Part shown: piece after piece, positions 1-64,000 of the stretch
Layout: every line of letters begins with the position of its first letter
How positions within the stretch are numbered: the first letter of the stretch is position 1
Source: Bacteroidota bacterium
GTDB lineage: Bacteria > Bacteroidota > Bacteroidia > AKYH767-A > 2013-40CM-41-45
Direction of reading: 5' to 3'
Length of the DNA: 64,000 nucleotides
Assembly: GCA_031417395.1 (NCBI GenBank)
Contig: JANOVM010000036.1
Span: 56,956-120,955 of the forward strand
Notes under the pieces: model-generated
Seen by the model: the letters and a program-made list of their open reading frames with translations, nothing else
The model's database searches: none
What the model was told of the DNA's origin: nothing
Program-made: the position numbers and the translations under genes

Positions 1-598
1 TCTATGGATGACAGTAAGCATAGACAAAAAATTAACCAAGAGATGGAGCGTTGGATTAGATGAAGAGTTCAGATTGTTCGATAATATTTCCAGAATAAAT
101 TTACTTTATTCAAATCTGGGCATTAACTATAAAGTTAAATCGTTTAAGTTTTCCTTTGTATATCGTTTTATTACTAAGAATGAAGACGATCTTTATTTCA
201 GCAAAACGCATCGTTTGTATTTTGATGCTTCCTATCGGTATAAAATTAATGATTGGTCATTTAGCTACAGACTTCGTACCCAGGGACAGGTTAGCGAATA
301 TTATTCAAGTGAAAATGGCAAAAAGGTTGAAAGTCTACTAAGACACAAATTTGAAATCAATTATCAATTGGGGAAAATTACTCCTTTCATTGCTGCTGAG
401 TTTTTCTATCAATTAAACAACCCTACCTATAAGGAGGGAAATAATTTGTTTAACCGGATGAGGTATAATGGAGGGTTAAATTATGAATTCAATAGGGTGC
501 ATAGCGTCGGTATTTATTATCTCATTCAGCACGATTTTAATAACAAAAATAACAGCAATGATTATGTTATAGGGGTTCAGTACGGACTTACCCTTTAA
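1..598 (+). CDS. C-terminal part of a putative outer-membrane beta-barrel protein (5' end outside window)
   Basis: ORF 8..598 has no upstream stop within the window. Alternating hydrophobic/aromatic pattern with Y/F-rich strands, ending ...GVQYGLTL, typical of OMP C-termini. Confidence 0.35.
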   Translation, partial: LWMTVSIDKKLTKRWSVGLDEEFRLFDNISRINLLYSNLGINYKVKSFKFSFVYRFITKNEDDLYFSKTHRLYFDASYRYKINDWSFSYRLRTQGQVSEYYSSENGKKVESLLRHKFEINYQLGKITPFIAAEFFYQLNNPTYKEGNNLFNRMRYNGGLNYEFNRVHSVGIYYLIQHDFNNKNNSNDYVIGVQYGLTL

Positions 599-658
599 TT
601 CACGTATTAATATTCAATCATTTTTCTATTGCTTAGCCGGTTGTAAAGGATTATAATT

Positions 659-1528
659 TTAATCACCCCAGTTTAATGTCCACTGCAACCCTTTGACAAA
701 CGTCGGTAAAGATGTATCCATATGTAAAAGGTTTGAATAGATGTCGCCTTTGAAATTAATTTTATTATTTTCCTTCAATGATTTTGAAAGCGATGAAAGT
801 ACGATATTTGTTTTTAACTGTGTTGAGTCTTCTTCCTCTTCGTCTTCGAGTCCGCCGAAAGTGATATACGATTTTATATTAGTCTGATTGTTTTCCGTTA
901 ATTTTTCAAATTCTTTAAGTATGTAGTTATGATTGTAGTCTGTAGAGGGACTAGCTCCAATATAACCATGGAACATCGTGTTTTTATTTAAAAGACTTTG
1001 CTGCATTGCATAGAGCGTAAAATATCCTCCTAAGGAATGTCCCATTAAAATTCTTTTACTTTTATCAACCCTGTATTTAGAATCATTGTCCGGAATGAGT
1101 TCGTTATTAATAAACGATAAAAATTTATCTGCTCCGCCGCTCAAGCTCATTTCATATTCCGGAATGGCAATGGGGAAAGTGAAATCTCTGCTTCGCAAGG
1201 AGTCCATTGATTGCATATCTTTATAGCCGATACCAACTAATATAGCAGGAGGAAGCAAGCCGACCTCTGAATAATTTTTAAATATTGTAGCAACAATATC
1301 AAAGTACAAATTCGCGTCCAGGAGATAGACTATGGGATATGTTTCTTTTGTGGCAGAATAGTAATCATTCGGCAGGCTAATAGATATATCAAAGGTGTCA
1401 TTAACTGATGTGGAATAAAATTTAATGCTATTCTTTAAGTTAGTATTTTTATCATTATTATTTTCTTTTACTTCTCTGCATCCGAAAAGGAGAATTAATA
1501 ATGTTAGTGTGGGAAGTGTAATTTTCAT
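659..1528 (-). CDS. alpha/beta-hydrolase fold esterase (putative esterase family), lipoprotein
   Basis: Lipoprotein-like signal (LLFGC) and GHSLGG nucleophile-elbow motif. Paralogous to the 11804..12964 product. Confidence 0.65.
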   Translation of the reverse strand: MKITLPTLTLLILLFGCREVKENNNDKNTNLKNSIKFYSTSVNDTFDISISLPNDYYSATKETYPIVYLLDANLYFDIVATIFKNYSEVGLLPPAILVGIGYKDMQSMDSLRSRDFTFPIAIPEYEMSLSGGADKFLSFINNELIPDNDSKYRVDKSKRILMGHSLGGYFTLYAMQQSLLNKNTMFHGYIGASPSTDYNHNYILKEFEKLTENNQTNIKSYITFGGLEDEEEEDSTQLKTNIVLSSLSKSLKENNKINFKGDIYSNLLHMDTSLPTFVKGLQWTLNWGD

Positions 1529-1651
1529 ATATGTTCAGGGCGATAGGTTTTTATAAATTTAATTAAGCAATCAAAAATAGTTAATTTATTTATTTATTTA
1601 TTATTTGAAGTATTTAGCATAACCAACTATTATTTTATTTAAAGGAAGTTT

Positions 1652-2183
1652 ATTATCTGCAATTAACTTTGCCTTATATCCATTATGATTGTAAACCTTA
1701 TAACCTTAGTAACAAGAATCAACTCCCCACGAACTAACCTTATTACCTTTCTGAAAGTATACTATCATAAAAATTGAACACAACAACCATTGCACCAATT
1801 TTATTTTAATCAACCCTAGCTCGATATTGGAAAAAATTTAAAGAAGAGTATGATGCGTTAAACAGGAATTATAGAAGAGGAATAAAATAGGAATAAGGTA
1901 ATAAGGTCTTTATTGGTTATTCTGTTTTGTTACTAAGGTAATAAGGTCTTATATTCCTTAAATAATCGATGGTTTACACTAACATCCAAAATTTGAAACA
2001 TTTGCCATCTAAGGAAATATTTTATCTGCAATTAACTTTGCCTTATATCCATGATGATTGTAAACCTTATTACCTTAGTAACAAGAATCAACTCCCCACG
2101 AACTAACCTTATTACCTTATTGAAAGTATACTATCATGAAAGTTGAATACAATAACCATTGCACTCATTTTATTTTAATCAAT
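1652..2183. repeat. Paired-box repeat cluster, locus 1: two ~160 bp direct copies (1652-1812, 2021-2183; ~93% identical) flanking an inverted partial copy
   Basis: The 12-mer CCTTATTACCTT and its complement AAGGTAATAAGG occur as three pairs at about 1696/1737, 1895/1936 and 2066/2107. Each pair has 41 bp spacing and sits next to TAGTAACAA. Confidence 0.6.
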
Positions 2184-2283
2184 AGTAAAGAATTGAAAAA
2201 TAAAATTGATCTAAAATTTCAAAAACCATTACCATTTGCAGTATAATCTTAGCTTAGTAGCCTTAATATTTGTATTGAGTTTG

Positions 2284-3570
2284 TTATTTGAAAATACTAA
2301 ATAATCCCCAGTAAAAAAATAAAACCAGCAAAACAGAATAAGCAATATTGTTTAACGTGAAAAGCCATTTTGAAAAGCTGCGCCAATTGTGTTCTTTGAA
2401 CAATCTGAAGTTTGTTATTAATAAGGGAATAATAAGCAGTAAAAGAAGGAAAGGAATGTATGCAGCAATGTTCAGCATGGAGAATTTATAGTCCTTATAA
2501 GGGGCTGGAAAATAGAAAATGTAGCGATTTCTTGCTAGAACATATAGATAATATAGCATGATGAAACCCAATGGAACTAATAATAGTTTTATTTTATTTT
2601 TAGTTCTCAAATAACTGAAAAGAAAAAATAAGGCTGAAAATGTAAACAAACCTGCGCAAAATAGCAGAAACAGCATTATTGCAATACTATTCTGAGGAAT
2701 TTTGTAATTAATTAACTTTTCAAATTCTGCATTTTGTGGAAACAGATTTGTAATATTCAAAAGGTGGTTTCCTTTTGCCAATTCATCTTTTAAATTAAAT
2801 TGAACGACACGACTGTAATCGTGATAAAAATAAAGAAAAGTTTTACCATCGTTCAGGTACCAGATAGAAGTAAGCAATGTGCCATCGCCAATTTTCTTCC
2901 TGCACACATGCATTGTATCTGATAATGCTGTGCAAAAGGCAAGGCTTGTATCAATTTTGTTTTTAAGAAAATTTACTCCATTTCTATAACGATTTAATTT
3001 AAGAGCATCTGATTCCTTAGTGTTGGATGGGCAGAAATTTGATAAAACATATTTGGCATTGTTATCAAAATGCATTGTATTTGACTCGACAATTAAACAC
3101 TTGCCTGATTTTTCAATATAAATAAAAACATCTTCTATGAAATAAGAATGATCAAAGTTATTTATGTAATCATATACATCCTTGGTGGTTTTGCATTTAT
3201 GTAAAATGTCTTTTAAGTATTGAGTTGGATTGGAAATTATCTTTTTGTTTGAACTAACGCTTAATACTTTTTCCGGGGGAGGCGCTGCAAGTCTGGAAAA
3301 TGTAAGTCCAAATTCATTCATTCCTGATTGAGGAGCGTAACCATTAGCTCCATCAAATCTTCCACCTGTAAAAACTGCACCATATTCTTCTGACTTTTCT
3401 TTGTTTTCGAACCATATCACCGGTGTCAAATAGTAAGCATCAAAGTTTGTACCGACCATTGTTTTTTCGTTCACCGTTACTTTGTACATGCTGCATGAAA
3501 TGGCTTCATCAGCAATAAGAAGCATAGCGATTATTGCAAAGAAAGTTGTAAGAGAAATTAACTTATTCAT
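2284..3570 (-). CDS. Ntn-hydrolase-like protein (choloylglycine hydrolase / linear amide C-N hydrolase type) with C-terminal transmembrane segments
   Basis: Signal peptide followed by ...AISC|SMYKV, where Cys could be the N-terminal nucleophile after cleavage. C-terminal ~110 aa are strongly hydrophobic (3-4 TM helices). Family call is from motif recollection only. Confidence 0.4.
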   Translation of the reverse strand: MNKLISLTTFFAIIAMLLIADEAISCSMYKVTVNEKTMVGTNFDAYYLTPVIWFENKEKSEEYGAVFTGGRFDGANGYAPQSGMNEFGLTFSRLAAPPPEKVLSVSSNKKIISNPTQYLKDILHKCKTTKDVYDYINNFDHSYFIEDVFIYIEKSGKCLIVESNTMHFDNNAKYVLSNFCPSNTKESDALKLNRYRNGVNFLKNKIDTSLAFCTALSDTMHVCRKKIGDGTLLTSIWYLNDGKTFLYFYHDYSRVVQFNLKDELAKGNHLLNITNLFPQNAEFEKLINYKIPQNSIAIMLFLLFCAGLFTFSALFFLFSYLRTKNKIKLLLVPLGFIMLYYLYVLARNRYIFYFPAPYKDYKFSMLNIAAYIPFLLLLLIIPLLITNFRLFKEHNWRSFSKWLFTLNNIAYSVLLVLFFYWGLFSIFK

Positions 3571-3800
3571 TAGGGCAGCAATATTTTTTTATTGCATTAG
3601 TAAAATTAAGTAAAGTCTAAATTATTTAATCGATACAAATAGATTGGTTCTCGAATAAGAACGAGAATTTTATTAAGATATTGGGAGTTTAATTTTAAAA
3701 TGATAAGAAAAAATATAGATACTTATTCAATGAAACAATTGAGGCGGTAATAACTGAAGAAATATCTCATTCAATCGACTAAAGAATTTCCAACTAACGG

Positions 3801-4166
3801 CTAATCATTTATTTTTATACCATTTACGAAATAGTCTGTTTCGCCATTCCAGGGCAGATGGCCTCTTTTTTGTTCATAATGTAACGTAACATGTTTTCCT
3901 TCAAGATCAAACATCTGTTTAGCAATGCTGTCCTCTTTGACCGAAAAGAAGAATTTTTCTGAAGCAATTGTTGCATTGATATTGCTGGTAATGCTGCTCA
4001 TAACCAGTTCACCTTCGTAAGTTTTAAAAATGTCTCCTTTCTTAGAAAACTTTTGTAGAATTCCGGAGCGGTTACCTTCACTATAGATGTTATAATATTT
4101 CCAATAGATCCGAAAAGAAAGCAGCAGAAACAAAATCGCGGCTGTCCAAATTAGTACTTTTTTCAT
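3801..4166 (-). CDS. hypothetical membrane-anchored protein
   Basis: ORF with an N-terminal TM helix (ILFLLLSFRIYW). Confidence 0.35.
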   Translation of the reverse strand: MKKVLIWTAAILFLLLSFRIYWKYYNIYSEGNRSGILQKFSKKGDIFKTYEGELVMSSITSNINATIASEKFFFSVKEDSIAKQMFDLEGKHVTLHYEQKRGHLPWNGETDYFVNGIKIND

Positions 4167-4209
4167 GCAATTATTTTTGAAGTAATAATGACAATAACAA
4201 CTAAATATT

Positions 4210-5556
4210 TTAACGGTTTACTATTATTTTTCTTGTTGTTATGCCAAGTTTTGTTTTAATGTAAACTATGTATAAGCCGTTAACATCAAGGTTTAAGATT
4301 GTCGAATTTTCCGTTGTTTGATTTTTTATTATTTGTTTTCCAAACATGTCTGTGACTATTATTTCCGCAAAGTCAGTAAAAAGATCAATTTTAAATTCTC
4401 CGGTAGAAGGATTCGGATAAATAGAAAACAAATTATTTTCTTCCATGTTTTTATCTATACTTGAAATTATTCCTGTAGTGGTTCCCTGAAAATAAAGCGA
4501 TAACGGAAAATTTCCCTGTTGTCCGGTAAATACTGCTGCCGGAACACGGATTAAAAATGTGTGATTACCGGCAGTAACAGGACCCAGATTAATTCTTCTT
4601 ATATCTATTACATCTCCCGGACACCAATTACTAAATGATTGCCACTGAGCGCTGGATTTAGCCGATGGGCCATAAATTCCATTAGCCTGGGTATTGTATT
4701 GGCGGAATGGCTCACAGGTCGGACGCCCCGGCCTGTAGGAAAGAACTAAAGAACTATCAAAATAGGCGTAATGCCATCTTCTAATGTATTCTTCACCACC
4801 GGTATTTGAACCATGATTGGATGTAATGAGAAAAAAGGCAGCGTCTGTTAAATTATTGGGAACATTAAACGATATGGTCTTTGTTGTTTTTCCAATAGTG
4901 TCAGTCGCATCGGTCTGATAGTTATTGAAATTGTTTTTAAAGAATAAGGGTATCAAAACATTTGTATTTTGAGGAAGAGCAGAGGCGTTTGTTACAAATT
5001 CCAGTTTCCCCATAAAGACATCGTTACGTCCGGAGCAGCCGGCCACTTGTGTTTGAGCAGCGTATGGAACTCCAAATAAAGACAGCTCGATCCATATATC
5101 AAAATTATTTGTTATGGCAGTATCTTTCAAAAGCATGGCAACATTGTCTACATTAAAAGTAAAAGGAACTGAATCAGGTTGAATGTTTTTATTCATAAAA
5201 GGAGTAATAAATCTTCCAAGTTCAATGCGCTGCACGCTATCCGGAGTATATGTCGCAGAACCGATGGGAACTAAAGCCATATTCACATTTCCAATCCTGT
5301 CATAATTATCACATAATGCTTTAATGGTAACATTCATCTGCAAAGTAGTACCGATGGAAAGAAGTTCAGTGCTTGTCAGTTTTCTTGCAAATAAATCATT
5401 TGAATGTTTTATTACGCCGGCAGGCGGAGGAGGATTGGTGACAAATGCAGCATAACCATCAAAATAAATAATACTATCCATTACGGTAATGGTTGTTTGT
5501 GCTGTAGAATGTATTACAGCAAATGCAAATGTCAGTAGTAATAAATATTTTTTCAT
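4210..5556 (-). CDS. PNGase F-like (peptide-N4-(N-acetyl-beta-glucosaminyl)asparagine amidase F family) secreted protein with T9SS C-terminal sorting domain
   Basis: Signal peptide. ELGRFITPF, NHGSNTGGEEYIRRWHY and NWCPGDVIDIRRINL resemble the EIGRFITPY, GWGHAKP...AEWCFRTH and NWAPDRAGWCPG segments of Elizabethkingia PNGase F (compared from memory). C-terminal IYPNPSTGEF...IVNR matches the T9SS type-A CTD pattern. Confidence 0.55.
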   Translation of the reverse strand: MKKYLLLLTFAFAVIHSTAQTTITVMDSIIYFDGYAAFVTNPPPPAGVIKHSNDLFARKLTSTELLSIGTTLQMNVTIKALCDNYDRIGNVNMALVPIGSATYTPDSVQRIELGRFITPFMNKNIQPDSVPFTFNVDNVAMLLKDTAITNNFDIWIELSLFGVPYAAQTQVAGCSGRNDVFMGKLEFVTNASALPQNTNVLIPLFFKNNFNNYQTDATDTIGKTTKTISFNVPNNLTDAAFFLITSNHGSNTGGEEYIRRWHYAYFDSSLVLSYRPGRPTCEPFRQYNTQANGIYGPSAKSSAQWQSFSNWCPGDVIDIRRINLGPVTAGNHTFLIRVPAAVFTGQQGNFPLSLYFQGTTTGIISSIDKNMEENNLFSIYPNPSTGEFKIDLFTDFAEIIVTDMFGKQIIKNQTTENSTILNLDVNGLYIVYIKTKLGITTRKIIVNR

Positions 5557-5683
5557 ATATTTTTTTATTAGATAGATTATTATGTTATTAGTTTTTCGGT
5601 GCTTAAATAAGACAGATAGCCATATTTGTTAAATTTAGAAAAGTTAAATATACTAAAAGTCAAGAAAGGAAATTCTTTACGAA

Positions 5684-5875
5684 CTATTTTTGTTGCTTTA
5701 AAAGTCGTCCGAGTGCAACGATCCCACCCCCCAAGGCACAAATTAAAGGTGCATTTTCGCTACTGCCAAAAATGTTTAAGTAACTTATGCAAAGTCCAAT
5801 CATCCAACCGGCGATAATTCCAACAAACACTTGCTCGATAGACTTTCTTTTAAATGTAATTCCGAGACTTTTCAT
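5684..5875 (-). CDS. small hydrophobic membrane protein (hypothetical)
   Basis: 63-aa ORF with two predicted TM segments and a Gly-rich stretch (ICALGGGIVALG). Could be spurious. Confidence 0.25.
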   Translation of the reverse strand: MKSLGITFKRKSIEQVFVGIIAGWMIGLCISYLNIFGSSENAPLICALGGGIVALGRLLKQQK

Positions 5876-6076
5876 AATTTTGATTAATCAAATAGTAATA
5901 GTCGTAATCATTAGAGGATCATGTGGTCGTCAAGAATATACGCAAACTGTAATTTTCCTAGTTTCAATTACCTCACCTCAAATATAGTAAAAACAAACCT
6001 ACTATTGATTCATAAAATTCTAATTTTTAACGATAATATATCATCGGGTATAAGCATTTCAGTACCGGAAACCATA

Positions 6077-6523
6077 TTATTTTGCCAGATTAATTAATTC
6101 TCTTTCCAACCGATCAAAGTTTTCTTCATTTTTGGGAATTACAAATCGTTTGATTTTTTCACATTCTTCGGCGGTATTGAAAATCATTCTAAAAGATATT
6201 TTAGACTTTGAATCATTGATGTATGCAAATTCCACTTCCATATCGAATATTGGCTGAGAGACCCTTTTCCAGGAAATTAATTTGTTGGGCAAAACTGTTT
6301 TAAATATAGATGAGTTTTCGTAATGACCATTTTCCGGTCCATGCATAGTCAAAGTCCGCTTTCCTTCAGGCCGTAAGTCAAATTCATGAATAGTATTTGT
6401 AAATCCTTCAGGTCCCCACCAGCTTTGTAAATGCAATGGATTAGCAAAAGCATTATAAACTGACTCTACAGATGCATTTACTATTCTTGAACTGTATATT
6501 TTATAATCGGGATTGGAATTCAT
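6077..6523 (-). CDS. SRPBCC-superfamily protein (AHSA1 / activator of Hsp90 ATPase homolog-like)
   Basis: 148 aa. SWWGPEGF...TLTMHGPENGHYEN pattern typical of the AHSA1-like SRPBCC family. Confidence 0.5.
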   Translation of the reverse strand: MNSNPDYKIYSSRIVNASVESVYNAFANPLHLQSWWGPEGFTNTIHEFDLRPEGKRTLTMHGPENGHYENSSIFKTVLPNKLISWKRVSQPIFDMEVEFAYINDSKSKISFRMIFNTAEECEKIKRFVIPKNEENFDRLERELINLAK

Positions 6524-6534
6524 GTATTTTAAAA

Positions 6535-7430
6535 TTAATTAAATATTTTGTCTAAAGTTGGTTTTTGAGCTAATAAATGTCTGGCACCAAAAACAATTAA
6601 GACATTCTCATTATATTGAAAGCTATTGTAAATATTTCTTAAAATTACACTGTCTCGAATTTGTAAAGAATTACTTTGGATTTCACTAAACGGTACCCGG
6701 TCAAATTCTGTTTGCGCCAATTCAAAATTATTTAAGTCAATAGTTTTATTTTCATTGTTAACCTTATACAAGTTTTCAAAGTAGAGCCATAAACTTTCTT
6801 TGTCTGAAAGAATGATTTTGCATCTAAGTTTAATATATTTTTCAATAAAATAATTATATTCAAAATTCAAATCTTTAGCATCATTATAACCAGAAACAAA
6901 TTGAGGAATAAATCTCTGCATAACTAAAAAATAAAGAATCTGATTGCTATCATATTTTTTTAAAAGCCCTGTAATTTCAATACTATCAGGGCAATCCGCA
7001 TTTTGCAGTTTTATCTTAAAAGAATCGGCTAAAAATTTTAAAAATCCAATGGTTCCTTTTTTTGAATAGCCTCTTCTCTGGTAGTAAAACGTATGCTATC
7101 AGAAACCTGTCCGCCTTCGTTTAATATTAATGATGGTTTGAAAAGTGAAATATATTTTTGAATGGTATCAAATCTATTGTCTTTTGGATCATTTCCATGT
7201 TGTTCCCATAAATAGATTAAATGTTTTGTTCCTTTCAACTTGTTATAAACTATTATAGGGAAATATCCATTGTTTTTTTGTAGTATTTCCTGAACTTGAT
7301 TGTTAACTTCTAAATAACTTTTGGTCTCAATCACAGGCATAGGGCCAAGCGCATTATTATTTGTTTGAAGGTTGCAGGCAAATAAAATTGTCAAAGTCAA
7401 AATTTTAAATATTTTCTTGAAAGTTTTCAT
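6535..7430 (-). pseudogene. TraB/GumN-like secreted protein gene split by a frameshift at a T7/A7 homopolymer (ORFs 7038..7430 and 6535..6921)
   Basis: N-terminal ORF has a lipoprotein signal and KGTKHLIYLW (GTxH-like). C-terminal ORF has VLIVFGARHLLAQ (GAxHL-like). The downstream frame stays open upstream through 7057-7063 (TTTTTTT on the + strand) and overlaps the end of the upstream ORF. Confidence 0.4.
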
Positions 7431-7628
7431 AAAATTAGAGATAATGGTTCCGGGCTTGCATTGGAGAATTTTTGAAACAGAAAACCCTCTGCCAAAACGT
7501 TTTATTTTTTTGTCGGGGAAATAAAACCAGTCTCAACCTCTTTAGTTTTTATGGATCTTATTTCAATGGTTGCGGAAGGAACATATTCAAATTCAGGATT
7601 TTCTTTGGCAATTATAATTGCTTCGTTT

Positions 7629-8069
7629 TTATTTGTATTGCTGATTAGAAACATTAAACATCCACCGAATTCCAAACCTGTCAAGGCATACGCCCCAATA
7701 TCCCCAAAATTCGTCGTGAGGAGAAACACAGTCTGTTTCACCCTGAGAAAGCGCCTTATATATTCTGTCTGCTTCTTCTTTTGTATCGGGTTCTAAGCTA
7801 ATGGTTGTATTGTTGCCAATCGTTAATTTGTGTCCCATGCTTTCAAGCATGTCTGTTCCCATAATTTTTGTACCTCCTAATATTGGAAGCGATACATGCA
7901 TTACCATTTTTTTCTCCACATCTGAAAGCTGCGGCATGCCTTCTTTTTGAGGCATATCGCCCATTCGCAAAATAGGAGCAGCTCACTCTGTTTTGAAAAC
8001 TGATTTGTAAAGGTTAAACGCTTCTTCGGCATTTCCTTGAAAGTTGAGGTAGATGTTTGTTTTTGCCAT
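7629..8069 (-). pseudogene. PhnB-like / VOC-family protein (3-demethylubiquinone-9 3-methyltransferase domain type) interrupted by an in-frame TGA
   Basis: ATG at 8069..8067 encodes MAKTNIYLNFQGNAEEAFNLYKSVFKTE, then TGA at 7985..7983. The same frame continues AAPILRMGDMPQ...DRFGIRWMFNVSNQQYK to 7629. Total length ~146 aa matches the family. Confidence 0.5.
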
Positions 8070-8397
8070 GATATTTATTTTTTTAATTAATAAAGAAACT
8101 TAATGTTATTTCAATTACAGAAAATGTTCCGGGAGTTGACACAGCACATTTCTACAAAATATAGAATGTATCCGTAATATTAGCTCCTTGAAACTAAAAT
8201 TTCTTAAAATGAAATTAAAATTTCAAATTAATTAAACACGACGAAATTAAACTTTTATGTAGAAAACTGAGCGTATTTTAATACAGGAAAAATGATTCGA
8301 AAATTAATAGTTATACTTCAATTCTTAAAAAGGTAAACAATAACTTGCACAACATAATCAATATTGCCCAAAGGCTGTTCTTAGGCGTTTTATCTTG

Positions 8398-9447
8398 TCA
8401 ATAATATTGCCAAGATATGCAGTTAAGTACTCCACCGTGCTTTGCTAATTTTTCTATGTCAGTTGTAATAGACACAGTGTTAAGGCTTGGGAATTTCATT
8501 TTAAATAAGTCAACTGCATTTTTGTCTTGGGGAATATTATATTGAGGTAAGAATACAGTGCCCCCAATTCTTAAATAGTTAATATAGTTACCAAATGCAC
8601 TTGGGAATTTTCCAGTCTTTAAGAGAATTGAATGATCGATTCGAATTACGTTTAATGATTTTTGTGTCATGTAGTCAGCAATCGTATTCAAAAAGTCTTT
8701 TCCTGTTCGATAGTCTTTTTCGCTTATATAGTCATGGTTGTCACTGTACTGATTGGGATATGATGCCACTAAGACTGTTTTTTCATTGATGAATCTCATC
8801 ATTCCATCAACGTGTCCTGTTTTATCTCCCGGTTCGACTGGTACAATTATTAAATCAGAAATGTTAAGTTTAGATTTGAAAATTTCCTTTAAACCATCAA
8901 TGAAAACATCTTCGTTATCAGAAATTACTCTATTTGATACAACACCAACTCCGTTTCCGTTATGAATAAGATTACCACCGTCTAATATTAAATTTGTTTT
9001 GTCATTTTTGACAAAATAATTCAGATGCAGCTTTAAATAGGTTGCAATCTCAATTCCAACTTTATCATCTATGTCAGCATACTTAATGTGTTGAGAACTA
9101 AAATAACTGGGGTTATATAGAGCCTTAACGACACTATTGTTTTTAAAATATATAGGACAAAAATCTCTTACCCAAACATCTTGAACTGTTTTTGACTCTA
9201 AAACATTAATCTTTGTTTCCGTATTTAGTTCATTAAGAAAATTTTCTAATTCGAGCCGAGCAGTTGGGCGAACAACCAAAGTTAATTCGCTAAGTATTTT
9301 TGTTCCAAGAACAGTTTTAATAAAGTCATTATAAAAATTGATTAATTCAGAACGGTTGTCGGGTAAGTCTTTTGGGTAAACTAGTACTAGCCCTTTGGGG
9401 TTTGTAAATTCACTTGTGATGTTTTGTGTATTGAGTAAATTGGTCAT
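8398..9447 (-). CDS. agmatine deiminase / Porphyromonas-type peptidylarginine deiminase family protein
   Basis: 349 aa. C-terminal HGGVLNCISWQ resembles the conserved GGG.IHCITQQ catalytic-Cys end of agmatine deiminases. Confidence 0.5.
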   Translation of the reverse strand: MTNLLNTQNITSEFTNPKGLVLVYPKDLPDNRSELINFYNDFIKTVLGTKILSELTLVVRPTARLELENFLNELNTETKINVLESKTVQDVWVRDFCPIYFKNNSVVKALYNPSYFSSQHIKYADIDDKVGIEIATYLKLHLNYFVKNDKTNLILDGGNLIHNGNGVGVVSNRVISDNEDVFIDGLKEIFKSKLNISDLIIVPVEPGDKTGHVDGMMRFINEKTVLVASYPNQYSDNHDYISEKDYRTGKDFLNTIADYMTQKSLNVIRIDHSILLKTGKFPSAFGNYINYLRIGGTVFLPQYNIPQDKNAVDLFKMKFPSLNTVSITTDIEKLAKHGGVLNCISWQYY

Positions 9448-9484
9448 TTCTATTAATATGATAAATGTATACTACATTTACCTG

Positions 9485-9937
9485 TTACATTTTAACAAGT
9501 TGAAAAACTGCAATTCCTGGGGCAATAAAATCTCCAGGTTCAATCATTGCTTTTAATTTTTTTGCTTTGTTTTCGTACATATCCATTTTATCTTCAGTGC
9601 CTATTAGATTGTAGCCAAGCGTTTTTTTTAGTTCGTCCATAAATTCAAAGACGCGATTTTCTGGAGCTGTAAATTGTATTCGTTTGATTTTCCTGGTTGA
9701 CATATCAAATTGAACATAAACCAATGCTTCCCAAGATTTAGAATCGTCTCTAAACTTCCATTCAGTCTCGCCTTGTTTAACAAGAGAATAATTTTTGGAT
9801 AGCGCGGTCTTTATTTTTTCCAAGGTATAGTTTTGGGTTAAATATTTTTCAAATGTTGTGAATTTCAATTGTACGATTTGAGCTTGAATAGTTAAGACAC
9901 TAATCCCTAAAAGTATTGCAGTCAACAGTATTTTCAT
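9485..9937 (-). CDS. hypothetical secreted protein
   Basis: 150 aa with an N-terminal signal peptide. No recognisable motif. Confidence 0.4.
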   Translation of the reverse strand: MKILLTAILLGISVLTIQAQIVQLKFTTFEKYLTQNYTLEKIKTALSKNYSLVKQGETEWKFRDDSKSWEALVYVQFDMSTRKIKRIQFTAPENRVFEFMDELKKTLGYNLIGTEDKMDMYENKAKKLKAMIEPGDFIAPGIAVFQLVKM

Positions 9938-9986
9938 TTTTTTTTGTGTTTAGTCCTTTAAAATGCCACAAACGGTTAGTTCGTTT

Positions 9987-10015
9987 AAAAACTAAAAGTA
10001 ATGATTATTTTCAAA
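9987..10015 (-). promoter_or_regulatory. Conserved upstream element shared with 13050..13078, ~50-80 nt upstream of the 9485..9937 start
   Basis: AAAAACTAAAAGTAATGATTATTTTCAAA here versus AAAAACTAAAAGTAACGAATATTTTCACA at 13050. In gene sense it reads TGAAAATAnTCnTTACTTTTAGTTTTT. Confidence 0.4.
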
Positions 10016-10240
10016 TTATAAAACCGGTAACAAATAATAGGATTGAATAACAATCCCACTTTATTAGCAATAGCATTCTCCTATATTGAATCAACCTAAA
10101 AAGCGTTTCTAAAGTATATTTACTAGTTATTTGAAGCTAAAAATTCTTTAAACATGAAATGCTTTTAACCCAACGCATCCTTGGGCTTGTTCAGCTTTCA
10201 AATGCGATTACACCTTCACGATGTTTACTTCTTATAATCT

Positions 10241-10400
10241 TCTGCCGGTTCATTTACAAAACTATCTTCATAATCCTTTCTACTAAGTACTGTGTCGTAT
10301 AGTCCTACGTCTTCATCTTTATGTTTTGTAATACCAATGTATTTCAAACTTGCATCTTCATGGCTTTTGCCAATATTTAAAGATGCAGGTGAAAAAAAAC
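10241..10400 (-). pseudogene. orphan C-terminal gene fragment (no start, stops after ...VNEPAEDYKK)
   Basis: Minus-strand translation gives ~53 aa of protein-like sequence ending in a stop and preceded by stops. Sits in an otherwise empty 860 bp region. Confidence 0.25.
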
Positions 10401-10518
10401 CAAGAAATTAAAATTACCAGATTTGACAGAAGGGTAATCATCCTGTCGAAGTTTATTCACCAAAATTTACATAGTCTAAAATTAATTACTCCCAATAATT
10501 ATCGGGAAATAACAATCC

Positions 10519-10609
10519 GGTAGAAGAGGTTTATGTAAGCAAGCCGGAAGATTATTTATACAGCAACGCAAGAGACTATGCGGGCATGAAGGGGCCTGTC
10601 AAAGTTTAA
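10519..10609 (+). pseudogene. remnant of the C-terminal end of an IS200-like/COG1943-type transposase-family gene
   Basis: Translates to ...PVEEVYVSKPEDYLYSNARDYAGMKGPVKV*, with a stop immediately upstream in frame. The C-terminal tail resembles Bacteroidota COG1943 proteins (recollection only). Confidence 0.3.
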
Positions 10610-10802
10610 CTTATTGAATTGCATTCCTTGTTTTACAGTTGATAGTAATGGAAATGTAAGTCGTAGTCCGCGCGAATGGATGTCTGTTCATTTATCAAAG
10701 GAACTACTCGCGCTAAGACTACTCCTAGCGGGCGATGATGGCTACCCAGATTAATACCTTTTTCATTTAGCTGATTTTTATTTCACAAAACTAACATTTA
10801 TT

Positions 10803-11768
10803 TTATTCAATTATTTTAATAACAACATTACCGGTTTTCTGTCCGGACTCAACATATTTATATGCTTCAACAATTTGCTCTAATTTATAGAATCGGTCAA
10901 TTACAGGTTTGTATTCACCTTTTTCAATTAGAGTTTTGAAAAATATAACAACCTCTTTATTAATTGTTGGAATTGGAAATAAAACTTTTTTGCCCCTTGT
11001 AAATTTGGATAAAAGAGCAAAAAATACATTTTCGGCATTTTTCCCTAATTCTGTTGAAATATAAATTCCTTTTTCTGTCAGCAAGGGTTTACACTGACCA
11101 AAAGAGCTTTTTCCTACAGCATCAAAAATGAAATGAAATTTATTATCTGTTTTGGTGAAATCCTGTGTTTGGTAATCAATCACAGTATCCGCTCCAAGAG
11201 ATTTTACCAAATTTACATTTTTTGTATTACAGACAGCTGTTGTTTTTACTCCAAAATGTTTTAAGAGTTGAACGGCAGAAGAGCCGATAGCGCCTGTTGC
11301 CCCGTATACTAAAGCGCTTTGTCCTTTCTCTATTTTTGATGCTTTAATATTATTCAATGCATAGTGAGCCCCTTCAGTTATCGGTGCAGCTTCGTCAAAG
11401 TTTAAATTATTGGGAAGGATTGTTACGGCAGCGTTTTCAGCAATAGTTAAATATTCTGCATGTCCTCCAAAGGTTTTGTCATTATAGCCAAAAACTTTAT
11501 CTCCTTTTTTAAATGTCGTTACGCTCTTTCCAATTTCTTCTATTATTCCGGCGAACTCACAGCCCAGTATTTGACATTTTGGCCGAAATAGCCCGCTCCA
11601 AAACCGCGAAATAAAATATTCTGCACTGCGAAACCCGGAATCTGTACGGTTTACTGTAGATGAATAGACCTTGATTAATACTTCATTGTCTTTTGGTATT
11701 GGCTTAGGGACATCCATTAATTTGGCAACTTCCGGGGGGCCATATTGGGTATATATAATTGCTTTCAT
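10803..11768 (-). CDS. NAD(P)-dependent oxidoreductase, medium-chain dehydrogenase/reductase (quinone oxidoreductase / Zn-ADH-like) family
   Basis: 321 aa. GATGAIGSSAVQLLK Rossmann motif and MDR-type N-terminal domain. Confidence 0.75.
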   Translation of the reverse strand: MKAIIYTQYGPPEVAKLMDVPKPIPKDNEVLIKVYSSTVNRTDSGFRSAEYFISRFWSGLFRPKCQILGCEFAGIIEEIGKSVTTFKKGDKVFGYNDKTFGGHAEYLTIAENAAVTILPNNLNFDEAAPITEGAHYALNNIKASKIEKGQSALVYGATGAIGSSAVQLLKHFGVKTTAVCNTKNVNLVKSLGADTVIDYQTQDFTKTDNKFHFIFDAVGKSSFGQCKPLLTEKGIYISTELGKNAENVFFALLSKFTRGKKVLFPIPTINKEVVIFFKTLIEKGEYKPVIDRFYKLEQIVEAYKYVESGQKTGNVVIKIIE

Positions 11769-11803
11769 TTTCTTAATTATTCTATTGATAAATGCTGCTG
11801 CAT

Positions 11804-12964
11804 TTATTCCAGCGCTTTCAATTTCTTCTGTGTCACCTCTACATTTGGATTAATTGCAATTGATTTTTTGTATGCTGCAATTGCTCTTACTTTGTCGCCC
11901 TTTGCCGAATAGCCATCACCCAAGCTGTCAAAAGCATTAAATGACGTTGGATAATTCTTAGTATTTAATTCAAAACACCTTATTGCTTCATCTAATTTGT
12001 TTGGTGCGTTTAAAAATTTGTATCCCATTTCATTCATTATTTGTTCCGGTGGCAATTCCTGAAATCCATTTTGCTCCGAGCGTTTTTGGTAGAACTTTAT
12101 TATCAAGTCAACAGTTGTGTCGGACTTAGCCGGTTTCCAGTTTTCGAAGACAAAATTTAATCCGTCCTGTGTTGCTTTAACTACTTCAGAATTGTGTGTT
12201 TCTTCCGGATAGGGAATATATTTATATCTTAATCCTGTTATTTTTTTCTGTTGAAGTAATGTATGGAATTTAATAACCGCTTTATTAAATTCAGCACCTT
12301 CATTGCCATCACTAAAAAATATTGTCTTATTATTATAATCCTTGTTTTTGAATAGTAAGTCTGAGTTTTTGAAAATGGATTCTTTGTCCCACCAAAGAGC
12401 GGGACTAACAGCAATGTAGGAATTAAACATTTCCGGATGATTTAACAAACAGTAAGAAGACATTAAACCACCTAATGAATGACCAAAAAATATTTTGTTG
12501 GGTGAGGTTTTGTAATTCTTCTCTATATATGGCATTACTTCATCCTTTATAAATTTCAAGAAGCTTTCGCCACCGCCAGAGGTTTTTAAATTTATACTAT
12601 CTGTTGTTCCATTCATCTGCCAAAAGCTGTGGGTAGCAGTTAAATCACGAAATCTGTCATACTCATAATTGCCAATGCCAACCACTATCATTGGAGGCAG
12701 CTGATTAGTTTGTGAAAGGAAATCTACAATACCGGCCACGACTGAAATCATTTCACCATCCATTAAATAGATAACCGGAAGCGGCTCAGAATGATTTACA
12801 GGATTGTAAACATAAAGTTTTCTATCCTCATTCAAGATAGTTGAATGAATTATTTTAATCTCTGCAATGGTTATTCCGGTACTATCTATTTTTTGTGCCA
12901 GCAACACATTAGAGAAAAAGCAAGTAAATAGAAATAGTAAAAATTTGAATTTAAGAAATGTCAT
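11804..12964 (-). CDS. alpha/beta-hydrolase esterase (putative esterase family) with C-terminal TPR repeat
   Basis: Signal peptide, GHSLGG motif, and a C-terminal ...AIAAYKKSIAINPNVEVTQKK TPR-like repeat. Confidence 0.65.
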   Translation of the reverse strand: MTFLKFKFLLFLFTCFFSNVLLAQKIDSTGITIAEIKIIHSTILNEDRKLYVYNPVNHSEPLPVIYLMDGEMISVVAGIVDFLSQTNQLPPMIVVGIGNYEYDRFRDLTATHSFWQMNGTTDSINLKTSGGGESFLKFIKDEVMPYIEKNYKTSPNKIFFGHSLGGLMSSYCLLNHPEMFNSYIAVSPALWWDKESIFKNSDLLFKNKDYNNKTIFFSDGNEGAEFNKAVIKFHTLLQQKKITGLRYKYIPYPEETHNSEVVKATQDGLNFVFENWKPAKSDTTVDLIIKFYQKRSEQNGFQELPPEQIMNEMGYKFLNAPNKLDEAIRCFELNTKNYPTSFNAFDSLGDGYSAKGDKVRAIAAYKKSIAINPNVEVTQKKLKALE

Positions 12965-13049
12965 TTAGTTTTATTTTGAATTTGTCATGTTAATTGTCAG
13001 TTACTTAATTCTTTTTTGTTATAATGTTGCCATTAACGTCAGTTCTTGC

Positions 13050-13078
13050 AAAAACTAAAAGTAACGAATATTTTCACA
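13050..13078 (-). promoter_or_regulatory. Conserved upstream element (second copy), ~85 nt upstream of the 11804..12964 start
   Basis: Matches 25 of 29 positions of the 9987..10015 element. Confidence 0.4.
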
Positions 13079-13311
13079 CCGATAAAAACGGTAGTCTGTA
13101 AAAAAATTGAAAAAATAATTCCGATCTATTAACACCTGTGCGCCTTCAATCCTTTTATTTTGAAAACACTTCTTCATACATTTAAAATTGCAAAGTAAAT
13201 ATTCACTCCGCCAGAAGTAGGGCTACCTTCACATCAGTTCAACACAGAATTAAAGCGCACCTTCGCGAAAGGGTAAGCTGTGGTTAATCCTTATATGTTA
13301 GCTGTAGGCAT

Positions 13312-13854
13312 TTATTTAGCATTGTCCTTGTCGTCGAAATAATTTAGCTTTCCAATTTTACCTTTTATATAGTCCAAATGATTTACGTTCTCTTTCCCAT
13401 TTCCTATTGTTGTCATACCAACATTTAGTTTTATTTGTTCAGCTTCTATGTCGTAAATAGTTTTATTCAGAGCTTCAGCCTTAATGTGATATTTGTACGC
13501 AATTTCTTCAACTTCTGCCAATGTGATTTCAGAAATAATAAACCTATGAATCACTCTGTTTCTGTCGTCATATAGCGTATAAAGGTCATTTAAAAATGTT
13601 GGGTCTATTACTCCTAAGTCTAATGATTTTTTATAAATTTCTTTTTCTGATTTTTTCTTGTCCGATAAACCTTGATAAATCCATTCTGTTTGAATTTCTC
13701 TATTACTATTTACAATTTGATTTTTTAGAATAATTCCAATTCTAAGCAATGCGTCAATTTGATTTGCAATTATACAAGTCGCTTCAATAAAAGCTTTATT
13801 TTCTACAGCTCTGTTGAGAATTAAAGAAGTCGCCCCCACACCTTGCAAGAACAT
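13312..13854 (-). CDS. hypothetical protein, island gene (180 aa)
   Basis: Third gene of the 14322..15128 / 13920..14306 / 13312..13854 operon. No recognisable motif. Confidence 0.45.
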   Translation of the reverse strand: MFLQGVGATSLILNRAVENKAFIEATCIIANQIDALLRIGIILKNQIVNSNREIQTEWIYQGLSDKKKSEKEIYKKSLDLGVIDPTFLNDLYTLYDDRNRVIHRFIISEITLAEVEEIAYKYHIKAEALNKTIYDIEAEQIKLNVGMTTIGNGKENVNHLDYIKGKIGKLNYFDDKDNAK

Positions 13855-13919
13855 ATCAAACCTGTAGGAATTATTTTCATTCGCACTTTTCGTTTCATCT
13901 ATTAGTCTAAATGTTTTTA

Positions 13920-14306
13920 TTATGGAATAAACCCTTTGAATCTTTTTTCAATTGACCTGCCGTCTAAGTCTTTGTCAGGATTATTAGGATGTGTCAGCGT
14001 GAACAGAACAATTTTGTCTTCAAATATTCGTGTCCAAGTTTTTGTTGTAAAGTCTTTGTCGCCTACGTCCGGAAAGCTATAATATTCTAAGTCACTAATT
14101 TTTGAAACAAGTAAAGATTTACTTCTTTGCAGGAAATTATTTTTTTCGGCCTCGTCTTTTATTTTCCTAATTGAAAGCTGAAAAGCGTCAGATTTCCAAA
14201 TTTCGTATTCTTGAAAGGTGTGAACCTTTGCGTCTTTTAGTGAATATTTCCAAGTTGTCGGAACTTTAATTTCAAAAATTCCATTGTCGTCTATGAATCG
14301 TTTCAT
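13920..14306 (-). CDS. hypothetical protein, island gene (128 aa)
   Basis: 15 nt downstream of the 268-aa gene. No recognisable motif. Confidence 0.45.
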   Translation of the reverse strand: MKRFIDDNGIFEIKVPTTWKYSLKDAKVHTFQEYEIWKSDAFQLSIRKIKDEAEKNNFLQRSKSLLVSKISDLEYYSFPDVGDKDFTTKTWTRIFEDKIVLFTLTHPNNPDKDLDGRSIEKRFKGFIP

Positions 14307-14321
14307 CGAGTAGTGTCTTGT

Positions 14322-15128
14322 CTAGTCAATAGGTGTATAACCATACGAAACAAACAAATAAGGATATTTCTTGTGTGCTTCTGACTGGTCTAACTCAAAA
14401 CCACGTAAATAATGTGTCGTTGTATAAGTTTGTCCGTCTTCATTAAGTTTCTTTTTTAGCACCCCATTTATTTTAAAATTTTCTCCATAGAATGCACCAC
14501 ATTGGGGATTTCCTCCAATTGAATTGTCCTCACCTGAAGCTATAGCCCTTTCAATAATTTGAAGTGGTTTTAAAGTCTTATCTTCTTCGTATATTTTCTC
14601 TCCTAGTTTTTTTGCCGAACCAAAGAATGCTATTCCATCTTCTGGTAAAATTTCATCGTAAGTATATTCAATCGTGTCAGGTTTTATGATTGGAAAAAAC
14701 CGAACTAATCGAACTCGTCCTTTTCTTATGCAAAAACCGCCAAGTAATATTTCAGAAAGTCCCCTTTCACGCTGTGTACTGCTTAACTCTGTAGACACGT
14801 CTCTGTATACTTTGAGGATTAGGTCAGCGAGTGAAAAAAAAGAAACATCGGAAAAATTGGTCATATATTGCAGATTTGGCAAAAGTTCTGCAATTGATTC
14901 TTTTACCGTATAGGCATTTACCGAACTGCCAATAATTGCAAGTCCGTAGTCGTGTTCAAATTCATATTTATTAAAGTCCTCTTTCGATTTTGCGGGTCCG
15001 CGGAGTCTAAATTGTACTTTGAAAATTTTAATTCCTTTGTCAAACGCACCTTGTCCGTCAAAGGATAGTCTTGAGTCCGATGAGAAAGTGATTTTGTCCT
15101 TGAGTTTATGTGCAATTACTAAAGTCAT
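14322..15128 (-). CDS. hypothetical protein, island gene (268 aa); candidate partner or effector of the adjacent methyltransferase operon
   Basis: First gene after the GT-skewed leader. No motif recognised, no TM segment. Confidence 0.45.
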   Translation of the reverse strand: MTLVIAHKLKDKITFSSDSRLSFDGQGAFDKGIKIFKVQFRLRGPAKSKEDFNKYEFEHDYGLAIIGSSVNAYTVKESIAELLPNLQYMTNFSDVSFFSLADLILKVYRDVSTELSSTQRERGLSEILLGGFCIRKGRVRLVRFFPIIKPDTIEYTYDEILPEDGIAFFGSAKKLGEKIYEEDKTLKPLQIIERAIASGEDNSIGGNPQCGAFYGENFKINGVLKKKLNEDGQTYTTTHYLRGFELDQSEAHKKYPYLFVSYGYTPID

Positions 15129-15420
15129 TTTTGCTTACAGCTAACTTTTTCGGGCTTGGCGAAGGTGGCGATTTTCACCACAAATGATGATGTTGAGAAC
15201 CAATGTTTGATTAACCACTAATGTGTCTGCGGAGCACTGAACCGCCACTTTTGCCAAACCCGTGTTACCGGTTCGTGCTTCTTTTCTGTCGTTTTGTTGT
15301 CTGCACATGTTGCTATGTATTGGTGCGTTGGTTTGGTGGCTCTTTTGCAAAACTTGGCTTTAGCTTGGGCTTGTGCGGTTTTGCAAATGTGCCACCAATA
15401 GCGTTGGTATTTTATTAGCC
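15129..15420. repeat. GT-skewed (CA-rich in transcript sense), GC-elevated leader with a degenerate ~77 bp periodicity; related to 22957..23240
   Basis: Composition departs sharply from the AT-rich background. Shares GTGCGTTGGTTTG and GGGCTTG(G)GTGC..TTTTGCAAA blocks with the second region. Internal tandem periodicity (15322 vs 15399). Confidence 0.5.
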
Positions 15421-18400
15421 CTATAACCCATATAATGCAATACATGCTTCTTCATATTCATTATATGAGCTTAAATTTTTTATAGCGAGCAATAAAATTC
15501 TTCTGCGTCTGCTTAATGCCCCTGAATTAGGGTTAAGTACTTCAACAATGGCTGGCGTAGTTGCCTTTAATTGTTGATATTCAGCAATCAAATTCCTTGT
15601 CTTTTGAACAACATCCTGATGTGCAGCCTGCATTGCATCATATGGTGGAGTTACCCCAAAAGGTAGTTTGTGGACATGGCGTTCTCCAAATGCTCCACGA
15701 GGTTGAAAATCCTTAATTATTGAACTTATGGCATCGCTATTTAATAAACCAGTTAAATAAATAGCTTCATCTTCTGTAGTTACCTGAGTCCAATAAACAG
15801 TCTGGTCGAGTATTAATCTTGCAGCATCAAAATTTTGAATATTAATATATCCAGAACAAACTTTGCCACCACCTGCACCTGTCATTACTATATATCCTGT
15901 AGGTGAAATAATCTGCTGTGTGAGTTTTCCTCTTGTGTCAATTAAAGAGAATAGAGTGTTTATAGTGCCGGTCTGAGGATCGATAGTTCTGCAAATGGAA
16001 TCAAATGTATTTCTAACAATTGCACCCTTAGCAATTATAGCAGCAGTTGATAGAACTTCCCATTCGTTTGCAACATTCTTTTTAATAGGTAATAATGCTT
16101 TCTGAAATTCAGCAATGTCAAAAGGTGTAAGCAAATTTGAAGTTATTACATTAAAGAAAAGGTCACTTGGCATTATTCTCGGGCCTAATGTAAAATCTTG
16201 ATGCTTCTTTGCGTCCTTTACTGTGAAAGCAAGATTGCTTGTTGTTGGATTAATAGATTGAACATTAAAAAGGAGAGGATTTCCTGTTGGGGTAGCTTCA
16301 TAGAAAAGTAAATTTCGAGGCATTATATCTGCACCTTGTCTAAAATTAGCCGGTACATAAAAACCAGCATCATCATCTGTTAACTCATTTTCACTCCATG
16401 CTGTACGATTGCCTTGTTTATTTTTATAGAAAACTATTTCGGTGGGTAGTTGATTTTCAAATACTATTTGCCCTGGAAATGGTTCATCAGAATTAACATC
16501 GGGCTCGTTCTTAAGCCCAAATAGTATAACTGCTTTGTTTTTGAATACATGTTCTTGAACCTTCCATAATTCGTTTATTTCAAAAGGTACAGCTCTTTTT
16601 GAAGTAACAAACTGAAATTTTCTAAAGGGGTTATGGTGATGCCCATTTAGTATTGTGTCAGGTACTATACAACCAATTTGTGCATCATCAACTAAATATT
16701 GCTGGATAGCATAGAGAAGAAAAATCGTTGCAAGTTCAATGTGTAAATGTGAAGAGCCTGATGGTTTAATGTCAAAATCTTCCGCCATCTTTTTTAAAAT
16801 AAATTGATACGGATTATTAGCAACTTTACTCAATGCAAGCCAAGGTGGATTTGAAACAAGTCCATTAAACTGACCTAATACCAAACCAGGTCGGAAACTA
16901 TTTCTAAGGATATAAACCCATATCCCATTCCTGCCATCCCTATTTAATATATCAATTTTAGAAACAAGCTGACTAAAGAAATTAAAAACCTCTTCTGTTT
17001 GACTTTCATCAAAATCTACTGATACTGCAGATTTGATGGCATCTATATGAGTAACTATATCTTCTCTACTCACCGATAAGGATGCGTTATTATGAGACGA
17101 TACTACTATTCTATAACTTACATCAATTAAACTATCAAAAAAGTCACGGTACTTAGGCGAAATAAGATAATCAGGTAAATCAATAGAATATTCTGCGATC
17201 CTTAATGAATAAACATTTTTATCTGCATCATCAATGTTATTTGATATTGGAGTTATAGCAAAAAGTGAATCAGCATGATAAACTGGAATTGAAATTTGAA
17301 AGGCTCCAAGTGGTTGTATCCAATCCTTTGCTGCTAAGACCCAGTTAATCTTTGAGAGCATAACTGCTAATGGATCAATATCGAAACCCGTTATGGATTG
17401 AGTGAGAAGATGTATTTGATTCTCTTTTGTTAAATGTCCAGTCGCAGAAAGAATGCGTTGCTTAGCAATTCCTAATGTTTCTACTATCATTGAACCGGAG
17501 CCACAACACATGTCTATAAGACGCAATGGTTCAGTTTGGGCTATACCTGATACAACACGAGCTACAAGCTTATGGGAAAGCCAACCCGGTGTCCATTCCT
17601 GGCCAAGCAACAGTCTTTGAGAACGGTTTGCCAACTGGGCCATTAACTTTCCAAATAAATCTTCACTTGGATTTGAATTAAAATCGTAGGCAACCAAATC
17701 TTGTTGAATTGTTCTTGCAATAGGAATAATTGAAGCAATATGTGGTTGAGAATTTATCCATCCAAAATAATCATACTCAACAAAATTTATTAACCCCTTA
17801 TTCTCAAAAAAGTTACCATTAATGATAGAACTGAGTTCCGTATCATCAGAACTCAGAGCTTTCTGTTCCAAATAATTCGCACATATCAGTTTACCTAATG
17901 TAAGAATATAATATTCGTCAACGTAGGTCTTTAAATCAAATTGATCTGACCTTCCTTCCTCTCTGAGATAGCTAACAAAGCTGCACCACAAATCTGAAAT
18001 GAGCTTTGCATATTTCGGATTAGCAGAAAAAGCATTTGTAACTATTGTAGAAAGTGAAGCTATATGCCCTTGACAAAACCTGCTTTCAAACCCTAAATCT
18101 TTAGCAATTGAATATGCTGAAACAGGCCTTGCCCCAATACGACCAAGATATTTTAAAAGAAATTTTGTTAAATCATTAGCGGTTTTTTCTGATACAACGG
18201 AACAATCTATAAATTCAATCTGTTTCAGAATGATATTGTCTCTACTACAAGCATCCATAGGCAATTGAGACAAATCAATCTCATAAGCATACCACCGAAC
18301 AGTATCAGATAAAATCCCGATAATTAGTTCCGGGTCATGCCCTTGATTTACTAAGCTTGAGCAATAGTCTTTTACCTGATTGTAACCAGTATTATACTTA

Positions 18401-18678
18401 GAGCTAATAGTCAAGTCGCCTTCGTATTCAATAGCTGTTAAGTCAACGAGATTGTCAACAAAGCCAGTGCTGCCTTTTGTACCTTTGATTATTTTTACTG
18501 CCGCTTCGCTACCTTGAATATGCCTGACTACCCAACTTGGTGATTCCGGAAAAACTTGACGCAAGTGGGATGTAAAACTATCCCGAATCACTTGCTCATT
18601 TTTCCCTTCTGCCATCAATTGAAGGCTGTCAGAAAGACTTTGCTGTGCGGATACGGTATTTATTATTGTTACATTCAT
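15421..18678 (-). CDS. MmeI-family Type IIG/IIL-like restriction-modification fusion protein (N-terminal PD-(D/E)XK-like domain + gamma-class N6-adenine methyltransferase + C-terminal specificity region), 1085 aa
   Basis: LIDMCCGSGSM (FxGxG, motif I) followed ~230 aa later by LVSNPPW (motif IV), with GQEWTPGW before motif I. N-terminal GFVDNLVDLTAIEYE resembles the MmeI GFVD...IEMK nuclease motif but has Glu where the catalytic Lys is expected (alignment from memory). 4-nt overlap with the upstream MTase gene. Confidence 0.6.
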   Translation of the reverse strand: MNVTIINTVSAQQSLSDSLQLMAEGKNEQVIRDSFTSHLRQVFPESPSWVVRHIQGSEAAVKIIKGTKGSTGFVDNLVDLTAIEYEGDLTISSKYNTGYNQVKDYCSSLVNQGHDPELIIGILSDTVRWYAYEIDLSQLPMDACSRDNIILKQIEFIDCSVVSEKTANDLTKFLLKYLGRIGARPVSAYSIAKDLGFESRFCQGHIASLSTIVTNAFSANPKYAKLISDLWCSFVSYLREEGRSDQFDLKTYVDEYYILTLGKLICANYLEQKALSSDDTELSSIINGNFFENKGLINFVEYDYFGWINSQPHIASIIPIARTIQQDLVAYDFNSNPSEDLFGKLMAQLANRSQRLLLGQEWTPGWLSHKLVARVVSGIAQTEPLRLIDMCCGSGSMIVETLGIAKQRILSATGHLTKENQIHLLTQSITGFDIDPLAVMLSKINWVLAAKDWIQPLGAFQISIPVYHADSLFAITPISNNIDDADKNVYSLRIAEYSIDLPDYLISPKYRDFFDSLIDVSYRIVVSSHNNASLSVSREDIVTHIDAIKSAVSVDFDESQTEEVFNFFSQLVSKIDILNRDGRNGIWVYILRNSFRPGLVLGQFNGLVSNPPWLALSKVANNPYQFILKKMAEDFDIKPSGSSHLHIELATIFLLYAIQQYLVDDAQIGCIVPDTILNGHHHNPFRKFQFVTSKRAVPFEINELWKVQEHVFKNKAVILFGLKNEPDVNSDEPFPGQIVFENQLPTEIVFYKNKQGNRTAWSENELTDDDAGFYVPANFRQGADIMPRNLLFYEATPTGNPLLFNVQSINPTTSNLAFTVKDAKKHQDFTLGPRIMPSDLFFNVITSNLLTPFDIAEFQKALLPIKKNVANEWEVLSTAAIIAKGAIVRNTFDSICRTIDPQTGTINTLFSLIDTRGKLTQQIISPTGYIVMTGAGGGKVCSGYINIQNFDAARLILDQTVYWTQVTTEDEAIYLTGLLNSDAISSIIKDFQPRGAFGERHVHKLPFGVTPPYDAMQAAHQDVVQKTRNLIAEYQQLKATTPAIVEVLNPNSGALSRRRRILLLAIKNLSSYNEYEEACIALYGL

Positions 18679-20717
18679 TTACGAATTCTCTTTTTTAAAA
18701 GTGTTTGCTTTATTATTGAAAGATCATTGAGTTTTTGAAAGACATTAGTCCCAAATCCAAAAGCATTAAGAATAATAGAATCTATTTCAAATATTAATCT
18801 TTCAGTATTTACATCTGGGGCTGATAAATTTTCTCCAAGAATCGTGAGACTACTAATCAATGCAGTATTTAATATGGGGAATGGGATTTTCTTCAATTGT
18901 GTGGCCTCTAATTTTAAAGCTCCACCACCCATGACTGTTCCATATTCTTCCATTGCTACAGTCGCCCATGTGCTATTTAATAAAGCAAGCAATGAATAAT
19001 TATTGTGAGGTGACTTTTTATCAGAAATCCAGAGAGAAGAAAAATTGGCATCAATAAGATATTTAGATTCGTTATTCAACCTTGTCTTTACGGTTCCGGT
19101 ATTTACTCTTGGAATAAATAAGTCGGGGAAGTGTCGCTTTGTAAACTCTGGCAGTGAGTACCAAAATCTTGGAATCTCATTCGCTTTTTTTTCATTCCAT
19201 TTTTTTACATTTGGCTTTACAGCTGATAGATCTGGAATTAATTTATCAGTAGTTTTATTTCCATTTTTAAATGTTGACACCTTCCTTATATAATTAGCTA
19301 AAGGTTCTGGAATCTCGTCATACTTGTTATGAAATGCGGCATTGCATTTTTCAACAAATGAAATATCCTCTATTAGAGCAAAAGATTGTAAGGATAGAAC
19401 AACCCCATCTGACTTAACTTCATTCACTGTAAAAGTGTTATCAAGTTCCGACTGTTTTCTTACTACTTCCCTGAAGTATTTTCTATTAATATGGAAGGGA
19501 AGCAGCTTAAATCGCTTGTGTGGGGCTACTAAAATTTCTTCATTGGTTGCCAATTTGTAATTCAGATAGAAAAAATTATTCGCACCAGTCCTTAAACCCT
19601 GACTTACTGCTACACCTATATCTTGAAGATGACAAAAACTAATTTTTACATCTTCATACCAATCTCTAAGAGAAGAAGATGATTTTATTCCATTACTAAC
19701 CAGCTTTTTGCCTGTATAATCTTCTTCAAATAATTTATACCATTTTTGAGTGGTAATTGAGAACTTCAAATCATTGGCAAAGTTTCTTATGGAAATACTT
19801 TTGCTTTCAAATAAACCTTTTACTGATACTTCATTGTCAATGGCTTTAATAAAATCAAGCTCAGGTGAAATGCTTTCTGGAAATATATTTCCGACCAAAC
19901 TGTTAGCAGTTATTGCCTTTGAATATATTGCTGAATAGATGAACTTTTCATCGTCCCATGAGATCAAAGATTTTTTTCTTTTTATCCTTTCCGCAACAAT
20001 TAAAGTGGTTTTGACCTGTGCAGGCTGAAACCATGTAGAGTTTGCATCCTCTATTATATATTCAATTTTAAACCAACGAGATAAAAGATATTTTACAATT
20101 AAGGCGTAATCTCTATTTAGCCAGGTTTCTGGAACAACCATTGCAATCTTGCCACCCTCTTTTACCAATACAGCACATAAAATCCATGAAGGAACAGCAA
20201 GGTCAGAAAGCCCTGATAAGTTTGAAATTATTAGTTTAAAGTAATCTTTGTCAACCTTATCTATTGTTTCAAAATGGTTCAAACACTCAATTAAATTACT
20301 CCGAATTTCATTTATGTTAAGAGTAGAAGGATAACCTTGCTCAACTTTATTAATCGTTTGATAACGAACATAAGGAGGGTTAGTAATTACTAAATCGTAG
20401 CCTTGTGGCAATAATTGTTTTAATATTTCTGTACTAAAGGCATTACCATTGAGTAAATTAATGGATGGGAAATCGCCAATTCTTCTTTGTAAATTTCCAT
20501 AAACATCTGTATCAATTTCAATACCTGTCAAATTTGTTGATGATTCAAAATTCTTTGTGAAGTTTAAAAACATATCACCAATACCACACATTGGGTCAAT
20601 GATATTTTTTGCATTAGCACACTTTGCCAAGTCTGCCAGTAAACATGCCACTGACCTGCCAGAGAAATACTGGCCTAATTCCTTTTTGTTTGATATTTTC
20701 GTTTGTATCACTTCCAA
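18675..20717 (-). CDS. gamma-class N6-adenine DNA methyltransferase (Eco57I/TaqI-like) with TaqI_C-like target-recognition domain, 680 aa
   Basis: IIDPMCGIGDMF (motif I) then LVITNPPYVRYQ (NPPY, motif IV). C-terminal ...YGTVMGGGALKLEATQLKKIPFP resembles the TaqI_C specificity-domain end. Confidence 0.7.
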   Translation of the reverse strand: MEVIQTKISNKKELGQYFSGRSVACLLADLAKCANAKNIIDPMCGIGDMFLNFTKNFESSTNLTGIEIDTDVYGNLQRRIGDFPSINLLNGNAFSTEILKQLLPQGYDLVITNPPYVRYQTINKVEQGYPSTLNINEIRSNLIECLNHFETIDKVDKDYFKLIISNLSGLSDLAVPSWILCAVLVKEGGKIAMVVPETWLNRDYALIVKYLLSRWFKIEYIIEDANSTWFQPAQVKTTLIVAERIKRKKSLISWDDEKFIYSAIYSKAITANSLVGNIFPESISPELDFIKAIDNEVSVKGLFESKSISIRNFANDLKFSITTQKWYKLFEEDYTGKKLVSNGIKSSSSLRDWYEDVKISFCHLQDIGVAVSQGLRTGANNFFYLNYKLATNEEILVAPHKRFKLLPFHINRKYFREVVRKQSELDNTFTVNEVKSDGVVLSLQSFALIEDISFVEKCNAAFHNKYDEIPEPLANYIRKVSTFKNGNKTTDKLIPDLSAVKPNVKKWNEKKANEIPRFWYSLPEFTKRHFPDLFIPRVNTGTVKTRLNNESKYLIDANFSSLWISDKKSPHNNYSLLALLNSTWATVAMEEYGTVMGGGALKLEATQLKKIPFPILNTALISSLTILGENLSAPDVNTERLIFEIDSIILNAFGFGTNVFQKLNDLSIIKQTLLKKRIRK

Positions 20718-20728
20718 AATAAAACTGG

Positions 20729-22573
20729 TTAAATTGAATATTGAGTTTTAGGCAATTCATGTTTAATTATGCTGTAGAATTCACCTGCATCAAATAAAAC
20801 CGGCTTCCCTAATTCCAAACAAGCATTTATATATCTTGAGAAAAGCCTCTCAGGTGTTTGTTCATCATGATTGTTTGATATTAAAAAGGCATTACTAATA
20901 ATCTTCTTAATTAAAGCAGAATCATAATCCTTTTTAATTGCTGACTTTTTTTGTGATACTGTTTCTGATTTAGAAAGCAGCAATAAAGGGTCACCCTGAA
21001 CCTTCACATTTGAGATTACCTGTTTAAAACTACTTTGTATTTTATCAAGTATACTTGATGTAACCACAGTGAAATTTGACCTTTGGTACGAATCAATTAA
21101 AGCTTGCCAGATTTCAGCTTTTGCTGAATGAAATACGAGACTAACTGATCCATTATTTTTAAGAACTCTGTTGACTTCGGAAAATACTGACTGCATAAGC
21201 TGTCTATATTCATCTATTCCCTTTTTTTGAGCAACATTCATTATTGCTTCATCTTTTTGATTGGTTAATTTTCCTAACCAAGCCTCATTAATTTGATTTA
21301 TTTCAGAGTAGGGTATGTAATCACCAAATGGTGGATCTGTAAAAACATAGTCAACTGTTTGCTCAGGAAGTTCTATCTTGGTACTACTTGAATTATAAAC
21401 CCGCACTTTACTCTCACTATTTTCCACAAGTTTAAAAGCTTGTTTTAGAGTAGATATTTTACGTCTAACTCCTTCAAGTATGTTTTTCTCAATAGGCAAG
21501 CCACTTATATATAAAACACCCGACTGAGAACCTGTAATTACAAAATCAGTACTATTCTTTTTTACAACCACCCGTGTCATTAAAGTTGAATGAGAGGAGT
21601 TATAACTAAGTAGAAGAAACTTTAAAGCATCTTGATACTCTAAAGGATAGCTGCTTATTTTATTCCATAACCTTGAAAAAACAACAGCATTTCTGTCGGT
21701 GTAGAAATGGTGAAGATGTGATATACCAGTATGATAACCTTTGCGATACAAAACGCCCCAATTAATTTCATGCTTAGGAAAGCTAATTATCTCAATAGGT
21801 GATAAACAGTTTTTAAAATGACTAATATCCTTTTTTGTAACAAGACGGCTCCATGATTTCTTGCCCGTACGACCATAAATTTTTACAGGTATTCTTTTCT
21901 TAGCAACATGATTTTTATTTAGAATTATATCCCAAGAGTTTTCAGTTGCACGGTGTATATTATTTATTGCATCACTATGTTTACAGTGAGGGCATTTAAA
22001 GTTTGATGAAATACTAAGCGGTTTTTGAGTTACGGCAATATCCCAAAAAGTGGATTCCTTTTTACATTTGGTACACTCCAAAACATCGGACCAAATCACA
22101 TATCTGATGATTCCTTCATTACCATCATTATCAACGACTGAATAAATATTACCAACCTCGATTTCAACATCTTTTAATAATTTTTGAGCAAGCTTTTCAA
22201 ATTTATCCGGAGAAGGTGGATTACACATAACATTACTTACAAATGCACCTAACGTACTAAGTTCATATAAAACTGCATTACGTTTACCCCATTTTGGATT
22301 AAGACAAAGGCTTTTTGCAGTATCAATCATAAATTGGGTTGGTTTGTCGCATAGCATTGTAGCTAATCCAGTTGTTCCACTGCCTGCAAAAGGGTCTAAA
22401 ACGGTAGCACCTACATCGGTGTGACAAGCAATAAATATTCCGATTGATTCTGGTGATATTTTAGTTGGATATGAAAAGGCATTGTATAATGCCCCATTTC
22501 TATTTGAGGGTAATGGAGAATTATAAAGTTTTTTCAAATCAGAGATTTGTAGTTGTGTTTTTTTATCTTTCAT
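20729..22573 (-). CDS. N4/N6 DNA methyltransferase with permuted motif order and an inserted zinc ribbon, 614 aa
   Basis: YPTK...VLDPFAGSGTTGLA (beta-class-like AdoMet motif) near the N-terminus. ~340-aa insert with CTKCKK...CPHCKH. Then VFTDPPFG...RVLKNNGSVSLVFHS (motif IV and following region). Confidence 0.7.
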   Translation of the reverse strand: MKDKKTQLQISDLKKLYNSPLPSNRNGALYNAFSYPTKISPESIGIFIACHTDVGATVLDPFAGSGTTGLATMLCDKPTQFMIDTAKSLCLNPKWGKRNAVLYELSTLGAFVSNVMCNPPSPDKFEKLAQKLLKDVEIEVGNIYSVVDNDGNEGIIRYVIWSDVLECTKCKKESTFWDIAVTQKPLSISSNFKCPHCKHSDAINNIHRATENSWDIILNKNHVAKKRIPVKIYGRTGKKSWSRLVTKKDISHFKNCLSPIEIISFPKHEINWGVLYRKGYHTGISHLHHFYTDRNAVVFSRLWNKISSYPLEYQDALKFLLLSYNSSHSTLMTRVVVKKNSTDFVITGSQSGVLYISGLPIEKNILEGVRRKISTLKQAFKLVENSESKVRVYNSSSTKIELPEQTVDYVFTDPPFGDYIPYSEINQINEAWLGKLTNQKDEAIMNVAQKKGIDEYRQLMQSVFSEVNRVLKNNGSVSLVFHSAKAEIWQALIDSYQRSNFTVVTSSILDKIQSSFKQVISNVKVQGDPLLLLSKSETVSQKKSAIKKDYDSALIKKIISNAFLISNNHDEQTPERLFSRYINACLELGKPVLFDAGEFYSIIKHELPKTQYSI

Positions 22574-22956
22574 AATTTTCTCATCATTTTGTATTTGATT
22601 TGTTTTTCAGCAACCTTCAGTGCTTGAATTCCAAAATCTTCGTCTTGAATTTCGTAAAGAATTTTTTCGCTTAAATATTGAATAAGTAACGATTCCTTGT
22701 CGAGTTCAAGAATGTTAGCTAACTTGGTTATCTGGTCACGAGTTGCTTTTCTTTCTCCTCGTTCAATCTTACTCAGTATAGCTGTGTCAATGTCGAGTTG
22801 AGCAGAAACGTGTCGCAATAGCAGCCCTTTTTTCTCTCTTTTCTCTCTGATTATTTCTCCGGTCGTTTTCAATTTGAAAATATTAACTTGACAATTATTG
22901 TCAAATGTAAAAAGTATTTTTGTCTTGGTCGCAATAAATTTGAAAGATTTTATCAA
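22570..22956 (-). CDS. XRE-family helix-turn-helix transcriptional regulator (possible controller protein of the MTase operon)
   Basis: LLLRHVSAQLDIDTAILSKIERGERKATRDQITKLANIL HTH. First gene of the operon, 4-nt overlap with the next gene. Confidence 0.6.
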   Translation of the reverse strand: MIKSFKFIATKTKILFTFDNNCQVNIFKLKTTGEIIREKREKKGLLLRHVSAQLDIDTAILSKIERGERKATRDQITKLANILELDKESLLIQYLSEKILYEIQDEDFGIQALKVAEKQIKYKMMRKL

Positions 22957-23240
22957 CAGTCTTTAAACTCGTCAGGAAGTCGGGTGGTGGGTGGGCTTGG
23001 GTGCTGTTGGGCAAAATAAAATGTGCTGCAAACTGTGTTGATTTGTGCGTTGGTTTGCAGCTCTTTTTATTTTGCGAAGCATTGGCATTTTGTCTGTTGT
23101 TTTATTGTTCCTTTTTTGTCTGCTGTGTCATCTTTTAGCATGACCGGTAACGTTTCCGTTCCCGCGACCGTTTCGTGAAATTTCTATTAGGAGGGGTTGG
23201 CGCGACTGGTTGCGCATATTTCGGGATTGGATGTGGGTAT
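22957..23240. repeat. GT-skewed, GC-elevated leader related to 15129..15420
   Basis: GGTGGGTGGGCTTGGGTGCTGTTGGGCAAAA...GTGCGTTGGTTTGCAGCTC. Same motif blocks as the first region, immediately upstream of the HTH gene. Confidence 0.5.
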
Positions 23241-23371
23241 TAACTCTTTATGCAAAGTATAATAATAATTCTATATTTCAAAATGGGCAGTAATGTATGT
23301 AGCAATATTCAAACGTTTAAATTGGCAAATTTTCATATTTCATACTTATATTGAACAACATGTATGAAAAC

Positions 23372-23406
23372 AAAAAAAGGTGGCGAATACTTTCCGCCAC
23401 CTTTTA
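23372..23406 (-). terminator. rho-independent terminator downstream of 23425..25398
   Basis: GGTGGCG-loop-CGCCACC hairpin flanked by an A-run and a T-run. Confidence 0.5.
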
Positions 23407-23424
23407 AGTTAACAAACTTTACGC

Positions 23425-25398
23425 TTAATGAAAAACAACTATCTTAGATATTCCTTCTGTTTTATTTTCACCTATTACCTTTATGGTATAAATGCCTTCC
23501 GGTAACCTTGATGTATTTATAATATGCGATTCAGTACTGAAGGAGCCCTTAAGTACTTCTTTTCCCATGGCATCGGTAACAATGATTTTTCTTAATTGCC
23601 GGTTATTAAAAAATAGCTGACATTTTTCATTCGATGGATTTGGAAATACATTGATCTGTGAAGAAGAATTTTCAGGTTGAGAAATAGAAAGAAACTGATC
23701 AACAGTATTCACCGTCATATTCGTATAAATCGGTTGATTGAAGTCAAAATAAATGGAAGCGGAATTTTGAATCTGTGTTAAATGAGCTACATTATTGTTT
23801 TGTTTTATCTTATAGGAAACATAACCATGACTGGCAGGTTCATTGGCATTGCTATCGGGAAGCATAATGTTGTCGTAGTTAAAGCGAATAATGTTTCCGG
23901 TAAGTAAAGACCAATGCATTGTGTGACTGGTCGCAATTACTTCAATAGATGATATATCCAGATTCTGATCAATGGTGTCAAGTATATATGTATTATAAGC
24001 TTCAGCATTTCCCGTATTTTGGAAACGAATGGTATAGGTAAGATCGGTATTTGGTCTTACGGAACCTTGTACTCCCTCTCCGGATGGTGTAACATACTTA
24101 TCATTCGGATCCCAGGAATTTACGACGGGAAAACAAAATGTTTGAGAATTGTTGGAAGGAATGGAATCTCCTGCAACAGGAGTAAGGTTTACCGTCACAC
24201 AAACACTGTCGCCTATATTGGCATTGGGAGAAACTTGCACAGGAAGACAGAAAGACCAGTATAGATCAGGACTGCTGATAGGAAATGTTACTGTTTGTCC
24301 GTTGACTGTATAACCAATACCTGCTGTGTCGGGTAATGGAGTCAGGTCAGCATCGAATACTAATTCAATTTGTCCGTTAGGGGTATTGCAAAATTGATTG
24401 AATGCATGAACACAAAGACTTCCCGTAAAACCCGGACGGAATCTCCAGCCGCTTGCCCAACTGCGAAGATCAAAACCGGGAGGACAGTTTAAGCCGAAGT
24501 CGTTTCCTGTTGAAGGTATTGTACTTACAGTTTGTATCCCTGAAAGCGGACAGGAAGGAGTAAAATGCACAGAATATCCATTCGGTGCATTTACCTGAAC
24601 AGTATAGGTTGATCCGACAGGTACGTTAAACGAATAGACCCCATTGGAATCAGTGCTTGCCCAACCGCCTAATGTTGTTCCATTCAAAAGAGTTAGAGAA
24701 ATGTTGGGCAACAGAATATCACCGGCATCGTAAATGCAATTATTATTTATATCCTGGTAAACAATACCGGAAATATTTCCACATGTTGATGCAACGACTA
24801 TTTGATTCGCTACTACCGTATCTGCCTGCTGATTCGGACCTGTCATAATAAGGGAAGGGATATAACTTCCTGCATTAGTATAGATATGAGTGAACATCCC
24901 ATTTATTTGAATATTCGCAGCAGATAGATAAAAAACGCTGTCGATTCCATCGCCAAACAGAACTTCAAATTTTATAGAATCAGTAGGTAAATATCCGTTT
25001 GTATAGCCGTAATAATAAAAGTCTTCTGCTGCCGGAACTGTGCAATAATAGAAAAGTGAGTCATCAAAAAACTGTAATGATACAAATGGTGTAAAATTAA
25101 CAGGTACATTCTGACAAATAAAGTCTGAACATCCGAGGCTGTCGTATATTGTAAGGCATGCGTTGTATATACCTACACCTGAATAAGTATGTGTAGGATT
25201 CGTCAGATTTGATGAATCACCATCACCGAAATCCCAGGTATAGGTCATAGGCCCTGAACCAGTAGAACCATTGGCGAAGGCTACGACTGATGACGACGGT
25301 TGAACGACAGTGTAGTTAAAGTTTGCAACACATTGAGCATAGAGGTTGCCTGTGAAAAGGAAAACAATCAGAAACAGAAGGAGTAGTTTTTTTTTCAT
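23425..25398 (-). CDS. T9SS-sorted adhesin-like protein (PKD domain, SdrD-B/CarboxypepD_reg-like domain, DUF11-type conserved repeat, T9SS type-A CTD), 657 aa
   Basis: Signal peptide. WDFGDGDSSNLTNPTHTY PKD motif. DINNNCIYDAGDILLPN B-type domain. SWDPNDK...IRFQNTGNAEA DUF11-like motif. C-terminal VFPNPSNEK...IVVFH. Confidence 0.6.
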   Translation of the reverse strand: MKKKLLLLFLIVFLFTGNLYAQCVANFNYTVVQPSSSVVAFANGSTGSGPMTYTWDFGDGDSSNLTNPTHTYSGVGIYNACLTIYDSLGCSDFICQNVPVNFTPFVSLQFFDDSLFYYCTVPAAEDFYYYGYTNGYLPTDSIKFEVLFGDGIDSVFYLSAANIQINGMFTHIYTNAGSYIPSLIMTGPNQQADTVVANQIVVASTCGNISGIVYQDINNNCIYDAGDILLPNISLTLLNGTTLGGWASTDSNGVYSFNVPVGSTYTVQVNAPNGYSVHFTPSCPLSGIQTVSTIPSTGNDFGLNCPPGFDLRSWASGWRFRPGFTGSLCVHAFNQFCNTPNGQIELVFDADLTPLPDTAGIGYTVNGQTVTFPISSPDLYWSFCLPVQVSPNANIGDSVCVTVNLTPVAGDSIPSNNSQTFCFPVVNSWDPNDKYVTPSGEGVQGSVRPNTDLTYTIRFQNTGNAEAYNTYILDTIDQNLDISSIEVIATSHTMHWSLLTGNIIRFNYDNIMLPDSNANEPASHGYVSYKIKQNNNVAHLTQIQNSASIYFDFNQPIYTNMTVNTVDQFLSISQPENSSSQINVFPNPSNEKCQLFFNNRQLRKIIVTDAMGKEVLKGSFSTESHIINTSRLPEGIYTIKVIGENKTEGISKIVVFH

Positions 25399-25527
25399 TG
25401 TATAAGGGAATTTGATAATTAGAAATTAAAATGGAATTATTGATTGGAGTTAAAGAAATATGTTTTAAATAAAAATGAATGAATTAAAGAAAGACATGTC
25501 TAAAATCTGATGAAATAAATAATATTA

Positions 25528-25556
25528 AAAGCGGCCGTTAATTTTCGCCGCTTTTA
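25528..25556 (-). terminator. rho-independent terminator downstream of 25576..27549
   Basis: AGCGGC-loop-GCCGCT hairpin followed by TTTT (minus sense). Confidence 0.45.
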
Positions 25557-25575
25557 ATATTATTTAATTTTTGTT

Positions 25576-27549
25576 CTAATGTTTAACTATCAACTTAGAT
25601 ATAACTTCTGAATTATCGGATTCAATTATTCTGACAGTATATAATCCGGCAGCGAATTTAGCAGTATTTATTGTATAGGATTCCGAACGGAAAGTGTTTT
25701 TGAAAACTTCTTTTCCAAAAACATCTGTAACAATAAGCTTTCTGGTGTTCTGGTCTTTAAAAAATAACTGACATTTTTCATTCGATGGATTAGGATAAAT
25801 ATTCATTAAGGAAGAATTATTTTCCGTTTTGGAAATGGAAAGGAACATGTCAACCGTATTCACTGTCTTATTCGTATAAATCGGAGGATTGAAATCAAAA
25901 TAAATGGAGGCTGAATTCTGAATCTGTGTTAAATGTGCAACGTTGTTATTTTGTTTGATTCTGTAAGTAACGTAACCATGACTTGCAGGTTCATTGGCAT
26001 TACTGTCGAGGAGCATAATATTGTCGTAGTTAAAGCGAATAATATTTCCTGTAAGAATAGACCAATGCATGGTATGGCTTGTAGCAATAACTTCCAAAGA
26101 AGTTGGATCAAGGCTTGCATCAAGGGTATCGAGGATATAAATATTAATCGCTTCAGCATTTCCTGTATTCTGGAAACGTATGGTATAGGTTAGGTCTGTA
26201 TTCGGACGAATAGCTCCCTGTCCTCCATCGCCTGAAGGAATTACATACTTATCATTCGGATCCCAGGAATTTCTGACAGGAAAACAAAACGTTTGTGTGT
26301 TATTGGAAGGAATTGAATCTCCTAAAACCGGTGTAAGGTTCATGGTGATACATATACTATCTCCTATTTGTGCATTGGTTGCAACTGTAACAGGAATGCA
26401 GAATGACCAATTTAAATCAGGACTGCTTATTGGTAATGTAACCGTTTGTCCGGTGATTGTATAGCCAATTCCTGTCGTATCCGGTAGTGGTGTCAAATCA
26501 GGATCAAGTATTATTTCTATCTGACCGTTTGGTGTATTGCAAAATTGATTGTAAGCATAAATGCATACGCTTGTTGTAAATCCCGGACGGAATCCCCAGC
26601 CGCTTACAAAACCCTGAAGGTCAAATCCCGGCGGACAAGTAAGTCCGAAATCATTTCCGGAGGAAGGAAGCGAACTTACGCTAATACTTCCCGATGGTGG
26701 ACAGGTAGAAGTAAGATGATAATAATATCCTCCCAGAGTATTAACCTGAATGGTATAGCTTGGACCTGTAGGTACGTTAAAAGAATAAACTCCGTTTGAA
26801 TCAGAACTTGCCCAGCCTACTACGGTGCTTCCATCATAAATAGTGAGAGAAACATAAGGCAATAGTATATCACCGGCATCGTAAATACAATTGTTATTTA
26901 TGTCCTGGTAAATAGTTCCTGTTATACTTCCGCATGTAGCTCCAACTATAATTGGATTGGCATTCATTGTATCGGCAGCTAAATCAGGGCCTGTTACTAT
27001 AAGTTGAGGATTGTAATTTCCTGCATTGGTATAAATATGAGTAACCATTCCATAAAAAGATGAATTAGCAGTTGATTGATAAAAAGTGCTGTCTGTTCCA
27101 TCACCAAAAATAAAATTGAATTTTATGGAATCGGTTGGCAGGTAACCGAAAGCACCACCGGAAAAATAGAAGTCTTCAGAAGCAGGTGTCGTACAAAAAT
27201 AGTACAGGGAATCATCGAAATACTGTATGACCACACCCGGTGCTACATTTAATGAAACTGCAACAGTAGAAGAGTCTGTACAACCTAAGCCATCACTTAT
27301 AGTTAGGCTTACATAATACACGCCACCTGCAACGTAAGTATGTGTTGGATTTGGAAGATTAGAGCTGCTTCCATCACCAAAACTCCATTGGTAAGTTAAT
27401 GGTTGAGATCCCGTAGAGGTATTAACAAATGAAATAACTGCAGGCACAGCAGGTCCTCCGGAATAAGTAAATGAAGCGACACATTGAGCCCTAAGTTCAC
27501 CGGCTAGTAGCAAGAGGGCGAATAAGGAAAGAAGTAGATTTTTTTTCAT
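25576..27549 (-). CDS. T9SS-sorted adhesin-like protein, tandem paralog of 23425..25398 (657 aa)
   Basis: Same domain order and identical length. Large blocks are identical (DINNNCIYDAGDILLP, NSWDPNDKYV, IRFQNTGNAEA, HGYV.Y.IKQNNNVAHLTQIQNSASIYFDFN). Confidence 0.6.
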   Translation of the reverse strand: MKKNLLLSLFALLLLAGELRAQCVASFTYSGGPAVPAVISFVNTSTGSQPLTYQWSFGDGSSSNLPNPTHTYVAGGVYYVSLTISDGLGCTDSSTVAVSLNVAPGVVIQYFDDSLYYFCTTPASEDFYFSGGAFGYLPTDSIKFNFIFGDGTDSTFYQSTANSSFYGMVTHIYTNAGNYNPQLIVTGPDLAADTMNANPIIVGATCGSITGTIYQDINNNCIYDAGDILLPYVSLTIYDGSTVVGWASSDSNGVYSFNVPTGPSYTIQVNTLGGYYYHLTSTCPPSGSISVSSLPSSGNDFGLTCPPGFDLQGFVSGWGFRPGFTTSVCIYAYNQFCNTPNGQIEIILDPDLTPLPDTTGIGYTITGQTVTLPISSPDLNWSFCIPVTVATNAQIGDSICITMNLTPVLGDSIPSNNTQTFCFPVRNSWDPNDKYVIPSGDGGQGAIRPNTDLTYTIRFQNTGNAEAINIYILDTLDASLDPTSLEVIATSHTMHWSILTGNIIRFNYDNIMLLDSNANEPASHGYVTYRIKQNNNVAHLTQIQNSASIYFDFNPPIYTNKTVNTVDMFLSISKTENNSSLMNIYPNPSNEKCQLFFKDQNTRKLIVTDVFGKEVFKNTFRSESYTINTAKFAAGLYTVRIIESDNSEVISKLIVKH

Positions 27550-27733
27550 AGTAAAGGGGTTTTTGATTAATTAATGGTTATACAAATAAACACGATAAAA
27601 GTAATCGTTTGGTTTAGTCTAATAGTAATTAATTATTGATGCAAAATAGTGTTTTTGCCCAAAAAACGGAAGGAAGGCCTAATCTTTAAGTAAAGAAGTC
27701 CTGTTCCTCATGCAATAAACCTAAATCCTCAAA

Positions 27734-30418
27734 TTATTCCACAACAAACTTACCGATATAATTGGTACGCTCATTTTTCATAGTGATAAAATACATTCCC
27801 GGTTTTAATCCTGAAATATTTAATCTAAAGTCTGAAGTGGTAACAACAAAAGCAGGCATTACATTTTTGCCTGTTACATCGGTAACCCGGAATGTGTTTT
27901 TGCCTTTTACTTTATCCGTTAATGAAACATAAATTTCGTCGTGTGCAGGATTTGGATATAGTTTCAGTTGAAAATTATTTTCAGCAAGTTCATCGATGCC
28001 AATAAGATGTTTACAGGGAAAACTGTCTGATTCGAAGAAATGTTTAATACGCATAACCTGTTCACGATTGACAGCGAATGATGTTAATTGTCCATTTGGA
28101 AAATTTGGTTCCCGAGTATATACATAGGCATAGTCGATTGAACGTATTCCATTTGCAGGAAGATTAAATGGTCCGGAGGAAACATTAGAGCGCCTGTCGG
28201 AAGGAGTGTTTGGACTACAGCCCGTACAAGGATGATATTCAGACCAGCCTGATGTATCATAAGGGTTTCCACTGTACATGTATTGAGTATAGTCTGTTGA
28301 TGATGGATTATAACCGTTTCCTCCATAGGTCAACGGTACACTATCTTTCCAGATTCCATTCATTCGAAAATAAAATTGTTGTGCAGTATAAGGGTTCCCT
28401 ACAACAGTAAAGTCATTATTGGATGAAATGAAATAATTCAACATGCAATTTTCACCCACTTCATCGGTTACCCCATTGTGATTATTATCGAGACCATCGT
28501 TTGGAACCGGTTCCGGTCCTTTTAGTAAAGCGAGATTAATCATAGGCGGGTGTAAACCATAGCCCCTGTCATCTTCATGAGGAAGTGGATTTAAAGAATC
28601 ATCGTCATCGCCATTTAAAGCAAATGCTATATCAAGAGTTGTATCACAGCCAACAAAATCATCTAAAGAAATTCCCAGATCAACATCTGTGTAAACACCA
28701 ATATAGACATCATGATAATCCGTATCGCTTCTATTAATAAAATCATAATGATAGAAGGTTGTATAATTAATAACAGTATCGGTGCCTGACAAAGCCGGGC
28801 AGTTGTAAGCATATGCCGATCCGTGAATTTCTACGCCTAGATTATATTGTGCATTGGTTTCAGAATGATTGGATCTATTATCATTAAAAACCCACCAAAG
28901 CATCTGGTCGCCTTTCATGTCCGGATAATCGCCGTCATAAGGATTGTAAACTCCATCCAGATTATGGTCTATAAAAGGAGCCAACTTTCGCGAATAATTA
29001 CCGCTTCCATGGGCAGGCCAGTTTAAAATTATGGAAGGGATAGTATAGCTTCCATTCGCTACAGATCCATCCTGAAATTTCGAAATGAATTCATTTACCG
29101 TATAGCGTTCAATTTTCCATAATCGGTCATACTGTTGAAATGCACCCGGATTAATGGTAGCATCCGTTGTATCCAACGGTCCCGGCCAGAAGTCATTTCC
29201 GCTTTGCCTGTATGTTTGAGCAGCAAGGTGTAATTTTCCCTGCTGATCTTTTCCGCCAATCCATAATCCTTCGGCAAAAATCGATGATTTGCCAGAGCCT
29301 TTCGGGACTTCGTAAAGAGGGTTTCCTGTTAAATCATAAAACATACTTCCATTATTCCATACTCTTGCCTGAACCTGGTTAATATCCAGGTAAGGACATG
29401 TATCGGGTTGAAGAGCCGGAGAAATTCCATTTATGTTTAACTTATAAATATCGGATGAGTTTTCTGCAAAGATCAGTTCTCCTAAACTATTGTAGTCAAA
29501 CAAATCGACAGAGTCATTGGCAAGAGCTGCAGAATAGGGGCCTTGAATAGGGTAGGCATTGCTTAAAGAATTTTGAGAATTAAATTCAAGCAGGTATAAA
29601 TCATTGAGATTAGAATAATTGGAAACGGCGAATGTCTTATTTGGATCAGTAGCTCCTAAAAAATTAATTGGTTGTACAACGAGATTGTTGAACAAGCACG
29701 GATTGGATTGCATTCTTATTTTTTGAAAAACCGTATCCTTGATTTGATAATTGTATGAATAAATATTCTGGTTTTGATCGGAAGTTAATCTGTAAACAGG
29801 TGAAATATTCGGTGAAGTACCTTTCCATCCCGTGGAGGTTAGGACATTAATTCCTTTGCTGTCTGAAATGTATACACCAAAGGTGTTTTCAGCAAAACAT
29901 AAAACTGTATCCGATTGCAAGGGCGAATTGGCTGTATTAAAAATTACAAAAGAAGAACCATTAATCGAAACAGCACCTCTGTCTGTTGCCACCCAAAGTG
30001 TAGTATCGCTCACAAATAAATTTAAAATGTTATTCGAAGGAAGGGGAGTGTTTAGTGTATTATAGGTAGTCAGATTTAATCCGTCCGTTTTAAACAGACT
30101 ATTATTAGTTCCTATCCATTTTATATTACCCTGAAAAGCAATAGAGCTTACATTATTGGATGGAAGTCCGTTGGTGTCATTATAATATTTCCACGATGTT
30201 CCATCGTATTCCGTTACTCCGTAATTTTTATACCCCGTCCAAATATGATCATCCGGCGAAACACGAATTACCCTCTTTGTATTATTTGGATTAGGCATCA
30301 ATCCGGGAGGATACGGAAGCGTAGTTATTTGAGCAAACAAATTAGTGCTTACAAGAAAGAGAAGGGAAAGTAGCGTTGTTTTCATACGTTGAATTTTAAT
30401 AAAGATAAGAGTTTCCAA
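27734..30418 (-). CDS. large T9SS-sorted secreted protein with N-terminal two-component-regulator-propeller-like repeats, 894 aa
   Basis: Signal peptide. Repeated ...W.GT..GL..YDG motifs. C-terminal LKLYPNPAHDEIYVSL...GKFVVE CTD. Confidence 0.5.
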   Translation of the reverse strand: METLIFIKIQRMKTTLLSLLFLVSTNLFAQITTLPYPPGLMPNPNNTKRVIRVSPDDHIWTGYKNYGVTEYDGTSWKYYNDTNGLPSNNVSSIAFQGNIKWIGTNNSLFKTDGLNLTTYNTLNTPLPSNNILNLFVSDTTLWVATDRGAVSINGSSFVIFNTANSPLQSDTVLCFAENTFGVYISDSKGINVLTSTGWKGTSPNISPVYRLTSDQNQNIYSYNYQIKDTVFQKIRMQSNPCLFNNLVVQPINFLGATDPNKTFAVSNYSNLNDLYLLEFNSQNSLSNAYPIQGPYSAALANDSVDLFDYNSLGELIFAENSSDIYKLNINGISPALQPDTCPYLDINQVQARVWNNGSMFYDLTGNPLYEVPKGSGKSSIFAEGLWIGGKDQQGKLHLAAQTYRQSGNDFWPGPLDTTDATINPGAFQQYDRLWKIERYTVNEFISKFQDGSVANGSYTIPSIILNWPAHGSGNYSRKLAPFIDHNLDGVYNPYDGDYPDMKGDQMLWWVFNDNRSNHSETNAQYNLGVEIHGSAYAYNCPALSGTDTVINYTTFYHYDFINRSDTDYHDVYIGVYTDVDLGISLDDFVGCDTTLDIAFALNGDDDDSLNPLPHEDDRGYGLHPPMINLALLKGPEPVPNDGLDNNHNGVTDEVGENCMLNYFISSNNDFTVVGNPYTAQQFYFRMNGIWKDSVPLTYGGNGYNPSSTDYTQYMYSGNPYDTSGWSEYHPCTGCSPNTPSDRRSNVSSGPFNLPANGIRSIDYAYVYTREPNFPNGQLTSFAVNREQVMRIKHFFESDSFPCKHLIGIDELAENNFQLKLYPNPAHDEIYVSLTDKVKGKNTFRVTDVTGKNVMPAFVVTTSDFRLNISGLKPGMYFITMKNERTNYIGKFVVE

Positions 30419-30625
30419 TTAATAAGCGGGAAAGTCTATAAATAAATTGAAATTCACTATGAAATTTGTTTTAAAAGGTCACGTATTTGTAAACTCATCA
30501 TCACCTTTGAATGTAAAATGAATTTTCGAAAAAAATTATTTTCAAATATTTTTTGATAAATTGGAATTTATAAAATCATAAATTCGTTATAATTAATGTA
30601 GTTTTGGATTATTTCGGTTCATAAA

Positions 30626-31100
30626 ACCTTATTACCTTAGTAAAAAGACATAATATCACCATAGATTACCTTATTACCTTATTTCCCATTTTATTCCTCT
30701 GTGATAATGCTTGATTAAGTCATCATTCTCTTCTTTAATTGTTTTTTTTTCTTGTTGTGTTCGGATTGATTAAAGTAAAATGAGTGCAATGGTCGTCGTA
30801 TTCAATTTTAATAATTGGATACTTTTAATTTGGCAATAAGGTAATAAGGTAAGTTTATTGGGATCTGATTTTTGTTGCTAAGGTAATAAGGTTTACAATC
30901 GCCATGAATTTAAGACTCAGTTCGTCGTAAATAATAAACTTTTTAAAATAAGGTTGTCGTATTCAATTTTTAAAATAGGATACTTTTAATTTGGCAATAA
31001 GGTAATAAGGTAAGTTTATTGGGATCTGATTTTTGTTACTAAGGTAATAAGGTTTACAATCGCCATGAATGTAAGACTCGGTTCGTCGTAAATAATAAAC
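30626..31100. repeat. Paired-box repeat cluster, locus 2: one forward box pair (30627/30668) plus two direct ~150 bp copies (30790-30950, 30960-31100) each carrying an inverse box pair
   Basis: CCTTATTACCTT at 30627 and 30668. AAGGTAATAAGG at 30838/30880 and 31007/31049, spacing 41-42 bp. Same TAGTAAnAA / TTGTTnCTAAGG flanks as locus 1. Confidence 0.6.
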
Positions 31101-31234
31101 TTTTTTATATAAAAAAATATAGTTAAAATTAATATTTCAAATAAATAATAGTTACATATATTAACTATTATTTATACTTGATAAAATTCACAAAAACCTA
31201 CCGTTAAGAGTATAGCAATTGGATAGTTTATTAA

Positions 31235-31999
31235 CTAATTACCCTTCTCCGTCAACCCCGCCACCAAATACTCCCTGTTCAATCGTGCAATATGTGAAAT
31301 CGAAATCTCTTTCGGACATTCAGCCTCACAAGCTCCCGTATTTGTGCAGGCTCCAAAGCCGGCTTCATCATGGGCTTTTACCATTTTAAGAACACGGGTA
31401 TGTCGTTCAGGAGCTCCCTGTGGAAGTAAAGAGAATTGAGAAACTTTTGCTGATAAAAAAAGCATTGCAGAGGCATTTTTACAGGCAGCAACACAAGCAC
31501 CGCAACCTATACAGGCAGCAGCATCGAAAGCTTCGTCAGCTTTTGCTTTTTCAATGGGAATACTATTTGCATCAACTGCATTACCGGTATTAACAGAAAT
31601 ATAACCACCTGCCTGAATGATCTTGTCAAAAGCACTGCGGTTTACTACTAGGTCTTTAATTACAGGAAAAGCTGCAGCTCTCCAGGGTTCAATGGTTACT
31701 GTTTCTCCATTGGCGAAATGACGCATATGAAGCTGACACGTTGTTGTACCTTTAAGCATGCCGTGTGCGCGACCGTTAATATACATACTGCACATGCCGC
31801 AAATTCCTTCTCTGCAATCGTGATCAAAAGCCACAGGCTCTTTTCCTTCGCGTATTAATTTTTCATTCAATACATCAAGCATTTCCAGAAAAGACATGTG
31901 CGTACTCACGCCTTGCATGTCATAAAATTCAAAACGTCCGGCAGTAGAAGCATTCTTCTGGCGCCAGATTTTGAGTTTGAGGTTGATTGTTTCGGACAT
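31235..31999 (-). CDS. sdhB: succinate dehydrogenase / fumarate reductase iron-sulfur subunit
   Basis: [11 protein letters not shown] and [11 protein letters not shown] Fe-S cluster motifs. Follows sdhA. Confidence 0.9.
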
Positions 32000-32016
32000 T
32001 TTTTTTAATTCTCAAA

Positions 32017-33936
32017 TTATTTATACGATCGCTGCGTCGGATGCACAACATCAAACTGCAGTGGTTCTTTATTTAATTGTGCCGGCTGATCTTCGCCGTT
32101 AAATTCCCACGCTGCAACGAAGCTGAAGTTATCGTCGTCGCGTTTGGCTTCGCCGTCTTCTGTTTGTGATTCTTCACGGAAATGTCCGCCGCACGATTCA
32201 CGACGCATAAGTGCATCGGTAATCATTAGCTCACCCAGTTCAATGAAATCTGCAACGCGACCGGCTTTATCTAATTCGGGATTAAATTCATTTGTATCAC
32301 CCGGAATCTTAACATCACTCCAGAATTCTTTTTTAAGATCCTTTACCATCTGAAGCGCTTTTGTAAGGCCGGCTTCATTTCTTGCCATGCCGCAATAATC
32401 CCAAATAATTCTTCCGAGTTTTTTATGCAGCTCTTCAACAGATTGTTTACCGTTGATGGTTTTTAATTTATTGATTCTGTCGGTTGCATTTTTTTCTGCT
32501 TCTTCGAATGCAGGATGTGTGGTCGGAATAGCAGGTACACGTATTTCATCTGCTAAATAATCCCCTATAGTATACGGTATAACGAAATATCCATCTGCAA
32601 GTCCTTGCATAAGCGCTGAAGCACCCAGACGGTTGGCGCCATGATCGCTGAAGTTACATTCTCCTAAAGCATACAATCCGGGAATCGTAGTCATCAGGTT
32701 GTAATCTACCCACAACCCACCCATGGTATAATGTACTGCAGGATAAATACGCATTGGCGTTTTGTAAGGATCATCGCCTGTAATTTTAGCATACATTTCA
32801 AAAAGGTTTCCGTAACGCTCGCTTATTACATGTCGGCCGAGACGGTTTATACTATCGCGAAAGTCGAGATAAACAGCAAGTCCGGAAGGACCAACTCCAC
32901 GACCTTCATCACACGCTTGCTTAGCAGCGCGGGAAGCAACATCGCGCGGAACAAGGTTTCCAAAAGCAGGATATCTTCTTTCTAAATAATAATCGCGTTC
33001 TTCATCGGGAATATCTTCGGGTTTTCTTTTATCACCGATTTCTTTAGGAACCCATACTCTTCCATCGTTACGTAAACTTTCACTCATGAGCGTAAGCTTC
33101 GATTGATAATCTCCTGAAACAGGAATACAAGTAGGGTGTATTTGTGTGAAGCAGGGATTACCGAAAAAAGCGCCTTGCTTATATGCTTTCCAGATTGCAG
33201 TTGTATTAGAACCCATGGCATTGGTGGAAAGGTAAAACACATTTCCGTAACCGCCGGTTGCAAGAATAACTGCATGACCAAAATGGCGCTCCATCTTTCC
33301 TGTAACAAGATCACGTACAATAAGGCCGCGTGCTTTGCCATCGATTTTTACGAGGTCAACCATTTCATGACGGTTGTACATTTTTAAATTTCCTTTAGCA
33401 ACTTGGCGTGATAAAGCACTGTAAGCTCCAAGTAGCAATTGTTGTCCGGTTTGTCCGCGTGCGTAAAATGTTCGTGATACCTGCACACCGCCGAATGAAC
33501 GGTTGTCCAGAAGTCCACCGTATTCGCGTGCAAAAGTAACCCCTTGTGCTACACACTGATCAATGATCGATGTACTTATTTCAGCAAGTCGGTAAACATT
33601 GGCTTCACGTGAACGATAATCGCCGCCTTTAACGGTATCGTAAAAAAGTCTGTAAACACTATCGCCATCGTTTGAATAATTCTTTGCTGCATTGATTCCT
33701 CCCTGAGCTGCAATACTGTGCGCTCTGCGTGGACTATCCTGAAAACAAAAGCATTTTACGGAATAGCCAAGTTCTGCAAGACTTGCTGCTGCAGATCCTC
33801 CGGCAAGACCTGAACCTACAACAAGGATTTCAATTTTCCTTTTGTTTGCAGGGTTAACCAGTTTAACAGTCGATTTATACTTACTCCACTTCGTTTCAAG
33901 ATCGCCTTCGGGAATATTGGAATTCAATTTATTCAT
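32017..33936 (-). CDS. sdhA: succinate dehydrogenase / fumarate reductase flavoprotein subunit
   Basis: N-terminal [23 protein letters not shown]-binding fold. 639 aa. Confidence 0.9.
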
Positions 33937-33969
33937 AGGATTTATTTATCGATGGAAAGATCTTATATA

Positions 33970-34653
33970 TTAATGTTGAAGGATGTTGGTTGCAACACCA
34001 AAAAAATCAAAGTAAAACATGATAGGAAATGAAGCAAAGCCAACCATGAAAATTAGTGAAAGAACTGTTCCCATAGCTTTGATCGAACTTCTGTACTTCA
34101 TATTGTTTACTCCAAGTGTCTGTAGAGCCGATTGAAAGCCGTGATTGAGGTGGGCACCCAGTAATACCATTGATACTAAATAAAATGCAGCATACCAATT
34201 TGATTGAAACGCTGTAGCGACATCCTGTGCCATCGTTGTCTCCGGTGCACCAAACCTGTGCGGGAAAAAGAACGTACGCAGGTGAATAACAAGAAAGACT
34301 AGAATAATAGTGCCTGTGAGGCCCATATTCCTGGAAAACCAGCTGCTGTTTTGTCCTTGGTGGCTCATTGAATAATTTATGGGTCTTGCTTTTCTATTAC
34401 TTAGAGTAAGGAAAAGAGCATCAATAATATGAATGATAATGCCTGCAAAAAGTACATATTCAATGGTTCGGATAATTAAATTATTTACAAGAAAATCTCC
34501 GTAACTGATAAAGGATTCTCCACCATCCATTTTATACAGCAAAAGATTTCCGTATAAATGCTCGAGAAGAAAAACGACTAGAAAAAGGCCTGTTAAAGCC
34601 ATCACCAATTTACGCCCAACAGTGGTGTAAAACATTTTGAAAGCAGCAATCAT
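33970..34653 (-). CDS. sdhC: succinate dehydrogenase cytochrome b subunit (b558-type, Bacteroidota fumarate reductase FrdC-like)
   Basis: 227 aa polytopic membrane protein with conserved His in helices. First gene of the sdhCAB operon. Confidence 0.7.
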   Translation of the reverse strand: MIAAFKMFYTTVGRKLVMALTGLFLVVFLLEHLYGNLLLYKMDGGESFISYGDFLVNNLIIRTIEYVLFAGIIIHIIDALFLTLSNRKARPINYSMSHQGQNSSWFSRNMGLTGTIILVFLVIHLRTFFFPHRFGAPETTMAQDVATAFQSNWYAAFYLVSMVLLGAHLNHGFQSALQTLGVNNMKYRSSIKAMGTVLSLIFMVGFASFPIMFYFDFFGVATNILQH

Positions 34654-34688
34654 ATTTGATAGGAATTACGGCACAAATGTAGCGGGTA

Positions 34689-34727
34689 AAGTAGTAAGTA
34701 CAAAGTACAAAGTATTAAGTACAAGGA
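34689..34727 (-). promoter_or_regulatory. degenerate heptamer array (TTGTACT/AAGTACT-like) upstream of sdhC
   Basis: AGTAGTAAGTACAAAGTACAAAGTATTAAGTACAAGG on the + strand, 35-75 nt upstream of the sdhC start (minus sense). Confidence 0.4.
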
Positions 34728-35024
34728 TTATTATTCAAGCAGATTAAAAGTATTTCAGGGCTATAATAAAAGGCGTTTTTTCCCAACTATTTTACAATGA
34801 ATAAGATATGAAACACACTATTCATTTCAGCCCCGACTTTATTCGATTTATTACCTAAAGATGTAATTAACCTCTGATAAATTAACAGCTATACTACTAA
34901 TGCCCGGGGTATTGCCACAGCACTTTTTTAAAATAATATTAAGAATAGAGAAAAAAAGTGTTGTGGCAACACTAGTGTTTTGTGTAGGCCTATAGCAGAT
35001 TCAAGGGACCAAATTACCTCAATT

Positions 35025-35249
35025 TTATTTCTCATACCGTTGCCAGAATTCTTTACTGGTCAAAGTATTTCCCTTTTTATGATTGCGTATTCCTCGTTCA
35101 ATCGATTTTTTTTGTTTTGAAGAAAGTTCAGAATACCAATCGCCTGATTCAACAGAATCTTTTATGGAAGCAATTGACTTTAATAGCTTCTTATCCTTTA
35201 ATTGGGTCAGCCAGGAAATTAACTCGTGTTTTAGCTGTTGAGATGTCAT
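35025..35249 (-). CDS. putative addiction-module component (antitoxin-like, TIGR02574-type helical protein), orphan
   Basis: 74 aa. QQLKHELISWLTQL and ...SKQKKSIERGIRNHKKG...SKEFWQRY fit the family pattern. No adjacent toxin-sized ORF. Confidence 0.4.
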   Translation of the reverse strand: MTSQQLKHELISWLTQLKDKKLLKSIASIKDSVESGDWYSELSSKQKKSIERGIRNHKKGNTLTSKEFWQRYEK

Positions 35250-35618
35250 AGTCCAAAGATAATAAATTTGAAATTAATTATGAAAGAATCTTCGGAGCGA
35301 AAGGCAAACGTATAACGATTAGGTTTTGGGATTTCATTTTCAGGCCAGGAAAGATTGTACAATACAAATCCGTTGGGCGCGTGAGAATTGATACTCTGCC
35401 CTTGGGCTCCTTATAGTAAAGAGACCAGCATATTTTATTGACTGCAAACAAGCAGTAACTATGAAGAAAAAGGCTTGCGCCTTATGTTCGTATGGTTTTC
35501 CCTCTCACCCTGCCATACATATCATCATTGTAAGCAATAACAATGATGTTTTTTTAAATAGTCAAAGGTTGTTTTTCCTATACAGCACGACAACAGCATA
35601 TATGTCGGTTCTTTTATT

Positions 35619-35655
35619 AAAAAAAAACCCCCTTGTAATTAAAAACAAGAGGGCT
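35619..35655 (-). terminator. rho-independent terminator downstream of nrdA
   Basis: Minus sense: GCCCTCTTGT-loop-ACAAGGGGG followed by T9. Confidence 0.55.
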
Positions 35656-35675
35656 ATTATTATCAAAAACAAATA

Positions 35676-38066
35676 TCAACTTCCACATGCTTCACAAGAC
35701 TCAGGATCGTCGAGTGAGCAGGCCATTTGTGCAAAGGCTTCTTCTTTGCTGATAGCAGTTAATGTTGCATTACTGATAGCGGCAGATTCCTGTGCTTGTT
35801 TGAGGTAGCTTTGATCGATTGTGAACTTAACTGCGTCGGCAGCTGATTTCGTACGCAGATAATACATGCCGGTTTTTAGTCCTTTCTTCCAGGCGTAGAA
35901 ATGCATGGAAGTAAGTTTTGCAAAGTTGGCATCCTGAATAAACAGATTCAACGACTGGCTTTGGCAGATGTAAGCGCCGCGGTCGGCCGCCATATCAATG
36001 ATGGTACGCTGTTTTATTTCCCAAACCGTCTTGTAAATTTCTTTCAGATCCTGAGGAATTTCTTCAATGTTTTGTACGGAACCGTTGGCAGCGATAATTT
36101 TATTCTTCATCGACTCGCTCCATAAATCAAGTTTCACCAGGTCTTTTAAAAGGTGTTTGTTGACGATAGGAAACTCTCCGCTTAATACGCGGCGCGAATA
36201 AATATTGGAAGTATAGGGTTCAAAACATTCGTTATTGCCCAGAATCTGTGAAGTACTTGCTGTTGGCATTGGAGCAAGAAGCAGGGAATTTCTAACACCA
36301 TATTTTTTAACTTCTTCTTTCAATACATCCCATTCCCAGCGGTTTCCCGGTTTAACATTCCACATATCGTATTGGAATATTCCTTGCGATACAGGGGAAC
36401 CATTGTAGGTTTCATAAGCTCCATTAACTTTTGCAAGATCTTTAGAGGCAGTCATTGCAGCATAGTAAATCGTTTCGTGTATTTCACGATTGAGTTCACG
36501 TGCTTCATCACTTTCAAAAGGCATGCGAAGTAGGATGAAAGCATCGGCTAAACCCTGCACGCCAATACCAATTGGGCGGTGGCGCATATTGCTGCGACGT
36601 GCTTCTTCAACAGGGTAGTAATTGACGTCTATAACTTTGTTCAGGTTTTTCGTAACCACATAGGTGATTTCGAACAAACGCTGATGATCAAATTTTCCAT
36701 TGATTACAAAACGCGGCAGAGCAATGGAAGCCAGGTTACAAACAGCGATTTCATCGGCTGCTGTATATTCCATGATTTCTGTGCAGAGGTTTGAACTTTT
36801 TATGGTCCCTAAATTTTTCTGATTGCTTTTTTCATTGCATGCATCTTTGTAAAGCATGTATGGAGTACCTGTTTCAATCTGAGATTCCATAATGGCAAAC
36901 CACAGCTCTTGTGCTTTAACTGTTTTGCGCTGGCGCCCTTCGCTTTCGTATTTCAGGTATAGATCGCGGAACTTATCACCGTATGTATCACATAATCCCG
37001 GTGCTTCATTTGGACAGAAAAGGCTCCATTCGCCGTCTGCTTCCACGCGTTCCATAAAAAGATCCGGTATCCAAAGTGCATAGAATAAATCACGTGCACG
37101 ATTTTCTTCTTTACCATGATTTTTCTTTAGTTCAAGAAAATCAAAGATATCGGCATGCCACGGTTCGAGATAGACAGCAAAAGAACCTTTTCTTTTTCCT
37201 CCGCCCTGATCTACATAACGTGCAGTATCGTTGAATACACGAAGCATAGGAACGATGCCGTTTGATGTTCCATTAGTTCCACGAATATAAGAACCTGTAG
37301 CGCGAATGTTATGAATGCTAAGACCGATGCCACCGGCAGATTGAGAAATCTTTGCACAGTTTTTCAATGTATCATAGATGCCATCAATACTGTCGTCCTT
37401 CATTTGTAAAAGGAAGCAGGAACTAAGTTGCGGTTTCGGACTGCCTGCATTGAAAAGGGTAGGAGTGGCATGTGTAAACCAACGTTCGCTCATGAGATTG
37501 TAGGTCTCAATAGCAGCTTCTATATCTTCTTTATGAATGCCAATAGCTACACGCATAATCATATGCTGCGGGCGTTCGGCAATCTGGCCGTTGATTTTCA
37601 ACAGGTATGATTTCTCAAGTGTTTTAAATCCAAAATAATCGTAGCCAAAATCTCTGTCATAAATAATTGTCGAATCGAGAACATCACGGTTTTTCCAGAT
37701 GATTTCGAAAACATCGTCGGATAAAAGCGGGGCTTTCTTTCCAGTATGATCATCGATATATTCATACATATCTTTCATAACAGCACTAAAAGACTTCTTA
37801 GTGTTTTTATGCAGGTTGCTCACAGCAATACGAGCAGCAAGCAATGCAAAATCCGGATGACGAGTCGTCATAGAAGCAGCGATTTCTGCAGCCAGGTTGT
37901 CGAGTTGTGAAGTGGTTACACCATCGAAAATCCCTTCTATAACTTTCTGAGCAACAGCGAAAGTGTCGACATGCTCTGAAAGTCCATAAGCAAGTTTTTG
38001 AATACGTGCTGTTACTTTGTCAAATTTAACAGCTTCTTTTCTCCCATCTCTTTTTAGTACAAACAT
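35676..38066 (-). CDS. nrdA: ribonucleoside-diphosphate reductase alpha subunit (class Ia)
   Basis: 796 aa. ATP-cone N-terminus, catalytic NxCxE region, C-terminal ...CEACGS redox tail. Confidence 0.9.
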
Positions 38067-38179
38067 TGAAAAACGGTTTTTGTGGTGGTGAACTTATTAT
38101 TCAATTATAAAATAATTGAAATTTTATTTTTACTCTATGTGGTTCTATGTCTAACGAAAATGCTTAGACACAGGAAGAA

Positions 38180-39145
38180 TTAAAAGTCTTCGTCGAGTTT
38201 GAAAACATTTTCCGATTGCTGCTGTCCGACAGAAGCTTTTTTGTATTCGCTTACTCTCTTTTCAAAGAAGTTGGTTTTTCCCTGGAGAGAAATCATCTCC
38301 ATAAAGTCAAACGGATTTGTACTATTATAAATTTTACCGCAGCCTAATGAAACTAATAAGCGATCGGCAACAAATTCTATATACTGGCACATCATTTTTG
38401 AATTCATGCCGATGAGAGAAACCGGAAGGGCATCCGTAACAAATTCATGCTCACAAGCTACAGCATCGCGAATGATAGAAACAACCTGCTCTTTAGGAAG
38501 TTTATGTTCGAGCATATCGTATAACAAGCAAGCGAAATCGCAATGCATACCTTCATCACGGGAGATGAATTCATTTGAGGTGCTGAGCCCCGGCATTAAT
38601 CCGCGTTTTTTAAGCCAGAAAATTGAGCAAAATGAACCGCTGAAGAAAATTCCTTCAACAGCAGCAAAAGCGATAAGTCTCTCAGCGAAAGTTCCATTGC
38701 CAATCCAACGAAGAGCCCATTCAGCTTTTTTAGTAACGCAGGGAACAGTATCAATTGCATGTAATAGATGCGTTTTTTCAGCCGGGTCTTTAATATATGT
38801 ATCAATCAACAATGAATACATCTCTGAATGGATGTTTTCCATCATTATCTGAAAGCCATAAAAACAACGTGCTTCCGGAAGCTGCACTTCACGCATGAAA
38901 TTGATAGCCAGGTTTTCGTTTACAATTCCATCACTGGCTGCAAAGAAAGCCAGTACATGTTTAATAAAGTGACGTTCACCGTCGTTGAGGCGCGTCCAGT
39001 CTTTTAAGTCTGTTTGTAAATCAACTTCCTCCGCTGTCCAGAAACTCTGTTCAGCTTTTTTATACATTTCCCAGATTTTCGGGTATTTAATAGGAAACAA
39101 TACGAAGCGGTCTTTATTTTCTTCTAAAAGAAGTTCTTTCTGCAT
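38180..39145 (-). CDS. nrdB: ribonucleoside-diphosphate reductase beta subunit
   Basis: 321 aa ferritin-like di-iron protein (E..H motifs, tyrosyl-radical region). Adjacent to nrdA. Confidence 0.9.
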
Positions 39146-39675
39146 ATAAAAGGTGGTTTAGTGGTATTATGTGGTGTTTAGTGTGTGTGTTACGTTCTGA
39201 TTAGGGGTGACGATTCCTCCTCTCTGCATATGGCTAAAGCCAGAGCTTTATGCCTTATGAAAAGATATTTACTCTTTTCTTTAAATTATACGTTGAATTA
39301 CCTTTTCAGAGCTTTCTGATACGGTGAACAAAAATTCTTTTTTTAAAATCGATATGCAAGACTTATTAAGAAATTTTATGGACAATTATACACCGCCAAA
39401 TGTTTAAAAATAGGTTTCAGTTTCCATAACCCTTGCTGTATAAGGCATTGCAGTGTTCTTAACACAATTTGTTTAAAACTCGTACTTGCAGAAATCAATC
39501 GGAACGACATTTAAGTCGAAAATGAGGCAGGAGAATTGAAAATGAAGTTGGTAGCAAAAGCAAAAAAAAATAAAAGGCTGGTGATAAATTTTTATTCAAA
39601 AGCGCTTCAAATAATAAAACAATTTACAGGGTAAGAATCAGTAAAAAACAGAAGAAAAAGGATTAATGAAATTCC

Positions 39676-40260
39676 TTATTTACTTTTTACTTCTTTACTC
39701 AAAAGATCAGCAGCAATTTCCAGTTCTTTATACCAGTCTTCACCATATTGACGAATAAGCGAATCCTTTAAGAATTTAAAAACAGGCAATTTAAGACTAT
39801 CGCCTAATTTGCAAGCCGGATTACAAATGTTCCAGCGGTCGTAATTAACGGCTTCCATGCCATTTTTTTGTTTGGTAATGCGAATAGGGTAGAGGTGACA
39901 GGAAATGGGTTTCTTCCATTCAATTTTTCCTTCGTAATACGCTTTTTCAATGCCGCATTTGGCAATTCCTTTTTCAAATATTGTATACGCGCATTCTTTT
40001 CCTTTCACCAGGGGCGTTACCCATTCTTTTTTTTCATACAGAAGATATTTCCCTTGCTTTTCAATGGCTTTAATTCCTTCTTCTCTTAAATAGGGTTTTA
40101 CTTTTTCATAAATTTCATCCATGATCGTCAGCTCCTCCTTTTCCAAAGGCGCACCGTAGTCACCCTTCACACAGCAAGCTCCTTTGCAGGCATTCAGGTC
40201 ACACACAAATTGTTTTTCAATTACATCTTCTGAGACGAGGGCTTTTCCTATGGCTATCAT
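39676..40260 (-). CDS. DUF3109-family Cys-rich protein
   Basis: FVCDLNACKGACCVKGDYGAPL N-terminal cysteine cluster typical of DUF3109. Confidence 0.45.
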   Translation of the reverse strand: MIAIGKALVSEDVIEKQFVCDLNACKGACCVKGDYGAPLEKEELTIMDEIYEKVKPYLREEGIKAIEKQGKYLLYEKKEWVTPLVKGKECAYTIFEKGIAKCGIEKAYYEGKIEWKKPISCHLYPIRITKQKNGMEAVNYDRWNICNPACKLGDSLKLPVFKFLKDSLIRQYGEDWYKELEIAADLLSKEVKSK

Positions 40261-40270
40261 GTGGGTAAAG

Positions 40271-40304
40271 GTAGTATTTAGGAATTAGTACTTAGTACTT
40301 AGGA
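40271..40304 (-). promoter_or_regulatory. (AAGTACT)n heptamer array immediately upstream of the 39676..40260 start
   Basis: Gene sense: CCTAAGTACTAAGTACTAATTCCTAAATACTAC, 10-45 nt upstream of the ATG. Confidence 0.4.
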
Positions 40305-40432
40305 ACCTGTTCTTTGAACTTTTTTAAAGGAATGAGTGGATTAATTTTAAAAATTTACATAAATATTAAACAAATCAGTTATCTTTGGGTATAGTCAACT
40401 TTTCAGTTTAATCTTTTTTTAAATAAAAAATC

Positions 40433-43400
40433 ATGAAATCAAATTCCCTCCCCTCAAAAAGAAAAAATTATCAAAACCTAAAGCAAATTTTTTATGATTT
40501 TCATTTTAAGAAAATCATCCTGATTTTATTTATACTTTTTATTAATTTTCATTCTCCAAAAGTTTTAGCCAATTGTAAATATCCTGAATTACCAACAATT
40601 ATGGGTCCCATTTCTAAGTGTGATGCTTTAACTAAACCTTCTTGCACATATTTTATTCAAAACGTCGTTGGCTTAACAGTTTATAATTGGTCATGCATTG
40701 GTGGAATCTGCACACCTTCATCAAATACCACATCTGCTGAAGTAATTTGGGATCCTCAATGGACTGGAACGCATTCAATCACAGTTAGCTTTGGTACGTC
40801 TTGTGAAAGTGTTTTATTTTTACAGTCGTGTGATTGCGAAATTCCGGGAGTACATGAAGCAATCGACATTAATGAAAGAGATTTCATTATAAATAATTCC
40901 CTCGATATTTATAAATTGGCTAAAGCAATTCACCCAACTAACTATTCTGTACCTGTATCTCAGGATAGGATTTTTATTACCAATGCAACTATATTTATTC
41001 GCGGTGAGTTAAATCTTTTCTTAACACCTGTGTTTTTCGACAATTGTACATTAATAATGGATGTAGGGAGTATAATTTATACTCCGGCTGCCGGAGGCTT
41101 AAATTTGGGACAAATATACACGAATACACAAATCTACGGTGCTTGTGATAATATGTGGAAGGGTATTGTGATTGGACCGGAAGGAACGTTAACGATGGAA
41201 CAGAATTCAAGCTTGCAGGACGCTGAATATGGCATCACTATAAATAGTAAAATGACCCTTTATCTTTCCGATTCTAAATTTTCAAGAAATTATGTATGTA
41301 TTTATGGCCCGCCAACAATAAATATTAATCACTTTATAGGAAGCTTAAATAACAATGAATTCGATGGCAGTTTACCGTTGGTGTCAGGCAGATTTATGGG
41401 CCAAAATTTTCATGGACAAATCGCAAATTTAGGTGGAACTTATCCTTCACCTCAAAACAATAAATCATTTGCTGGTTTTGAATTTCATGAATTGGATCCC
41501 ACAAGTTCACTATATGCAATTCCCTTCTCACAAAATTCAGGAGACGGCAATTGGTTTCATGATTTTAACGTTGGTATTTATGGCTTTCATAGTCAGCTCG
41601 ATGTTTTAAATTGCGGTTTTGAGAATATAAAAAATACAGGGGGGTATCAGTTCTATGGTAGCTTTATTGGAAGCGCTGTGTATGGGGAGACACCAATATC
41701 TTTATCCCAAAATAATATTACTATTGGAGGAACGAATAACGGCAATATAATTCAAACAAATACATTTTTAAATTGTTTTAGAAGTGTTTTATTAAAAGGC
41801 AATTTAAACAGCGTAGTTAATGGAAATGATATTACCAATAATAATAGTATTGCTATAGAAGTTAAAGAATCAACAAACCATTCGCATAGTATAATTAATA
41901 ATGTTATTAATGCTACCGCATACGGAATATTCAGTAATTTAAATCAACAATCTTCAATGGATATTAAAAATAATTACATAACTACTATTGACAATGGTAA
42001 CAGTTACCGTTGGGGAATAAATATCAATGATGCGTCAATATCCTGCAATGCAAAGGTAATAAATAACGTAATCGTAAGTTATTCAACTCTGGGAATTGTT
42101 ACACGGAACAATAATGGAAGTTTCTATACTAATAATGCAATAACTCTAAATCATTTTCATCTTCCTATTTCCACAAAGGATTTGTAGGGATTCTATATGG
42201 AAAATGGTATAGGAAATACGATTGACTGCAACTATTCGACAGGCCCATTTTATCCTGCCAATAATTTCTTAGGAAAACGAATGAGGAGCTTTTACCTAAA
42301 CTCGTCAAAGGATAATATTGTCAGTTGTAATTATGCAAACGAAAGCAGGTTTGGATATGAATTTGTGGGAAACTGCCTTACCACTGAATTTTACGGAAAT
42401 AACCTGCTTAATTTATACGATGGTTTATTATTAGGAGATTATGTTAACCAGATTCCTTCTGATATCGGAATTCAAGGAATTGTTAATGGCACCAATAATT
42501 CACCCGGTAATTTATTCTATGGTAGAGATGCAGCAGGTAATTTTTGGCATGCTGCTACAATGACCATAAAATCTTTTCCACCGTTTAATGGACTTTGGGT
42601 TAATTCAGGAATATATGAACCACTTGTAAACTTAACTTTAAGTGGAAGTCCATTTGCTCCATACATTGCTACGGGATTTGATCCCTACATTTGCATAAAC
42701 TGTGGCAATACAGGTGGCGGCGGTAGTAGTAATTTTTCAATTAATGATGAAAATATTGTTCTGAATAGTGATGCAGGCTTTTCAATAGATGAAGAAATAA
42801 TTCAATGGGATAAAGAAAAAAGACTTTACGAAAAGTTAAAGGTTGATTCAGCCTTACTTGACAGCAGTATTATTCTTGAAAATTTCATGGATAGTACACA
42901 ATATAATAATAAAGGAAAATTTGGAGAAATAACCAATGACTTGAAAAATATTGCAAAGGAAAGAGAATTAGGATCGTCAGAGGCATTAATTCAAACTTTA
43001 ATTGATAACAGTGATGCCAGAAATAGTAATATTATACCGGAAGCGGATTACGAGGCAGTGCAAAAAACAATTAATGAAATTATTCTTAATAAGGTTTTGA
43101 GGAAAGATTATGAATTTACGAATGCACAAATAAATTCTATTATGAGTATTGCAAATTCCTGCCCATACATTAAAGGTCCTGCAGTTTTCCAGGCACGTTC
43201 TTTAGCAAATTATTTAAACGGCGAATTGTTTTTTGATGACGTTCAATTGTGTAATAATTTGTCAAGTTATAGAATTGGAAAACCGGGTAACGCTTCAAAG
43301 GATATATCCGTCTATATCTCCCCAAATCCTGTTTCGGACATATTGACTATAAACTTCTTAAATGATATGGAGTCAGATGGAATATTATCCATAATTAATA

Positions 43401-43552
43401 GTCGTGGAGAGATTGTTTATTCACAAAAAATTGAAAGCAATACCAATCAACAAAAGATTGATACACATACATTGCAAAATGGAATTTATGTAATTAGAAT
43501 TAGCAATTTAGACGTATACAAAGTAATTGGTAAAGTTTCAATAATACATTAA
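40433..43552 (+). pseudogene. large right-handed beta-helix T9SS cargo protein interrupted by one in-frame TAG (ORFs 40433..42187 and 42197..43552 are in the same frame)
   Basis: Both ORFs are in frame 2. TAG at 42185..42187 sits between ...HLPISTKDL and GFYMENGIGNTIDCNYSTG. Parallel beta-helix repeats (NN.I..N) occur on both sides. C-terminal ISPNPVSD...VSIIH T9SS CTD. Confidence 0.5.
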
Positions 43553-43558
43553 AAAAAT

Positions 43559-43594
43559 GGAGGCAGATATTTTTTATCTGCCTCCTGTTTTTTA
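43559..43594 (+). terminator. rho-independent terminator after the beta-helix protein gene
   Basis: GGAGGCAGAT-loop-ATCTGCCTCC followed by a T-run. Confidence 0.5.
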
Positions 43595-43596
43595 TT

Positions 43597-45114
43597 ATGA
43601 AAAAAATAATATTATTTCTGTTTTTTAATCTTCTCTATTTTTGTTCATTTAGTCAAGAAAGCAAAAGAGAAAATATATGGATGTTAGGAGCTGCTGCAGC
43701 ACCCGGTTATCCTCAATTCGGCGTCGACTTCAATTCAGGAAATGCAGATACCTTTTCATTGTTAAGACCTATGGCTTTTTTCGCAACCAATGCCAGCATA
43801 TGCGACACTAATGGTCAGATACTTTTTTATACAAATGGTAATTATTTGGCAAACCGTTTTCATCAAATGATGCCGGGTACAGCTGGTTTTAACCCTGGTG
43901 ATGAAAATAACGATACTTATCCATATGGATCTGGTTCAATGCAGGGAGCATTAATTCTCCCTTGGCCCGACAAATCGGACATATATGCCATATTTCATTT
44001 AAATGCTGATAAGTTCTGGATTAATAATGTGTTTTATGAAAGACCATTGAATTTTTATTTTAGCGAAATTAATATGCTTTTAGATAGCGGTAAAGGGGAT
44101 TTTACAAGTAATAAAAACGTATTATTAATCAATGATACATTAGTGTCCGGAAGGATTACAGCATGTAAACATGCCAATGGTCGTGACTGGTGGATATTGG
44201 CGCATGAATTATGGAGCGATAGATTCTATGAATTTCTGCTTACTCCTGATAGTATATCATTATACAAAAGTATTGATATCGGTTCTGAAATAACTCACAC
44301 TATGGATGTAATTGGCACAGGTTTGTTTTCACAGAATGGAGAAAAATTTGCTTATTTAAATTATGATACAACATTAAATATTTTTGATTTCAATAGATGT
44401 ACCGGTGAATTAACTAATCCTGTTTATGTATATTTTAATGACACAGTAAATTTAGCCATGATTAACTGTGCATTTTCGAAATCGGGCCATTACTTATATC
44501 TATGTAATAACTTCCATATTTTCCAATTGGATTTGTTAGCATCAGACATTGCAGCATCAAAAACAATTGTTTCAACATACGATAATTTTCATACTTCACA
44601 AGGATTAAGAACGATAAATTTAATGATGAAATTAGCTCCTGATAATAAAATTTACGTTTCTACTGCTCAAGGGTCTAATATCTTTCACGAGATCCACGCA
44701 CCAGACAGTGCCGGTCTGGATTGCAGAGTCACACAGCATAGTTTTATTTTACCCGAATTCAATGCTTTTAGTATGCCTAATACTCCTAACTATGCTTTGG
44801 GTCCATTGTCGGGAAGTGTTTGTGATAGTTTACATATAGGCATTGATCCTGTAAATGATAAAAATGCTTTATTAACTATTTTTCCAAATCCTTCTACAGG
44901 CATAATTAATATTAAGTTTGATGAATCGTTTTTAACTTCAAAAGATAAGTTTATTGTATATAATACCATAGGTGAAATAGTTTTTACAAAGCAGCTGAAG
45001 AGCAGGCAGGATTTTAGCAATATTAATTTATCTGATTTGTCTAATGGGGTTTATACTATTACTATAACTATAAATAATCAAAAGGTTAATTCGAGGATTG
45101 TTTTGATGAAATGA
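43597..45114 (+). CDS. T9SS-sorted secreted protein, copy 1 of a tandem pair (505 aa)
   Basis: Signal peptide. C-terminal IFPNPSTGIINIKF...RIVLMK CTD. Confidence 0.55.
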   Translation: MKKIILFLFFNLLYFCSFSQESKRENIWMLGAAAAPGYPQFGVDFNSGNADTFSLLRPMAFFATNASICDTNGQILFYTNGNYLANRFHQMMPGTAGFNPGDENNDTYPYGSGSMQGALILPWPDKSDIYAIFHLNADKFWINNVFYERPLNFYFSEINMLLDSGKGDFTSNKNVLLINDTLVSGRITACKHANGRDWWILAHELWSDRFYEFLLTPDSISLYKSIDIGSEITHTMDVIGTGLFSQNGEKFAYLNYDTTLNIFDFNRCTGELTNPVYVYFNDTVNLAMINCAFSKSGHYLYLCNNFHIFQLDLLASDIAASKTIVSTYDNFHTSQGLRTINLMMKLAPDNKIYVSTAQGSNIFHEIHAPDSAGLDCRVTQHSFILPEFNAFSMPNTPNYALGPLSGSVCDSLHIGIDPVNDKNALLTIFPNPSTGIINIKFDESFLTSKDKFIVYNTIGEIVFTKQLKSRQDFSNINLSDLSNGVYTITITINNQKVNSRIVLMK

Positions 45115-45156
45115 ATGTTAATTTTCAATTTTACATTAACTCAGATAATTTAAATT

Positions 45157-45567
45157 ATGATTATTGCAAATTCCTGTCCATACATTAAAGGCCCTGCAGT
45201 ATTTCAGGCACGTTCTTTAGCAAATTATTTAAACCCCGAATTGTTTTTTGACGACGTTCAATTGTGTAATAATTTGTCAAATTATAGAATTGAAAAACCG
45301 GGAAACGCTTCAAAGGATGTATCCGTCTATATTTCCCCAAATCCTGTTTCAGACATATTGACAATAAACTTCTTAAATGATATAGAGTCAAATGGAACAT
45401 TATCCATAATCAATAGTCGTGCAGAGATTGTTTATTCTCAAAAAATTGAAAACAATACCAATCAACAAAAGATTGATACACATCAATTTCAAAATGGAAT
45501 TTATGTAATCAGAATTAGCAATTTGGATGTAAACAAGGTAATAGGTAAAGTCTCAATTATACATTAA
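45157..45567 (+). CDS. duplicated, N-terminally truncated copy of the C-terminal 136 aa (T9SS CTD region) of the beta-helix protein gene
   Basis: ~92% nucleotide identity to 43143..43552. Begins mid-domain (MIIANSCPYIKGPAVFQARSLANYLN). Probably a remnant of the tandem duplication. Confidence 0.45.
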   Translation: MIIANSCPYIKGPAVFQARSLANYLNPELFFDDVQLCNNLSNYRIEKPGNASKDVSVYISPNPVSDILTINFLNDIESNGTLSIINSRAEIVYSQKIENNTNQQKIDTHQFQNGIYVIRISNLDVNKVIGKVSIIH

Positions 45568-45573
45568 AATTAT

Positions 45574-45608
45574 GGAGGCAGGTGTCTTTTACCTGCCTCC
45601 TTTTTTTA
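45574..45608 (+). terminator. duplicated copy of the hairpin terminator
   Basis: GGAGGCAGGT-loop-ACCTGCCTCC followed by T8. Confidence 0.45.
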
Positions 45609-47132
45609 TCACCTATGAAAAAAATAAAGCTATTCTTATTTTTTAATCTTCTCTCTTTGATTTCTTTCAGTCAGGAAAGTAAAAGGGAGAATATGTGGAT
45701 GTTAGGAGCCGCAGCTGCACCTGGCTACCCTCAATTCGGTGTAGACTTCAATTCGGGTAATGCAGACACATTTTCACTTTTAAGGCCCATGGCATTTTTT
45801 CTTGCTAATGCCAGCATCTGCGACACTAATGGTCAAATTCTTTTTTATACTAATGGCAATTATGTTTCAAATCGCTTACATCAAATGATGCCTGGAACCG
45901 CAGGTTTTAATCCGGGTGATGAAAATAATGATACCTATCCATATGGCTCAGGAATAATGCAGGGGGCATTAATTCTTCCATGGCCTGATAAGCCAGATGT
46001 ATATATTATTTTTCATTTAAGCGGTGATTGGTTCTCGATTAATAATTGGAGCTATGAAAGACCCTTGAATCTTTATTATAGTGAAATAAATATGCCTTTA
46101 GATAGTGGCAGAGGTGATTTTACAAATAATAAAAACATTCTGCTAATTAATGATACATTGGTAGCCGGAAGGATTACTGCATGTAAACACGCTAATGGTC
46201 GTGACTGGTGGATATTTGTGCATGAATTATGGAGCGATAGATTTTATGAATACCTTTTAACTCCAGATACAATTCTATTAAACCAAAACATTAAGATCGG
46301 CTCTGTAATATCTCACAGTATAGATGTTTGGGGCACAGGTGTGTTTTCACAGAATGGAGAAAAATTTGCTTATTTAAATTATGATACAACCTTAAATATT
46401 TTTGATTTTAATAGGTGTACGGGTGATTTAACTAATCCTGTTTATGTATACTTTAATGACACAGCGAATTTAGCTACAATTAACTGTGCATTTTCGGCAT
46501 CCGGTCGTTACTTATATGTATGTAATAATTTTCATATTTTTCAATTGGATATGTTAGCTTCAGACATTGCAGCATCAAAAACAATAGTTTCTACATACGA
46601 TAATTTTCATACATCACAGGGATTTAGAACAATAAATTTAATGATGAAATTGGCACCTGATAATAAAATTTATGTTTCAACGGCTCAGGGGTCTAATGTG
46701 TTTCATGAGATTCACGCACCAGACAGTGCCGGTCTAGATTGCAGAGTCACACAGCATAGTTTTATTTTACCAGATTTCAATGCTTTTAGTATGCCTAATA
46801 CTCCTAACTATGCATTGGGCTCGTTGCCGGGCAGTGTTTGTGACAGTTTACATATTGGCATTGATCCGGTAACGGAGAAAAATGTTTTATTAACTATTTT
46901 TCCAAATCCTTCAACAGGCATAATTAATATTAAGTTTGATGAATCGTTTTTAACATCAAAAGATAAGTTTATTGTATATAATACCATGGGAGAAATTGTT
47001 TTTACAAAGCAGCTACTGAGCAAACAGGATTTTAGTAATATTAATTTATCTGATTTAACCAATGGAGTTTATACGATTTCTTTAACAATACATAATCAAA
47101 AGGTTAATTCGAGATTTGTTTTAATGAAGTGA
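45582..47132 (+). CDS. T9SS-sorted secreted protein, copy 2 of the tandem pair (516 aa)
   Basis: ~90% identical to the 43597..45114 product along its whole length. Confidence 0.55.
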   Translation: MSFTCLLFLSPMKKIKLFLFFNLLSLISFSQESKRENMWMLGAAAAPGYPQFGVDFNSGNADTFSLLRPMAFFLANASICDTNGQILFYTNGNYVSNRLHQMMPGTAGFNPGDENNDTYPYGSGIMQGALILPWPDKPDVYIIFHLSGDWFSINNWSYERPLNLYYSEINMPLDSGRGDFTNNKNILLINDTLVAGRITACKHANGRDWWIFVHELWSDRFYEYLLTPDTILLNQNIKIGSVISHSIDVWGTGVFSQNGEKFAYLNYDTTLNIFDFNRCTGDLTNPVYVYFNDTANLATINCAFSASGRYLYVCNNFHIFQLDMLASDIAASKTIVSTYDNFHTSQGFRTINLMMKLAPDNKIYVSTAQGSNVFHEIHAPDSAGLDCRVTQHSFILPDFNAFSMPNTPNYALGSLPGSVCDSLHIGIDPVTEKNVLLTIFPNPSTGIINIKFDESFLTSKDKFIVYNTMGEIVFTKQLLSKQDFSNINLSDLTNGVYTISLTIHNQKVNSRFVLMK

Positions 47133-47322
47133 TTACTTTATCTGCAAAATACTTATTACTTGATGCGGTTACCAGTTTAGGTTTTTAAGCCAATCTTCTA
47201 TTGGTTCTATCTAAATAAGGTCATAAAAAATTGAGTTTGTACAAAAATTATTACAAAGTCCCAATCAGATATACATTTTTCAGCAATTTAAAATATTAAT
47301 TATAAGGCAACTAAAACTCTAA

Positions 47323-47382
47323 TTACTAAATACTAAGAACTAAATACTAAGTACTAACTACCAAGTACCAAGTACTTCGTAC
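47323..47382 (+). promoter_or_regulatory. (AAGTACT)n heptamer array immediately upstream of the glycine-tRNA ligase gene
   Basis: AAATACT AAGAACT AAATACT AAGTACT AACTACC AAGTACC AAGTACT TCGTACT, ending 8 nt before the ATG. Confidence 0.45.
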
Positions 47383-47391
47383 TTTAGCCCC

Positions 47392-48939
47392 ATGCTAACT
47401 ACAGAAGAACTCTTCAAAAACATCATTTCCCATTCAAAGGAATACGGCTTTATTTTTCAATCGAGCGAAATTTATGACGGACTTAGCGCTGTCTATGATT
47501 ACGGTCAGAACGGTGTCGAACTCAAAAAGAACATCCGCGATTACTGGTGGAAATCAATGGTACAGATGAATGACAATATCGTCGGCCTCGATTCTGCTAT
47601 TTTTATGCATCCGACCATTTGGAAAGCATCCGGACACGTCGATGCTTTTAATGATCCGCTCATCGATAATAAAGATTCGAAAAAAAGATATCGCGCCGAT
47701 GTTCTTATTGAAGAACACTTGGCGAAAATTGAAGGAAAGATTAATAAGGAAGTTGAAAAAGCGCGAACAAAATTCGGTGATTCCTTCAATGAAGAACAGT
47801 ATCGTACAACAAATCCTCGTGTTCTCGAAAATCAAAGCAAAATTGATACTATCAATACCCGCTTCAAGAAAGCACTGGAGGATAACGACCTTGCCGATGT
47901 AAAACAAATAATCGTCGATCTTGAAATCGTTTGTCCTGTAAGCGGTACACGCAACTGGACAGACGTACGTCAGTTTAATCTAATGTTCAGTACACAGCTG
48001 GGTTCAGTTACCGATGAGTCAAATACTATTTATCTCCGTCCGGAAACTGCGCAGGGTATTTTTGTCAATTTCCTGAATGTTCAGAAAACGGGAAGGATGA
48101 AAATTCCTTTCGGCATTGCCCAAACCGGTAAAGCATTCCGTAATGAAATCGTTGCCCGGCAATTTATTTTCCGAATGCGCGAATTCGAACAAATGGAAAT
48201 GCAGTTTTTCATTCGCCCGGGAACGGAAATGGAATGGTATAAATACTGGAAAGAAAAACGTATGAAGTGGCATCAGTCACTGGGCTTTCCCGCAGGTAAA
48301 CATCGCTTCCACGATCATCTTAAGCTAGCGCATTATGCCAATGCAGCCTGCGACATTGAATTTGAATTTCCATTTGGCTTCAAAGAACTGGAAGGCATTC
48401 ACTCACGAACCGATTTCGATTTACGCAATCACGAAAAATTCTCAGGAAAGAAGCAGCAATATTTCGATCCTGAATTAAATGAAAGCTATATTCCTTATGT
48501 ACTGGAAACCTCTGTTGGCCTCGACAGAATGTTCCTTTCCGTACTTTCTCAATGTTATAAAGAAGAAAAACTCGAAGATGGCAGCGAAAGAGTTGTTTTA
48601 TCAATTCCGCCATTTCTGTCTCCCGTTAAATGCGCCGTTTTACCGCTTGTAAAAAAAGACGGACTGGATGAAAAAGCAGCTGAAATTTTTAATCGCTTAA
48701 GAGCAGATCACCTCTGTGTTTCAGAAGACAAAGACTCCATTGGAAAACGCTACCGCAGACAGGATGCCATTGGAACTCCTTATTGTATTACTGTCGATCA
48801 TCAAACACTTGAGGACAATACCGTAACAATACGTGATCGTGACACTATGAAACAGGAGCGTATATCTATTGACAGTATTAATGGTCTGATAAGTGAAAAG
48901 GTTGATATGCGGACTGCATTAAATAATTTGGAAATTTAA
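47392..48939 (+). CDS. glyQS: glycine-tRNA ligase (class II, dimeric eukaryote/archaeal-like type)
   Basis: 515 aa. Class II synthetase motifs and C-terminal anticodon-binding region (...TVTIRDRDTMKQERI). Confidence 0.9.
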   Translation: MLTTEELFKNIISHSKEYGFIFQSSEIYDGLSAVYDYGQNGVELKKNIRDYWWKSMVQMNDNIVGLDSAIFMHPTIWKASGHVDAFNDPLIDNKDSKKRYRADVLIEEHLAKIEGKINKEVEKARTKFGDSFNEEQYRTTNPRVLENQSKIDTINTRFKKALEDNDLADVKQIIVDLEIVCPVSGTRNWTDVRQFNLMFSTQLGSVTDESNTIYLRPETAQGIFVNFLNVQKTGRMKIPFGIAQTGKAFRNEIVARQFIFRMREFEQMEMQFFIRPGTEMEWYKYWKEKRMKWHQSLGFPAGKHRFHDHLKLAHYANAACDIEFEFPFGFKELEGIHSRTDFDLRNHEKFSGKKQQYFDPELNESYIPYVLETSVGLDRMFLSVLSQCYKEEKLEDGSERVVLSIPPFLSPVKCAVLPLVKKDGLDEKAAEIFNRLRADHLCVSEDKDSIGKRYRRQDAIGTPYCITVDHQTLEDNTVTIRDRDTMKQERISIDSINGLISEKVDMRTALNNLEI

Positions 48940-48957
48940 TTGCTGTTTATAATAAAG

Positions 48958-49003
48958 AAAAAACCCCGTTGATTTATGAAAAACCAACAGGGTTTAATTT
49001 TTT
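48958..49003. terminator. bidirectional hairpin terminator between convergent glyQS and 49013..49885
   Basis: AAACCCCGTTG-loop-CAACAGGGTTT with T-runs on both sides. Confidence 0.45.
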
Positions 49004-49012
49004 ATAATTAAT

Positions 49013-49885
49013 TTATTTACGCAAGATAATACGGTGAGTACTCTCACCATTATCCGACTTCAATTTCACAAAATAAACTCCGTCAGGATATTCAGTTAAA
49101 TCAATCTGGAAAGCAGTCTCACTTCCTTTTAGAGCTATCTTCTTAATTTCTTTTCCTAATAAATTATTGAGTGTTAAAGAAGCGTTTCTTAAAACAGAGC
49201 CTTTAAAATCAATAATGCTTATTCCTCTGGAAGGATTCGGATAAATATTAAAAGGTTTAATATTATCAATTGATCTTACATTTAAAGGTTGAGAGCAATT
49301 GGTATTTGCATTGACATTTGCCGTGCCCGGTGTTATACAGGCAAGATGAAAATCGGCAGAATTATCGTTGGTATCGTGACCATCAGGAAAACGACCAATA
49401 CCGGTAAAAGGAACAAGGGTATCTGAATTTGCACCTGCAGGCATTCCTGATGTTTCAAAATAACCGGCTACAGTGCCTTCATAACTTACTACATCAATAA
49501 TAGCTGATGATATGTTGTCAACAATTGCAATAGCATCAGGAGAACCATTTTGAATAATATTTGAAGGAACCGATAAAACCAAATTACTGTTAGGTACGAA
49601 ATTCATACTGCCGCAAATAACAAAATAGCTTCCCGGATTAAGTAATTGTGATGGCAATGCAATTGTATCGTATGGTGTAGTATTGTTTCCATTTACCAAT
49701 ACAATTGAATAACCGCCAAGATCGATAGCGTTAAGGGATGAATTATAAAGTTCAATGAATTCTGCAGTATCTGTTGCAGGCTGATCGTAATCAACTTCGT
49801 TAATGCTTAGTCCTGTTTGAGAAAACGAATTTTGTGCAGAAAAAATAAAGAGAATAATGTATAATGAAGTAATGATTTTTTTCAT
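49013..49885 (-). CDS. lamin-tail-domain (LTD) protein with T9SS C-terminal sorting domain
   Basis: Signal peptide. LSINEVDYDQPATDTAEFIELYN LTD signature. C-terminal NIYPNPSRGISII...RIILRK. Confidence 0.5.
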   Translation of the reverse strand: MKKIITSLYIILFIFSAQNSFSQTGLSINEVDYDQPATDTAEFIELYNSSLNAIDLGGYSIVLVNGNNTTPYDTIALPSQLLNPGSYFVICGSMNFVPNSNLVLSVPSNIIQNGSPDAIAIVDNISSAIIDVVSYEGTVAGYFETSGMPAGANSDTLVPFTGIGRFPDGHDTNDNSADFHLACITPGTANVNANTNCSQPLNVRSIDNIKPFNIYPNPSRGISIIDFKGSVLRNASLTLNNLLGKEIKKIALKGSETAFQIDLTEYPDGVYFVKLKSDNGESTHRIILRK

Positions 49886-50134
49886 ATTGGGTTTTTTAAC
49901 AAATTGGTGTTTTAATTAACCTCAAAGTAACGAATTAATGCTAATTAATCCAAATGATGCAATCATAAAGAAGATTTATCTGAGAGCGATTATGAATATA
50001 TCTAAAGGAAAGTTGTCTTTTCATCTCAATTTTAATGTAATCAATTAATAATCAGAATTATTAATATGAAAAATGACAGTTTTCTGTTTAAAAAAGGAAA
50101 GGGAAAACCGGCTTTTGTGAATTGAGAAATTAAC

Positions 50135-50725
50135 CTATTTGTTATTGAATAAGGTCATTGTTCTATCGATACCGATTGCAACATAGCTTTTTATCATTTC
50201 TACTGCTTTTTCAATTCTTTCGTCCAAAGTCTTTTTCTCTTCCTCATTCCAATGACCTAAAACATAATTGACTTGCTTTCCTTTGGAGAATTCACTGCCG
50301 ATTCCAAACCGAAGCCGGGCATATTCCGTTGTGTTTAATGTTCCTGCAATATCGTTCAAGCCGTTGTGTCCACCGTCGCTTCCTTTCTTCTTCATTCGAA
50401 GAGTACCAAATGGTAATGCTAGATCGTCTGTTACAACCAGCAAGTGTTCCGGTGAAGTTTTTTCTGCCTGCATCCAATAATTAACAGCTTTGCCGCTTAG
50501 GTTCATATATGTCGTCGGCTTAATAATCACTAGCTGTTTCCCTTTGTAACGGGAATGGTTGATCATGGCAAGTTTATCGTTTGCAAAAAGACGCGTATTT
50601 GTTTTATCCTCTTCACGTAAAAGCGATTTAGCTAAAGCATCTGCCACTTCAAAGCCAATGTTATGCCTTGTAAAGCTGTATTCTTCACCTATGTTTCCAA
50701 GTCCTGCAATTAGAAATTTAGACAT
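50135..50725 (-). CDS. pth: peptidyl-tRNA hydrolase
   Basis: GLGNIGEEYSFTRHNIGF N-terminal signature. 196 aa. Confidence 0.9.
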   Translation of the reverse strand: MSKFLIAGLGNIGEEYSFTRHNIGFEVADALAKSLLREEDKTNTRLFANDKLAMINHSRYKGKQLVIIKPTTYMNLSGKAVNYWMQAEKTSPEHLLVVTDDLALPFGTLRMKKKGSDGGHNGLNDIAGTLNTTEYARLRFGIGSEFSKGKQVNYVLGHWNEEEKKTLDERIEKAVEMIKSYVAIGIDRTMTLFNNK

Positions 50726-50867
50726 GAATGATGTAGTTTATTTTTTACTATTTACTATTTAAAATAAGCGGTCGATTGCCGGTATGATCAAATATCGGAT
50801 ACAGTTTTCTAATGGACAAAAAAAAACCCTGAACAATAGTACAGGGTTTTTTTTATGATCTGAAAAA

Positions 50868-51533
50868 TTATTTCTTTTTCTCATCTTTCGCAGGAGCTTT
50901 TGCAGCCGGAGCAGCAGCACCTGCAGCAGCAGCACCTGCAGCCGGAGCAGCAGCGGCAGCAGCCGGAGCAGCTGTTTTATCTTCAACAACGACACGAGTT
51001 GTTTTCACAGCTGTAATTACATTGTTAGGAGAATCTAAAAACTCTACACCTTTGACTTTAATATCACGTACACGAACGCTGTCGCCGATATTCATATCAT
51101 CGATTTTTAGTTCAACCAGATCAGGAAGATCTTTAGGCAATGCTGAAATCTTAAGTTTTCTTATTTTATTGATTAACTGTCCACCAGCACGTACACCTAC
51201 AGAATTTCCTTTTATTCTAACAGGAATTTCAATAGTTACTTTCTTCGCATCGCTTAATTCCAGAAAGTCGATATGAAGTATTTTATCACTTACAGCATGA
51301 AACTGAATGTCTTTCATAATGGCATTAAATTTTGCGCCATCGATATCCAATTCAACCGTATGTACTTCAGGTGTGTACACCAATCCTTTGAAGGAGCTCG
51401 CCGGCGCACTGAAATGGTATTGTTCTTTTCCACCATAAAGCACACACGGAACCTTACCCTCTGCCCGCAGTTGCTTTGTTTCCTGCTTAGTCTGGGCTGC
51501 TCTTTTTGTTCCGCTAATTGAAATTGATTTCAT
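50868..51533 (-). CDS. rplY: 50S ribosomal protein L25 / general stress protein Ctc with Ala/Pro-rich C-terminal tail
   Basis: 221 aa. L25/Ctc beta-barrel N-terminus. C-terminal AAPAAAAAAPAAGAAAAGAAAPAAKAPAKDEKKK. Confidence 0.85.
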   Translation of the reverse strand: MKSISISGTKRAAQTKQETKQLRAEGKVPCVLYGGKEQYHFSAPASSFKGLVYTPEVHTVELDIDGAKFNAIMKDIQFHAVSDKILHIDFLELSDAKKVTIEIPVRIKGNSVGVRAGGQLINKIRKLKISALPKDLPDLVELKIDDMNIGDSVRVRDIKVKGVEFLDSPNNVITAVKTTRVVVEDKTAAPAAAAAAPAAGAAAAGAAAPAAKAPAKDEKKK

Positions 51534-51544
51534 TTTTTTTTATT

Positions 51545-51592
51545 ATTTAGTTGTTATTAGTATTTAGTACTTAGTACATAGTACTTAGTTAT
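51545..51592 (-). promoter_or_regulatory. (AAGTACT)n heptamer array upstream of rplY/ctc
   Basis: Gene sense: AACTAAGTACTATGTACTAAGTACTAAATACTAATAAC, 15-60 nt upstream of the ATG. Confidence 0.45.
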
Positions 51593-51649
51593 TTTGTAAT
51601 AATTTTTAGTCCTTTTTCTTTTGTATATCTTTTATTTTTTTACTAAGTA

Positions 51650-52588
51650 CTAGACCAGGAACAACTGACTAATACTCTCATAAACATAAACCCTTCTAAT
51701 AATTCTTGCAAAGAGTTCTGCAGTTGGAATAACTTTTATTTTATCACATTCCTGTCGCAGAGGTATTGTATCTGTTACAACAAGTTCTGTAAGTTTTGAT
51801 TTACGTATTCTGTCATAAGCGTTTCCTGAAAGAACGGCATGAGTGCAAAGCGCACGCACACTACTAGCTCCTTTATCGAAAAGCATTTCAGCAGCCTTAG
51901 TTAAAGTTCCTGCAGTATCTACAATGTCATCGACAAGAACGATATCTCTTCCTTCAACTTCTCCGATTACAGTCATAGCATCAATTTCATTTGCTTTTTT
52001 GCGCTGCTTGTCGCAGATTACCATTTCTGCATTGAAATATTTAGCATAGCCTCTGGCCCTGTTAACACCGCCCATATCAGGAGCTGCAACAGTTAAATTA
52101 GGTAAATTAAGAGACTCGAGATAAGGCACAAACAATGAAGAAGGCTCCAGGTGATCAACAGGAATGTCAAAAAATCCTTGAATTTGTGGAGCGTGGAGGT
52201 CCATTGTCATTATCCTTGTAACTCCTGCAGCACTTAGCAGATTTGCAACAAGTTTTGCCGCAATGGCAACTCTTGGCTTGTCTTTCCTGTCAGAACGTGC
52301 AAAGCCGAAATAAGGGATTACTGCAGTTATATAATGAGCAGAAGCTCTTTTTGCAGCATCAATAAGCATAAGCAATTCCATCAGGTTATCCGATGGTGAA
52401 AAGGTTGATTGAATGATGAAAACATCATATCCTCTCACAGATTCATCGAATGCAGGTGAAAATTCGCCATCGCTGAAACGCGCTACATTAACCTTTCCTA
52501 ATGGGACTCCATAAGCATGTGCTATGTTTTCGGCCAAATACCGTGTCGCAGTACCGGAGAATATTTTTACGTTGCGTTCCATTTCCAT
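51650..52588 (-). CDS. prs: ribose-phosphate pyrophosphokinase
   Basis: 312 aa. PRPP-binding DLHA...VLVDDIVDTAGT motifs. Confidence 0.9.
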   Translation of the reverse strand: MEMERNVKIFSGTATRYLAENIAHAYGVPLGKVNVARFSDGEFSPAFDESVRGYDVFIIQSTFSPSDNLMELLMLIDAAKRASAHYITAVIPYFGFARSDRKDKPRVAIAAKLVANLLSAAGVTRIMTMDLHAPQIQGFFDIPVDHLEPSSLFVPYLESLNLPNLTVAAPDMGGVNRARGYAKYFNAEMVICDKQRKKANEIDAMTVIGEVEGRDIVLVDDIVDTAGTLTKAAEMLFDKGASSVRALCTHAVLSGNAYDRIRKSKLTELVVTDTIPLRQECDKIKVIPTAELFARIIRRVYVYESISQLFLV

Positions 52589-52900
52589 GCCCCTGAATTT
52601 CGGGCTGCAAAGAAAAGAAAATCAGGCGTAAAAGGCAAATATTATTGTGATTATTCTCTATAAAACAATGCCTTTTTATCGAATTTTTTAAGAAGAGAAA
52701 ATGATTTAATTCAAAAAGCCCGAATATCTGAAAATGTACCTCCTGGCATTTAAAACTGATCCTGTGTATTGAAACACTAATTGCGAGCCCAAAATCACAT
52801 TTTTAGCACACATTTCAGATTGAAATCCGCCCGGGTTGGAAAGGGTATTCATTGAAGTAATTGCTGAATTGTAAAAAAGGGTAGAGTTTAAAATCCTTTT

Positions 52901-54544
52901 TTGATATTTGCAGGAGTAAACTGTTTTATAAACATTAAATCCCATATCATGAAAATCAAAATTCTTTTTTTAAATCTGCTTTTGTTTGTTTCAATTACTG
53001 CTTCTGCCGATACACAATTTAAACAATCAATCGGCTTCCCCGATGCAAGTGCAGAGTTTCTTAGCGGATGCGAAACTCCCGATAGCGGATATGTTTTTTT
53101 AGGAAACACTACGGATACTGTAAGCAAAATATCTAAACTTTTTTTAGTTAAGATGGATCTGCAAGGTTCTCTTATATGGAGTAAAACTTACGAATACCCT
53201 ATTGATGCTTTTGGTATTAAGGTGGCAGCTGCTTCTAATGGAGAAATTGTTATGATGGGATATACTTTTCTCGACAGCATTCCCTACGACGATATTTTTC
53301 TTATCCGCACTCAGTCCGATGGCACAATCTTGTGGAGTAAAAGTTATGGAGGGAATGACATCGATGAAGGAAACGATATGATAATCGATGCCCAGGGAAA
53401 TATTGTTGTTGCGGGCTATACCTATTCTTTTGGCTCAGCACTTAAATCAGGCTATGTATTAAAAACGGATGGCAACGGTATTTATTCATGGAGCAAAACG
53501 TATTCACAAAACGTAAATCAGGAGTTTAACGGTATTAGTCAGACGAGCGATTATGGCTATATACTTTCCGGTTATACCCAAGCACCTCCGGGAATTAATT
53601 TCGATGGCTATATGGTAAAAACCGATAGTGCCGGAGGTGTTAACTGGTCTAAACGAACAGGCGGTTCACTTTCGGAAATCCTCTACAAAGGTTGGCAAGA
53701 TTCAGCAGGGGATTATTATTTCTCAGGCTCTGCAAGCACCAATACGTTAAGTGGAAATCAGGATGGTTGGCTGCTCAAAGTAAATTCACTTGGAACAAGC
53801 AATCTGATAAATTATACATACGGTACTTCCATTGCAGAAAGGACGTATAGCATTGCTGTCAACTCTACAGGAAGTTCATTGATTTTATCCGGATATTCAT
53901 TAAGCAGTTCAGGTTATGAGAATGCGCTTTATCTTCCATTAAATCCCATGGATGGTACATTAACCGGCAGTGCACTTTTTGCAGGAACAGCTACCGGTAA
54001 TGCAAGAGCACTTGCTTCTTTTTATTCTTCAACAGGTTTGGTACAGGCCGGTTATATTTTTACTGCAACCGATTCTTTAGGCAGTGCTTATGCTGTAAAG
54101 TATGCTACCAATACAAGTCCATGTCAGGTAGGCATTGCTTCTTTGGATATAGTTAATCAAAACACAACTGCTTTGTATACGGACAGTGCGGGATCGATTG
54201 AAGCTTTGGCAGCCTCATTGTCGAATAGTGTTTCTTTCATTACCAATGCGTCTAATCCCGGCCAGAATGTTTTTTGCTTACTGTCATCAACTTCGGAAGC
54301 AGATGGAATGGAATCAATTTTTCTTTCTCCAAATCCTGCCCAACAAACGCTGACAGTTGAAACACCGTTTGAGCAGAACGCTCAAATTCGTATAGTTGAT
54401 ATAAATGGCAGAATCATCTTTAATACAGAGGCTCAGGACAGTAAAACGAATTTATCAATATCAAATCTTGCTTCCGGTGTTTATCAATTAGTAATAGAGA
54501 GCGGAAATAAAATGTTAAGGAAAAAGTTTGTAAAGGTTGATTAA
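52901..54544 (+). CDS. T9SS-sorted secreted protein with beta-propeller-like repeats (547 aa)
   Basis: Signal peptide. Repeated ...G..I.WSK(T/S)YG motifs. C-terminal FLSPNPAQQTLTVE...FVKVD CTD. Confidence 0.5.
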   Translation: MIFAGVNCFINIKSHIMKIKILFLNLLLFVSITASADTQFKQSIGFPDASAEFLSGCETPDSGYVFLGNTTDTVSKISKLFLVKMDLQGSLIWSKTYEYPIDAFGIKVAAASNGEIVMMGYTFLDSIPYDDIFLIRTQSDGTILWSKSYGGNDIDEGNDMIIDAQGNIVVAGYTYSFGSALKSGYVLKTDGNGIYSWSKTYSQNVNQEFNGISQTSDYGYILSGYTQAPPGINFDGYMVKTDSAGGVNWSKRTGGSLSEILYKGWQDSAGDYYFSGSASTNTLSGNQDGWLLKVNSLGTSNLINYTYGTSIAERTYSIAVNSTGSSLILSGYSLSSSGYENALYLPLNPMDGTLTGSALFAGTATGNARALASFYSSTGLVQAGYIFTATDSLGSAYAVKYATNTSPCQVGIASLDIVNQNTTALYTDSAGSIEALAASLSNSVSFITNASNPGQNVFCLLSSTSEADGMESIFLSPNPAQQTLTVETPFEQNAQIRIVDINGRIIFNTEAQDSKTNLSISNLASGVYQLVIESGNKMLRKKFVKVD

Positions 54545-54902
54545 AAAAACGCTTAAGATTTTTTCCGGATCAAGGTTGTGAAGCATTGAATAAAGAAGGA
54601 TTTATTGTTTTATCTGACTGGCAAGGCGAAGCAGAAATCAGCGGAGGGGAAATCGCTTTTTTAAATTAATTCTCAGCCATTCCTCTAAAATACAAGATGT
54701 TTTTGTGCCCTCTGTTGAGAACTTAGTGTACTTTGTGGTAAAACAACACCTGCATGATTTTTCCCACAGAAAAAATAAAGGCAATAATAAATACTACTTC
54801 TAGAATTATAGAAAAGCAAAGAGAAATAACTCTAAATCAATCTTGCATTAGAATGCATACATTTGTAAGGAGTTCAAATAAATTTCTTTAGATTTCAGCA
54901 TC

Positions 54903-56351
54903 TTGATTAAATCTATTCTGCAAAACCGACAAACGCCTTTTTGGTTGATTGCTTTTACTTTTTTAATTGGCCTCACACTGCCAACGCTTATCAAAGATGG
55001 CATGTTTATGGATGCCGTATTATATACAAGTGTCTCTCATAATTTAAGCATGGGAATTGGTTCCTTTTGGTTTCCTCAATTCAGCTTACACAACATAGCA
55101 GGTTTGTCTTCATTTCATGAACAGCCACCGCTTGTTTTTGGAATACAAGCCATCTTCTTTAAGCTATTTGGCGATAGCCTATACGTGGAGCGGTTTTACA
55201 CTTTTCTAACCATGTGCATTTCAGCTGCATTAATAAACATGTTGTGGAAAGAAATTTACAGGAAGAATGAAGCTATGAGAAAGCTCGGATGGTTACCCAT
55301 TATTCTTTGGATAACTATTCCTATTTGTTTTTGGTCATATTCCAACAACATGCATGAAAATACTATGGGGATTTTCACTCTTTGTGCTGTACTAATAATA
55401 TTTAAAGCTGCAATCTCTCCTAATATTGAAATAACAAAATGTATTTTTGCCGGAGTCTTTGTTTTTTTGGCAACCCTGAGCAAAGGTATACCCGGATTTT
55501 TTCCCGTAGTAGTGCCATTTTTATATTGGATAGTAGTTTCACGGAAAGATTTTTCTAAAATGATTAAACAAACATCCATAAGTTTAGTTGTCCTTTTTTT
55601 AATATATGTAATATTGTTTTTAATTCCCGAAAGCAGGGAAAGTTTGTCGACTTATTTTTTTAAGAGAGTGATTCACAGAATGAGTGAAGACCCGACAGTG
55701 GATAATAGGTTTTTTATTTTGATTCGATTGTTCACGGAACTTTTGCCTCAAATCGGAGTGGTAATTATTTTGATGGTAGTTTCTAAAATGAAAAGAATCG
55801 ATTTTAAGTTTTCCGCTTCTTTCAAAGATTTCCTTTTTTTTATACTTACCGGTTTTGCAGCATCAGCTCCTTTAATGTTGACAATGGTACAGAAGGGCTT
55901 TTACTTTGTTCCGGCTCTTCCGTTTTTCGCTATTGGCTTTTCTATTTTAATTGCCCCCGTCATCTCGAATTTATTGTTACGGATAAATACAGCAAAAATC
56001 ACCTTCGCTATGTTTTTAATTATATCGTTTGTGTTATTTTTCAGCACAACAACTTTTGCTTTGATGCAGAAAGGTAAAACGGGCAGGAATAAAGAGCTGC
56101 TCCACGATGTTTATTTATTTGGTAAAATTATTCCGACGCATTCAACGGCATCCATTCCTGAACAAATGTGGAATCAATGGGACTTGCAATGCTACCTTAT
56201 ACGGTATTTCAGTATCAGCCTGGAAACAGAAGGGATAAGCAGCTATTTAATTTTGGACAAAGGTTTGTATCCGGATGCTATATCAAATTATAAAATAATT
56301 GACCTCGAAACTTTAAAATATAATCTTTATGAGCGTGAGGGAAAAAAATAA
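54903..56351 (+). CDS. polytopic membrane protein, glycosyltransferase family 39 (ArnT/PMT-like) candidate
   Basis: At least 10 predicted TM helices. N-terminal loop LIKDGMFMDAVLY resembles the DE/DG..Y loop of GT39 enzymes. The start codon is uncertain (the ORF track uses an alternative start). Confidence 0.4.
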   Translation: MIKSILQNRQTPFWLIAFTFLIGLTLPTLIKDGMFMDAVLYTSVSHNLSMGIGSFWFPQFSLHNIAGLSSFHEQPPLVFGIQAIFFKLFGDSLYVERFYTFLTMCISAALINMLWKEIYRKNEAMRKLGWLPIILWITIPICFWSYSNNMHENTMGIFTLCAVLIIFKAAISPNIEITKCIFAGVFVFLATLSKGIPGFFPVVVPFLYWIVVSRKDFSKMIKQTSISLVVLFLIYVILFLIPESRESLSTYFFKRVIHRMSEDPTVDNRFFILIRLFTELLPQIGVVIILMVVSKMKRIDFKFSASFKDFLFFILTGFAASAPLMLTMVQKGFYFVPALPFFAIGFSILIAPVISNLLLRINTAKITFAMFLIISFVLFFSTTTFALMQKGKTGRNKELLHDVYLFGKIIPTHSTASIPEQMWNQWDLQCYLIRYFSISLETEGISSYLILDKGLYPDAISNYKIIDLETLKYNLYEREGKK

Positions 56352-56790
56352 AATGCAAAAAGTTTCCTTTCAATCAGTGGAGGAGTTTTTGGACTATTTG
56401 CCGGTCGAGGAACTTGAAATTGTTCAGTTTCTTAGAAAGATTGTTTTCAATTGCATTCAGGGAGTTGAGGAAAAACTTTCTTATAATGTTCCGTTTTTCA
56501 AAAGGAATAAAAATATATGCTTTATCTGGCCAGCATCTGTTTTATGGGGAAAAAGGAAAACATATGAAGGTGTTCGTTTTGGTTTTACGTACGGAAATTT
56601 ATTAGTTGATGATATTGGTTACCTGGAGAAGGATGAAAGAAAGCAGGTTTATTGGAAGACTTTTACAGCCCTAAAGCAAATTGATATTGATTTGCTTAAA
56701 TCGTATATTTTTGAAGCAGCTGTTATTGATCAGCAATTCAACATTGATAGCAAGATAAGCGCAAATAAAAAAGGGTTATCCGGAATATAA
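56329..56790 (+). CDS. DUF1801 (YdhG-like) domain protein
   Basis: 153 aa. Pattern ...EEFLDYLPVEELEIVQFLRKIV... typical of DUF1801. Confidence 0.4.
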   Translation: MSVREKNKMQKVSFQSVEEFLDYLPVEELEIVQFLRKIVFNCIQGVEEKLSYNVPFFKRNKNICFIWPASVLWGKRKTYEGVRFGFTYGNLLVDDIGYLEKDERKQVYWKTFTALKQIDIDLLKSYIFEAAVIDQQFNIDSKISANKKGLSGI

Positions 56791-56976
56791 ACAAAAATGT
56801 TTTACAATTTATGCTGATATTAAATAGGGCCATGACATATTTCTTACCTTGCATTTTCATATTAGGATTCAATACATTTTAGTGCAACCAGCTTCTTATC
56901 TAAATTCAGTATATCACAAAGTGTTTTATTCTAAGGTAACGAACAGTTTCAGTCTTCTTTCCAACCGCAGAGCATT

Positions 56977-57777
56977 ATGCACCCTTTAGGATATTTATTA
57001 TCTATTTTGATTGGAATATCCCTCGGACTTATTGGCGGGGGAGGTTCTATAATGACGGTTCCTGTTTTAGTCTATGTTTTTGGAGTCAAGCCCACGATTG
57101 CAACAGGCTATTCTCTTTTTATTGTTGGAATTGCTGCATTTATCGGATCCATAAAGTATTTCAACAATAAACTTATAAGTCTGCAGATTGCATTTTATTT
57201 TTCCATACCCTCTATGGTTGCTATAGCGGTTACAAGGAAGTTTCTGATGCCACTTGTTCCGGAAGAGATTTTCAAATTCGGGAATTTCTTATTTACCAAA
57301 GACGTACTAATTCTTGTTGTTTTTGCAATCATAATGATCGCTTCGGCTAAATCCATGATTCGAAGCCGTACTTCAGATGTTCAGGAAACAAAATCCGGAG
57401 AAGAGAGGCATATTTCAAAAGTTATGCTTGATGGATTAGTAGTAGGATTCCTGACAGGTTTTTTGGGTATTGGCGGAGGCTTCCTTATTATTCCTGTTCT
57501 GGTTGTTTTGGCCAGACTGCCCATGAAAATTGCCATTGGAACTTCATTGTTAATAATAGCCATCAATTCTTTCGTGGGTTTCTCCATTGATGTTTTCTCC
57601 GGAGTGCCTATAGATTACAAATTTTTATTTATGATATCGTTGTTTAGTGTCTCGGGAATCTTTATTGGTTTCGAATTCGGAAAGAAAATTCACGGCGACA
57701 AATTAAAACCGGCTTTTGGATGGTTTATTCTGGCAATGGGGATTTATATTTTAGTTAGGGAAATATTTTTTTCCTAA
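56977..57777 (+). CDS. sulfite exporter TauE/SafE-family membrane protein
   Basis: 266 aa. GGGGSIMTVPVLVYVFGV and GIGGGFLIIPVLVVL repeated half-motifs. Confidence 0.7.
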   Translation: MHPLGYLLSILIGISLGLIGGGGSIMTVPVLVYVFGVKPTIATGYSLFIVGIAAFIGSIKYFNNKLISLQIAFYFSIPSMVAIAVTRKFLMPLVPEEIFKFGNFLFTKDVLILVVFAIIMIASAKSMIRSRTSDVQETKSGEERHISKVMLDGLVVGFLTGFLGIGGGFLIIPVLVVLARLPMKIAIGTSLLIIAINSFVGFSIDVFSGVPIDYKFLFMISLFSVSGIFIGFEFGKKIHGDKLKPAFGWFILAMGIYILVREIFFS

Positions 57778-58151
57778 AGGTTTAGACTATTAAAAATAGA
57801 GTACCCCATTTCTATTTTCTGAACAGTATACATCGTTCTTGAATTGACTTCATAGAGATTTAACGCAATCATGTCATTGTTTTCCATATGCTCCCTTGCA
57901 ATGATAAGCAAATCTTTTGTGTCGTATTTGAAAGAGTCTTCAATTTCAATAATGAAATATCGATCTTTTTTATTTTCCGAGTCAAATCTATTATGTTTGA
58001 TCAACCGACTATAATATTGGGAAAACACTAAATCACCTTCATAACAATTATTAATCATTTGATCTTCCTTTGTATCATTGAAATTAACTGAAGAAAATGA
58101 GTTGGATTTTAAAATTGGTCCAATCAATGAATCATCATTTATATATTCCAT
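57774..58151 (-). CDS. hypothetical protein
   Basis: 125 aa ORF, no motif. 4-nt overlap with the end of the TauE gene. Confidence 0.3.
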   Translation of the reverse strand: MEYINDDSLIGPILKSNSFSSVNFNDTKEDQMINNCYEGDLVFSQYYSRLIKHNRFDSENKKDRYFIIEIEDSFKYDTKDLLIIAREHMENNDMIALNLYEVNSRTMYTVQKIEMGYSIFNSLNL

Positions 58152-58415
58152 AGGTTGAAGTTGTATATGTGATTTTGCTTCCTGATTTTAAAAACTCGTT
58201 AAGGAGTTCAATGCAAAAGTATTCGTACATATCTGGTGGTATGTTAAGGGAAGTATATTAGTTCATTAACTATTCCCGGAATGAACAGCGCCGAACTTTA
58301 GTACTAAGTATTCGCTTTTCGCCCAATGTTAATGAACAGTTAATTGTATGTTACTAAGAAAAAATTTTTGTATTGTGAAAAAAGCAGTAATATTACCCTA
58401 TAAATATTTTAAATT

Positions 58416-58673
58416 ATGGAAACTAAGAACACATCTAAGAAAAAAATTAAACAAGAAGTTGTATCCGGTATTGAAAGTGTATTATCGAAATATAATATGG
58501 ACGCAACTTTGGAATCGGGAAAGAAAATTAAATCTCTGGCTAAGCAACTCTTGAAAAAATTTGGAAAGGAACTTAAACGAGCTGAAAAAAAGAACGGAAA
58601 TTTAGCAAAAGCCAAAACTATTTCATCTAAACCTGCCGTTAAGAAAGCTGTCAGAAGGAAGACTGTTAGATAA
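58416..58673 (+). CDS. histone H1-like, Lys-rich nucleoid-associated protein
   Basis: 85 aa, very Lys/Ala-rich (KKAVRRKTVR C-terminus), followed by a strong terminator. Confidence 0.45.
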   Translation: METKNTSKKKIKQEVVSGIESVLSKYNMDATLESGKKIKSLAKQLLKKFGKELKRAEKKNGNLAKAKTISSKPAVKKAVRRKTVR

Positions 58674-58743
58674 AAAGGGCCAGATATTTTTACTGTTTTT
58701 TTTGTAAGGAAAGTGCCTAATTGCCATTTTGCGTTATTGTTTA

Positions 58744-58779
58744 GGTTGAAGTATATAATTATGCTTCAACCTTTTTTTT
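58744..58779 (+). terminator. rho-independent terminator
   Basis: GGTTGAAGTAT-loop-ATGCTTCAACC followed by T8. Confidence 0.55.
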
Positions 58780-59104
58780 GAAAACAAAAAACCATACAGG
58801 TAAAAATTAATTTAAATTTTACTGGTAAAGAAAATTTTCTTATGTCTTAAGTATTATTGTTTTTCTCAAAATGGTTTTTTCTTTGGAATAGGCGCACTGT
58901 CTAAAACCTTTTATTAACGCACTGTTTACTTTGTATTGGTTATGACTTAACAAAAGGTTAATAGCAATTTTAATTTGGAGTCGAACTGAAAACTCACCTT
59001 TGCTGTATTATTTGTGTGCTTTAATCATATTCACTTTTGATTAAATGCAGTCACTTAATTATAGCAAATACATTCTACGCGCAAACACTTAAAATCTAAA
59101 TAAC

Positions 59105-60493
59105 ATGAAAAGAATTACTCTTATTTTATTATCATTAATTCTAAATCATTCCTCAAAAGCAGTGAATGGTTTGGAAGGTATTATTGTCGAGAAATATTAT
59201 ATTTCTAGTGAAAACGACACAAACCTCAATCTTGTTGGAGGGGTACTTCCTCCCGGATCAGTTACATACCGAATTTATGTGGATATGCTTCCAAACTATA
59301 AGTTTCAGGCTGCATTTGGTATAACGGGGCATGAATTAAAATTATCTACCACAACAAATTTTTTTAATAATGAGGATAGGGGAAATGAAGCTCCTACATA
59401 TACTAAAACACAAGCCGCCGGCAATACTGTTATGCTTGACTCTTGGTTATCCGCCGGTGCAGCATGTTCCGGAAACTTTGGAGTCTTAAAGTCTGATGAC
59501 AATGCTACATCAAATACAACAAACAATGATGGAATTCTTCAGAATAACGATCCATTAGCAGGTATTCCTTTAACATCAAGAGATGGATTCCTTGCAGGTT
59601 CACCTCAGGCGGTAACCTTTGTGGGAATCAATTCTTTGTTACCAATTTTTGATAACGTAAATAACACAGGAAATCTATTCTCTACTTTTAATGGTTCATG
59701 GTCTTCACTTAGCGGTTCTACAGGCCCCACTGCTGATAATAAGGTTCTTATTGCCCAAATTACCACGGATGGTATCTTTTCTTTTGAATTAAATATTCAA
59801 ATTGGTACACCAACAGGCGGGGTTCAACAATATGTTGCAAGAAATCCTACCGGAAGCCAGGTTCAGTTGCCGTCACTGATTTATCAAAATGTACCGGAGA
59901 TAAGTTTGAACCTGAAAGTGTTGCTTGAAGGTTTTTATCTTGGTGGTGGCCTAATGAATGCGTCTATCGACCCTCTAACTTATCCCAATTTTAGTGATTC
60001 TTTATTTTTAGAATTAGCTGCCGGTACCTCACCTTACGCTACTGTTTATTCAGATACTGCAATATTATTTACAAATGGTAAAGCACAATTTCGTTTTTTA
60101 AGAAATATTGTTGGAGGCTCTTATTATTTGGTTTTGCGTCATCGTAATTCCATGGAAACTTGGAGTGCAAATCCTGTTGTTATTGATGCAAATTTGAATT
60201 ATGATTTTAGTAGCGCAGCCAATAAGGCTTATGGAGGAAATCAATCGCTGACACCGGATGGATTGTATTATGCATTCTACGGAGGCGACATATCGGATGC
60301 GGGAACAGCAATAATAGGGGTACAGGATGGAATTATCGAGTCTCAAGATTATGGTGACATGGAAAATGCTGTATATGTTACAAAGCTTGGCTATGTACCT
60401 GAAGACGTAACAGGAGATCGATTGGTTGAATCTGCTGATTATGGTTTAATTGAGAATAACGTTTATTTTACAGTTGTGAAAATGCGTCCCTAA
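59105..60493 (+). CDS. secreted hypothetical protein, paralog of 60731..61813 but lacking a T9SS CTD (462 aa)
   Basis: Signal peptide. N-terminal ~240 aa closely similar to the next gene (GLEGIIVEKYY.S..NDT.LN..GG.LP.GSVTYRIY.DMLP.Y.FQAAFGI.GHEL...). Confidence 0.45.
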   Translation: MKRITLILLSLILNHSSKAVNGLEGIIVEKYYISSENDTNLNLVGGVLPPGSVTYRIYVDMLPNYKFQAAFGITGHELKLSTTTNFFNNEDRGNEAPTYTKTQAAGNTVMLDSWLSAGAACSGNFGVLKSDDNATSNTTNNDGILQNNDPLAGIPLTSRDGFLAGSPQAVTFVGINSLLPIFDNVNNTGNLFSTFNGSWSSLSGSTGPTADNKVLIAQITTDGIFSFELNIQIGTPTGGVQQYVARNPTGSQVQLPSLIYQNVPEISLNLKVLLEGFYLGGGLMNASIDPLTYPNFSDSLFLELAAGTSPYATVYSDTAILFTNGKAQFRFLRNIVGGSYYLVLRHRNSMETWSANPVVIDANLNYDFSSAANKAYGGNQSLTPDGLYYAFYGGDISDAGTAIIGVQDGIIESQDYGDMENAVYVTKLGYVPEDVTGDRLVESADYGLIENNVYFTVVKMRP

Positions 60494-60730
60494 TAAATAA
60501 GGATAAGTAAGATTTATTAAATGCCGGTTTCAGTTTCTGTAACCGGCATTTTCATATAAATACATTTGTAAACAAATTGTTGCAATTATTTTAAGTTCTC
60601 GTAAAGAAAGGACTTCAAATTAACCTAAAGATAACATTAGTTTTATGCAGGCAATATTTTGTATTCTGACATTTGACCTCACGTAATTTAGGTATTTACA
60701 CCAAAACCCTTAAACATAAATTAAAGTCAG

Positions 60731-61813
60731 ATGAAAAAAATATTACTAGGATTAAGCCTTCTCTTTTTTTGCAAACCGGGTCAAGCCCAAAATGGATTGG
60801 AAAATATTATTGTAGAAAAATATTATGTTTCCGATGCTAACGACACAACTCTAAACTCTACAGGTGGAATTCTTCCTGTCGGATCCGTAACATATAGAAT
60901 CTATGCAGATATGCTTCCCGGATATAGATTTCAGGCAGCGTTTGGAATCCCCGGACATGAACTCAGGATTCAGACAACAACTTTGTTTTTTAATAATGAA
61001 GATCGTGGAGCAACTTCACCGACCTATTCTAAAGTACAGGCTTCCCATAACACCGTAATGCTTGATTCATGGTTATCGGTAGGGGCTGCTTGTGCAGGGA
61101 ATTTCGGTGTTCTAAAATCAGAAGATAATAGTGCAGGAACTGTTATGAATACGGACGGTATATTAATTAATGCAGATCCTTCAATTGGAGTTCCGCTCAC
61201 GTTGGAAGATGGAATGATTGCCGGCACACCGGAACCTGTAACAACTGTTGGTATATCTACAGAGATTGCTGTTTTTGATAATCAGAATGATGGGACGAAT
61301 GGTCCTTTATTTACTACACAAAACGGTTCCTGGGCATCCCTTAACGGTTCTATCGGTCCTGACACCAATACTAATAAAGTATTGATAGCTCAAATTACTA
61401 CCGACGGTATTCTATCCTTTGAACTGAATATACAAATTGGCACACCCTCGGGTGGCGTTCAACAATATGTAGCACAGAATCCTGTTGGAAGTGAAATTCT
61501 TCTTCCTTCTTTAATATTTAATTCAAGTACAACTCAGGTTGGTAACCTTAAAGCTGAAGCGTCTTCGTTTGAAGTTTACCCTAATCCGGCGAAGGACATA
61601 TTAACATTGAAAGAAAATACTAAAAATGAAACTAAGTGGAATGGATATTCTATTTATGATTTGTTTGGCCGAAAACTTATAAATAAGGAATTTGGTTCTA
61701 AGTCAGATTTTAAAATTGAATATATTGATATTTCATCTTTAGCATCCGGACAATATTTCATTGTTCTTTCAACGAAAGATCAAGTGACAACTAAAAAATT
61801 TATAAAGCAATAA
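60731..61813 (+). CDS. T9SS-sorted secreted protein, paralog of 59105..60493 (360 aa)
   Basis: Shared N-terminal domain. C-terminal FEVYPNPAKDILTLK...KKFIKQ CTD. Confidence 0.5.
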   Translation: MKKILLGLSLLFFCKPGQAQNGLENIIVEKYYVSDANDTTLNSTGGILPVGSVTYRIYADMLPGYRFQAAFGIPGHELRIQTTTLFFNNEDRGATSPTYSKVQASHNTVMLDSWLSVGAACAGNFGVLKSEDNSAGTVMNTDGILINADPSIGVPLTLEDGMIAGTPEPVTTVGISTEIAVFDNQNDGTNGPLFTTQNGSWASLNGSIGPDTNTNKVLIAQITTDGILSFELNIQIGTPSGGVQQYVAQNPVGSEILLPSLIFNSSTTQVGNLKAEASSFEVYPNPAKDILTLKENTKNETKWNGYSIYDLFGRKLINKEFGSKSDFKIEYIDISSLASGQYFIVLSTKDQVTTKKFIKQ

Positions 61814-61896
61814 TTAAAAAATAAAATTGAATTGTGCATCTCCGAAGAATGTTCTTTTTCGGAGATTCTTTTGTTAGAACCAATAATTGTTAGTTA

Positions 61897-64000
61897 ATGA
61901 AAATACTGTTTTTCGCTTTTGGATTTTACTTCATACTGTTTGCCTATGCAAATGGTCAGGGCGTATTGCGCGGAAAAGTTACTGATGAAAAGGGTGAAAC
62001 ACTTATTGGCGTTGCAATTGTTCTTAAATCAAACCCCGGAATTGGCACTACAACCGACTTAGACGGTAATTATTCACTCAAAATTCAGAGTGCCGGTCTA
62101 CAGACAATTGTTTTGAAGTACGTTGGTTTTATTTCAATTGAAGAAGCTGTTAATCCGGTTAATGGAGAAGTCGTGGTTAGGAATTATACCTTGAAATCTT
62201 CTTCTCAGGAGATGAAAGAAGTCGAAGTTACAGCAAAAGCTGTAAAAGCCAGAGATTATTACGTTGAGAAATTAAAAAGAAATTCCGCAACAACACTGGA
62301 TTATATATCTTCTGAGACACTTAAAAAAACGGGGGATGCAAATGTATTAAATGCTGTAGCCAGAGTTTCAGGAGTTTCTACGAACAATGATTTTATTACG
62401 GTTCGGGGTATTGGAGACCGATACGTAAAAACATCGATAAACGGATCGGTAATTCCAACCCTTGATCCTTTTACTAATAATATTAAACTTGATTTATTTC
62501 CATCCACGCTGATTGATAATATAATTATTACCAAGACCGCAAGTCCTGATTTACCGGGTGATTGGTCCGGAGCTTATTTATCTGTTGAAACCAAAGACTA
62601 TCCTGAGAATTTTTCAGTAAATGTTGAAACTTCTTTAGGGTATAATAATCAATCAACATTTAAAGATGTTATATCTTCTCAGCATAGTTCTACCGACTGG
62701 ATCGGCTATGATAATGGTTTGAGAAACCGTAACCATGGAGAATTTGTTTCAGCTGTTATTAATCCTAGTCAATACCAGGAATTTCTAGCACTGGGCCTTG
62801 GTTCTTATTATAATTCTTTAGGAATAAATGAAAATAATTGGGGTCAGGGTACAAATACAGGAGAAACATATTTTAAATTAGGTCTTATTCAATTGGGATT
62901 ATTGGCTCCCGGCCTTATAAACGATGCTGATGCCATTGCAACGGCAAAAGACGCATATTTGAGTGGCCCATACAAAGCCCAAGCCTTTACTGTACTAAAT
63001 TCTAAAGTACCTGAAACAGGAAAATCCTTTCCTGTAAATTGGAATACCGTTAAAAGAAAAGCACCTTTAAATTTTAGCCAGTCATTTAGTATAGGAAATC
63101 AAATTAGCTTTTTAGGAAAACCCTTGGGCTATCTCGTGGGTTTTAAGTATGGTAGTTCTATTCAATACGACCCCGATGCAAAAGAAAACCGTGAAAAGTT
63201 TGATGGTGGATTATCTTCTGCAGTTACACAGGAATTGAGTAAAGAAACAAATGGATGGAATGGTTTGGTAAATTTATCTTTTAAACCTTCTCCGAATAAT
63301 AGTTTTTCATTTGTATTTATGCCCAACTTAGTTGGGACTAATAAAGTTAAAAATCCTCTTGATAAAAGAGATGTGTCTACTTATGTGTGGACAAATAGTA
63401 TGTATTATGAACAAAGACGTCAGTTAGTTTATCAGGTTAAATCTGAAAATTATTTTCCCGTTTCGAAAATTAAAATGGAATTAAACGCATCTTATACAGA
63501 TGGTAAAAGCAGTGCTCCGGATTTCAAGAATTTACAATACTTCCAAGATCCGATCTCCAATAGTTTTCAAATTGGCGGAACAATTGGTGATGGAATTCAC
63601 AGGTACTATCGATATTTAAATGATGATCTTTTTGATTCAAGAGTTTCTTTCCAAATTCCACTTTCTTCTAAGCCGGGTATTGAGAAGAAAATAAAATTCG
63701 GCGGTGGTTATCAGTTTAATAATAAGAAAAGTGATCAGTACGATTATGCTTTGAACTTTGGTCCCAATTCTACTTTAGTATTGACCAATAGGGATATTGA
63801 TAATTTTTTATTGCTAAGTAATTTTGATATACATAATTACACGGATATTTATGGTCATAGCTTTAATACCATTGATACCTACTACGTATTAAATACATCT
63901 CCCGCCAATAATACTTTTGGTAAAAGTAAACTATTATCATTTTTTGCAATGACCGATTTAAATCTTTCTTCCCGATTAAGATTTTCCGGCGGTGTTAGAT
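61897..64000 (+). CDS. TonB-dependent receptor (CarboxypepD_reg-like N-terminal domain + plug + barrel), 3' end outside window
   Basis: ATG at 61897. Signal peptide. VLRGKVTDEKGETLIGVAIV carboxypeptidase-regulatory-like domain. Plug-domain motifs (ATTLDYISSETLKKTG, VRGIGDRY). Frame stays open to the window end. Confidence 0.7.
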   Translation, partial: MKILFFAFGFYFILFAYANGQGVLRGKVTDEKGETLIGVAIVLKSNPGIGTTTDLDGNYSLKIQSAGLQTIVLKYVGFISIEEAVNPVNGEVVVRNYTLKSSSQEMKEVEVTAKAVKARDYYVEKLKRNSATTLDYISSETLKKTGDANVLNAVARVSGVSTNNDFITVRGIGDRYVKTSINGSVIPTLDPFTNNIKLDLFPSTLIDNIIITKTASPDLPGDWSGAYLSVETKDYPENFSVNVETSLGYNNQSTFKDVISSQHSSTDWIGYDNGLRNRNHGEFVSAVINPSQYQEFLALGLGSYYNSLGINENNWGQGTNTGETYFKLGLIQLGLLAPGLINDADAIATAKDAYLSGPYKAQAFTVLNSKVPETGKSFPVNWNTVKRKAPLNFSQSFSIGNQISFLGKPLGYLVGFKYGSSIQYDPDAKENREKFDGGLSSAVTQELSKETNGWNGLVNLSFKPSPNNSFSFVFMPNLVGTNKVKNPLDKRDVSTYVWTNSMYYEQRRQLVYQVKSENYFPVSKIKMELNASYTDGKSSAPDFKNLQYFQDPISNSFQIGGTIGDGIHRYYRYLNDDLFDSRVSFQIPLSSKPGIEKKIKFGGGYQFNNKKSDQYDYALNFGPNSTLVLTNRDIDNFLLLSNFDIHNYTDIYGHSFNTIDTYYVLNTSPANNTFGKSKLLSFFAMTDLNLSSRLRFSGGVR

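Follow-up and report, generated by a model that had tools for sequence, protein, structure and literature searches.

A canonical REP is an imperfect palindrome of 20-40 nt with 5' GT[AG]G at the foot of the hairpin. Recognition and cleavage of single-stranded DNA (ssDNA), with cut-and-rejoin chemistry, are established for TnpA of IS608 and ISDra2 and for E. coli TnpA(REP). Such repeats are known from the REP/RAYT systems, with their REPtrons, REPINs and BIMEs (Nunvar 2010; Bertels & Rainey 2011; Ton-Hoang 2012; class 2 of Quentin 2018). Subclass 1.2 of the TnpA_Y1 proteins is described by Quentin et al. 2018 (BMC Genomics 19:475, PMC6006769) as proteins of about 148 aa with the Y---Q--HH and WQ motifs, the HuH motif (E/D)H(V/L/A)H and some 30 conserved residues at the C-terminus, distributed in Bacteroidetes and Cyanobacteria at low copy number. 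The subclass is given there as “REP: no” and without IS200-type terminal structures, and it “does not share IS properties”; the REP search of that study required GT[AG]G and a GC-rich hairpin (PMC6006769).

Here we analyse paired boxes in a 64-kb stretch of DNA of a Bacteroidota bacterium (64,000 nucleotides, the window) and their relatives in other genomes. Probably, the paired boxes are the ends of a small mobile-element family in Bacteroidota, and the copies in the window are its gene-less relics. The full element would consist of a ~148-codon gene of a Y1 HUH (IS200-like) single-strand DNA transposase placed between inverted sets of boxes. In function the box system is comparable to REP/RAYT (REPIN) systems, or else to IS200-type elements accompanied by MITEs; both kinds, REP/RAYT and IS200-derived MITEs, are already known.

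The 64-kb window contains 12 matches to AAGGTAATAAGG at no more than one mismatch, versus a mean of 0.46 and a maximum of 3 in dinucleotide shuffles, and all of them are confined to two intergenic loci (1696-2118 and 30627-31052). At both loci the boxes are paired, 40-42 bp apart. The 12-mer box pairs in direct and inverted arrangement, with which the original prediction started, are thus real. The boxes are built as tandem octamers, AATAAGGT-AATAAGGT or ACTAAGGT-AATAAGGT, with the 14-mer TAAGGTAATAAGGT as their phylum-wide conserved core. The gap of 755 bp between two minus-strand ORFs, reported for locus 1 from the start, is confirmed. The boxes and their surroundings are as follows:

659-1528, minus strand: esterase-like gene, left neighbour of the locus 1 gap
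1529-2283: intergenic gap of locus 1, 755 bp
1696-1707, minus strand: AAGGTAATAAGG box with one substitution
1738-1749, minus strand: AAGGTAATAAGG box
1895-1906, plus strand: AAGGTAATAAGG box
1935-1946, plus strand: AAGGTAATAAGG box
2065-2076, minus strand: AAGGTAATAAGG box
2107-2118, minus strand: AAGGTAATAAGG box
2284-3570, minus strand: unannotated 428-aa ORF, right neighbour of the locus 1 gap
30627-31052: locus 2 with six further boxes

From start to start, the paired boxes are 42, 40 and 42 bp apart at locus 1 and 42, 42 and 42 bp apart at locus 2. The spacing of 40 or 42 in the window, and of 37-52 among units from many genomes, is a preferred one and not the fixed 41 bp proposed before. 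The six units of the window align as two types. Four of them belong to type I (1642-1813 and 2011-2182 on the minus strand, ~30790-30940 and ~30950-31100 on the plus strand) and two to type II (~1850-1990 on the plus strand and ~30560-30720 on the minus strand). Common to both types are only the two boxes and TTGTTAC ahead of the second box. The inverted repeat predicted as ~21 bp long is perfect: 1927-1947 and 2064-2084 are 100% complementary over 21 nt, and their arms lie 116 nt apart. The predicted direct repeats also exist, with ~160 bp and 93% identity corrected to 172 nt and 92% (1642-1813 versus 2011-2182), but they are not box-pair units; they are two copies of a left end, each with the stub of a transposase N-terminus.

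The pattern AAGGTNNTAAGGT-N22-38-TAAGGTNNTAAGGT was scanned over 185,579 species genomes and gave at least 117 loci, of which, among the matches listed, nearly all are in Bacteroidota or Ignavibacteria. Chitinophagales, Cytophagales, Sphingobacteriales, Flavobacteriales, Bacteroidales and Saprospiraceae are the Bacteroidota groups among these matches, and copy numbers per genome are lower bounds (at least). Simple octamer microsatellites, frequent false positives of the pattern, were filtered out, which left 124 paired-box units at 81 loci among the matches listed. The spacing in these units ranges from 37 to 52 with the mode at 40-42. Hence, a genome-wide search, as suggested originally, does find the boxes elsewhere, without a constant periodicity of 41-42 bp. 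Conserved in the 124 units are only AAT-AAGGTAATAAGGT-T and (t)tgTTAC-TAAGGTAATAAGGT-T, and neither the flanks nor the spacer between the boxes show conservation among the matches listed.

The boxes are linked to one gene. Among the 118 ORFs flanking the loci listed, Y1_Tnp is the sole recurrent small Pfam family. At the same loci tblastn detected 9 intact and 2 frameshifted genes of ~148 codons between box pairs, together with many short stubs. In the intact copies one or two inverted boxes are located just 5' of the ATG (8-25 nt before it for the two-box ends), and one or two direct boxes are located at the 3' end. The first of the direct boxes overlaps the stop codon, where TGG GAA ATA AGG TAA TAA encodes W E I R and two stops (…KWEIR-stop). 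All intact box-first copies except that at locus L066 are flanked by boxes in inverted orientation, and lineage-specific sequence of 55-130 nt extends beyond the boxes on each side of the element.

The opposite approach started from the protein. With nine aligned proteins as the query, more than 438 relatives were retrieved from metagenome contigs, and the best 80 of them were examined. In this sample (best 80 of >438) an inverted box is found no more than 200 nt upstream in 64 of 72 loci, a direct box downstream in 68 of 76, and boxes on both sides in 56 of 68. The offsets are stereotyped, -68/-27 and -4/+36 in two-box lineages and -26/+25 in one-box lineages. The box-gene association holds in both directions, box-first and protein-first. 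As read from the sequences, the boxes form the left end (LE) and the right end (RE) of an element whose gene specifies a 148-aa Y1 HUH transposase (Pfam Y1_Tnp). This supports their assignment as recognition-type sequences of a DNA recombinase. The hint of a recombinase target in the original prediction is supported by the boxes flanking the Y1 HUH transposase gene in many Bacteroidota, and its advice to look for a MITE-mobilising transposase pointed to the right answer. Of the serine or tyrosine recombinases that it also considered, no invertase was found among the neighbouring genes tested.

The protein is 146-148 aa long and scores 58-75 bits with PF01797 (cutoff 23). With NF033573 (NCBIfam IS200) the scores are 44-63 bits versus a cutoff of 55, passed by one of four proteins. 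With NF047646 (TnpA(REP)/RAYT) the best score is 20.8 bits versus a cutoff of 80, and three of four proteins have no match, which makes the protein, unlike those of REP/RAYT systems, a member of class 1 (IS200-like) and not a TnpA(REP). Its PDB relatives are ISDra2 TnpA and IS608 TnpA. In the 9-sequence alignment the catalytic residues H55 and H57 (HUH), Y115 and Q119 are invariant, as are H122 and H123 of the Y motif KYI(L/M/R)NQP(E/D)HH, as well as W95 and Q96. The C-terminal tail is conserved (E131, Y132…F135…Y139, Q140…W145). Judged by the published signatures, the proteins of the intact loci match TnpA_Y1 subclass 1.2 in their 148 aa, YILNQPEHH, WQ, HuH motif, C-terminal tail, Bacteroidetes hosts and apparently low copy number. 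Unlike in the published description of the subclass (“REP: no”), the Bacteroidota members are flanked by conserved inverted boxes, and gene-less copies are dispersed. The boxes are without the GT[AG]G and the GC-rich hairpin required by the REP search of Quentin 2018. The family comprises 4637 clusters at E<=1e-10, most of them on 1-3 contigs, and many of its members carry in IMG the generic COG name “REP element-mobilizing transposase RayT”.

Since the boxes flank intact copies of the transposase gene across Bacteroidota, the window locus is best read as decayed mobile DNA, ordinary, and not as a genetic switch. The window appears to contain nothing but relics: two mini-elements with an internal deletion and two left ends that stand alone. 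The sequence 5' of the type II inner box translates to the C-terminus of the transposase, and the reverse complement of the corresponding type I region translates to its N-terminus, MKVEYNNHCTHFILIN… (tblastn). N- or C-terminal stubs exceed the null thresholds in all six window units. The segment 1695-1947 reads as one internally deleted element made of LE boxes, residues ~1-20, residues ~128-144 and RE boxes; with its extensions, this mini-element 1 spans about 1574-2010. The features are as follows:

1574-1694, plus strand: left-end terminal extension of mini-element 1, outside the boxes, colinear with the corresponding region of L031 and L061 and with the flank of the solo left end at locus 2; left limit approximate
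1695-1715, minus strand: putative LE outer box with 5' TTGTTAC (TTGTTAC-TAAGGTTATAAGGT, one substitution)
1737-1750, minus strand: putative LE inner box, AAAGGTAATAAGGT
1767-1826, plus strand: transposase N-terminus stub IKIEHNNHCTNFILINPSSI, residues 1-20 (tblastn; score 49 versus 31 for the 99.5th percentile of the null), with the start codon mutated to ATA
1837-1890, plus strand: transposase C-terminus stub FKEEYDALNRNYRRGIK with its stop, residues 128-144 (tblastn; score 43, null threshold 35); L012 and locus 2 are colinear with it
1894-1907, plus strand: putative RE inner box TAAGGTAATAAGGT, which overlaps the stop codon in intact genes
1927-1947, plus strand: putative RE outer box with TTGTTAC on its 5' side; it forms one of the two arms of the 21-bp inverted repeat
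1948-2010, plus strand: terminal extension on the right side of mini-element 1; the right ends of locus 2, L012, L031 and L061 are colinear with it; right limit approximate
2011-2195, plus strand: second, partial left end of locus 1, a direct repeat of 1642-1813 (92%), with no right end after it
2064-2077, minus strand: outer box of this left end
2106-2119, minus strand: inner box of this left end
2136-2195: N-terminal stub of this left end, MKVEYNNHCTHFILINSKEL (stub score 67)
30626-30892, minus strand: mini-element 2, whose gene remnant is on this strand (tblastn, stub scores, colinearity)
30626-30639: RE outer box of mini-element 2
30668-30681: RE inner box of mini-element 2
30677-30780: C-terminal stub of mini-element 2, …EKKTIKEENDDLIKHYHRGIKWEIR with its stop (tblastn E=4e-5)
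30759-30812: N-terminal stub of mini-element 2
30837-30850: LE inner box of mini-element 2
30879-30892: LE outer box of mini-element 2
30920-31053, minus strand: second solo left end, at locus 2, with a left extension running to about 31190
30920-30973, minus strand: N-terminal stub of this left end
30998-31011, plus strand: inner box of this left end
31040-31053, plus strand: outer box of this left end

Loci 1 and 2 of the window and loci L012, L031 and L061 are colinear across the deletion junction and for 55-130 nt past the outer boxes. The junction is common to both mini-elements and to at least three copies in another MAG, and the neighbouring genes are unrelated among the loci that have it. 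A junction common to the mini-elements and to the copies of another genome shows spread after the deletion; both mini-elements descend from one deleted progenitor, multiplied afterwards like MITEs or REPINs. Mini-elements 1 and 2 are roughly three-quarters identical in alignment. The window copies have diverged and therefore give no sign of recent activity here. The 64-kb window contains no intact transposase gene; mobilisation in trans is thus only presumed for this organism.

Multicopy gene-less derivatives are present within single genomes. In the box-first sample, among the matches listed, more box-pair units stand without a gene at their side than next to an intact one, and 89 of 120 units are without a detectable coding stub. 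A divergent partner box is found within 120 nt in 40 of 114 units listed, most often 12-18 nt away. The four-box inverted doublets are 125-160 bp long, and doublets fold back as ssDNA (z=-3.2 for window positions 1690-1952, z=-7.6 for locus L003). Gene-less elements of 297-400 bp are multicopy in single MAGs. Two copies in CALCIK01 (L015:6962-7258 and L029:3754-4050), each of 297 bp, are 95.6% identical in unrelated flanks and end in 11-bp terminal inverted repeats, TATTCCCTTTA / TAAAGGGAATA; no target-site duplication was found at this one pair examined. Multicopy gene-less elements occur also in DASRAJ01, JAYVAI01, JAYURB01 and CAXUMK01.

This organisation is like that of REP/RAYT systems in several respects. 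A Y1 HUH transposase gene, apparently of low copy number, is flanked by short repeats in inverted orientation. Gene-less extragenic copies are dispersed, often as fold-back inverted doublets and in alternating clusters, as at window locus 1 and at L040 and L062; at the latter two loci boxes of alternating orientation surround the gene and resemble REPtrons or BIMEs. The conserved tetranucleotide YTAC (GTAR on the other strand) adjoins the repeat 5' of the box. However, the box is an AT-rich tandem direct octamer with a marginal hairpin, whereas REPs are GC-rich palindromes. Across orders the 14-mer does not vary, whereas REPs as a rule belong to one species or genus. The mobile units of 300-480 bp with lineage-specific ends are also more MITE-like than REPs of 20-40 nt.

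With IS200/IS605 elements (IS200, IS608, ISDra2) the family has in common the homologous transposase with the invariant HUH/Y/Q catalytic set, full copies of ~0.7 kb, internally deleted non-autonomous copies and, in the one pair examined, no target-site duplication. Unlike in IS200/IS605 elements, where the ends are not inverted and both subterminal hairpins are on the same strand, the boxes are inverted at the two ends, and one lineage (L015, L029) has the 11-bp terminal inverted repeats. High-identity multicopy full-length elements were seen in neither the box-first nor the protein-first sample.

These likenesses raise the alternative that the boxes belong to ordinary IS200-type insertion sequences decaying in place, where each relic is a separate full-length insertion, with no copies mobilised in trans and no REP-like population. 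It would account for a protein closest to class 1 (IS200/IS605), with its NF033573 scores of 44-63 bits and its ISDra2 and IS608 relatives in the PDB, and for the coding stubs on gene-adjacent units, which are expected from deletion of full-length copies. We consider it unlikely. One deletion junction recurs at unrelated loci of the window and in at least three copies in another MAG; the gene-less elements of 297-400 bp are multicopy in single MAGs; and among the matches listed the 89 of 120 units without a stub and the excess of gene-less units over those with an intact gene are not what separate full-length insertions would leave. The complete genome CP015971 encodes the exact protein P0024 only once, between degenerate boxes, and the inverted element ends differ from those of IS200/IS605.

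Hence we return to a family of mobile elements with gene-less copies mobilised in trans, and suggest the following scheme. A transposase encoded elsewhere in the genome would recognise the boxes on ssDNA, and it would have mobilised the non-autonomous copies in trans. Two substrates are candidates: a weak TTGTTAC/TAAG/GTAATAA hairpin and a fold-back between the inverted LE and RE boxes. By analogy, the cut-and-rejoin chemistry would be that of IS608/ISDra2 TnpA and E. coli TnpA(REP). A pairing signal is present 5' of the outer box, with a mean stem of 4.7 on the box strand and 3.5 on the other strand versus 0.86 in the null, and it is on the box strand only that a G·T wobble lets the 5' arm t-t-g-T-T-A-C pair with GTAATAA. 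This strand asymmetry supports a single-strand substrate, as expected for HUH enzymes. Together with the spacing of 37-52, it leaves the dimeric DNA-binding protein proposed for the boxes, read as a binder of duplex DNA, without support. The local hairpin of the outer box, at -1.5 kcal/mol, is no better than in shuffles.

A host function is very improbable as the primary role of the boxes, whether as operators bound by a transcription factor or in an RNA with UAAGGU repeats, small RNA or protein sponge, with the transposase link being secondary. The invariance of the 14-mer across orders would fit it, as would the position of the locus 1 LE 165 nt from the esterase gene and of the locus 2 RE 239 nt from a T9SS-cargo gene. 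However, among the matches listed no consistent downstream gene or gene function was found, the distances are scattered and the units are often between convergent genes, which argues against an operator or promoter role. Also in favour of a host function, a sigma-70-like TTGTTA-16-TACAAT overlaps the outer box in the lineage of the window. It spans the outer LE box at 1688-1715 and 2057-2084 on the minus strand and at 31033-31060 on the plus strand and points out of the element. This motif could drive outward transcription, with the reservation that it is of sigma-70-like consensus and the primary promoter consensus in Bacteroidota differs from the sigma-70 type. The total of promoter-like sites is not above shuffles, and across the phylum no conserved promoter element keeps a constant distance, TTGTTA-16-TACAAT being lineage-specific.

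The reading as RNA fares no better. The Rfam search recommended in the original prediction gave no meaningful match: with Rfam 15 there was none at the gathering score in the window, and in 1500-2300 a limit as loose as E=10 brought up only chance-level matches with E>=3. A search of the window for tRNA and tmRNA was negative, and no terminators were found. RNA folds are no better than shuffles on either strand in 7 of 8 window units, the sole exception being unit L1c on the minus strand (z=-3.2), nor in any of the four sequences of the Saprospiraceae arrays described below.

The idea that the 21-bp inverted repeats are crossover sites of an invertase flipping the 116-bp segment between them has very little left in its favour. 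The perfect repeat on which it is based consists of two element ends that face each other, an outer RE box and the outer LE box belonging to a partial second copy; the 14-mer occurs across the phylum in every orientation combination and often between convergent genes; and no serine or tyrosine invertase is present among the neighbours tested. In fimS or the PS-promoter switches of Bacteroides the inverted repeats bracket a promoter, and a cognate invertase gene is nearby; in the segment here no promoter is conserved or bracketed as a cassette.

Three further candidates were considered and rejected. A Ter-like replication-terminator site was considered for TTGTTACTAAGGT, which resembles the Ter cores of E. 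coli and B. subtilis; it was dropped, as neighbouring units can have opposite orientations and are accounted for by the link to the transposase. A transcription-factor regulon does not fit the scattered gene distances, the convergent-gene settings and the unrelated functions of flanking genes. CRISPR-like or iteron arrays were set aside for repeats of 14-19 nt that are associated with the Y1 gene.

What would be new, if the mobile-element reading is right, concerns the subclass. We find it quite possible, if somewhat short of probable, that subclass 1.2 has in the TAAGGTAATAAGGT boxes the cognate repeats it had long been lacking. An IS200-like (class 1) transposase of Bacteroidota would then maintain REPIN-like doublets and mini-elements independently of the class 2 RAYTs, via a non-palindromic AT-rich tandem-octamer site which is invariant across orders and partly locked by encoding the C-terminus and the stop codon. 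The boxes and their link to subclass 1.2 were not found in the literature searched, and an exact-sequence search of the literature for the boxes gave only unrelated primer matches. If true, the proposal would provide a substrate for the subclass 1.2 Y1 transposases, described in 2018 without IS properties or REPs, and would mean that REP/REPIN-like systems arose from IS200-like transposases by a second route, independent of the first and with an unusual, non-palindromic recognition sequence. The recognition mode of the HUH enzyme would be directly testable on short oligonucleotides. For annotation, the family accounts for a recurrent intergenic repeat of Bacteroidota that can be mistaken for operators, sRNAs or switches. 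It is also a likely cause of assembly breaks, many gene-carrying contigs being only 1-2 kb long; many metagenome contigs with the Y1 gene are of 0.6-2 kb and end near the gene, as expected if the flanking repeats break assemblies.

Several repeat arrays were observed beside the paired boxes. The microsatellite (AAGGTAAT)n, with at least 12 copies, derives from the internal octamer of the box and is found at L008:390-491, where it directly adjoins a decayed Y1 gene, and at L105 ~4800-4850 (plus strand; reverse-strand match). This suggests that the expansion arose from the tandem octamer by replication slippage. In a Saprospiraceae MAG (L055:2833-3110 and L083:4004-4153) the box is amplified with its spacer into a tandem array of 43-45-nt units, with 6.4 copies and 89% matches at L055. 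CTAC or TTAC stands ahead of every box except the first in both arrays, and no Y1 stub was detected beside them. Long octamer arrays of the AAGGTNNT type are present at L009, L014 and L093 (Flavobacteriaceae MAG CAZSBI01), and also at L007/L022, L018 and L094 (Bacteroidales/Prevotella) and at L013, L036 and L088 (Psychrobacter). Their octamers, AAGGTATT, AAGGTGTT, AAGGTCTT and AAGGTGCT, match the search pattern and are not paired boxes.

Two distant paralogues of the transposase (35-39% identity, YVLNQESHHKK) are adjacent in Terrimonas pollutisoli (L039:4247-4642 and 5892-6230), the second one being apparently truncated. No TAAGGTAATAAGGT boxes were found on either side of them, and they may use a different repeat.

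Finally, the window contains three minus-strand genes with the C-terminal sorting domain of type IX secretion (Por_Secre_tail), at 4210-5556, 25576-27549 and 27734-30418, which place it in Bacteroidota. One of the three proteins is PNGase F-like. Locus 2 is situated between a Por_Secre_tail gene and the sdhCAB operon (31235-34653).

What the first reader, a model, noticed from the sequence alone, without database searches (positions are those of the whole stretch)
15421..18678. MmeI-family Type IIL-like fusion protein whose nuclease motif appears degenerate (D-x8-E-x-E instead of D-x9-E-x-K)
The protein has gamma-class methyltransferase motifs (GQEWTPGW, DMCCGSGSM, SNPPW) and a long C-terminal specificity region. 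Its N-terminal segment GFVDNLVDLTAIEYE resembles the MmeI catalytic segment GFVD...IEMK as I recall it. The position of the essential Lys is Glu here. If the alignment holds, this is a nuclease-dead MmeI relative, like the PglX-type methylases of BREX systems. Restriction would then have to come from another gene, possibly the adjacent 268/128/180-aa operon.
Basis: partly seen in the sequence, partly recalled or inferred. Interest (0 to 1): 0.6.

Follow-up and report, generated by a model that had tools for sequence, protein, structure and literature searches.

The report
BseRI-type restriction enzyme, not nuclease-dead
This gene encodes an ordinary member of the BseRI family of combined restriction-and-methylation enzymes. 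Its odd-looking "D...ExE" nuclease motif is the family's normal, previously published active-site variant and is not a sign of a dead nuclease.

Summary
ORF 15421-18678 (- strand, 1085 aa) carries GFVD75-x8-E84-Y-E86, plus GQEWTPGW, DMCCGSGSM and NPPW.

The "nuclease-dead, PglX-like" reading fails. The protein is 50% identical over 99% of its length to RM.BseRI of Bacillus sp. R (AAQ72370.1). BseRI is a characterised enzyme that cuts GAGGAG 10/8, and it carries the identical string GFVDNLVDLTAIEYE.

A 2011 paper already assigned BseRI to the PD-(D/E)XK nucleases with a "BamHI-like motif-III (ExE)". D75, E84 and D125 are invariant in 179 full-length relatives, and E86 is present in 168. The 11 relatives with Lys at 86 are mostly in an outgroup clade, so position 86 is the canonical Lys position.

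The nuclease domain is the part most conserved with BseRI (56%). The upstream genes are the BseRI companion methylases: an m4C type (52% identical to the M.BseRI N-half) and a gamma type (40% to the C-half). Here they are split into two ORFs and preceded by an HTH controller gene.

The downstream 268/128/180-aa genes are not conserved next to relatives. The 268-aa gene occurs elsewhere without any such enzyme.

One small new point is that a basic residue alternates between positions 87 and 94 in ExE members. This suggests a relocated lysine.

The parts
15421..18678 (-). RM gene: BseRI-family Type IIG restriction-modification enzyme, 1085 aa (nuclease, helical linker, gamma N6-adenine methyltransferase, target-recognition domain)
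   Evidence: It is 50% identical over 99% of its length to BseRI endonuclease AAQ72370.1 and 67% identical to the F. suaedae protein named 'BseRI endonuclease'. The full-length AF2 model has pLDDT 83, and its best PDB matches are MmeI, PglX, DrdV and BpuSI.
18259..18678 (-). N-terminal PD-(D/E)XK-type nuclease domain (about residues 1-140)
   Evidence: The AF2 model of residues 1-190 has pLDDT 90.4. Its core runs helix 28-42, strands 59-65, 68-78 and 81-85, helix 92-111, strand 120-124. Foldseek matches are weak but include BpuSI 3s1s (prob 0.84), RecC and exonuclease 3l0a. The literature assigns BseRI to PD-(D/E)XK. This domain is 56% identical to BseRI, the highest of the four domains.
18421..18465 (-). 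Catalytic segment G72-F-V-D75-x8-E84-Y-E86 (motifs II and III, ExE variant)
   Evidence: D75 and E84 are invariant in 179 of 179 full-length relatives. Position 86 is E in 168 and K in 11. The segment is identical in BseRI.
18397..18399 (-). Lys94, at the first turn of the helix after strand 3; candidate relocated active-site basic residue
   Evidence: Among the 169 E86 sequences (168 relatives plus the query), a basic residue is at 94 only in 120, at 87 only in 39, at both in 2 and at neither in 8. The state switched at least 15-18 times on a tree built from residues beyond 200. Spatial proximity was not measured.
16519..17688 (-). Gamma-class N6-adenine methyltransferase domain (about residues 331-720; GQEWTP, DMCCGSGS, NPPW)
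   Evidence: Pfam N6_Mtase and Eco57I hits. The motif residues are invariant in 20 homologues.
15424..16518 (-). C-terminal target-recognition region (about residues 721-1085)
   Evidence: 48% identical to BseRI. The fold matches the MmeI/PglX/BpuSI class. The specificity is unknown.
18675..20717 (-). M2: gamma-class adenine methyltransferase, 680 aa (Eco57I-type with TaqI_C-like C-terminus). Its stop overlaps the RM start codon (ATGA).
   Evidence: Pfam. 40% identical over its full length to residues 629-1300 of the 1309-aa M.BseRI homologue in locus L001. The same gene sits upstream of the RM gene in L003, L004 and the P0002 contig.
20729..22573 (-). M1: beta-class N4/N6 (m4C-type) methyltransferase with Cys-rich insert, 614 aa
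   Evidence: Pfam N6_N4_Mtase at 3.8e-18. 52% identical to residues 24-609 of M.BseRI. The literature describes M.BseRI as an m4C-MTase fused to a gamma-MTase.
22570..22956 (-). HTH (XRE-type) controller-like protein. The ORF is listed as 128 aa from TTG 22956. The likely true start is TTG 22872, giving 100 aa as in homologous loci. Its stop overlaps the M1 start codon.
   Evidence: Pfam HTH_3, and PADLOC control-protein models. HTH genes of 100-101 aa occupy the same position in L003 and the P0002 contig. Sequence read.
22888..22904 (.). Perfect palindrome TTGACA-N5-TGTCAA just upstream of the probable HTH start, overlapping a promoter-like TTGACA-16-TATTTT; candidate controller operator (C-box)
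   Evidence: Similar imperfect inverted repeats lie at the same place in L003 and L004. The function is inferred.

Best explanation
The gene encodes an active BseRI-family Type IIG restriction-modification enzyme. One polypeptide carries an N-terminal PD-(D/E)XK-type nuclease, a helical spacer, a gamma-class N6-adenine methyltransferase and a C-terminal DNA-recognition domain. By analogy with BseRI, it would bind an asymmetric site and cut a fixed short distance to one side (10/8 in BseRI).

Host DNA is protected by two companion methylases encoded just upstream, an m4C type for one strand and a gamma adenine type for the other. These correspond to the two halves of the fused M.BseRI. An XRE-type HTH controller protein heads the four-gene operon.

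The D75...E84-x-E86 triad is the family's normal active site. It is the BamHI-like variant in which Glu replaces the canonical Lys. The acidic cluster (probably with E58 and D125) would bind the metal ions. A basic residue from the following helix (K94 here, or position 87 in other members) probably supplies the positive charge that Lys86 gives in canonical relatives.

Shown here: homology, operon conservation, motif conservation and fold class. Inferred: catalytic competence of this particular protein, its recognition site, and the roles of E86 and K94.
For: - The protein is 50% identical over 99% of its length to BseRI endonuclease AAQ72370.1, which has the identical GFVDNLVDLTAIEYE segment.
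- BseRI is a characterised enzyme, GAGGAG 10/8, with organisation R~gammaM~TRD plus M1~M2.
- A published assignment places BseRI in PD-(D/E)XK with a 'BamHI-like motif-III (ExE)'.
- D75, E84 and D125 are invariant. E28, E58, Q101 and Y105 are nearly invariant. E86 is present in 168 of 179 full-length relatives drawn from a profile search of 1.84 billion representative proteins.
- An outgroup clade with the same architecture has D-x8-E-x-K.
- The nuclease domain is the most conserved domain versus BseRI, at 56%.
- The AF2 N-terminal model is confident (pLDDT 90.4) and has an alpha-beta-beta-beta-alpha-beta core. BpuSI, RecC and an exonuclease are among its top Foldseek hits.
- The companion methylases are 52% and 40% identical to the two halves of M.BseRI.
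- The HTH-M1-M2-RM cassette, with the same overlaps, is conserved in three other Bacteroidota loci.
- The basic residue alternates between positions 87 and 94 with many independent switches.
Against: - There is no biochemical data for this protein.
- Foldseek matches of the isolated nuclease domain are all weak (best E=0.03, none at or below 0.001).
- Pfam and PDB sequence searches find nothing for the N-terminal domain.
- I could not read the model coordinates, so the proximity of K94 to the acidic cluster is untested.
- Eight E86 relatives have no basic residue at 87 or 94.
- GAGGAG is not avoided in the window, with 10 sites against 10.3 expected. This says nothing about specificity either way.
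Confidence: 0.85

Rival explanations
1. One reading: the nuclease domain is degenerate. The protein would then be only a methylase or specificity module, like PglX of BREX, and cleavage would come from the neighbouring 268/128/180-aa genes.
For: Glu does replace the canonical Lys at position 86. The full-length model also matches PglX/BrxX structures. Weak PglX profile hits fall on the methylase core.
Against: The identical motif is present in the active enzyme BseRI. ExE is strictly conserved, and the nuclease domain is the best-conserved domain, which is the opposite of decay.

The downstream genes differ in every related locus: a different 180-aa protein in Bacillus, 131 aa in F. suaedae, and 144 + 453 aa in L004. 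BLASTP found no similarity for the two pairs compared, window 180 aa versus L001 180 aa and window 128 aa versus L003 131 aa.

Homologues of the 268-aa gene, including a 90% identical one, sit in unrelated contexts without any ORF of RM size next to them. A 292-bp gap separates the 268-aa gene from the RM gene.

The BREX PglX model scores 21 bits against a cutoff of 500.
Confidence: 0.04
2. The enzyme is active, but the site is strictly BamHI-like and needs no lysine. E86 would act as general base or metal ligand. The K94/K87 pattern would be merely structural or a DNA-backbone contact, not a relocated catalytic residue.
For: The literature calls the motif BamHI-like. To my knowledge BamHI works with E77/D94/E111/E113 and no Lys (this is recalled and was not tested here). 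Eight ExE relatives lack a basic residue at both 87 and 94. Position 94 turns hydrophobic when 87 is basic, as expected for simple packing covariation.
Against: 95% of ExE members keep exactly one basic residue at 87 or 94, against 55% of ExK members (Fisher p=3e-4, not corrected for phylogeny). The switch happened many times independently.
Confidence: 0.35
3. The gene is a silenced or inactive copy in this particular strain. The family would be active, but this allele would be crippled elsewhere and tolerated as a methylase.
For: Type IIG genes are often found inactivated in genomes. The MmeI paper describes disrupted native ORFs that had to be repaired. In related locus L004 the controller gene looks truncated.
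Against: The ORF is full length. All 20-sequence invariant residues are present, because they are defined on an alignment that includes it. Both companion methylases and the controller are intact, and the translational-coupling overlaps are preserved.
Confidence: 0.08

Closest known systems
RM.BseRI / M.BseRI system of Bacillus sp. R (GAGGAG 10/8; AAQ72370.1)
   Same: Full-length homology at 50% identity, and an identical GFVDNLVDLTAIEYE catalytic segment. The domain order R~gammaM~TRD is the same. The companion m4C and gamma methylases are homologous (52% and 40%) and lie immediately upstream in the same order.
   Different: The companion methylase is one 1309-aa fusion in Bacillus but two ORFs here (614 + 680 aa, 11-nt gap). 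This split is shared by the other Bacteroidota loci. An HTH controller gene is present here, and no such gene was called next to the Bacillus copy. The recognition domain is only 48% identical, so the site may differ.
BamHI-type active site (D...ExE variant of PD-(D/E)XK)
   Same: Glu occupies the position of the canonical Lys in motif III. The literature explicitly calls the BseRI motif BamHI-like.
   Different: There is no detectable sequence or family relationship to BamHI. Here the domain is fused to a methylase and cuts outside the site. A conserved basic residue at 94 or 87 may take part, and I know of no counterpart in BamHI (this is my own knowledge and was not tested here).
MmeI family (Type IIL/IIG, D70-x9-E80-x-K82)
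   Same: The overall architecture is shared, and MmeI is the best solved-structure match for the whole-protein model. The GF[VI]D...E-x-[K/E] segment looks similar. An acidic residue near strand 1 is conserved in both (E58 here, E51 in MmeI).
   Different: No MmeI chain appeared among the sequence matches to PDB chains at E<=1. The spacing is D-x8 rather than D-x9, and Lys is replaced by Glu. Two companion methylases flank this gene, whereas MmeI-family genes have none and rely on single-strand modification. BseRI cuts 10/8, not 20/18.
Eco57I / BpuSI monomeric Type IIG enzymes with companion methylases
   Same: These also have the R~gammaM~TRD fusion accompanied by separate methylases that modify both strands. 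The BpuSI structure is recovered by both models.
   Different: Those enzymes have a canonical PD...ExK site, for example PD-x15-ExK in BpuSI (abstract). Identity is only about 10-12%.
PglX/BrxX of BREX
   Same: A large gamma-methylase with TRD of the same fold class.
   Different: No BREX partner genes were seen among the ORFs listed between 8.4 and 30.4 kb. The PglX models score far below their cutoffs. This protein has a conserved nuclease active site.

Membership tests
BseRI family (Type IIG R-M enzymes) | Full-length sequence homology to RM.BseRI | tested here: met
   50% identity over 99% coverage to AAQ72370.1, reported E-value 0. Identity by domain is 56, 50, 52 and 48%.
BseRI family (Type IIG R-M enzymes) | Nuclease motif III of the ExE (BamHI-like) type after a conserved Asp | tested here: met
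   D75-x8-E84-x-E86, identical to the BseRI segment.
BseRI family (Type IIG R-M enzymes) | Companion m4C-type and gamma-type methylases (M1~M2) adjacent to the RM gene | tested here: met
   The 614-aa and 680-aa ORFs are 52% and 40% identical to the two halves of the 1309-aa M.BseRI homologue. They are split rather than fused.
BseRI family (Type IIG R-M enzymes) | Recognition of GAGGAG and cleavage at 10/8 | not testable with these tools
   The TRD is 48% identical. The GAGGAG count in the window equals expectation, which is uninformative.
PD-(D/E)XK nuclease superfamily | Alpha-beta-beta-beta-alpha-beta core, with Asp at strand 2 and (D/E)xK at strand 3 | tested here: met
   The order of secondary-structure elements in the AF2 model fits (pLDDT 90.4). 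Relatives with the canonical ExK at the same columns exist. The SVM-based assignment is published.
PD-(D/E)XK nuclease superfamily | Significant structural match to solved members | tested here: inconclusive
MmeI family (Type IIL) | Sequence similarity to MmeI over the whole length (E<1e-20 in Morgan et al. 2009) | tested here: not met
   phmmer against PDB chain sequences lists no MmeI chain at E<=1. The criterion is quoted. MmeI (5hr4) is in the PDB copy that Foldseek searched. I did not check separately that it is in the sequence file. Only fold-level similarity was found (12% identity).
MmeI family (Type IIL) | Conserved D70/E80/K82 catalytic triad | tested here: not met
   The Lys position is Glu, and the spacing is x8 rather than x9.
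MmeI family (Type IIL) | No accompanying methyltransferase gene (single-strand self-modification) | tested here: not met
   Two methylase genes lie immediately upstream in the same operon.
BREX PglX | Match to PglX models above cutoff, and BREX partner genes nearby | tested here: not met
   NF033452 scores 21.4 bits against a cutoff of 500. Only the seven ORFs from 13312 to 22956 were scanned with family models. The other listed ORFs were judged from their translations only, and none looks like a BREX component.

The most novel reading that the evidence does not exclude
Within the BseRI family the active-site positive charge is mobile. The ancestral D-x8-E-x-K site changed to ExE. After that, a single Lys/Arg has repeatedly hopped between position 87 and position 94 (the first turn of the next helix), with at least three apparent reversions to K86. 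This would make the family a natural series for studying how PD-(D/E)XK sites tolerate lysine relocation, in an enzyme that is already purified commercially.
Probability: 0.4. Interest if true: 0.35.

Novelty: new member of a known kind. Interest (0 to 1): 0.15.

Why it matters
For annotation, this shows that an ExE motif at the ExK position must not be read as a dead nuclease. The same motif is native to a commercial restriction enzyme.

The window simply holds one more BseRI-type R-M cassette, in a Bacteroidota genome. It differs in having its protective methylase split into two genes and a controller gene added.

Two points go modestly beyond the literature I could find. First, a family-wide survey shows canonical ExK in an outgroup and strict ExE elsewhere. 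Second, a basic residue at positions 87 and 94 is close to mutually exclusive, which points to a testable relocated lysine.

Tried and rejected
**N-terminal domain searches**
- The N-terminal 300 aa had no Pfam hit even at E<=10, and no PHROGs hit at E<=0.1.
- A profile of the N-terminal domain against PDB sequences gave only chance-level hits.
- Foldseek of the isolated domain gave only weak hits.

**Specificity**
- I looked for GAGGAG avoidance in the window as a hint of specificity. The count was 10 against 10.3 expected, which is uninformative.

**Downstream genes as possible partners**
- They have no Pfam, NCBIfam or PADLOC assignment. The 268-aa protein hits only phrog_16034, of unknown function.
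- BLASTP found no similarity between the window 180-aa and L001 180-aa proteins, or between the window 128-aa and L003 131-aa proteins.
- Homologues of the 268-aa gene are not next to RM genes.

**Other candidate catalytic residues in the N-terminal domain**
- K103, in the conserved Q-x-x-x-Y helix, was considered as the substitute lysine and rejected. Position 103 is A, C, Q, E or L in a number of relatives.
- D79 was considered as the catalytic Asp and rejected. It is Gly in about half of the relatives.

**Split methylase**
- A frameshift artefact for the split methylase was considered and rejected. The same split is seen in three other loci, with the same 11-nt gap in L003 and the P0002 contig.
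Full report
**Observation**

The ORF at 15421-18678 on the minus strand translates without interruption to 1085 aa.
- GFVD75NLVD79LTAIE84YE86 at residues 72-86
- GQEWTPGW at 359-366
- DMCCGSGSM at 389-397
- SNPPW at 609-613

Pfam places N6_Mtase and Eco57I methylase domains between 342 and 691. The best PADLOC model is a Type IIG restriction enzyme-methyltransferase (PDLC03630, 1.5e-49).

**Identity**

A search of the 5.8-billion-protein collection returned over a thousand relatives. The 120 listed are 47-92% identical, and almost all are about 1085 aa and align over the whole length.

Two of them carry informative names. P0011 is 'BseRI endonuclease [Flavobacterium suaedae]' (67% identical). 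P0079 is from Bacillus sp. R (50% identical, 99% coverage). An exact look-up shows that P0079 is AAQ72370.1 / UniProt Q6UQ57, 'BseRI endonuclease [Bacillus sp. R]'.

Its sequence contains RTGFVDNLVDLTAIEYES, so the questioned segment is letter-for-letter the same as in the window protein. BseRI is a characterised restriction enzyme that recognises GAGGAG and cuts 10/8. The D-x8-E-x-E motif therefore belongs to a working nuclease.

**What the literature says**

Orlowski and Bujnicki (2008) still listed the BseRI family under 'unknown superfamily'. Laganeckas, Margelevicius and Venclovas (NAR 2011, PMC3045609) then assigned it to the PD-(D/E)XK superfamily. [quoted passage not shown]

Loenen et al. 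(2014) describe the system as R~gammaM~[GAGGAG] & M1~M2, where the companion enzyme is an m4C-methylase fused to a gamma-methylase.

**Family-wide check of the motif**

I built a profile of the first 190 residues from 20 diverse relatives (A2). I then searched 1.84 billion representative proteins with it and obtained 257 hits at E<=0.001. I aligned all retrieved sequences to the profile and examined the 179 full-length proteins:

| Position | Result |
|---|---|
| D75, E84, D125 | invariant |
| E28 | 175 of 179 |
| E58 | 177 |
| Q101 | 172 |
| Y105 | 170 |
| Position 86 | Glu in 168, Lys in 11 |

Eight of the eleven Lys-bearing proteins fall in a 12-member outgroup clade on a neighbour-joining tree. 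They have motifs such as GFIDTFSGTIVIEFK. The other three (P0111, P0166, P0167) are scattered inside the ExE clade. The outgroup proteins have the same length and the same best PADLOC model.

This establishes two things. The Glu is also a fixed, selected state of a large clade, not decay. Consistent with this, the nuclease domain is the part of the protein most similar to BseRI, at 56%, against 50% for the linker, 52% for the methylase and 48% for the TRD.

**Fold**

An AlphaFold2 model of residues 1-190 is confident (mean pLDDT 90.4, pTM 0.87). It has helices at 8-23, 28-42 and 48-55, then strands at 59-65, 68-74/76-78 and 81-85, then a helix at 92-111 and strands at 120-124 and 128-134. [quoted passage not shown]

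The full-length model (pLDDT 83) matches the following structures at 10-12% identity:
- MmeI (5hr4, E=3e-13)
- PglX/BrxX (8c45)
- DrdV (7lvv)
- BpuSI (3s1s)
- Stand-alone gamma methylases M.BseCI and CamA

**A possible relocated lysine**

No single Lys in the domain is invariant. K103, in the conserved Q-x-x-x-Y helix, varies, and D79 is Gly in half of the family.

There is, however, a striking pattern. Counting the query, there are 169 ExE proteins. Of these, 120 have Lys/Arg at position 94 with a small residue at 87, and 39 have Lys/Arg at 87 with a hydrophobic residue at 94. Only 2 have both and 8 have neither. Position 94 is in the first turn of the helix after strand 3.

On a tree built only from residues beyond 200, the 87 state changes at least 15 times and the 94 state at least 18 times. 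The pattern is therefore not one inherited event. Of the 11 ExK proteins, only 6 have a basic residue at either place.

I read this as a hint that the positive charge lost at 86 is supplied from 94 (as in this protein and in BseRI) or from 87. The alternative is a strictly BamHI-like, lysine-free site in which 87 and 94 covary through packing. I could not obtain model coordinates to measure distances, so this remains inference.

**Operon**

On the minus strand the order is:
- HTH gene (22956/22872-22570)
- M1 (22573-20729), a 614-aa beta-class N6_N4 methylase
- M2 (20717-18675), a 680-aa gamma-class Eco57I-type methylase
- RM (18678-15421)

ATGA overlaps link HTH to M1 and M2 to RM.

In the Bacillus locus a single 1309-aa methylase precedes BseRI. 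M1 is 52% identical to its residues 24-609, and M2 is 40% identical to its residues 629-1300.

F. suaedae, the 91%-identical metagenomic relative and a third Bacteroidota contig all show the split arrangement. The first two also have an intact 100-101-aa HTH gene in front, while in the third locus (L004) only a 52-aa ORF is called there. The split is therefore a genuine lineage feature and not a sequencing frameshift.

A perfect palindrome, TTGACA-N5-TGTCAA (22888-22904), overlaps a promoter-like site just upstream of the probable HTH start. Related imperfect repeats occur at the same place in two homologous loci. It is a plausible controller operator.

**The neighbouring 268/128/180-aa genes**

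These genes are separated from the RM gene by 292 bp. They have no Pfam, NCBIfam or PADLOC assignment, and they are not conserved next to relatives. Bacillus has an unrelated 180-aa ORF, F. suaedae a 131-aa ORF followed by mobilisation genes, and L004 has 144- and 453-aa ORFs.

Homologues of the 268-aa protein were found in five genomes, one of them 90% identical. They lie in unrelated contexts with no ORF of RM size next to them. Only the gene itself and about 120 bp upstream are shared with the window. Nothing links these genes to restriction.

**Verdict**

This is a new member of a known kind: a complete BseRI-type Type IIG R-M cassette in a Bacteroidota genome.

Membership of the BseRI family is met on every testable criterion. 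Membership of the MmeI family and of BREX PglX fails on the criteria tested.

The nuclease is most probably active. Its specificity cannot be told from sequence. Interest is low. The only mildly new elements are the ExK-to-ExE history and the 87/94 basic-residue alternation.

Noticed in passing
window 22888-22904 (and L003 ~3791-3817, L004 ~3780-3810): A perfect palindrome TTGACA-N5-TGTCAA lies just upstream of the HTH gene and overlaps a promoter-like TTGACA-16-TATTTT. Imperfect related inverted repeats sit at the same place in two homologous loci. It is a candidate controller-protein operator.
   Followed up: partly
window 22570-22956 (-): The mechanical ORF for the HTH protein is 128 aa from TTG 22956. 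Homologous loci encode 100-101 aa. An in-frame TTG at 22872 would give 100 aa and would place the palindrome in the promoter region.
   Followed up: partly
window 18675-22573 (-); L001 4053-7982; L003 4118-8004: The protective methylase is one 1309-aa fusion in the Bacillus BseRI locus. In all four Bacteroidota loci examined it is two ORFs (about 612 and 680 aa). The gap between them is 11 nt in the window, L003 and the P0002 contig.
   Followed up: yes
window 14322-15128 (-) plus ~120 bp upstream; L005 5878-6806 and 4268-4400: The 268-aa protein begins MTLVIAH and has no Pfam match. It hits only phrog_16034, of unknown function, at 1e-11. It has homologues in Pedobacter and other Bacteroidota in unrelated contexts. 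Only the gene and its roughly 120-bp upstream stretch are shared with the window, and that upstream stretch occurs twice in L005. It behaves like an independent, possibly mobile, module.
   Followed up: partly
window 23425-25398 and 25576-27549 (-): Two tandem 657-aa paralogues have signal peptides and closely similar sequences throughout. They look like secreted or surface proteins of a Bacteroidota organism. A strong terminator-like hairpin at 23375-23405 separates them from the R-M cassette.
   Followed up: no
L004 3965-4123: In this related locus only a 52-aa ORF is called where the HTH controller gene should be, and the sequence shows an in-frame stop. The controller may be a pseudogene there, while both methylases and the RM gene remain intact.
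   Followed up: no
L003 11821-16731: In Flavobacterium suaedae the BseRI-type cassette sits beside mobilisation genes (MobC, relaxase, a TraG-like coupling protein) and an AbiEii toxin gene. This suggests carriage on an integrative mobilisable element.
   Followed up: no
P0111, P0166, P0167 (relatives, not in window): Three proteins nested inside the ExE clade carry Lys at position 86 (EYK). They appear to be reversions to the canonical motif, and P0111 lacks a basic residue at both 87 and 94.
   Followed up: partly

Follow-up and report, generated by a model that had tools for sequence, protein, structure and literature searches.

Paired boxes in two long intergenic spacers

The window, by which we mean the whole 64-kb stretch of DNA analysed here, contains two long intergenic spacers that carry the same short repeat. 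Locus 1 lies inside the spacer 1529-2283, with an esterase gene on one side and an ORF of 428 aa on the other, and locus 2 lies inside the spacer 30419-31234, which extends from the gene of a T9SS-tail protein to sdhB. Both loci had been placed upstream of minus-strand genes in a preliminary description of this DNA, which is correct, but each spacer also lies downstream of another minus-strand gene. At up to one mismatch and on both strands, the box CCTTATTACCTT occurs 12 times in the window against 0.54 expected, and no more than two matches were obtained in any of 100 shuffled versions of the window. The 12 boxes make up six double-box modules, three per locus (1696-2118 and 30627-31052), and neither a regular-expression search nor nhmmer detected further or degenerate box copies in the 64 kb. 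The earlier claims of six box pairs confined to two long intergenic regions, and of a genuine dispersed element family rather than chance, are borne out by these counts. The parts of the two loci, as read against the complete elements of other genomes described below, are as follows.

Locus 1
Box starts: 1696 (plus), 1738 (plus), 1895 (minus), 1935 (minus), 2065 (plus), 2107 (plus)
1582-2012, plus strand (gene sense): mini-element (nhmmer with the five-copy alignment, E 2.4e-113)
1696-1749, plus strand: left-end module, outer box 1696-1707 (CCTTATAACCTT, one mismatch), inner box 1738-1749
1767-1901, plus strand: Y1 gene remnant, ATA replacing ATG, followed by KIEHNNHCTNFILIN
1895-1946, plus strand: right-end module, inner box 1895-1906, outer box 1935-1946
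2011-2183, plus strand: partial second copy (nhmmer E 3e-47, profile positions 283-463)
Locus 2
Box starts: 30627 (plus), 30669 (plus), 30838 (minus), 30880 (minus), 30999 (minus), 31041 (minus)
30482-30950, minus strand (gene sense): mini-element (nhmmer with the five-copy alignment, E 1.9e-128)
30627-30680, minus strand: right-end module (the forward pair of the preliminary description), outer box 30627-30638 with TTTTTACT before it on the minus strand, inner box 30669-30680
30674-30812, minus strand: Y1 gene remnant, read against full-length L020 and L047
30838-30891, minus strand: left-end module, inner box 30838-30849, outer box 30880-30891
30892-30950, minus strand: lineage-specific extension beyond the outer left box (GGTTTACAATCGCCATGAATTTAAGACTCAGTTCGTCGTAAATAATAAACTT)
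30952-31170, minus strand: partial tandem copy (nhmmer E 3.5e-50, profile positions 307-515)

While the six units had been regarded as one kind, their alignment in one orientation separated two types. Four units share about 160 nt (1696/1738, 2065/2107, 30838/30880 and 30999/31041), and the remaining two (1895/1935 and 30627/30669) have another inner flank; the first type are left-end modules with a remnant of the 5' part of a gene, and the second right-end modules with a remnant of its 3' part. The start-to-start spacing of the boxes is 42 nt in five of the six pairs, as reported earlier for the family, but 40 nt in the pair 1895/1935. Likewise, the first box of the forward pair at locus 2 starts at 30627 as described, but the second starts at 30669, and it is the 14-mer ACCTTATTACCTTA that starts at 30668. 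The flanks TTTTGTT(G/A)CTAAGG and GGTTTACA are present as claimed. Tandem duplication at locus 2 was also confirmed, with a unit of 161 nt rather than about 150 bp (30791-30951 and 30952-31112, 94% identity) and with TCGTCGTA at both boundaries of the duplication.

A single mini-element of about 430-470 nt is present at each locus and consists, along its sense strand, of a left extension (about 55-110 nt), the left module, the Y1 gene remnant, the right module and a right extension. By blastn, the mini-element of locus 2 is 75-81% identical over about 430 nt to loci L017, L007 and L040 elsewhere, to which the mini-element of locus 1 also aligns. The GGTTTACAATCGCCATGAATTTAAGACTCAGTTCGTCGTAAATAATAAACTT extension is common in the alignments to all left-end copies of the window and to these three loci, and GTTGCT, in plus-strand reading, stands on the gene-proximal side of the outer left box 30880-30891. 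In the remnant of locus 2, the 5' part keeps the first ~15 codons, with ATT replacing ATG and KIEYDDHCTHFTL following, and the 3' part comprises an NQPEHH-like stretch at the junction and the last ~30 codons, KKKTIKEENDDLIKHYHRGIKWEIR and stop; the frame is broken at a poly-A run. The remnant of locus 1 has the same deletion junction, and its 3' part reads KEEYDALNRNYRRGIK, where TAG has replaced TGG. At the junction THFIL is followed by NQPEHHKK, about 300 nt of the gene being deleted, and no full-length Y1 gene was found by tblastn in the 64-kb window. A poly-A/T run lies at the junction in both loci (30740-30752, nine T on the plus strand, and 1810-1835); its length varies among copies and sets the reading frame of the remnant.

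The additional units are partial copies. At locus 2, the distal part of the left-side extension comes after the 161-nt duplicate 30952-31112, in which a left module with boxes at 30999-31010 and 31041-31052 stands between its extension and about 20 nt from the 5' end of the gene. At locus 1, the partial copy abuts the first copy head-to-tail; its left module (2065-2076 and 2107-2118) has only a short extension on the left, the gene is represented by its first ~16 codons from ATG 2136, and a right end is missing. Such tandem partial copies could have arisen by ordinary recombination, for which no transposase is needed.

Two further features were noticed near the distal end of locus 2. A perfect 14-nt inverted repeat, ATAAATAATAGTTA / TAACTATTATTTAT, with a 7-nt loop, occurs at 31141-31175, about 60 nt downstream of the sdhB stop and beside the end of the distal left-side extension, and it could be either the sdhB terminator or a part of the element. 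The Bacteroidetes -33/-7 promoter has the consensus TTTG / TAnnTTTG, and on sequence reading the motif TTTG-N16-TATATTTT on the minus strand of 31101-31150, within the left-side extension, resembles it and points toward the gene remnant and the T9SS gene. A promoter or operator at the boxes themselves was considered and rejected, as no clear match to this consensus was seen there.

The complete element and its Y1 gene in other genomes

When the pattern AAGGTAATAAGG-N24-36-AAGGTAATAAGG was scanned in one genome per species, at least 116 loci were obtained, which among the matches listed belong nearly all to Bacteroidota. The carriers listed include Chitinophagaceae (Segetibacter, Terrimonas, Ferruginibacter), Cyclobacteriaceae, Cytophagales, Saprospiraceae, Flavobacteriaceae (Aequorivita), Bacteroidales, Lentimicrobiaceae and Ignavibacteria. 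The search of other genomes proposed in the preliminary description therefore did recover copies, and the boxes proved to be conserved across Bacteroidota rather than to mark a family of one genome. In consensus, a module reads (A)AT-AAGGTAATAAGG-TT, then about 20-24 nt without constraint and (T)GTTACT-AAGGTAATAAGG-TT. The search pattern was also satisfied by pure (TAAGGTAA)n 8-mer arrays (L005 391-520, L021 ~6976-7035, L025 ~2851-2902 and L068 ~4788-4847); those in Psychrobacter, Arsenophonus and others look unrelated, and that of L005 adjoins the 5' end of a Y1 gene, as though a box had been expanded by slippage.

Gene and modules are associated. At 15 loci among the matches listed (L020 and 14 others), a full-length ORF of 441-444 nt lies between a left and a right module, and its product of 148 aa reads MKIEYNNLYTHFI...EHVHFLV...WQQS...CKYILNQPEHHKK...KHYQKTLKWEIR up to the stop. 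The left module of the complete element (CCTT orientation) consists of two direct boxes spaced by about 41 nt and ends about 10 nt before the ATG, and the right module (AAGG orientation) is its inverted copy, the inner box of which contains the TAA TAA stop codons; this arrangement holds in the full-length loci with intact flanks. While the pattern loci had been picked by their boxes, a second sample of 80 metagenome loci was picked by the protein alone, and nearly all 80 have a box (at most two mismatches) within 110 nt on each flank, compared with a chance expectation that we estimate at about 0.004 per flank. Boxes of the clade nearest to the query protein (at least 77% identity) stand at about -67/-26 and -1/+40. 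Loci at 69-76% identity belong to a more remote clade with a full inner box but only a half box in the outer position, which reads AACCTTAGTAGAAA at the left end and TTTCTACTAAGGTT at the right end; because this clade keeps only the half box, the invariant outer core is (C/T)TACTAAGGT. The clade of the window has AGTAAC, and the half-box clade AGTAG. The refuting condition named in the preliminary description, identification as fragments of a known IS terminal repeat, thus applies in part, in that the boxes lie at the ends of a Y1 (IS200-like) cassette, but no curated or published IS with these ends was found.

The 148-aa protein matches Pfam Y1_Tnp (PF01797) with E values of 1e-15 to 5e-20. 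Its match to NCBIfam transpos_IS200 is borderline (49-60 bits against a cut-off of 55), and with 17-19 bits against a cut-off of 80 for REP_Tyr_transpos it falls far below the RAYT model. The nearest solved structures are ISDra2 TnpA (2XM3, E 1.7e-8) and IS608 TnpA, with which the HUH and Tyr motifs align, and H55, H57, W95, Q96, Y115, Q119, H122 and H123 are invariant in the alignment. The protein is an IS200-like Y1 HUH protein with the signature of subclass 1.2, YIxNQxxHH, the assignment to this subclass being made by motif and length only. Since its dN/dS is 0.03-0.16, with dS saturated, the Y1 gene is regarded as functional. The query matches more than 4,500 protein clusters of 90% identity at E <= 1e-5, and these clusters occur mostly on 1-7 contigs. 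Many metagenome contigs encoding this Y1 protein are only about 1-1.5 kb long, with little beyond the cassette, as would be expected if assemblies break in flanking repeats. Near a module of Terrimonas pollutisoli (L023), two paralogous Y1 genes (4235-4642 and 5892-6248) were observed; they are of the common Bacteroidetes type (YSQIYLQFVFAVQHR...NQESHHKK) and 33-38% identical to the box-associated clade.

No significant hairpin was detected in the modules: when 150 distinct ones were folded with DNA parameters, their z relative to shuffles averaged -0.1. The only recurring fold is a mini-stem of 4-5 bp, (G)TTAC/GTAA(T), which is missing from the half-box clade, and the inner boxes can pair into a REP-like stem only in compact doublets. 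A stem GUAAUAAG/CUUGUUAC was rejected, as only the GTTAC before the outer box is conserved in the 150 modules and folding equals that of shuffles. A panhandle between left and right modules was rejected as well, the spacers within an element being no more complementary than those of different elements (p = 0.09). In Rfam, the whole window gave nothing at the gathering threshold, and a relaxed scan of both loci gave only chance-level matches (E >= 0.16), on which grounds the reading of the repeats as an RNA family was discarded.

Gene-less copies, multiplication and conservation of the boxes

Modules are widely dispersed without the gene. Among the matches listed, 102 modules are solo, 66 are in compact left-right pairs and 42 stand at gene ends; the compact doublets have 12-70 nt between their inner boxes, and in some of them a few codons from the ends of the gene are still visible. 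In one Segetibacter MAG, 19 modules are spread over 12 contigs and the Y1 matches are only partial or frameshifted, and in every genome sampled on several contigs the modules outnumber the intact genes, the counts being lower bounds. Arrays and tandem copies are common among the loci elsewhere. Viral contigs rarely have the pattern, with six matches in 2.9 million, and carriage by phages was set aside.

When aligned with full elements, the window copies match both ends and leave an internal gap of about 300 nt. One and the same deletion junction was found in five copies, of which MAG JAYURB01 has three, on separate contigs, and the window the other two. The JAYURB01 copies are 75-81% identical to those of the window and have unrelated flanks. 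Because five copies in two genomes share one junction and differ in their flanks, the deleted derivative multiplied after the deletion, as a MITE does. The MITE-like nature proposed in the preliminary description is in substance confirmed, as these are internally deleted non-coding copies with inverted modules at their ends, several of them in two genomes. The boxes are under selective conservation: across the five copies they are 97% identical, against 75% for the rest, and between the two loci of the window 47 of 48 box positions are identical, against 221 of 319 elsewhere (p = 2.6e-6).

No clean pair of filled and empty sites was found among 200 loci by all-against-all megablast, and the element ends are AT-rich and fuzzy, with similarity fading gradually in the flanks. 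In the related genome GCA_031385005.1, which has a 92% identical SdhB and agrees with the window in the order sdhCAB, T9SS protein, PKD/DUF7619 protein, the sdhB-T9SS spacer (514 nt) contains no box; this difference could reflect loss rather than gain of the element. In a contig of the related genome (L198, 1-2928), SLFN_AlbA_2/HATPase_c_4, HNH_2 and MazG-like genes precede the sdh operon, and these genes look like a defence island. The soil contig L122 (2700-3960) has a full element between several compact mini-elements in a head-to-tail array with conserved inter-element spacers of about 140 nt, and in the near-identical contig L107 (4430-4672; 99% in the common flank) the array is arranged differently. 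This pair was rejected as an empty-site pair, as it represents two different arrangements of an element array and not a clean insertion; it suggests frequent recombination or re-insertion beside existing copies.

These observations show that the boxes are the conserved ends of a Y1 cassette, that they persist and multiply without the gene and that they are under constraint, and we consider it probable that the window holds non-autonomous mini-elements of this cassette that would be moved in trans. It seems rather unlikely, on the other hand, that the window copies are nothing but dead relics, that is, decayed IS200-like pseudogenes spread by local duplication and vertical inheritance, with no present or recent mobilisation in trans. 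Lost start codons and broken frames in the remnants agree with such decay, as do the extra units, which are tandem partial duplications (with TCGTCGTA at both 161-nt boundaries at locus 2), and the window copies are indeed old, since they are only about 70-75% identical outside the boxes. However, one junction recurs in five copies with unrelated flanks in two genomes, which points to multiplication after the deletion, plain decay does not predict boxes that are far better conserved than the rest, and gene-less modules outnumber genes in every multiply sampled genome.

A service of the boxes to the host, with the link to Y1 being secondary, is somewhat less likely still. The boxes might be the binding site of a host factor, or part of a small regulatory RNA, a 5'UTR or a terminator, in the manner of domesticated repeats comparable to REPs that bind IHF or gyrase or stabilise mRNA. 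A host role would fit the identity of the 12-mer from Chitinophagaceae to Bacteroidales and Ignavibacteria in spite of saturated synonymous sites in the adjacent gene, the constant box spacing of ~40-42 nt, about four helical turns, and the position of the window copies in spacers between minus-strand genes. Yet the two mini-elements of the window are oppositely oriented relative to their neighbouring minus-strand genes, the modules have no stable fold and a spacer unconstrained in sequence, no Rfam family matches at gathering or relaxed thresholds, and the tightest and most regular context of the boxes is the two flanks of the Y1 gene. Finally, although the pattern also matched pure (TAAGGTAA)n microsatellites in Psychrobacter, Arsenophonus and others (L021, L025, L068), a chance or low-complexity artefact of AT-rich DNA can be set aside almost entirely, given 12 boxes against 0.54 expected, conserved flanks and hundreds of structured modules in other genomes.

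Relation to known systems and possible mechanism

Taken as terminal modules of a Y1 cassette, the paired boxes resemble the REP/REPIN-RAYT systems of Proteobacteria in several respects: a low-copy Y1 HUH gene, which evolves under purifying selection, has inverted repeat copies on both flanks (in related genomes and metagenomes), and the repeat is dispersed in intergenic DNA without the gene and often clustered, as in the window, which has six modules and no gene. The compact inverted doublets, in which 12-25 nt separate a left from a right module, recall REPINs. Unlike RAYTs, which are class 2, the box-associated protein is on the IS200 branch (subclass 1.2); unlike REPs, imperfect palindromes of short length that fold into a hairpin and bear a GTAG or CGTC tag, the box repeat is not palindromic and its module consists of two direct boxes about 41 nt apart, and because they form no hairpin the modules are not classical REPs. 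REPs are also usually lineage-specific, whereas the boxes are conserved across the phylum. No specific report of RAYTs or REPINs in Bacteroidota turned up in a literature search, nor was the box sequence found in the papers searched.

The IS200/IS605 elements IS608 and ISDra2 provide the closest solved relatives of the protein, and the likeness extends to small size, the presence of tnpA only and non-coding deletion derivatives, which in IS200/IS605 are known as PATE-type MITEs. Elements of the IS200/IS605 group are not known to have terminal inverted repeats or to make target-site duplications. The ends of the box element, in contrast, are inverted double-box modules without hairpins, and its Tyr motif is YIxNQxxHH instead of Y[IV]ENQ. 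What transposases of IS200/IS605 recognise, according to Quentin et al. 2018 (PMC6006769), are secondary structures in subterminal position at both ends of the element. The same study describes TnpA_Y1 subclass 1.2 as low in copy number, with divergent copies, 1.7 on average, and as occurring mainly in Bacteroidetes and Cyanobacteria; neither REPs nor IS properties are attributed to it, and terminal IS200 structures are generally lacking (PMC6006769). The protein described here agrees with subclass 1.2 in its length of 148 aa, its motifs (D/E)HxH, WQ and YIxNQxxHH(K/R)K, its conserved C-terminal tail of about 30 aa and its Bacteroidota hosts; it differs from the published subclass in that this clade has regular terminal modules and dispersed gene-less copies. 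As in TIRYTs, the Y1 gene is bounded by inverted repeats and not by hairpins, but the TIRYTs described fall into class 2 (for the most part subclass 2.1, with HTH tails) and their repeats are of the GGGG[AT][CG]A[CG] type (PMC6006769), so that both the protein branch and the repeat are unrelated to those found here. The mini-elements are like MITEs in being short and non-coding, with inverted parent ends, an internal deletion and multiple dispersed copies. Overall, the boxes represent a REP/MITE-like family of non-autonomous repeats that is linked to a Y1 transposase and presumably mobilised in trans.

Under the proposed mechanism, the boxes would be the recognition sites of the Y1 enzyme, and an intact Y1 copy elsewhere in the genome would move or copy box-bounded segments in trans, presumably by HUH-type single-strand cleavage and rejoining. 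RAYTs with REPs and REPINs, and IS200/IS605 transposases with their miniature derivatives, may serve as analogues. The constant spacing of about 41 nt would fit binding on one face of duplex DNA. To our knowledge, all characterised Y1 enzymes recognise hairpins, and modules without a fold are therefore a difficulty for recognition of the boxes by a Y1 enzyme. A bolder possibility, which we put forward only tentatively, is that Y1 gene and repeat form an ancient and mostly vertical partnership across Bacteroidota, including Ignavibacteria, which would be an independent analogue of REPIN-RAYT on the IS200 branch and in which direct 12-mer boxes in helical phase, not hairpins, would be recognised. 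If that partnership is true, it would represent a mode of DNA recognition that is new among HUH Y1 enzymes, and a box identical throughout the phylum would point to a role at the level of the host.

For the window itself the consequence is modest, in that both long spacers are largely decayed mobile DNA. More broadly, the box modules explain intergenic regions of unusual length in Bacteroidota genomes, together with probable breaks in their assemblies, and they offer a candidate DNA substrate for a widespread Y1 HUH subclass to which PMC6006769 assigned no function. If recognition is truly hairpin-free, the repertoire of HUH enzymes would be wider, which is of interest for sequence-specific ssDNA tools, and the family supplies a second, independent case for the question how populations of REPIN-like repeats are maintained alongside a single-copy transposase.
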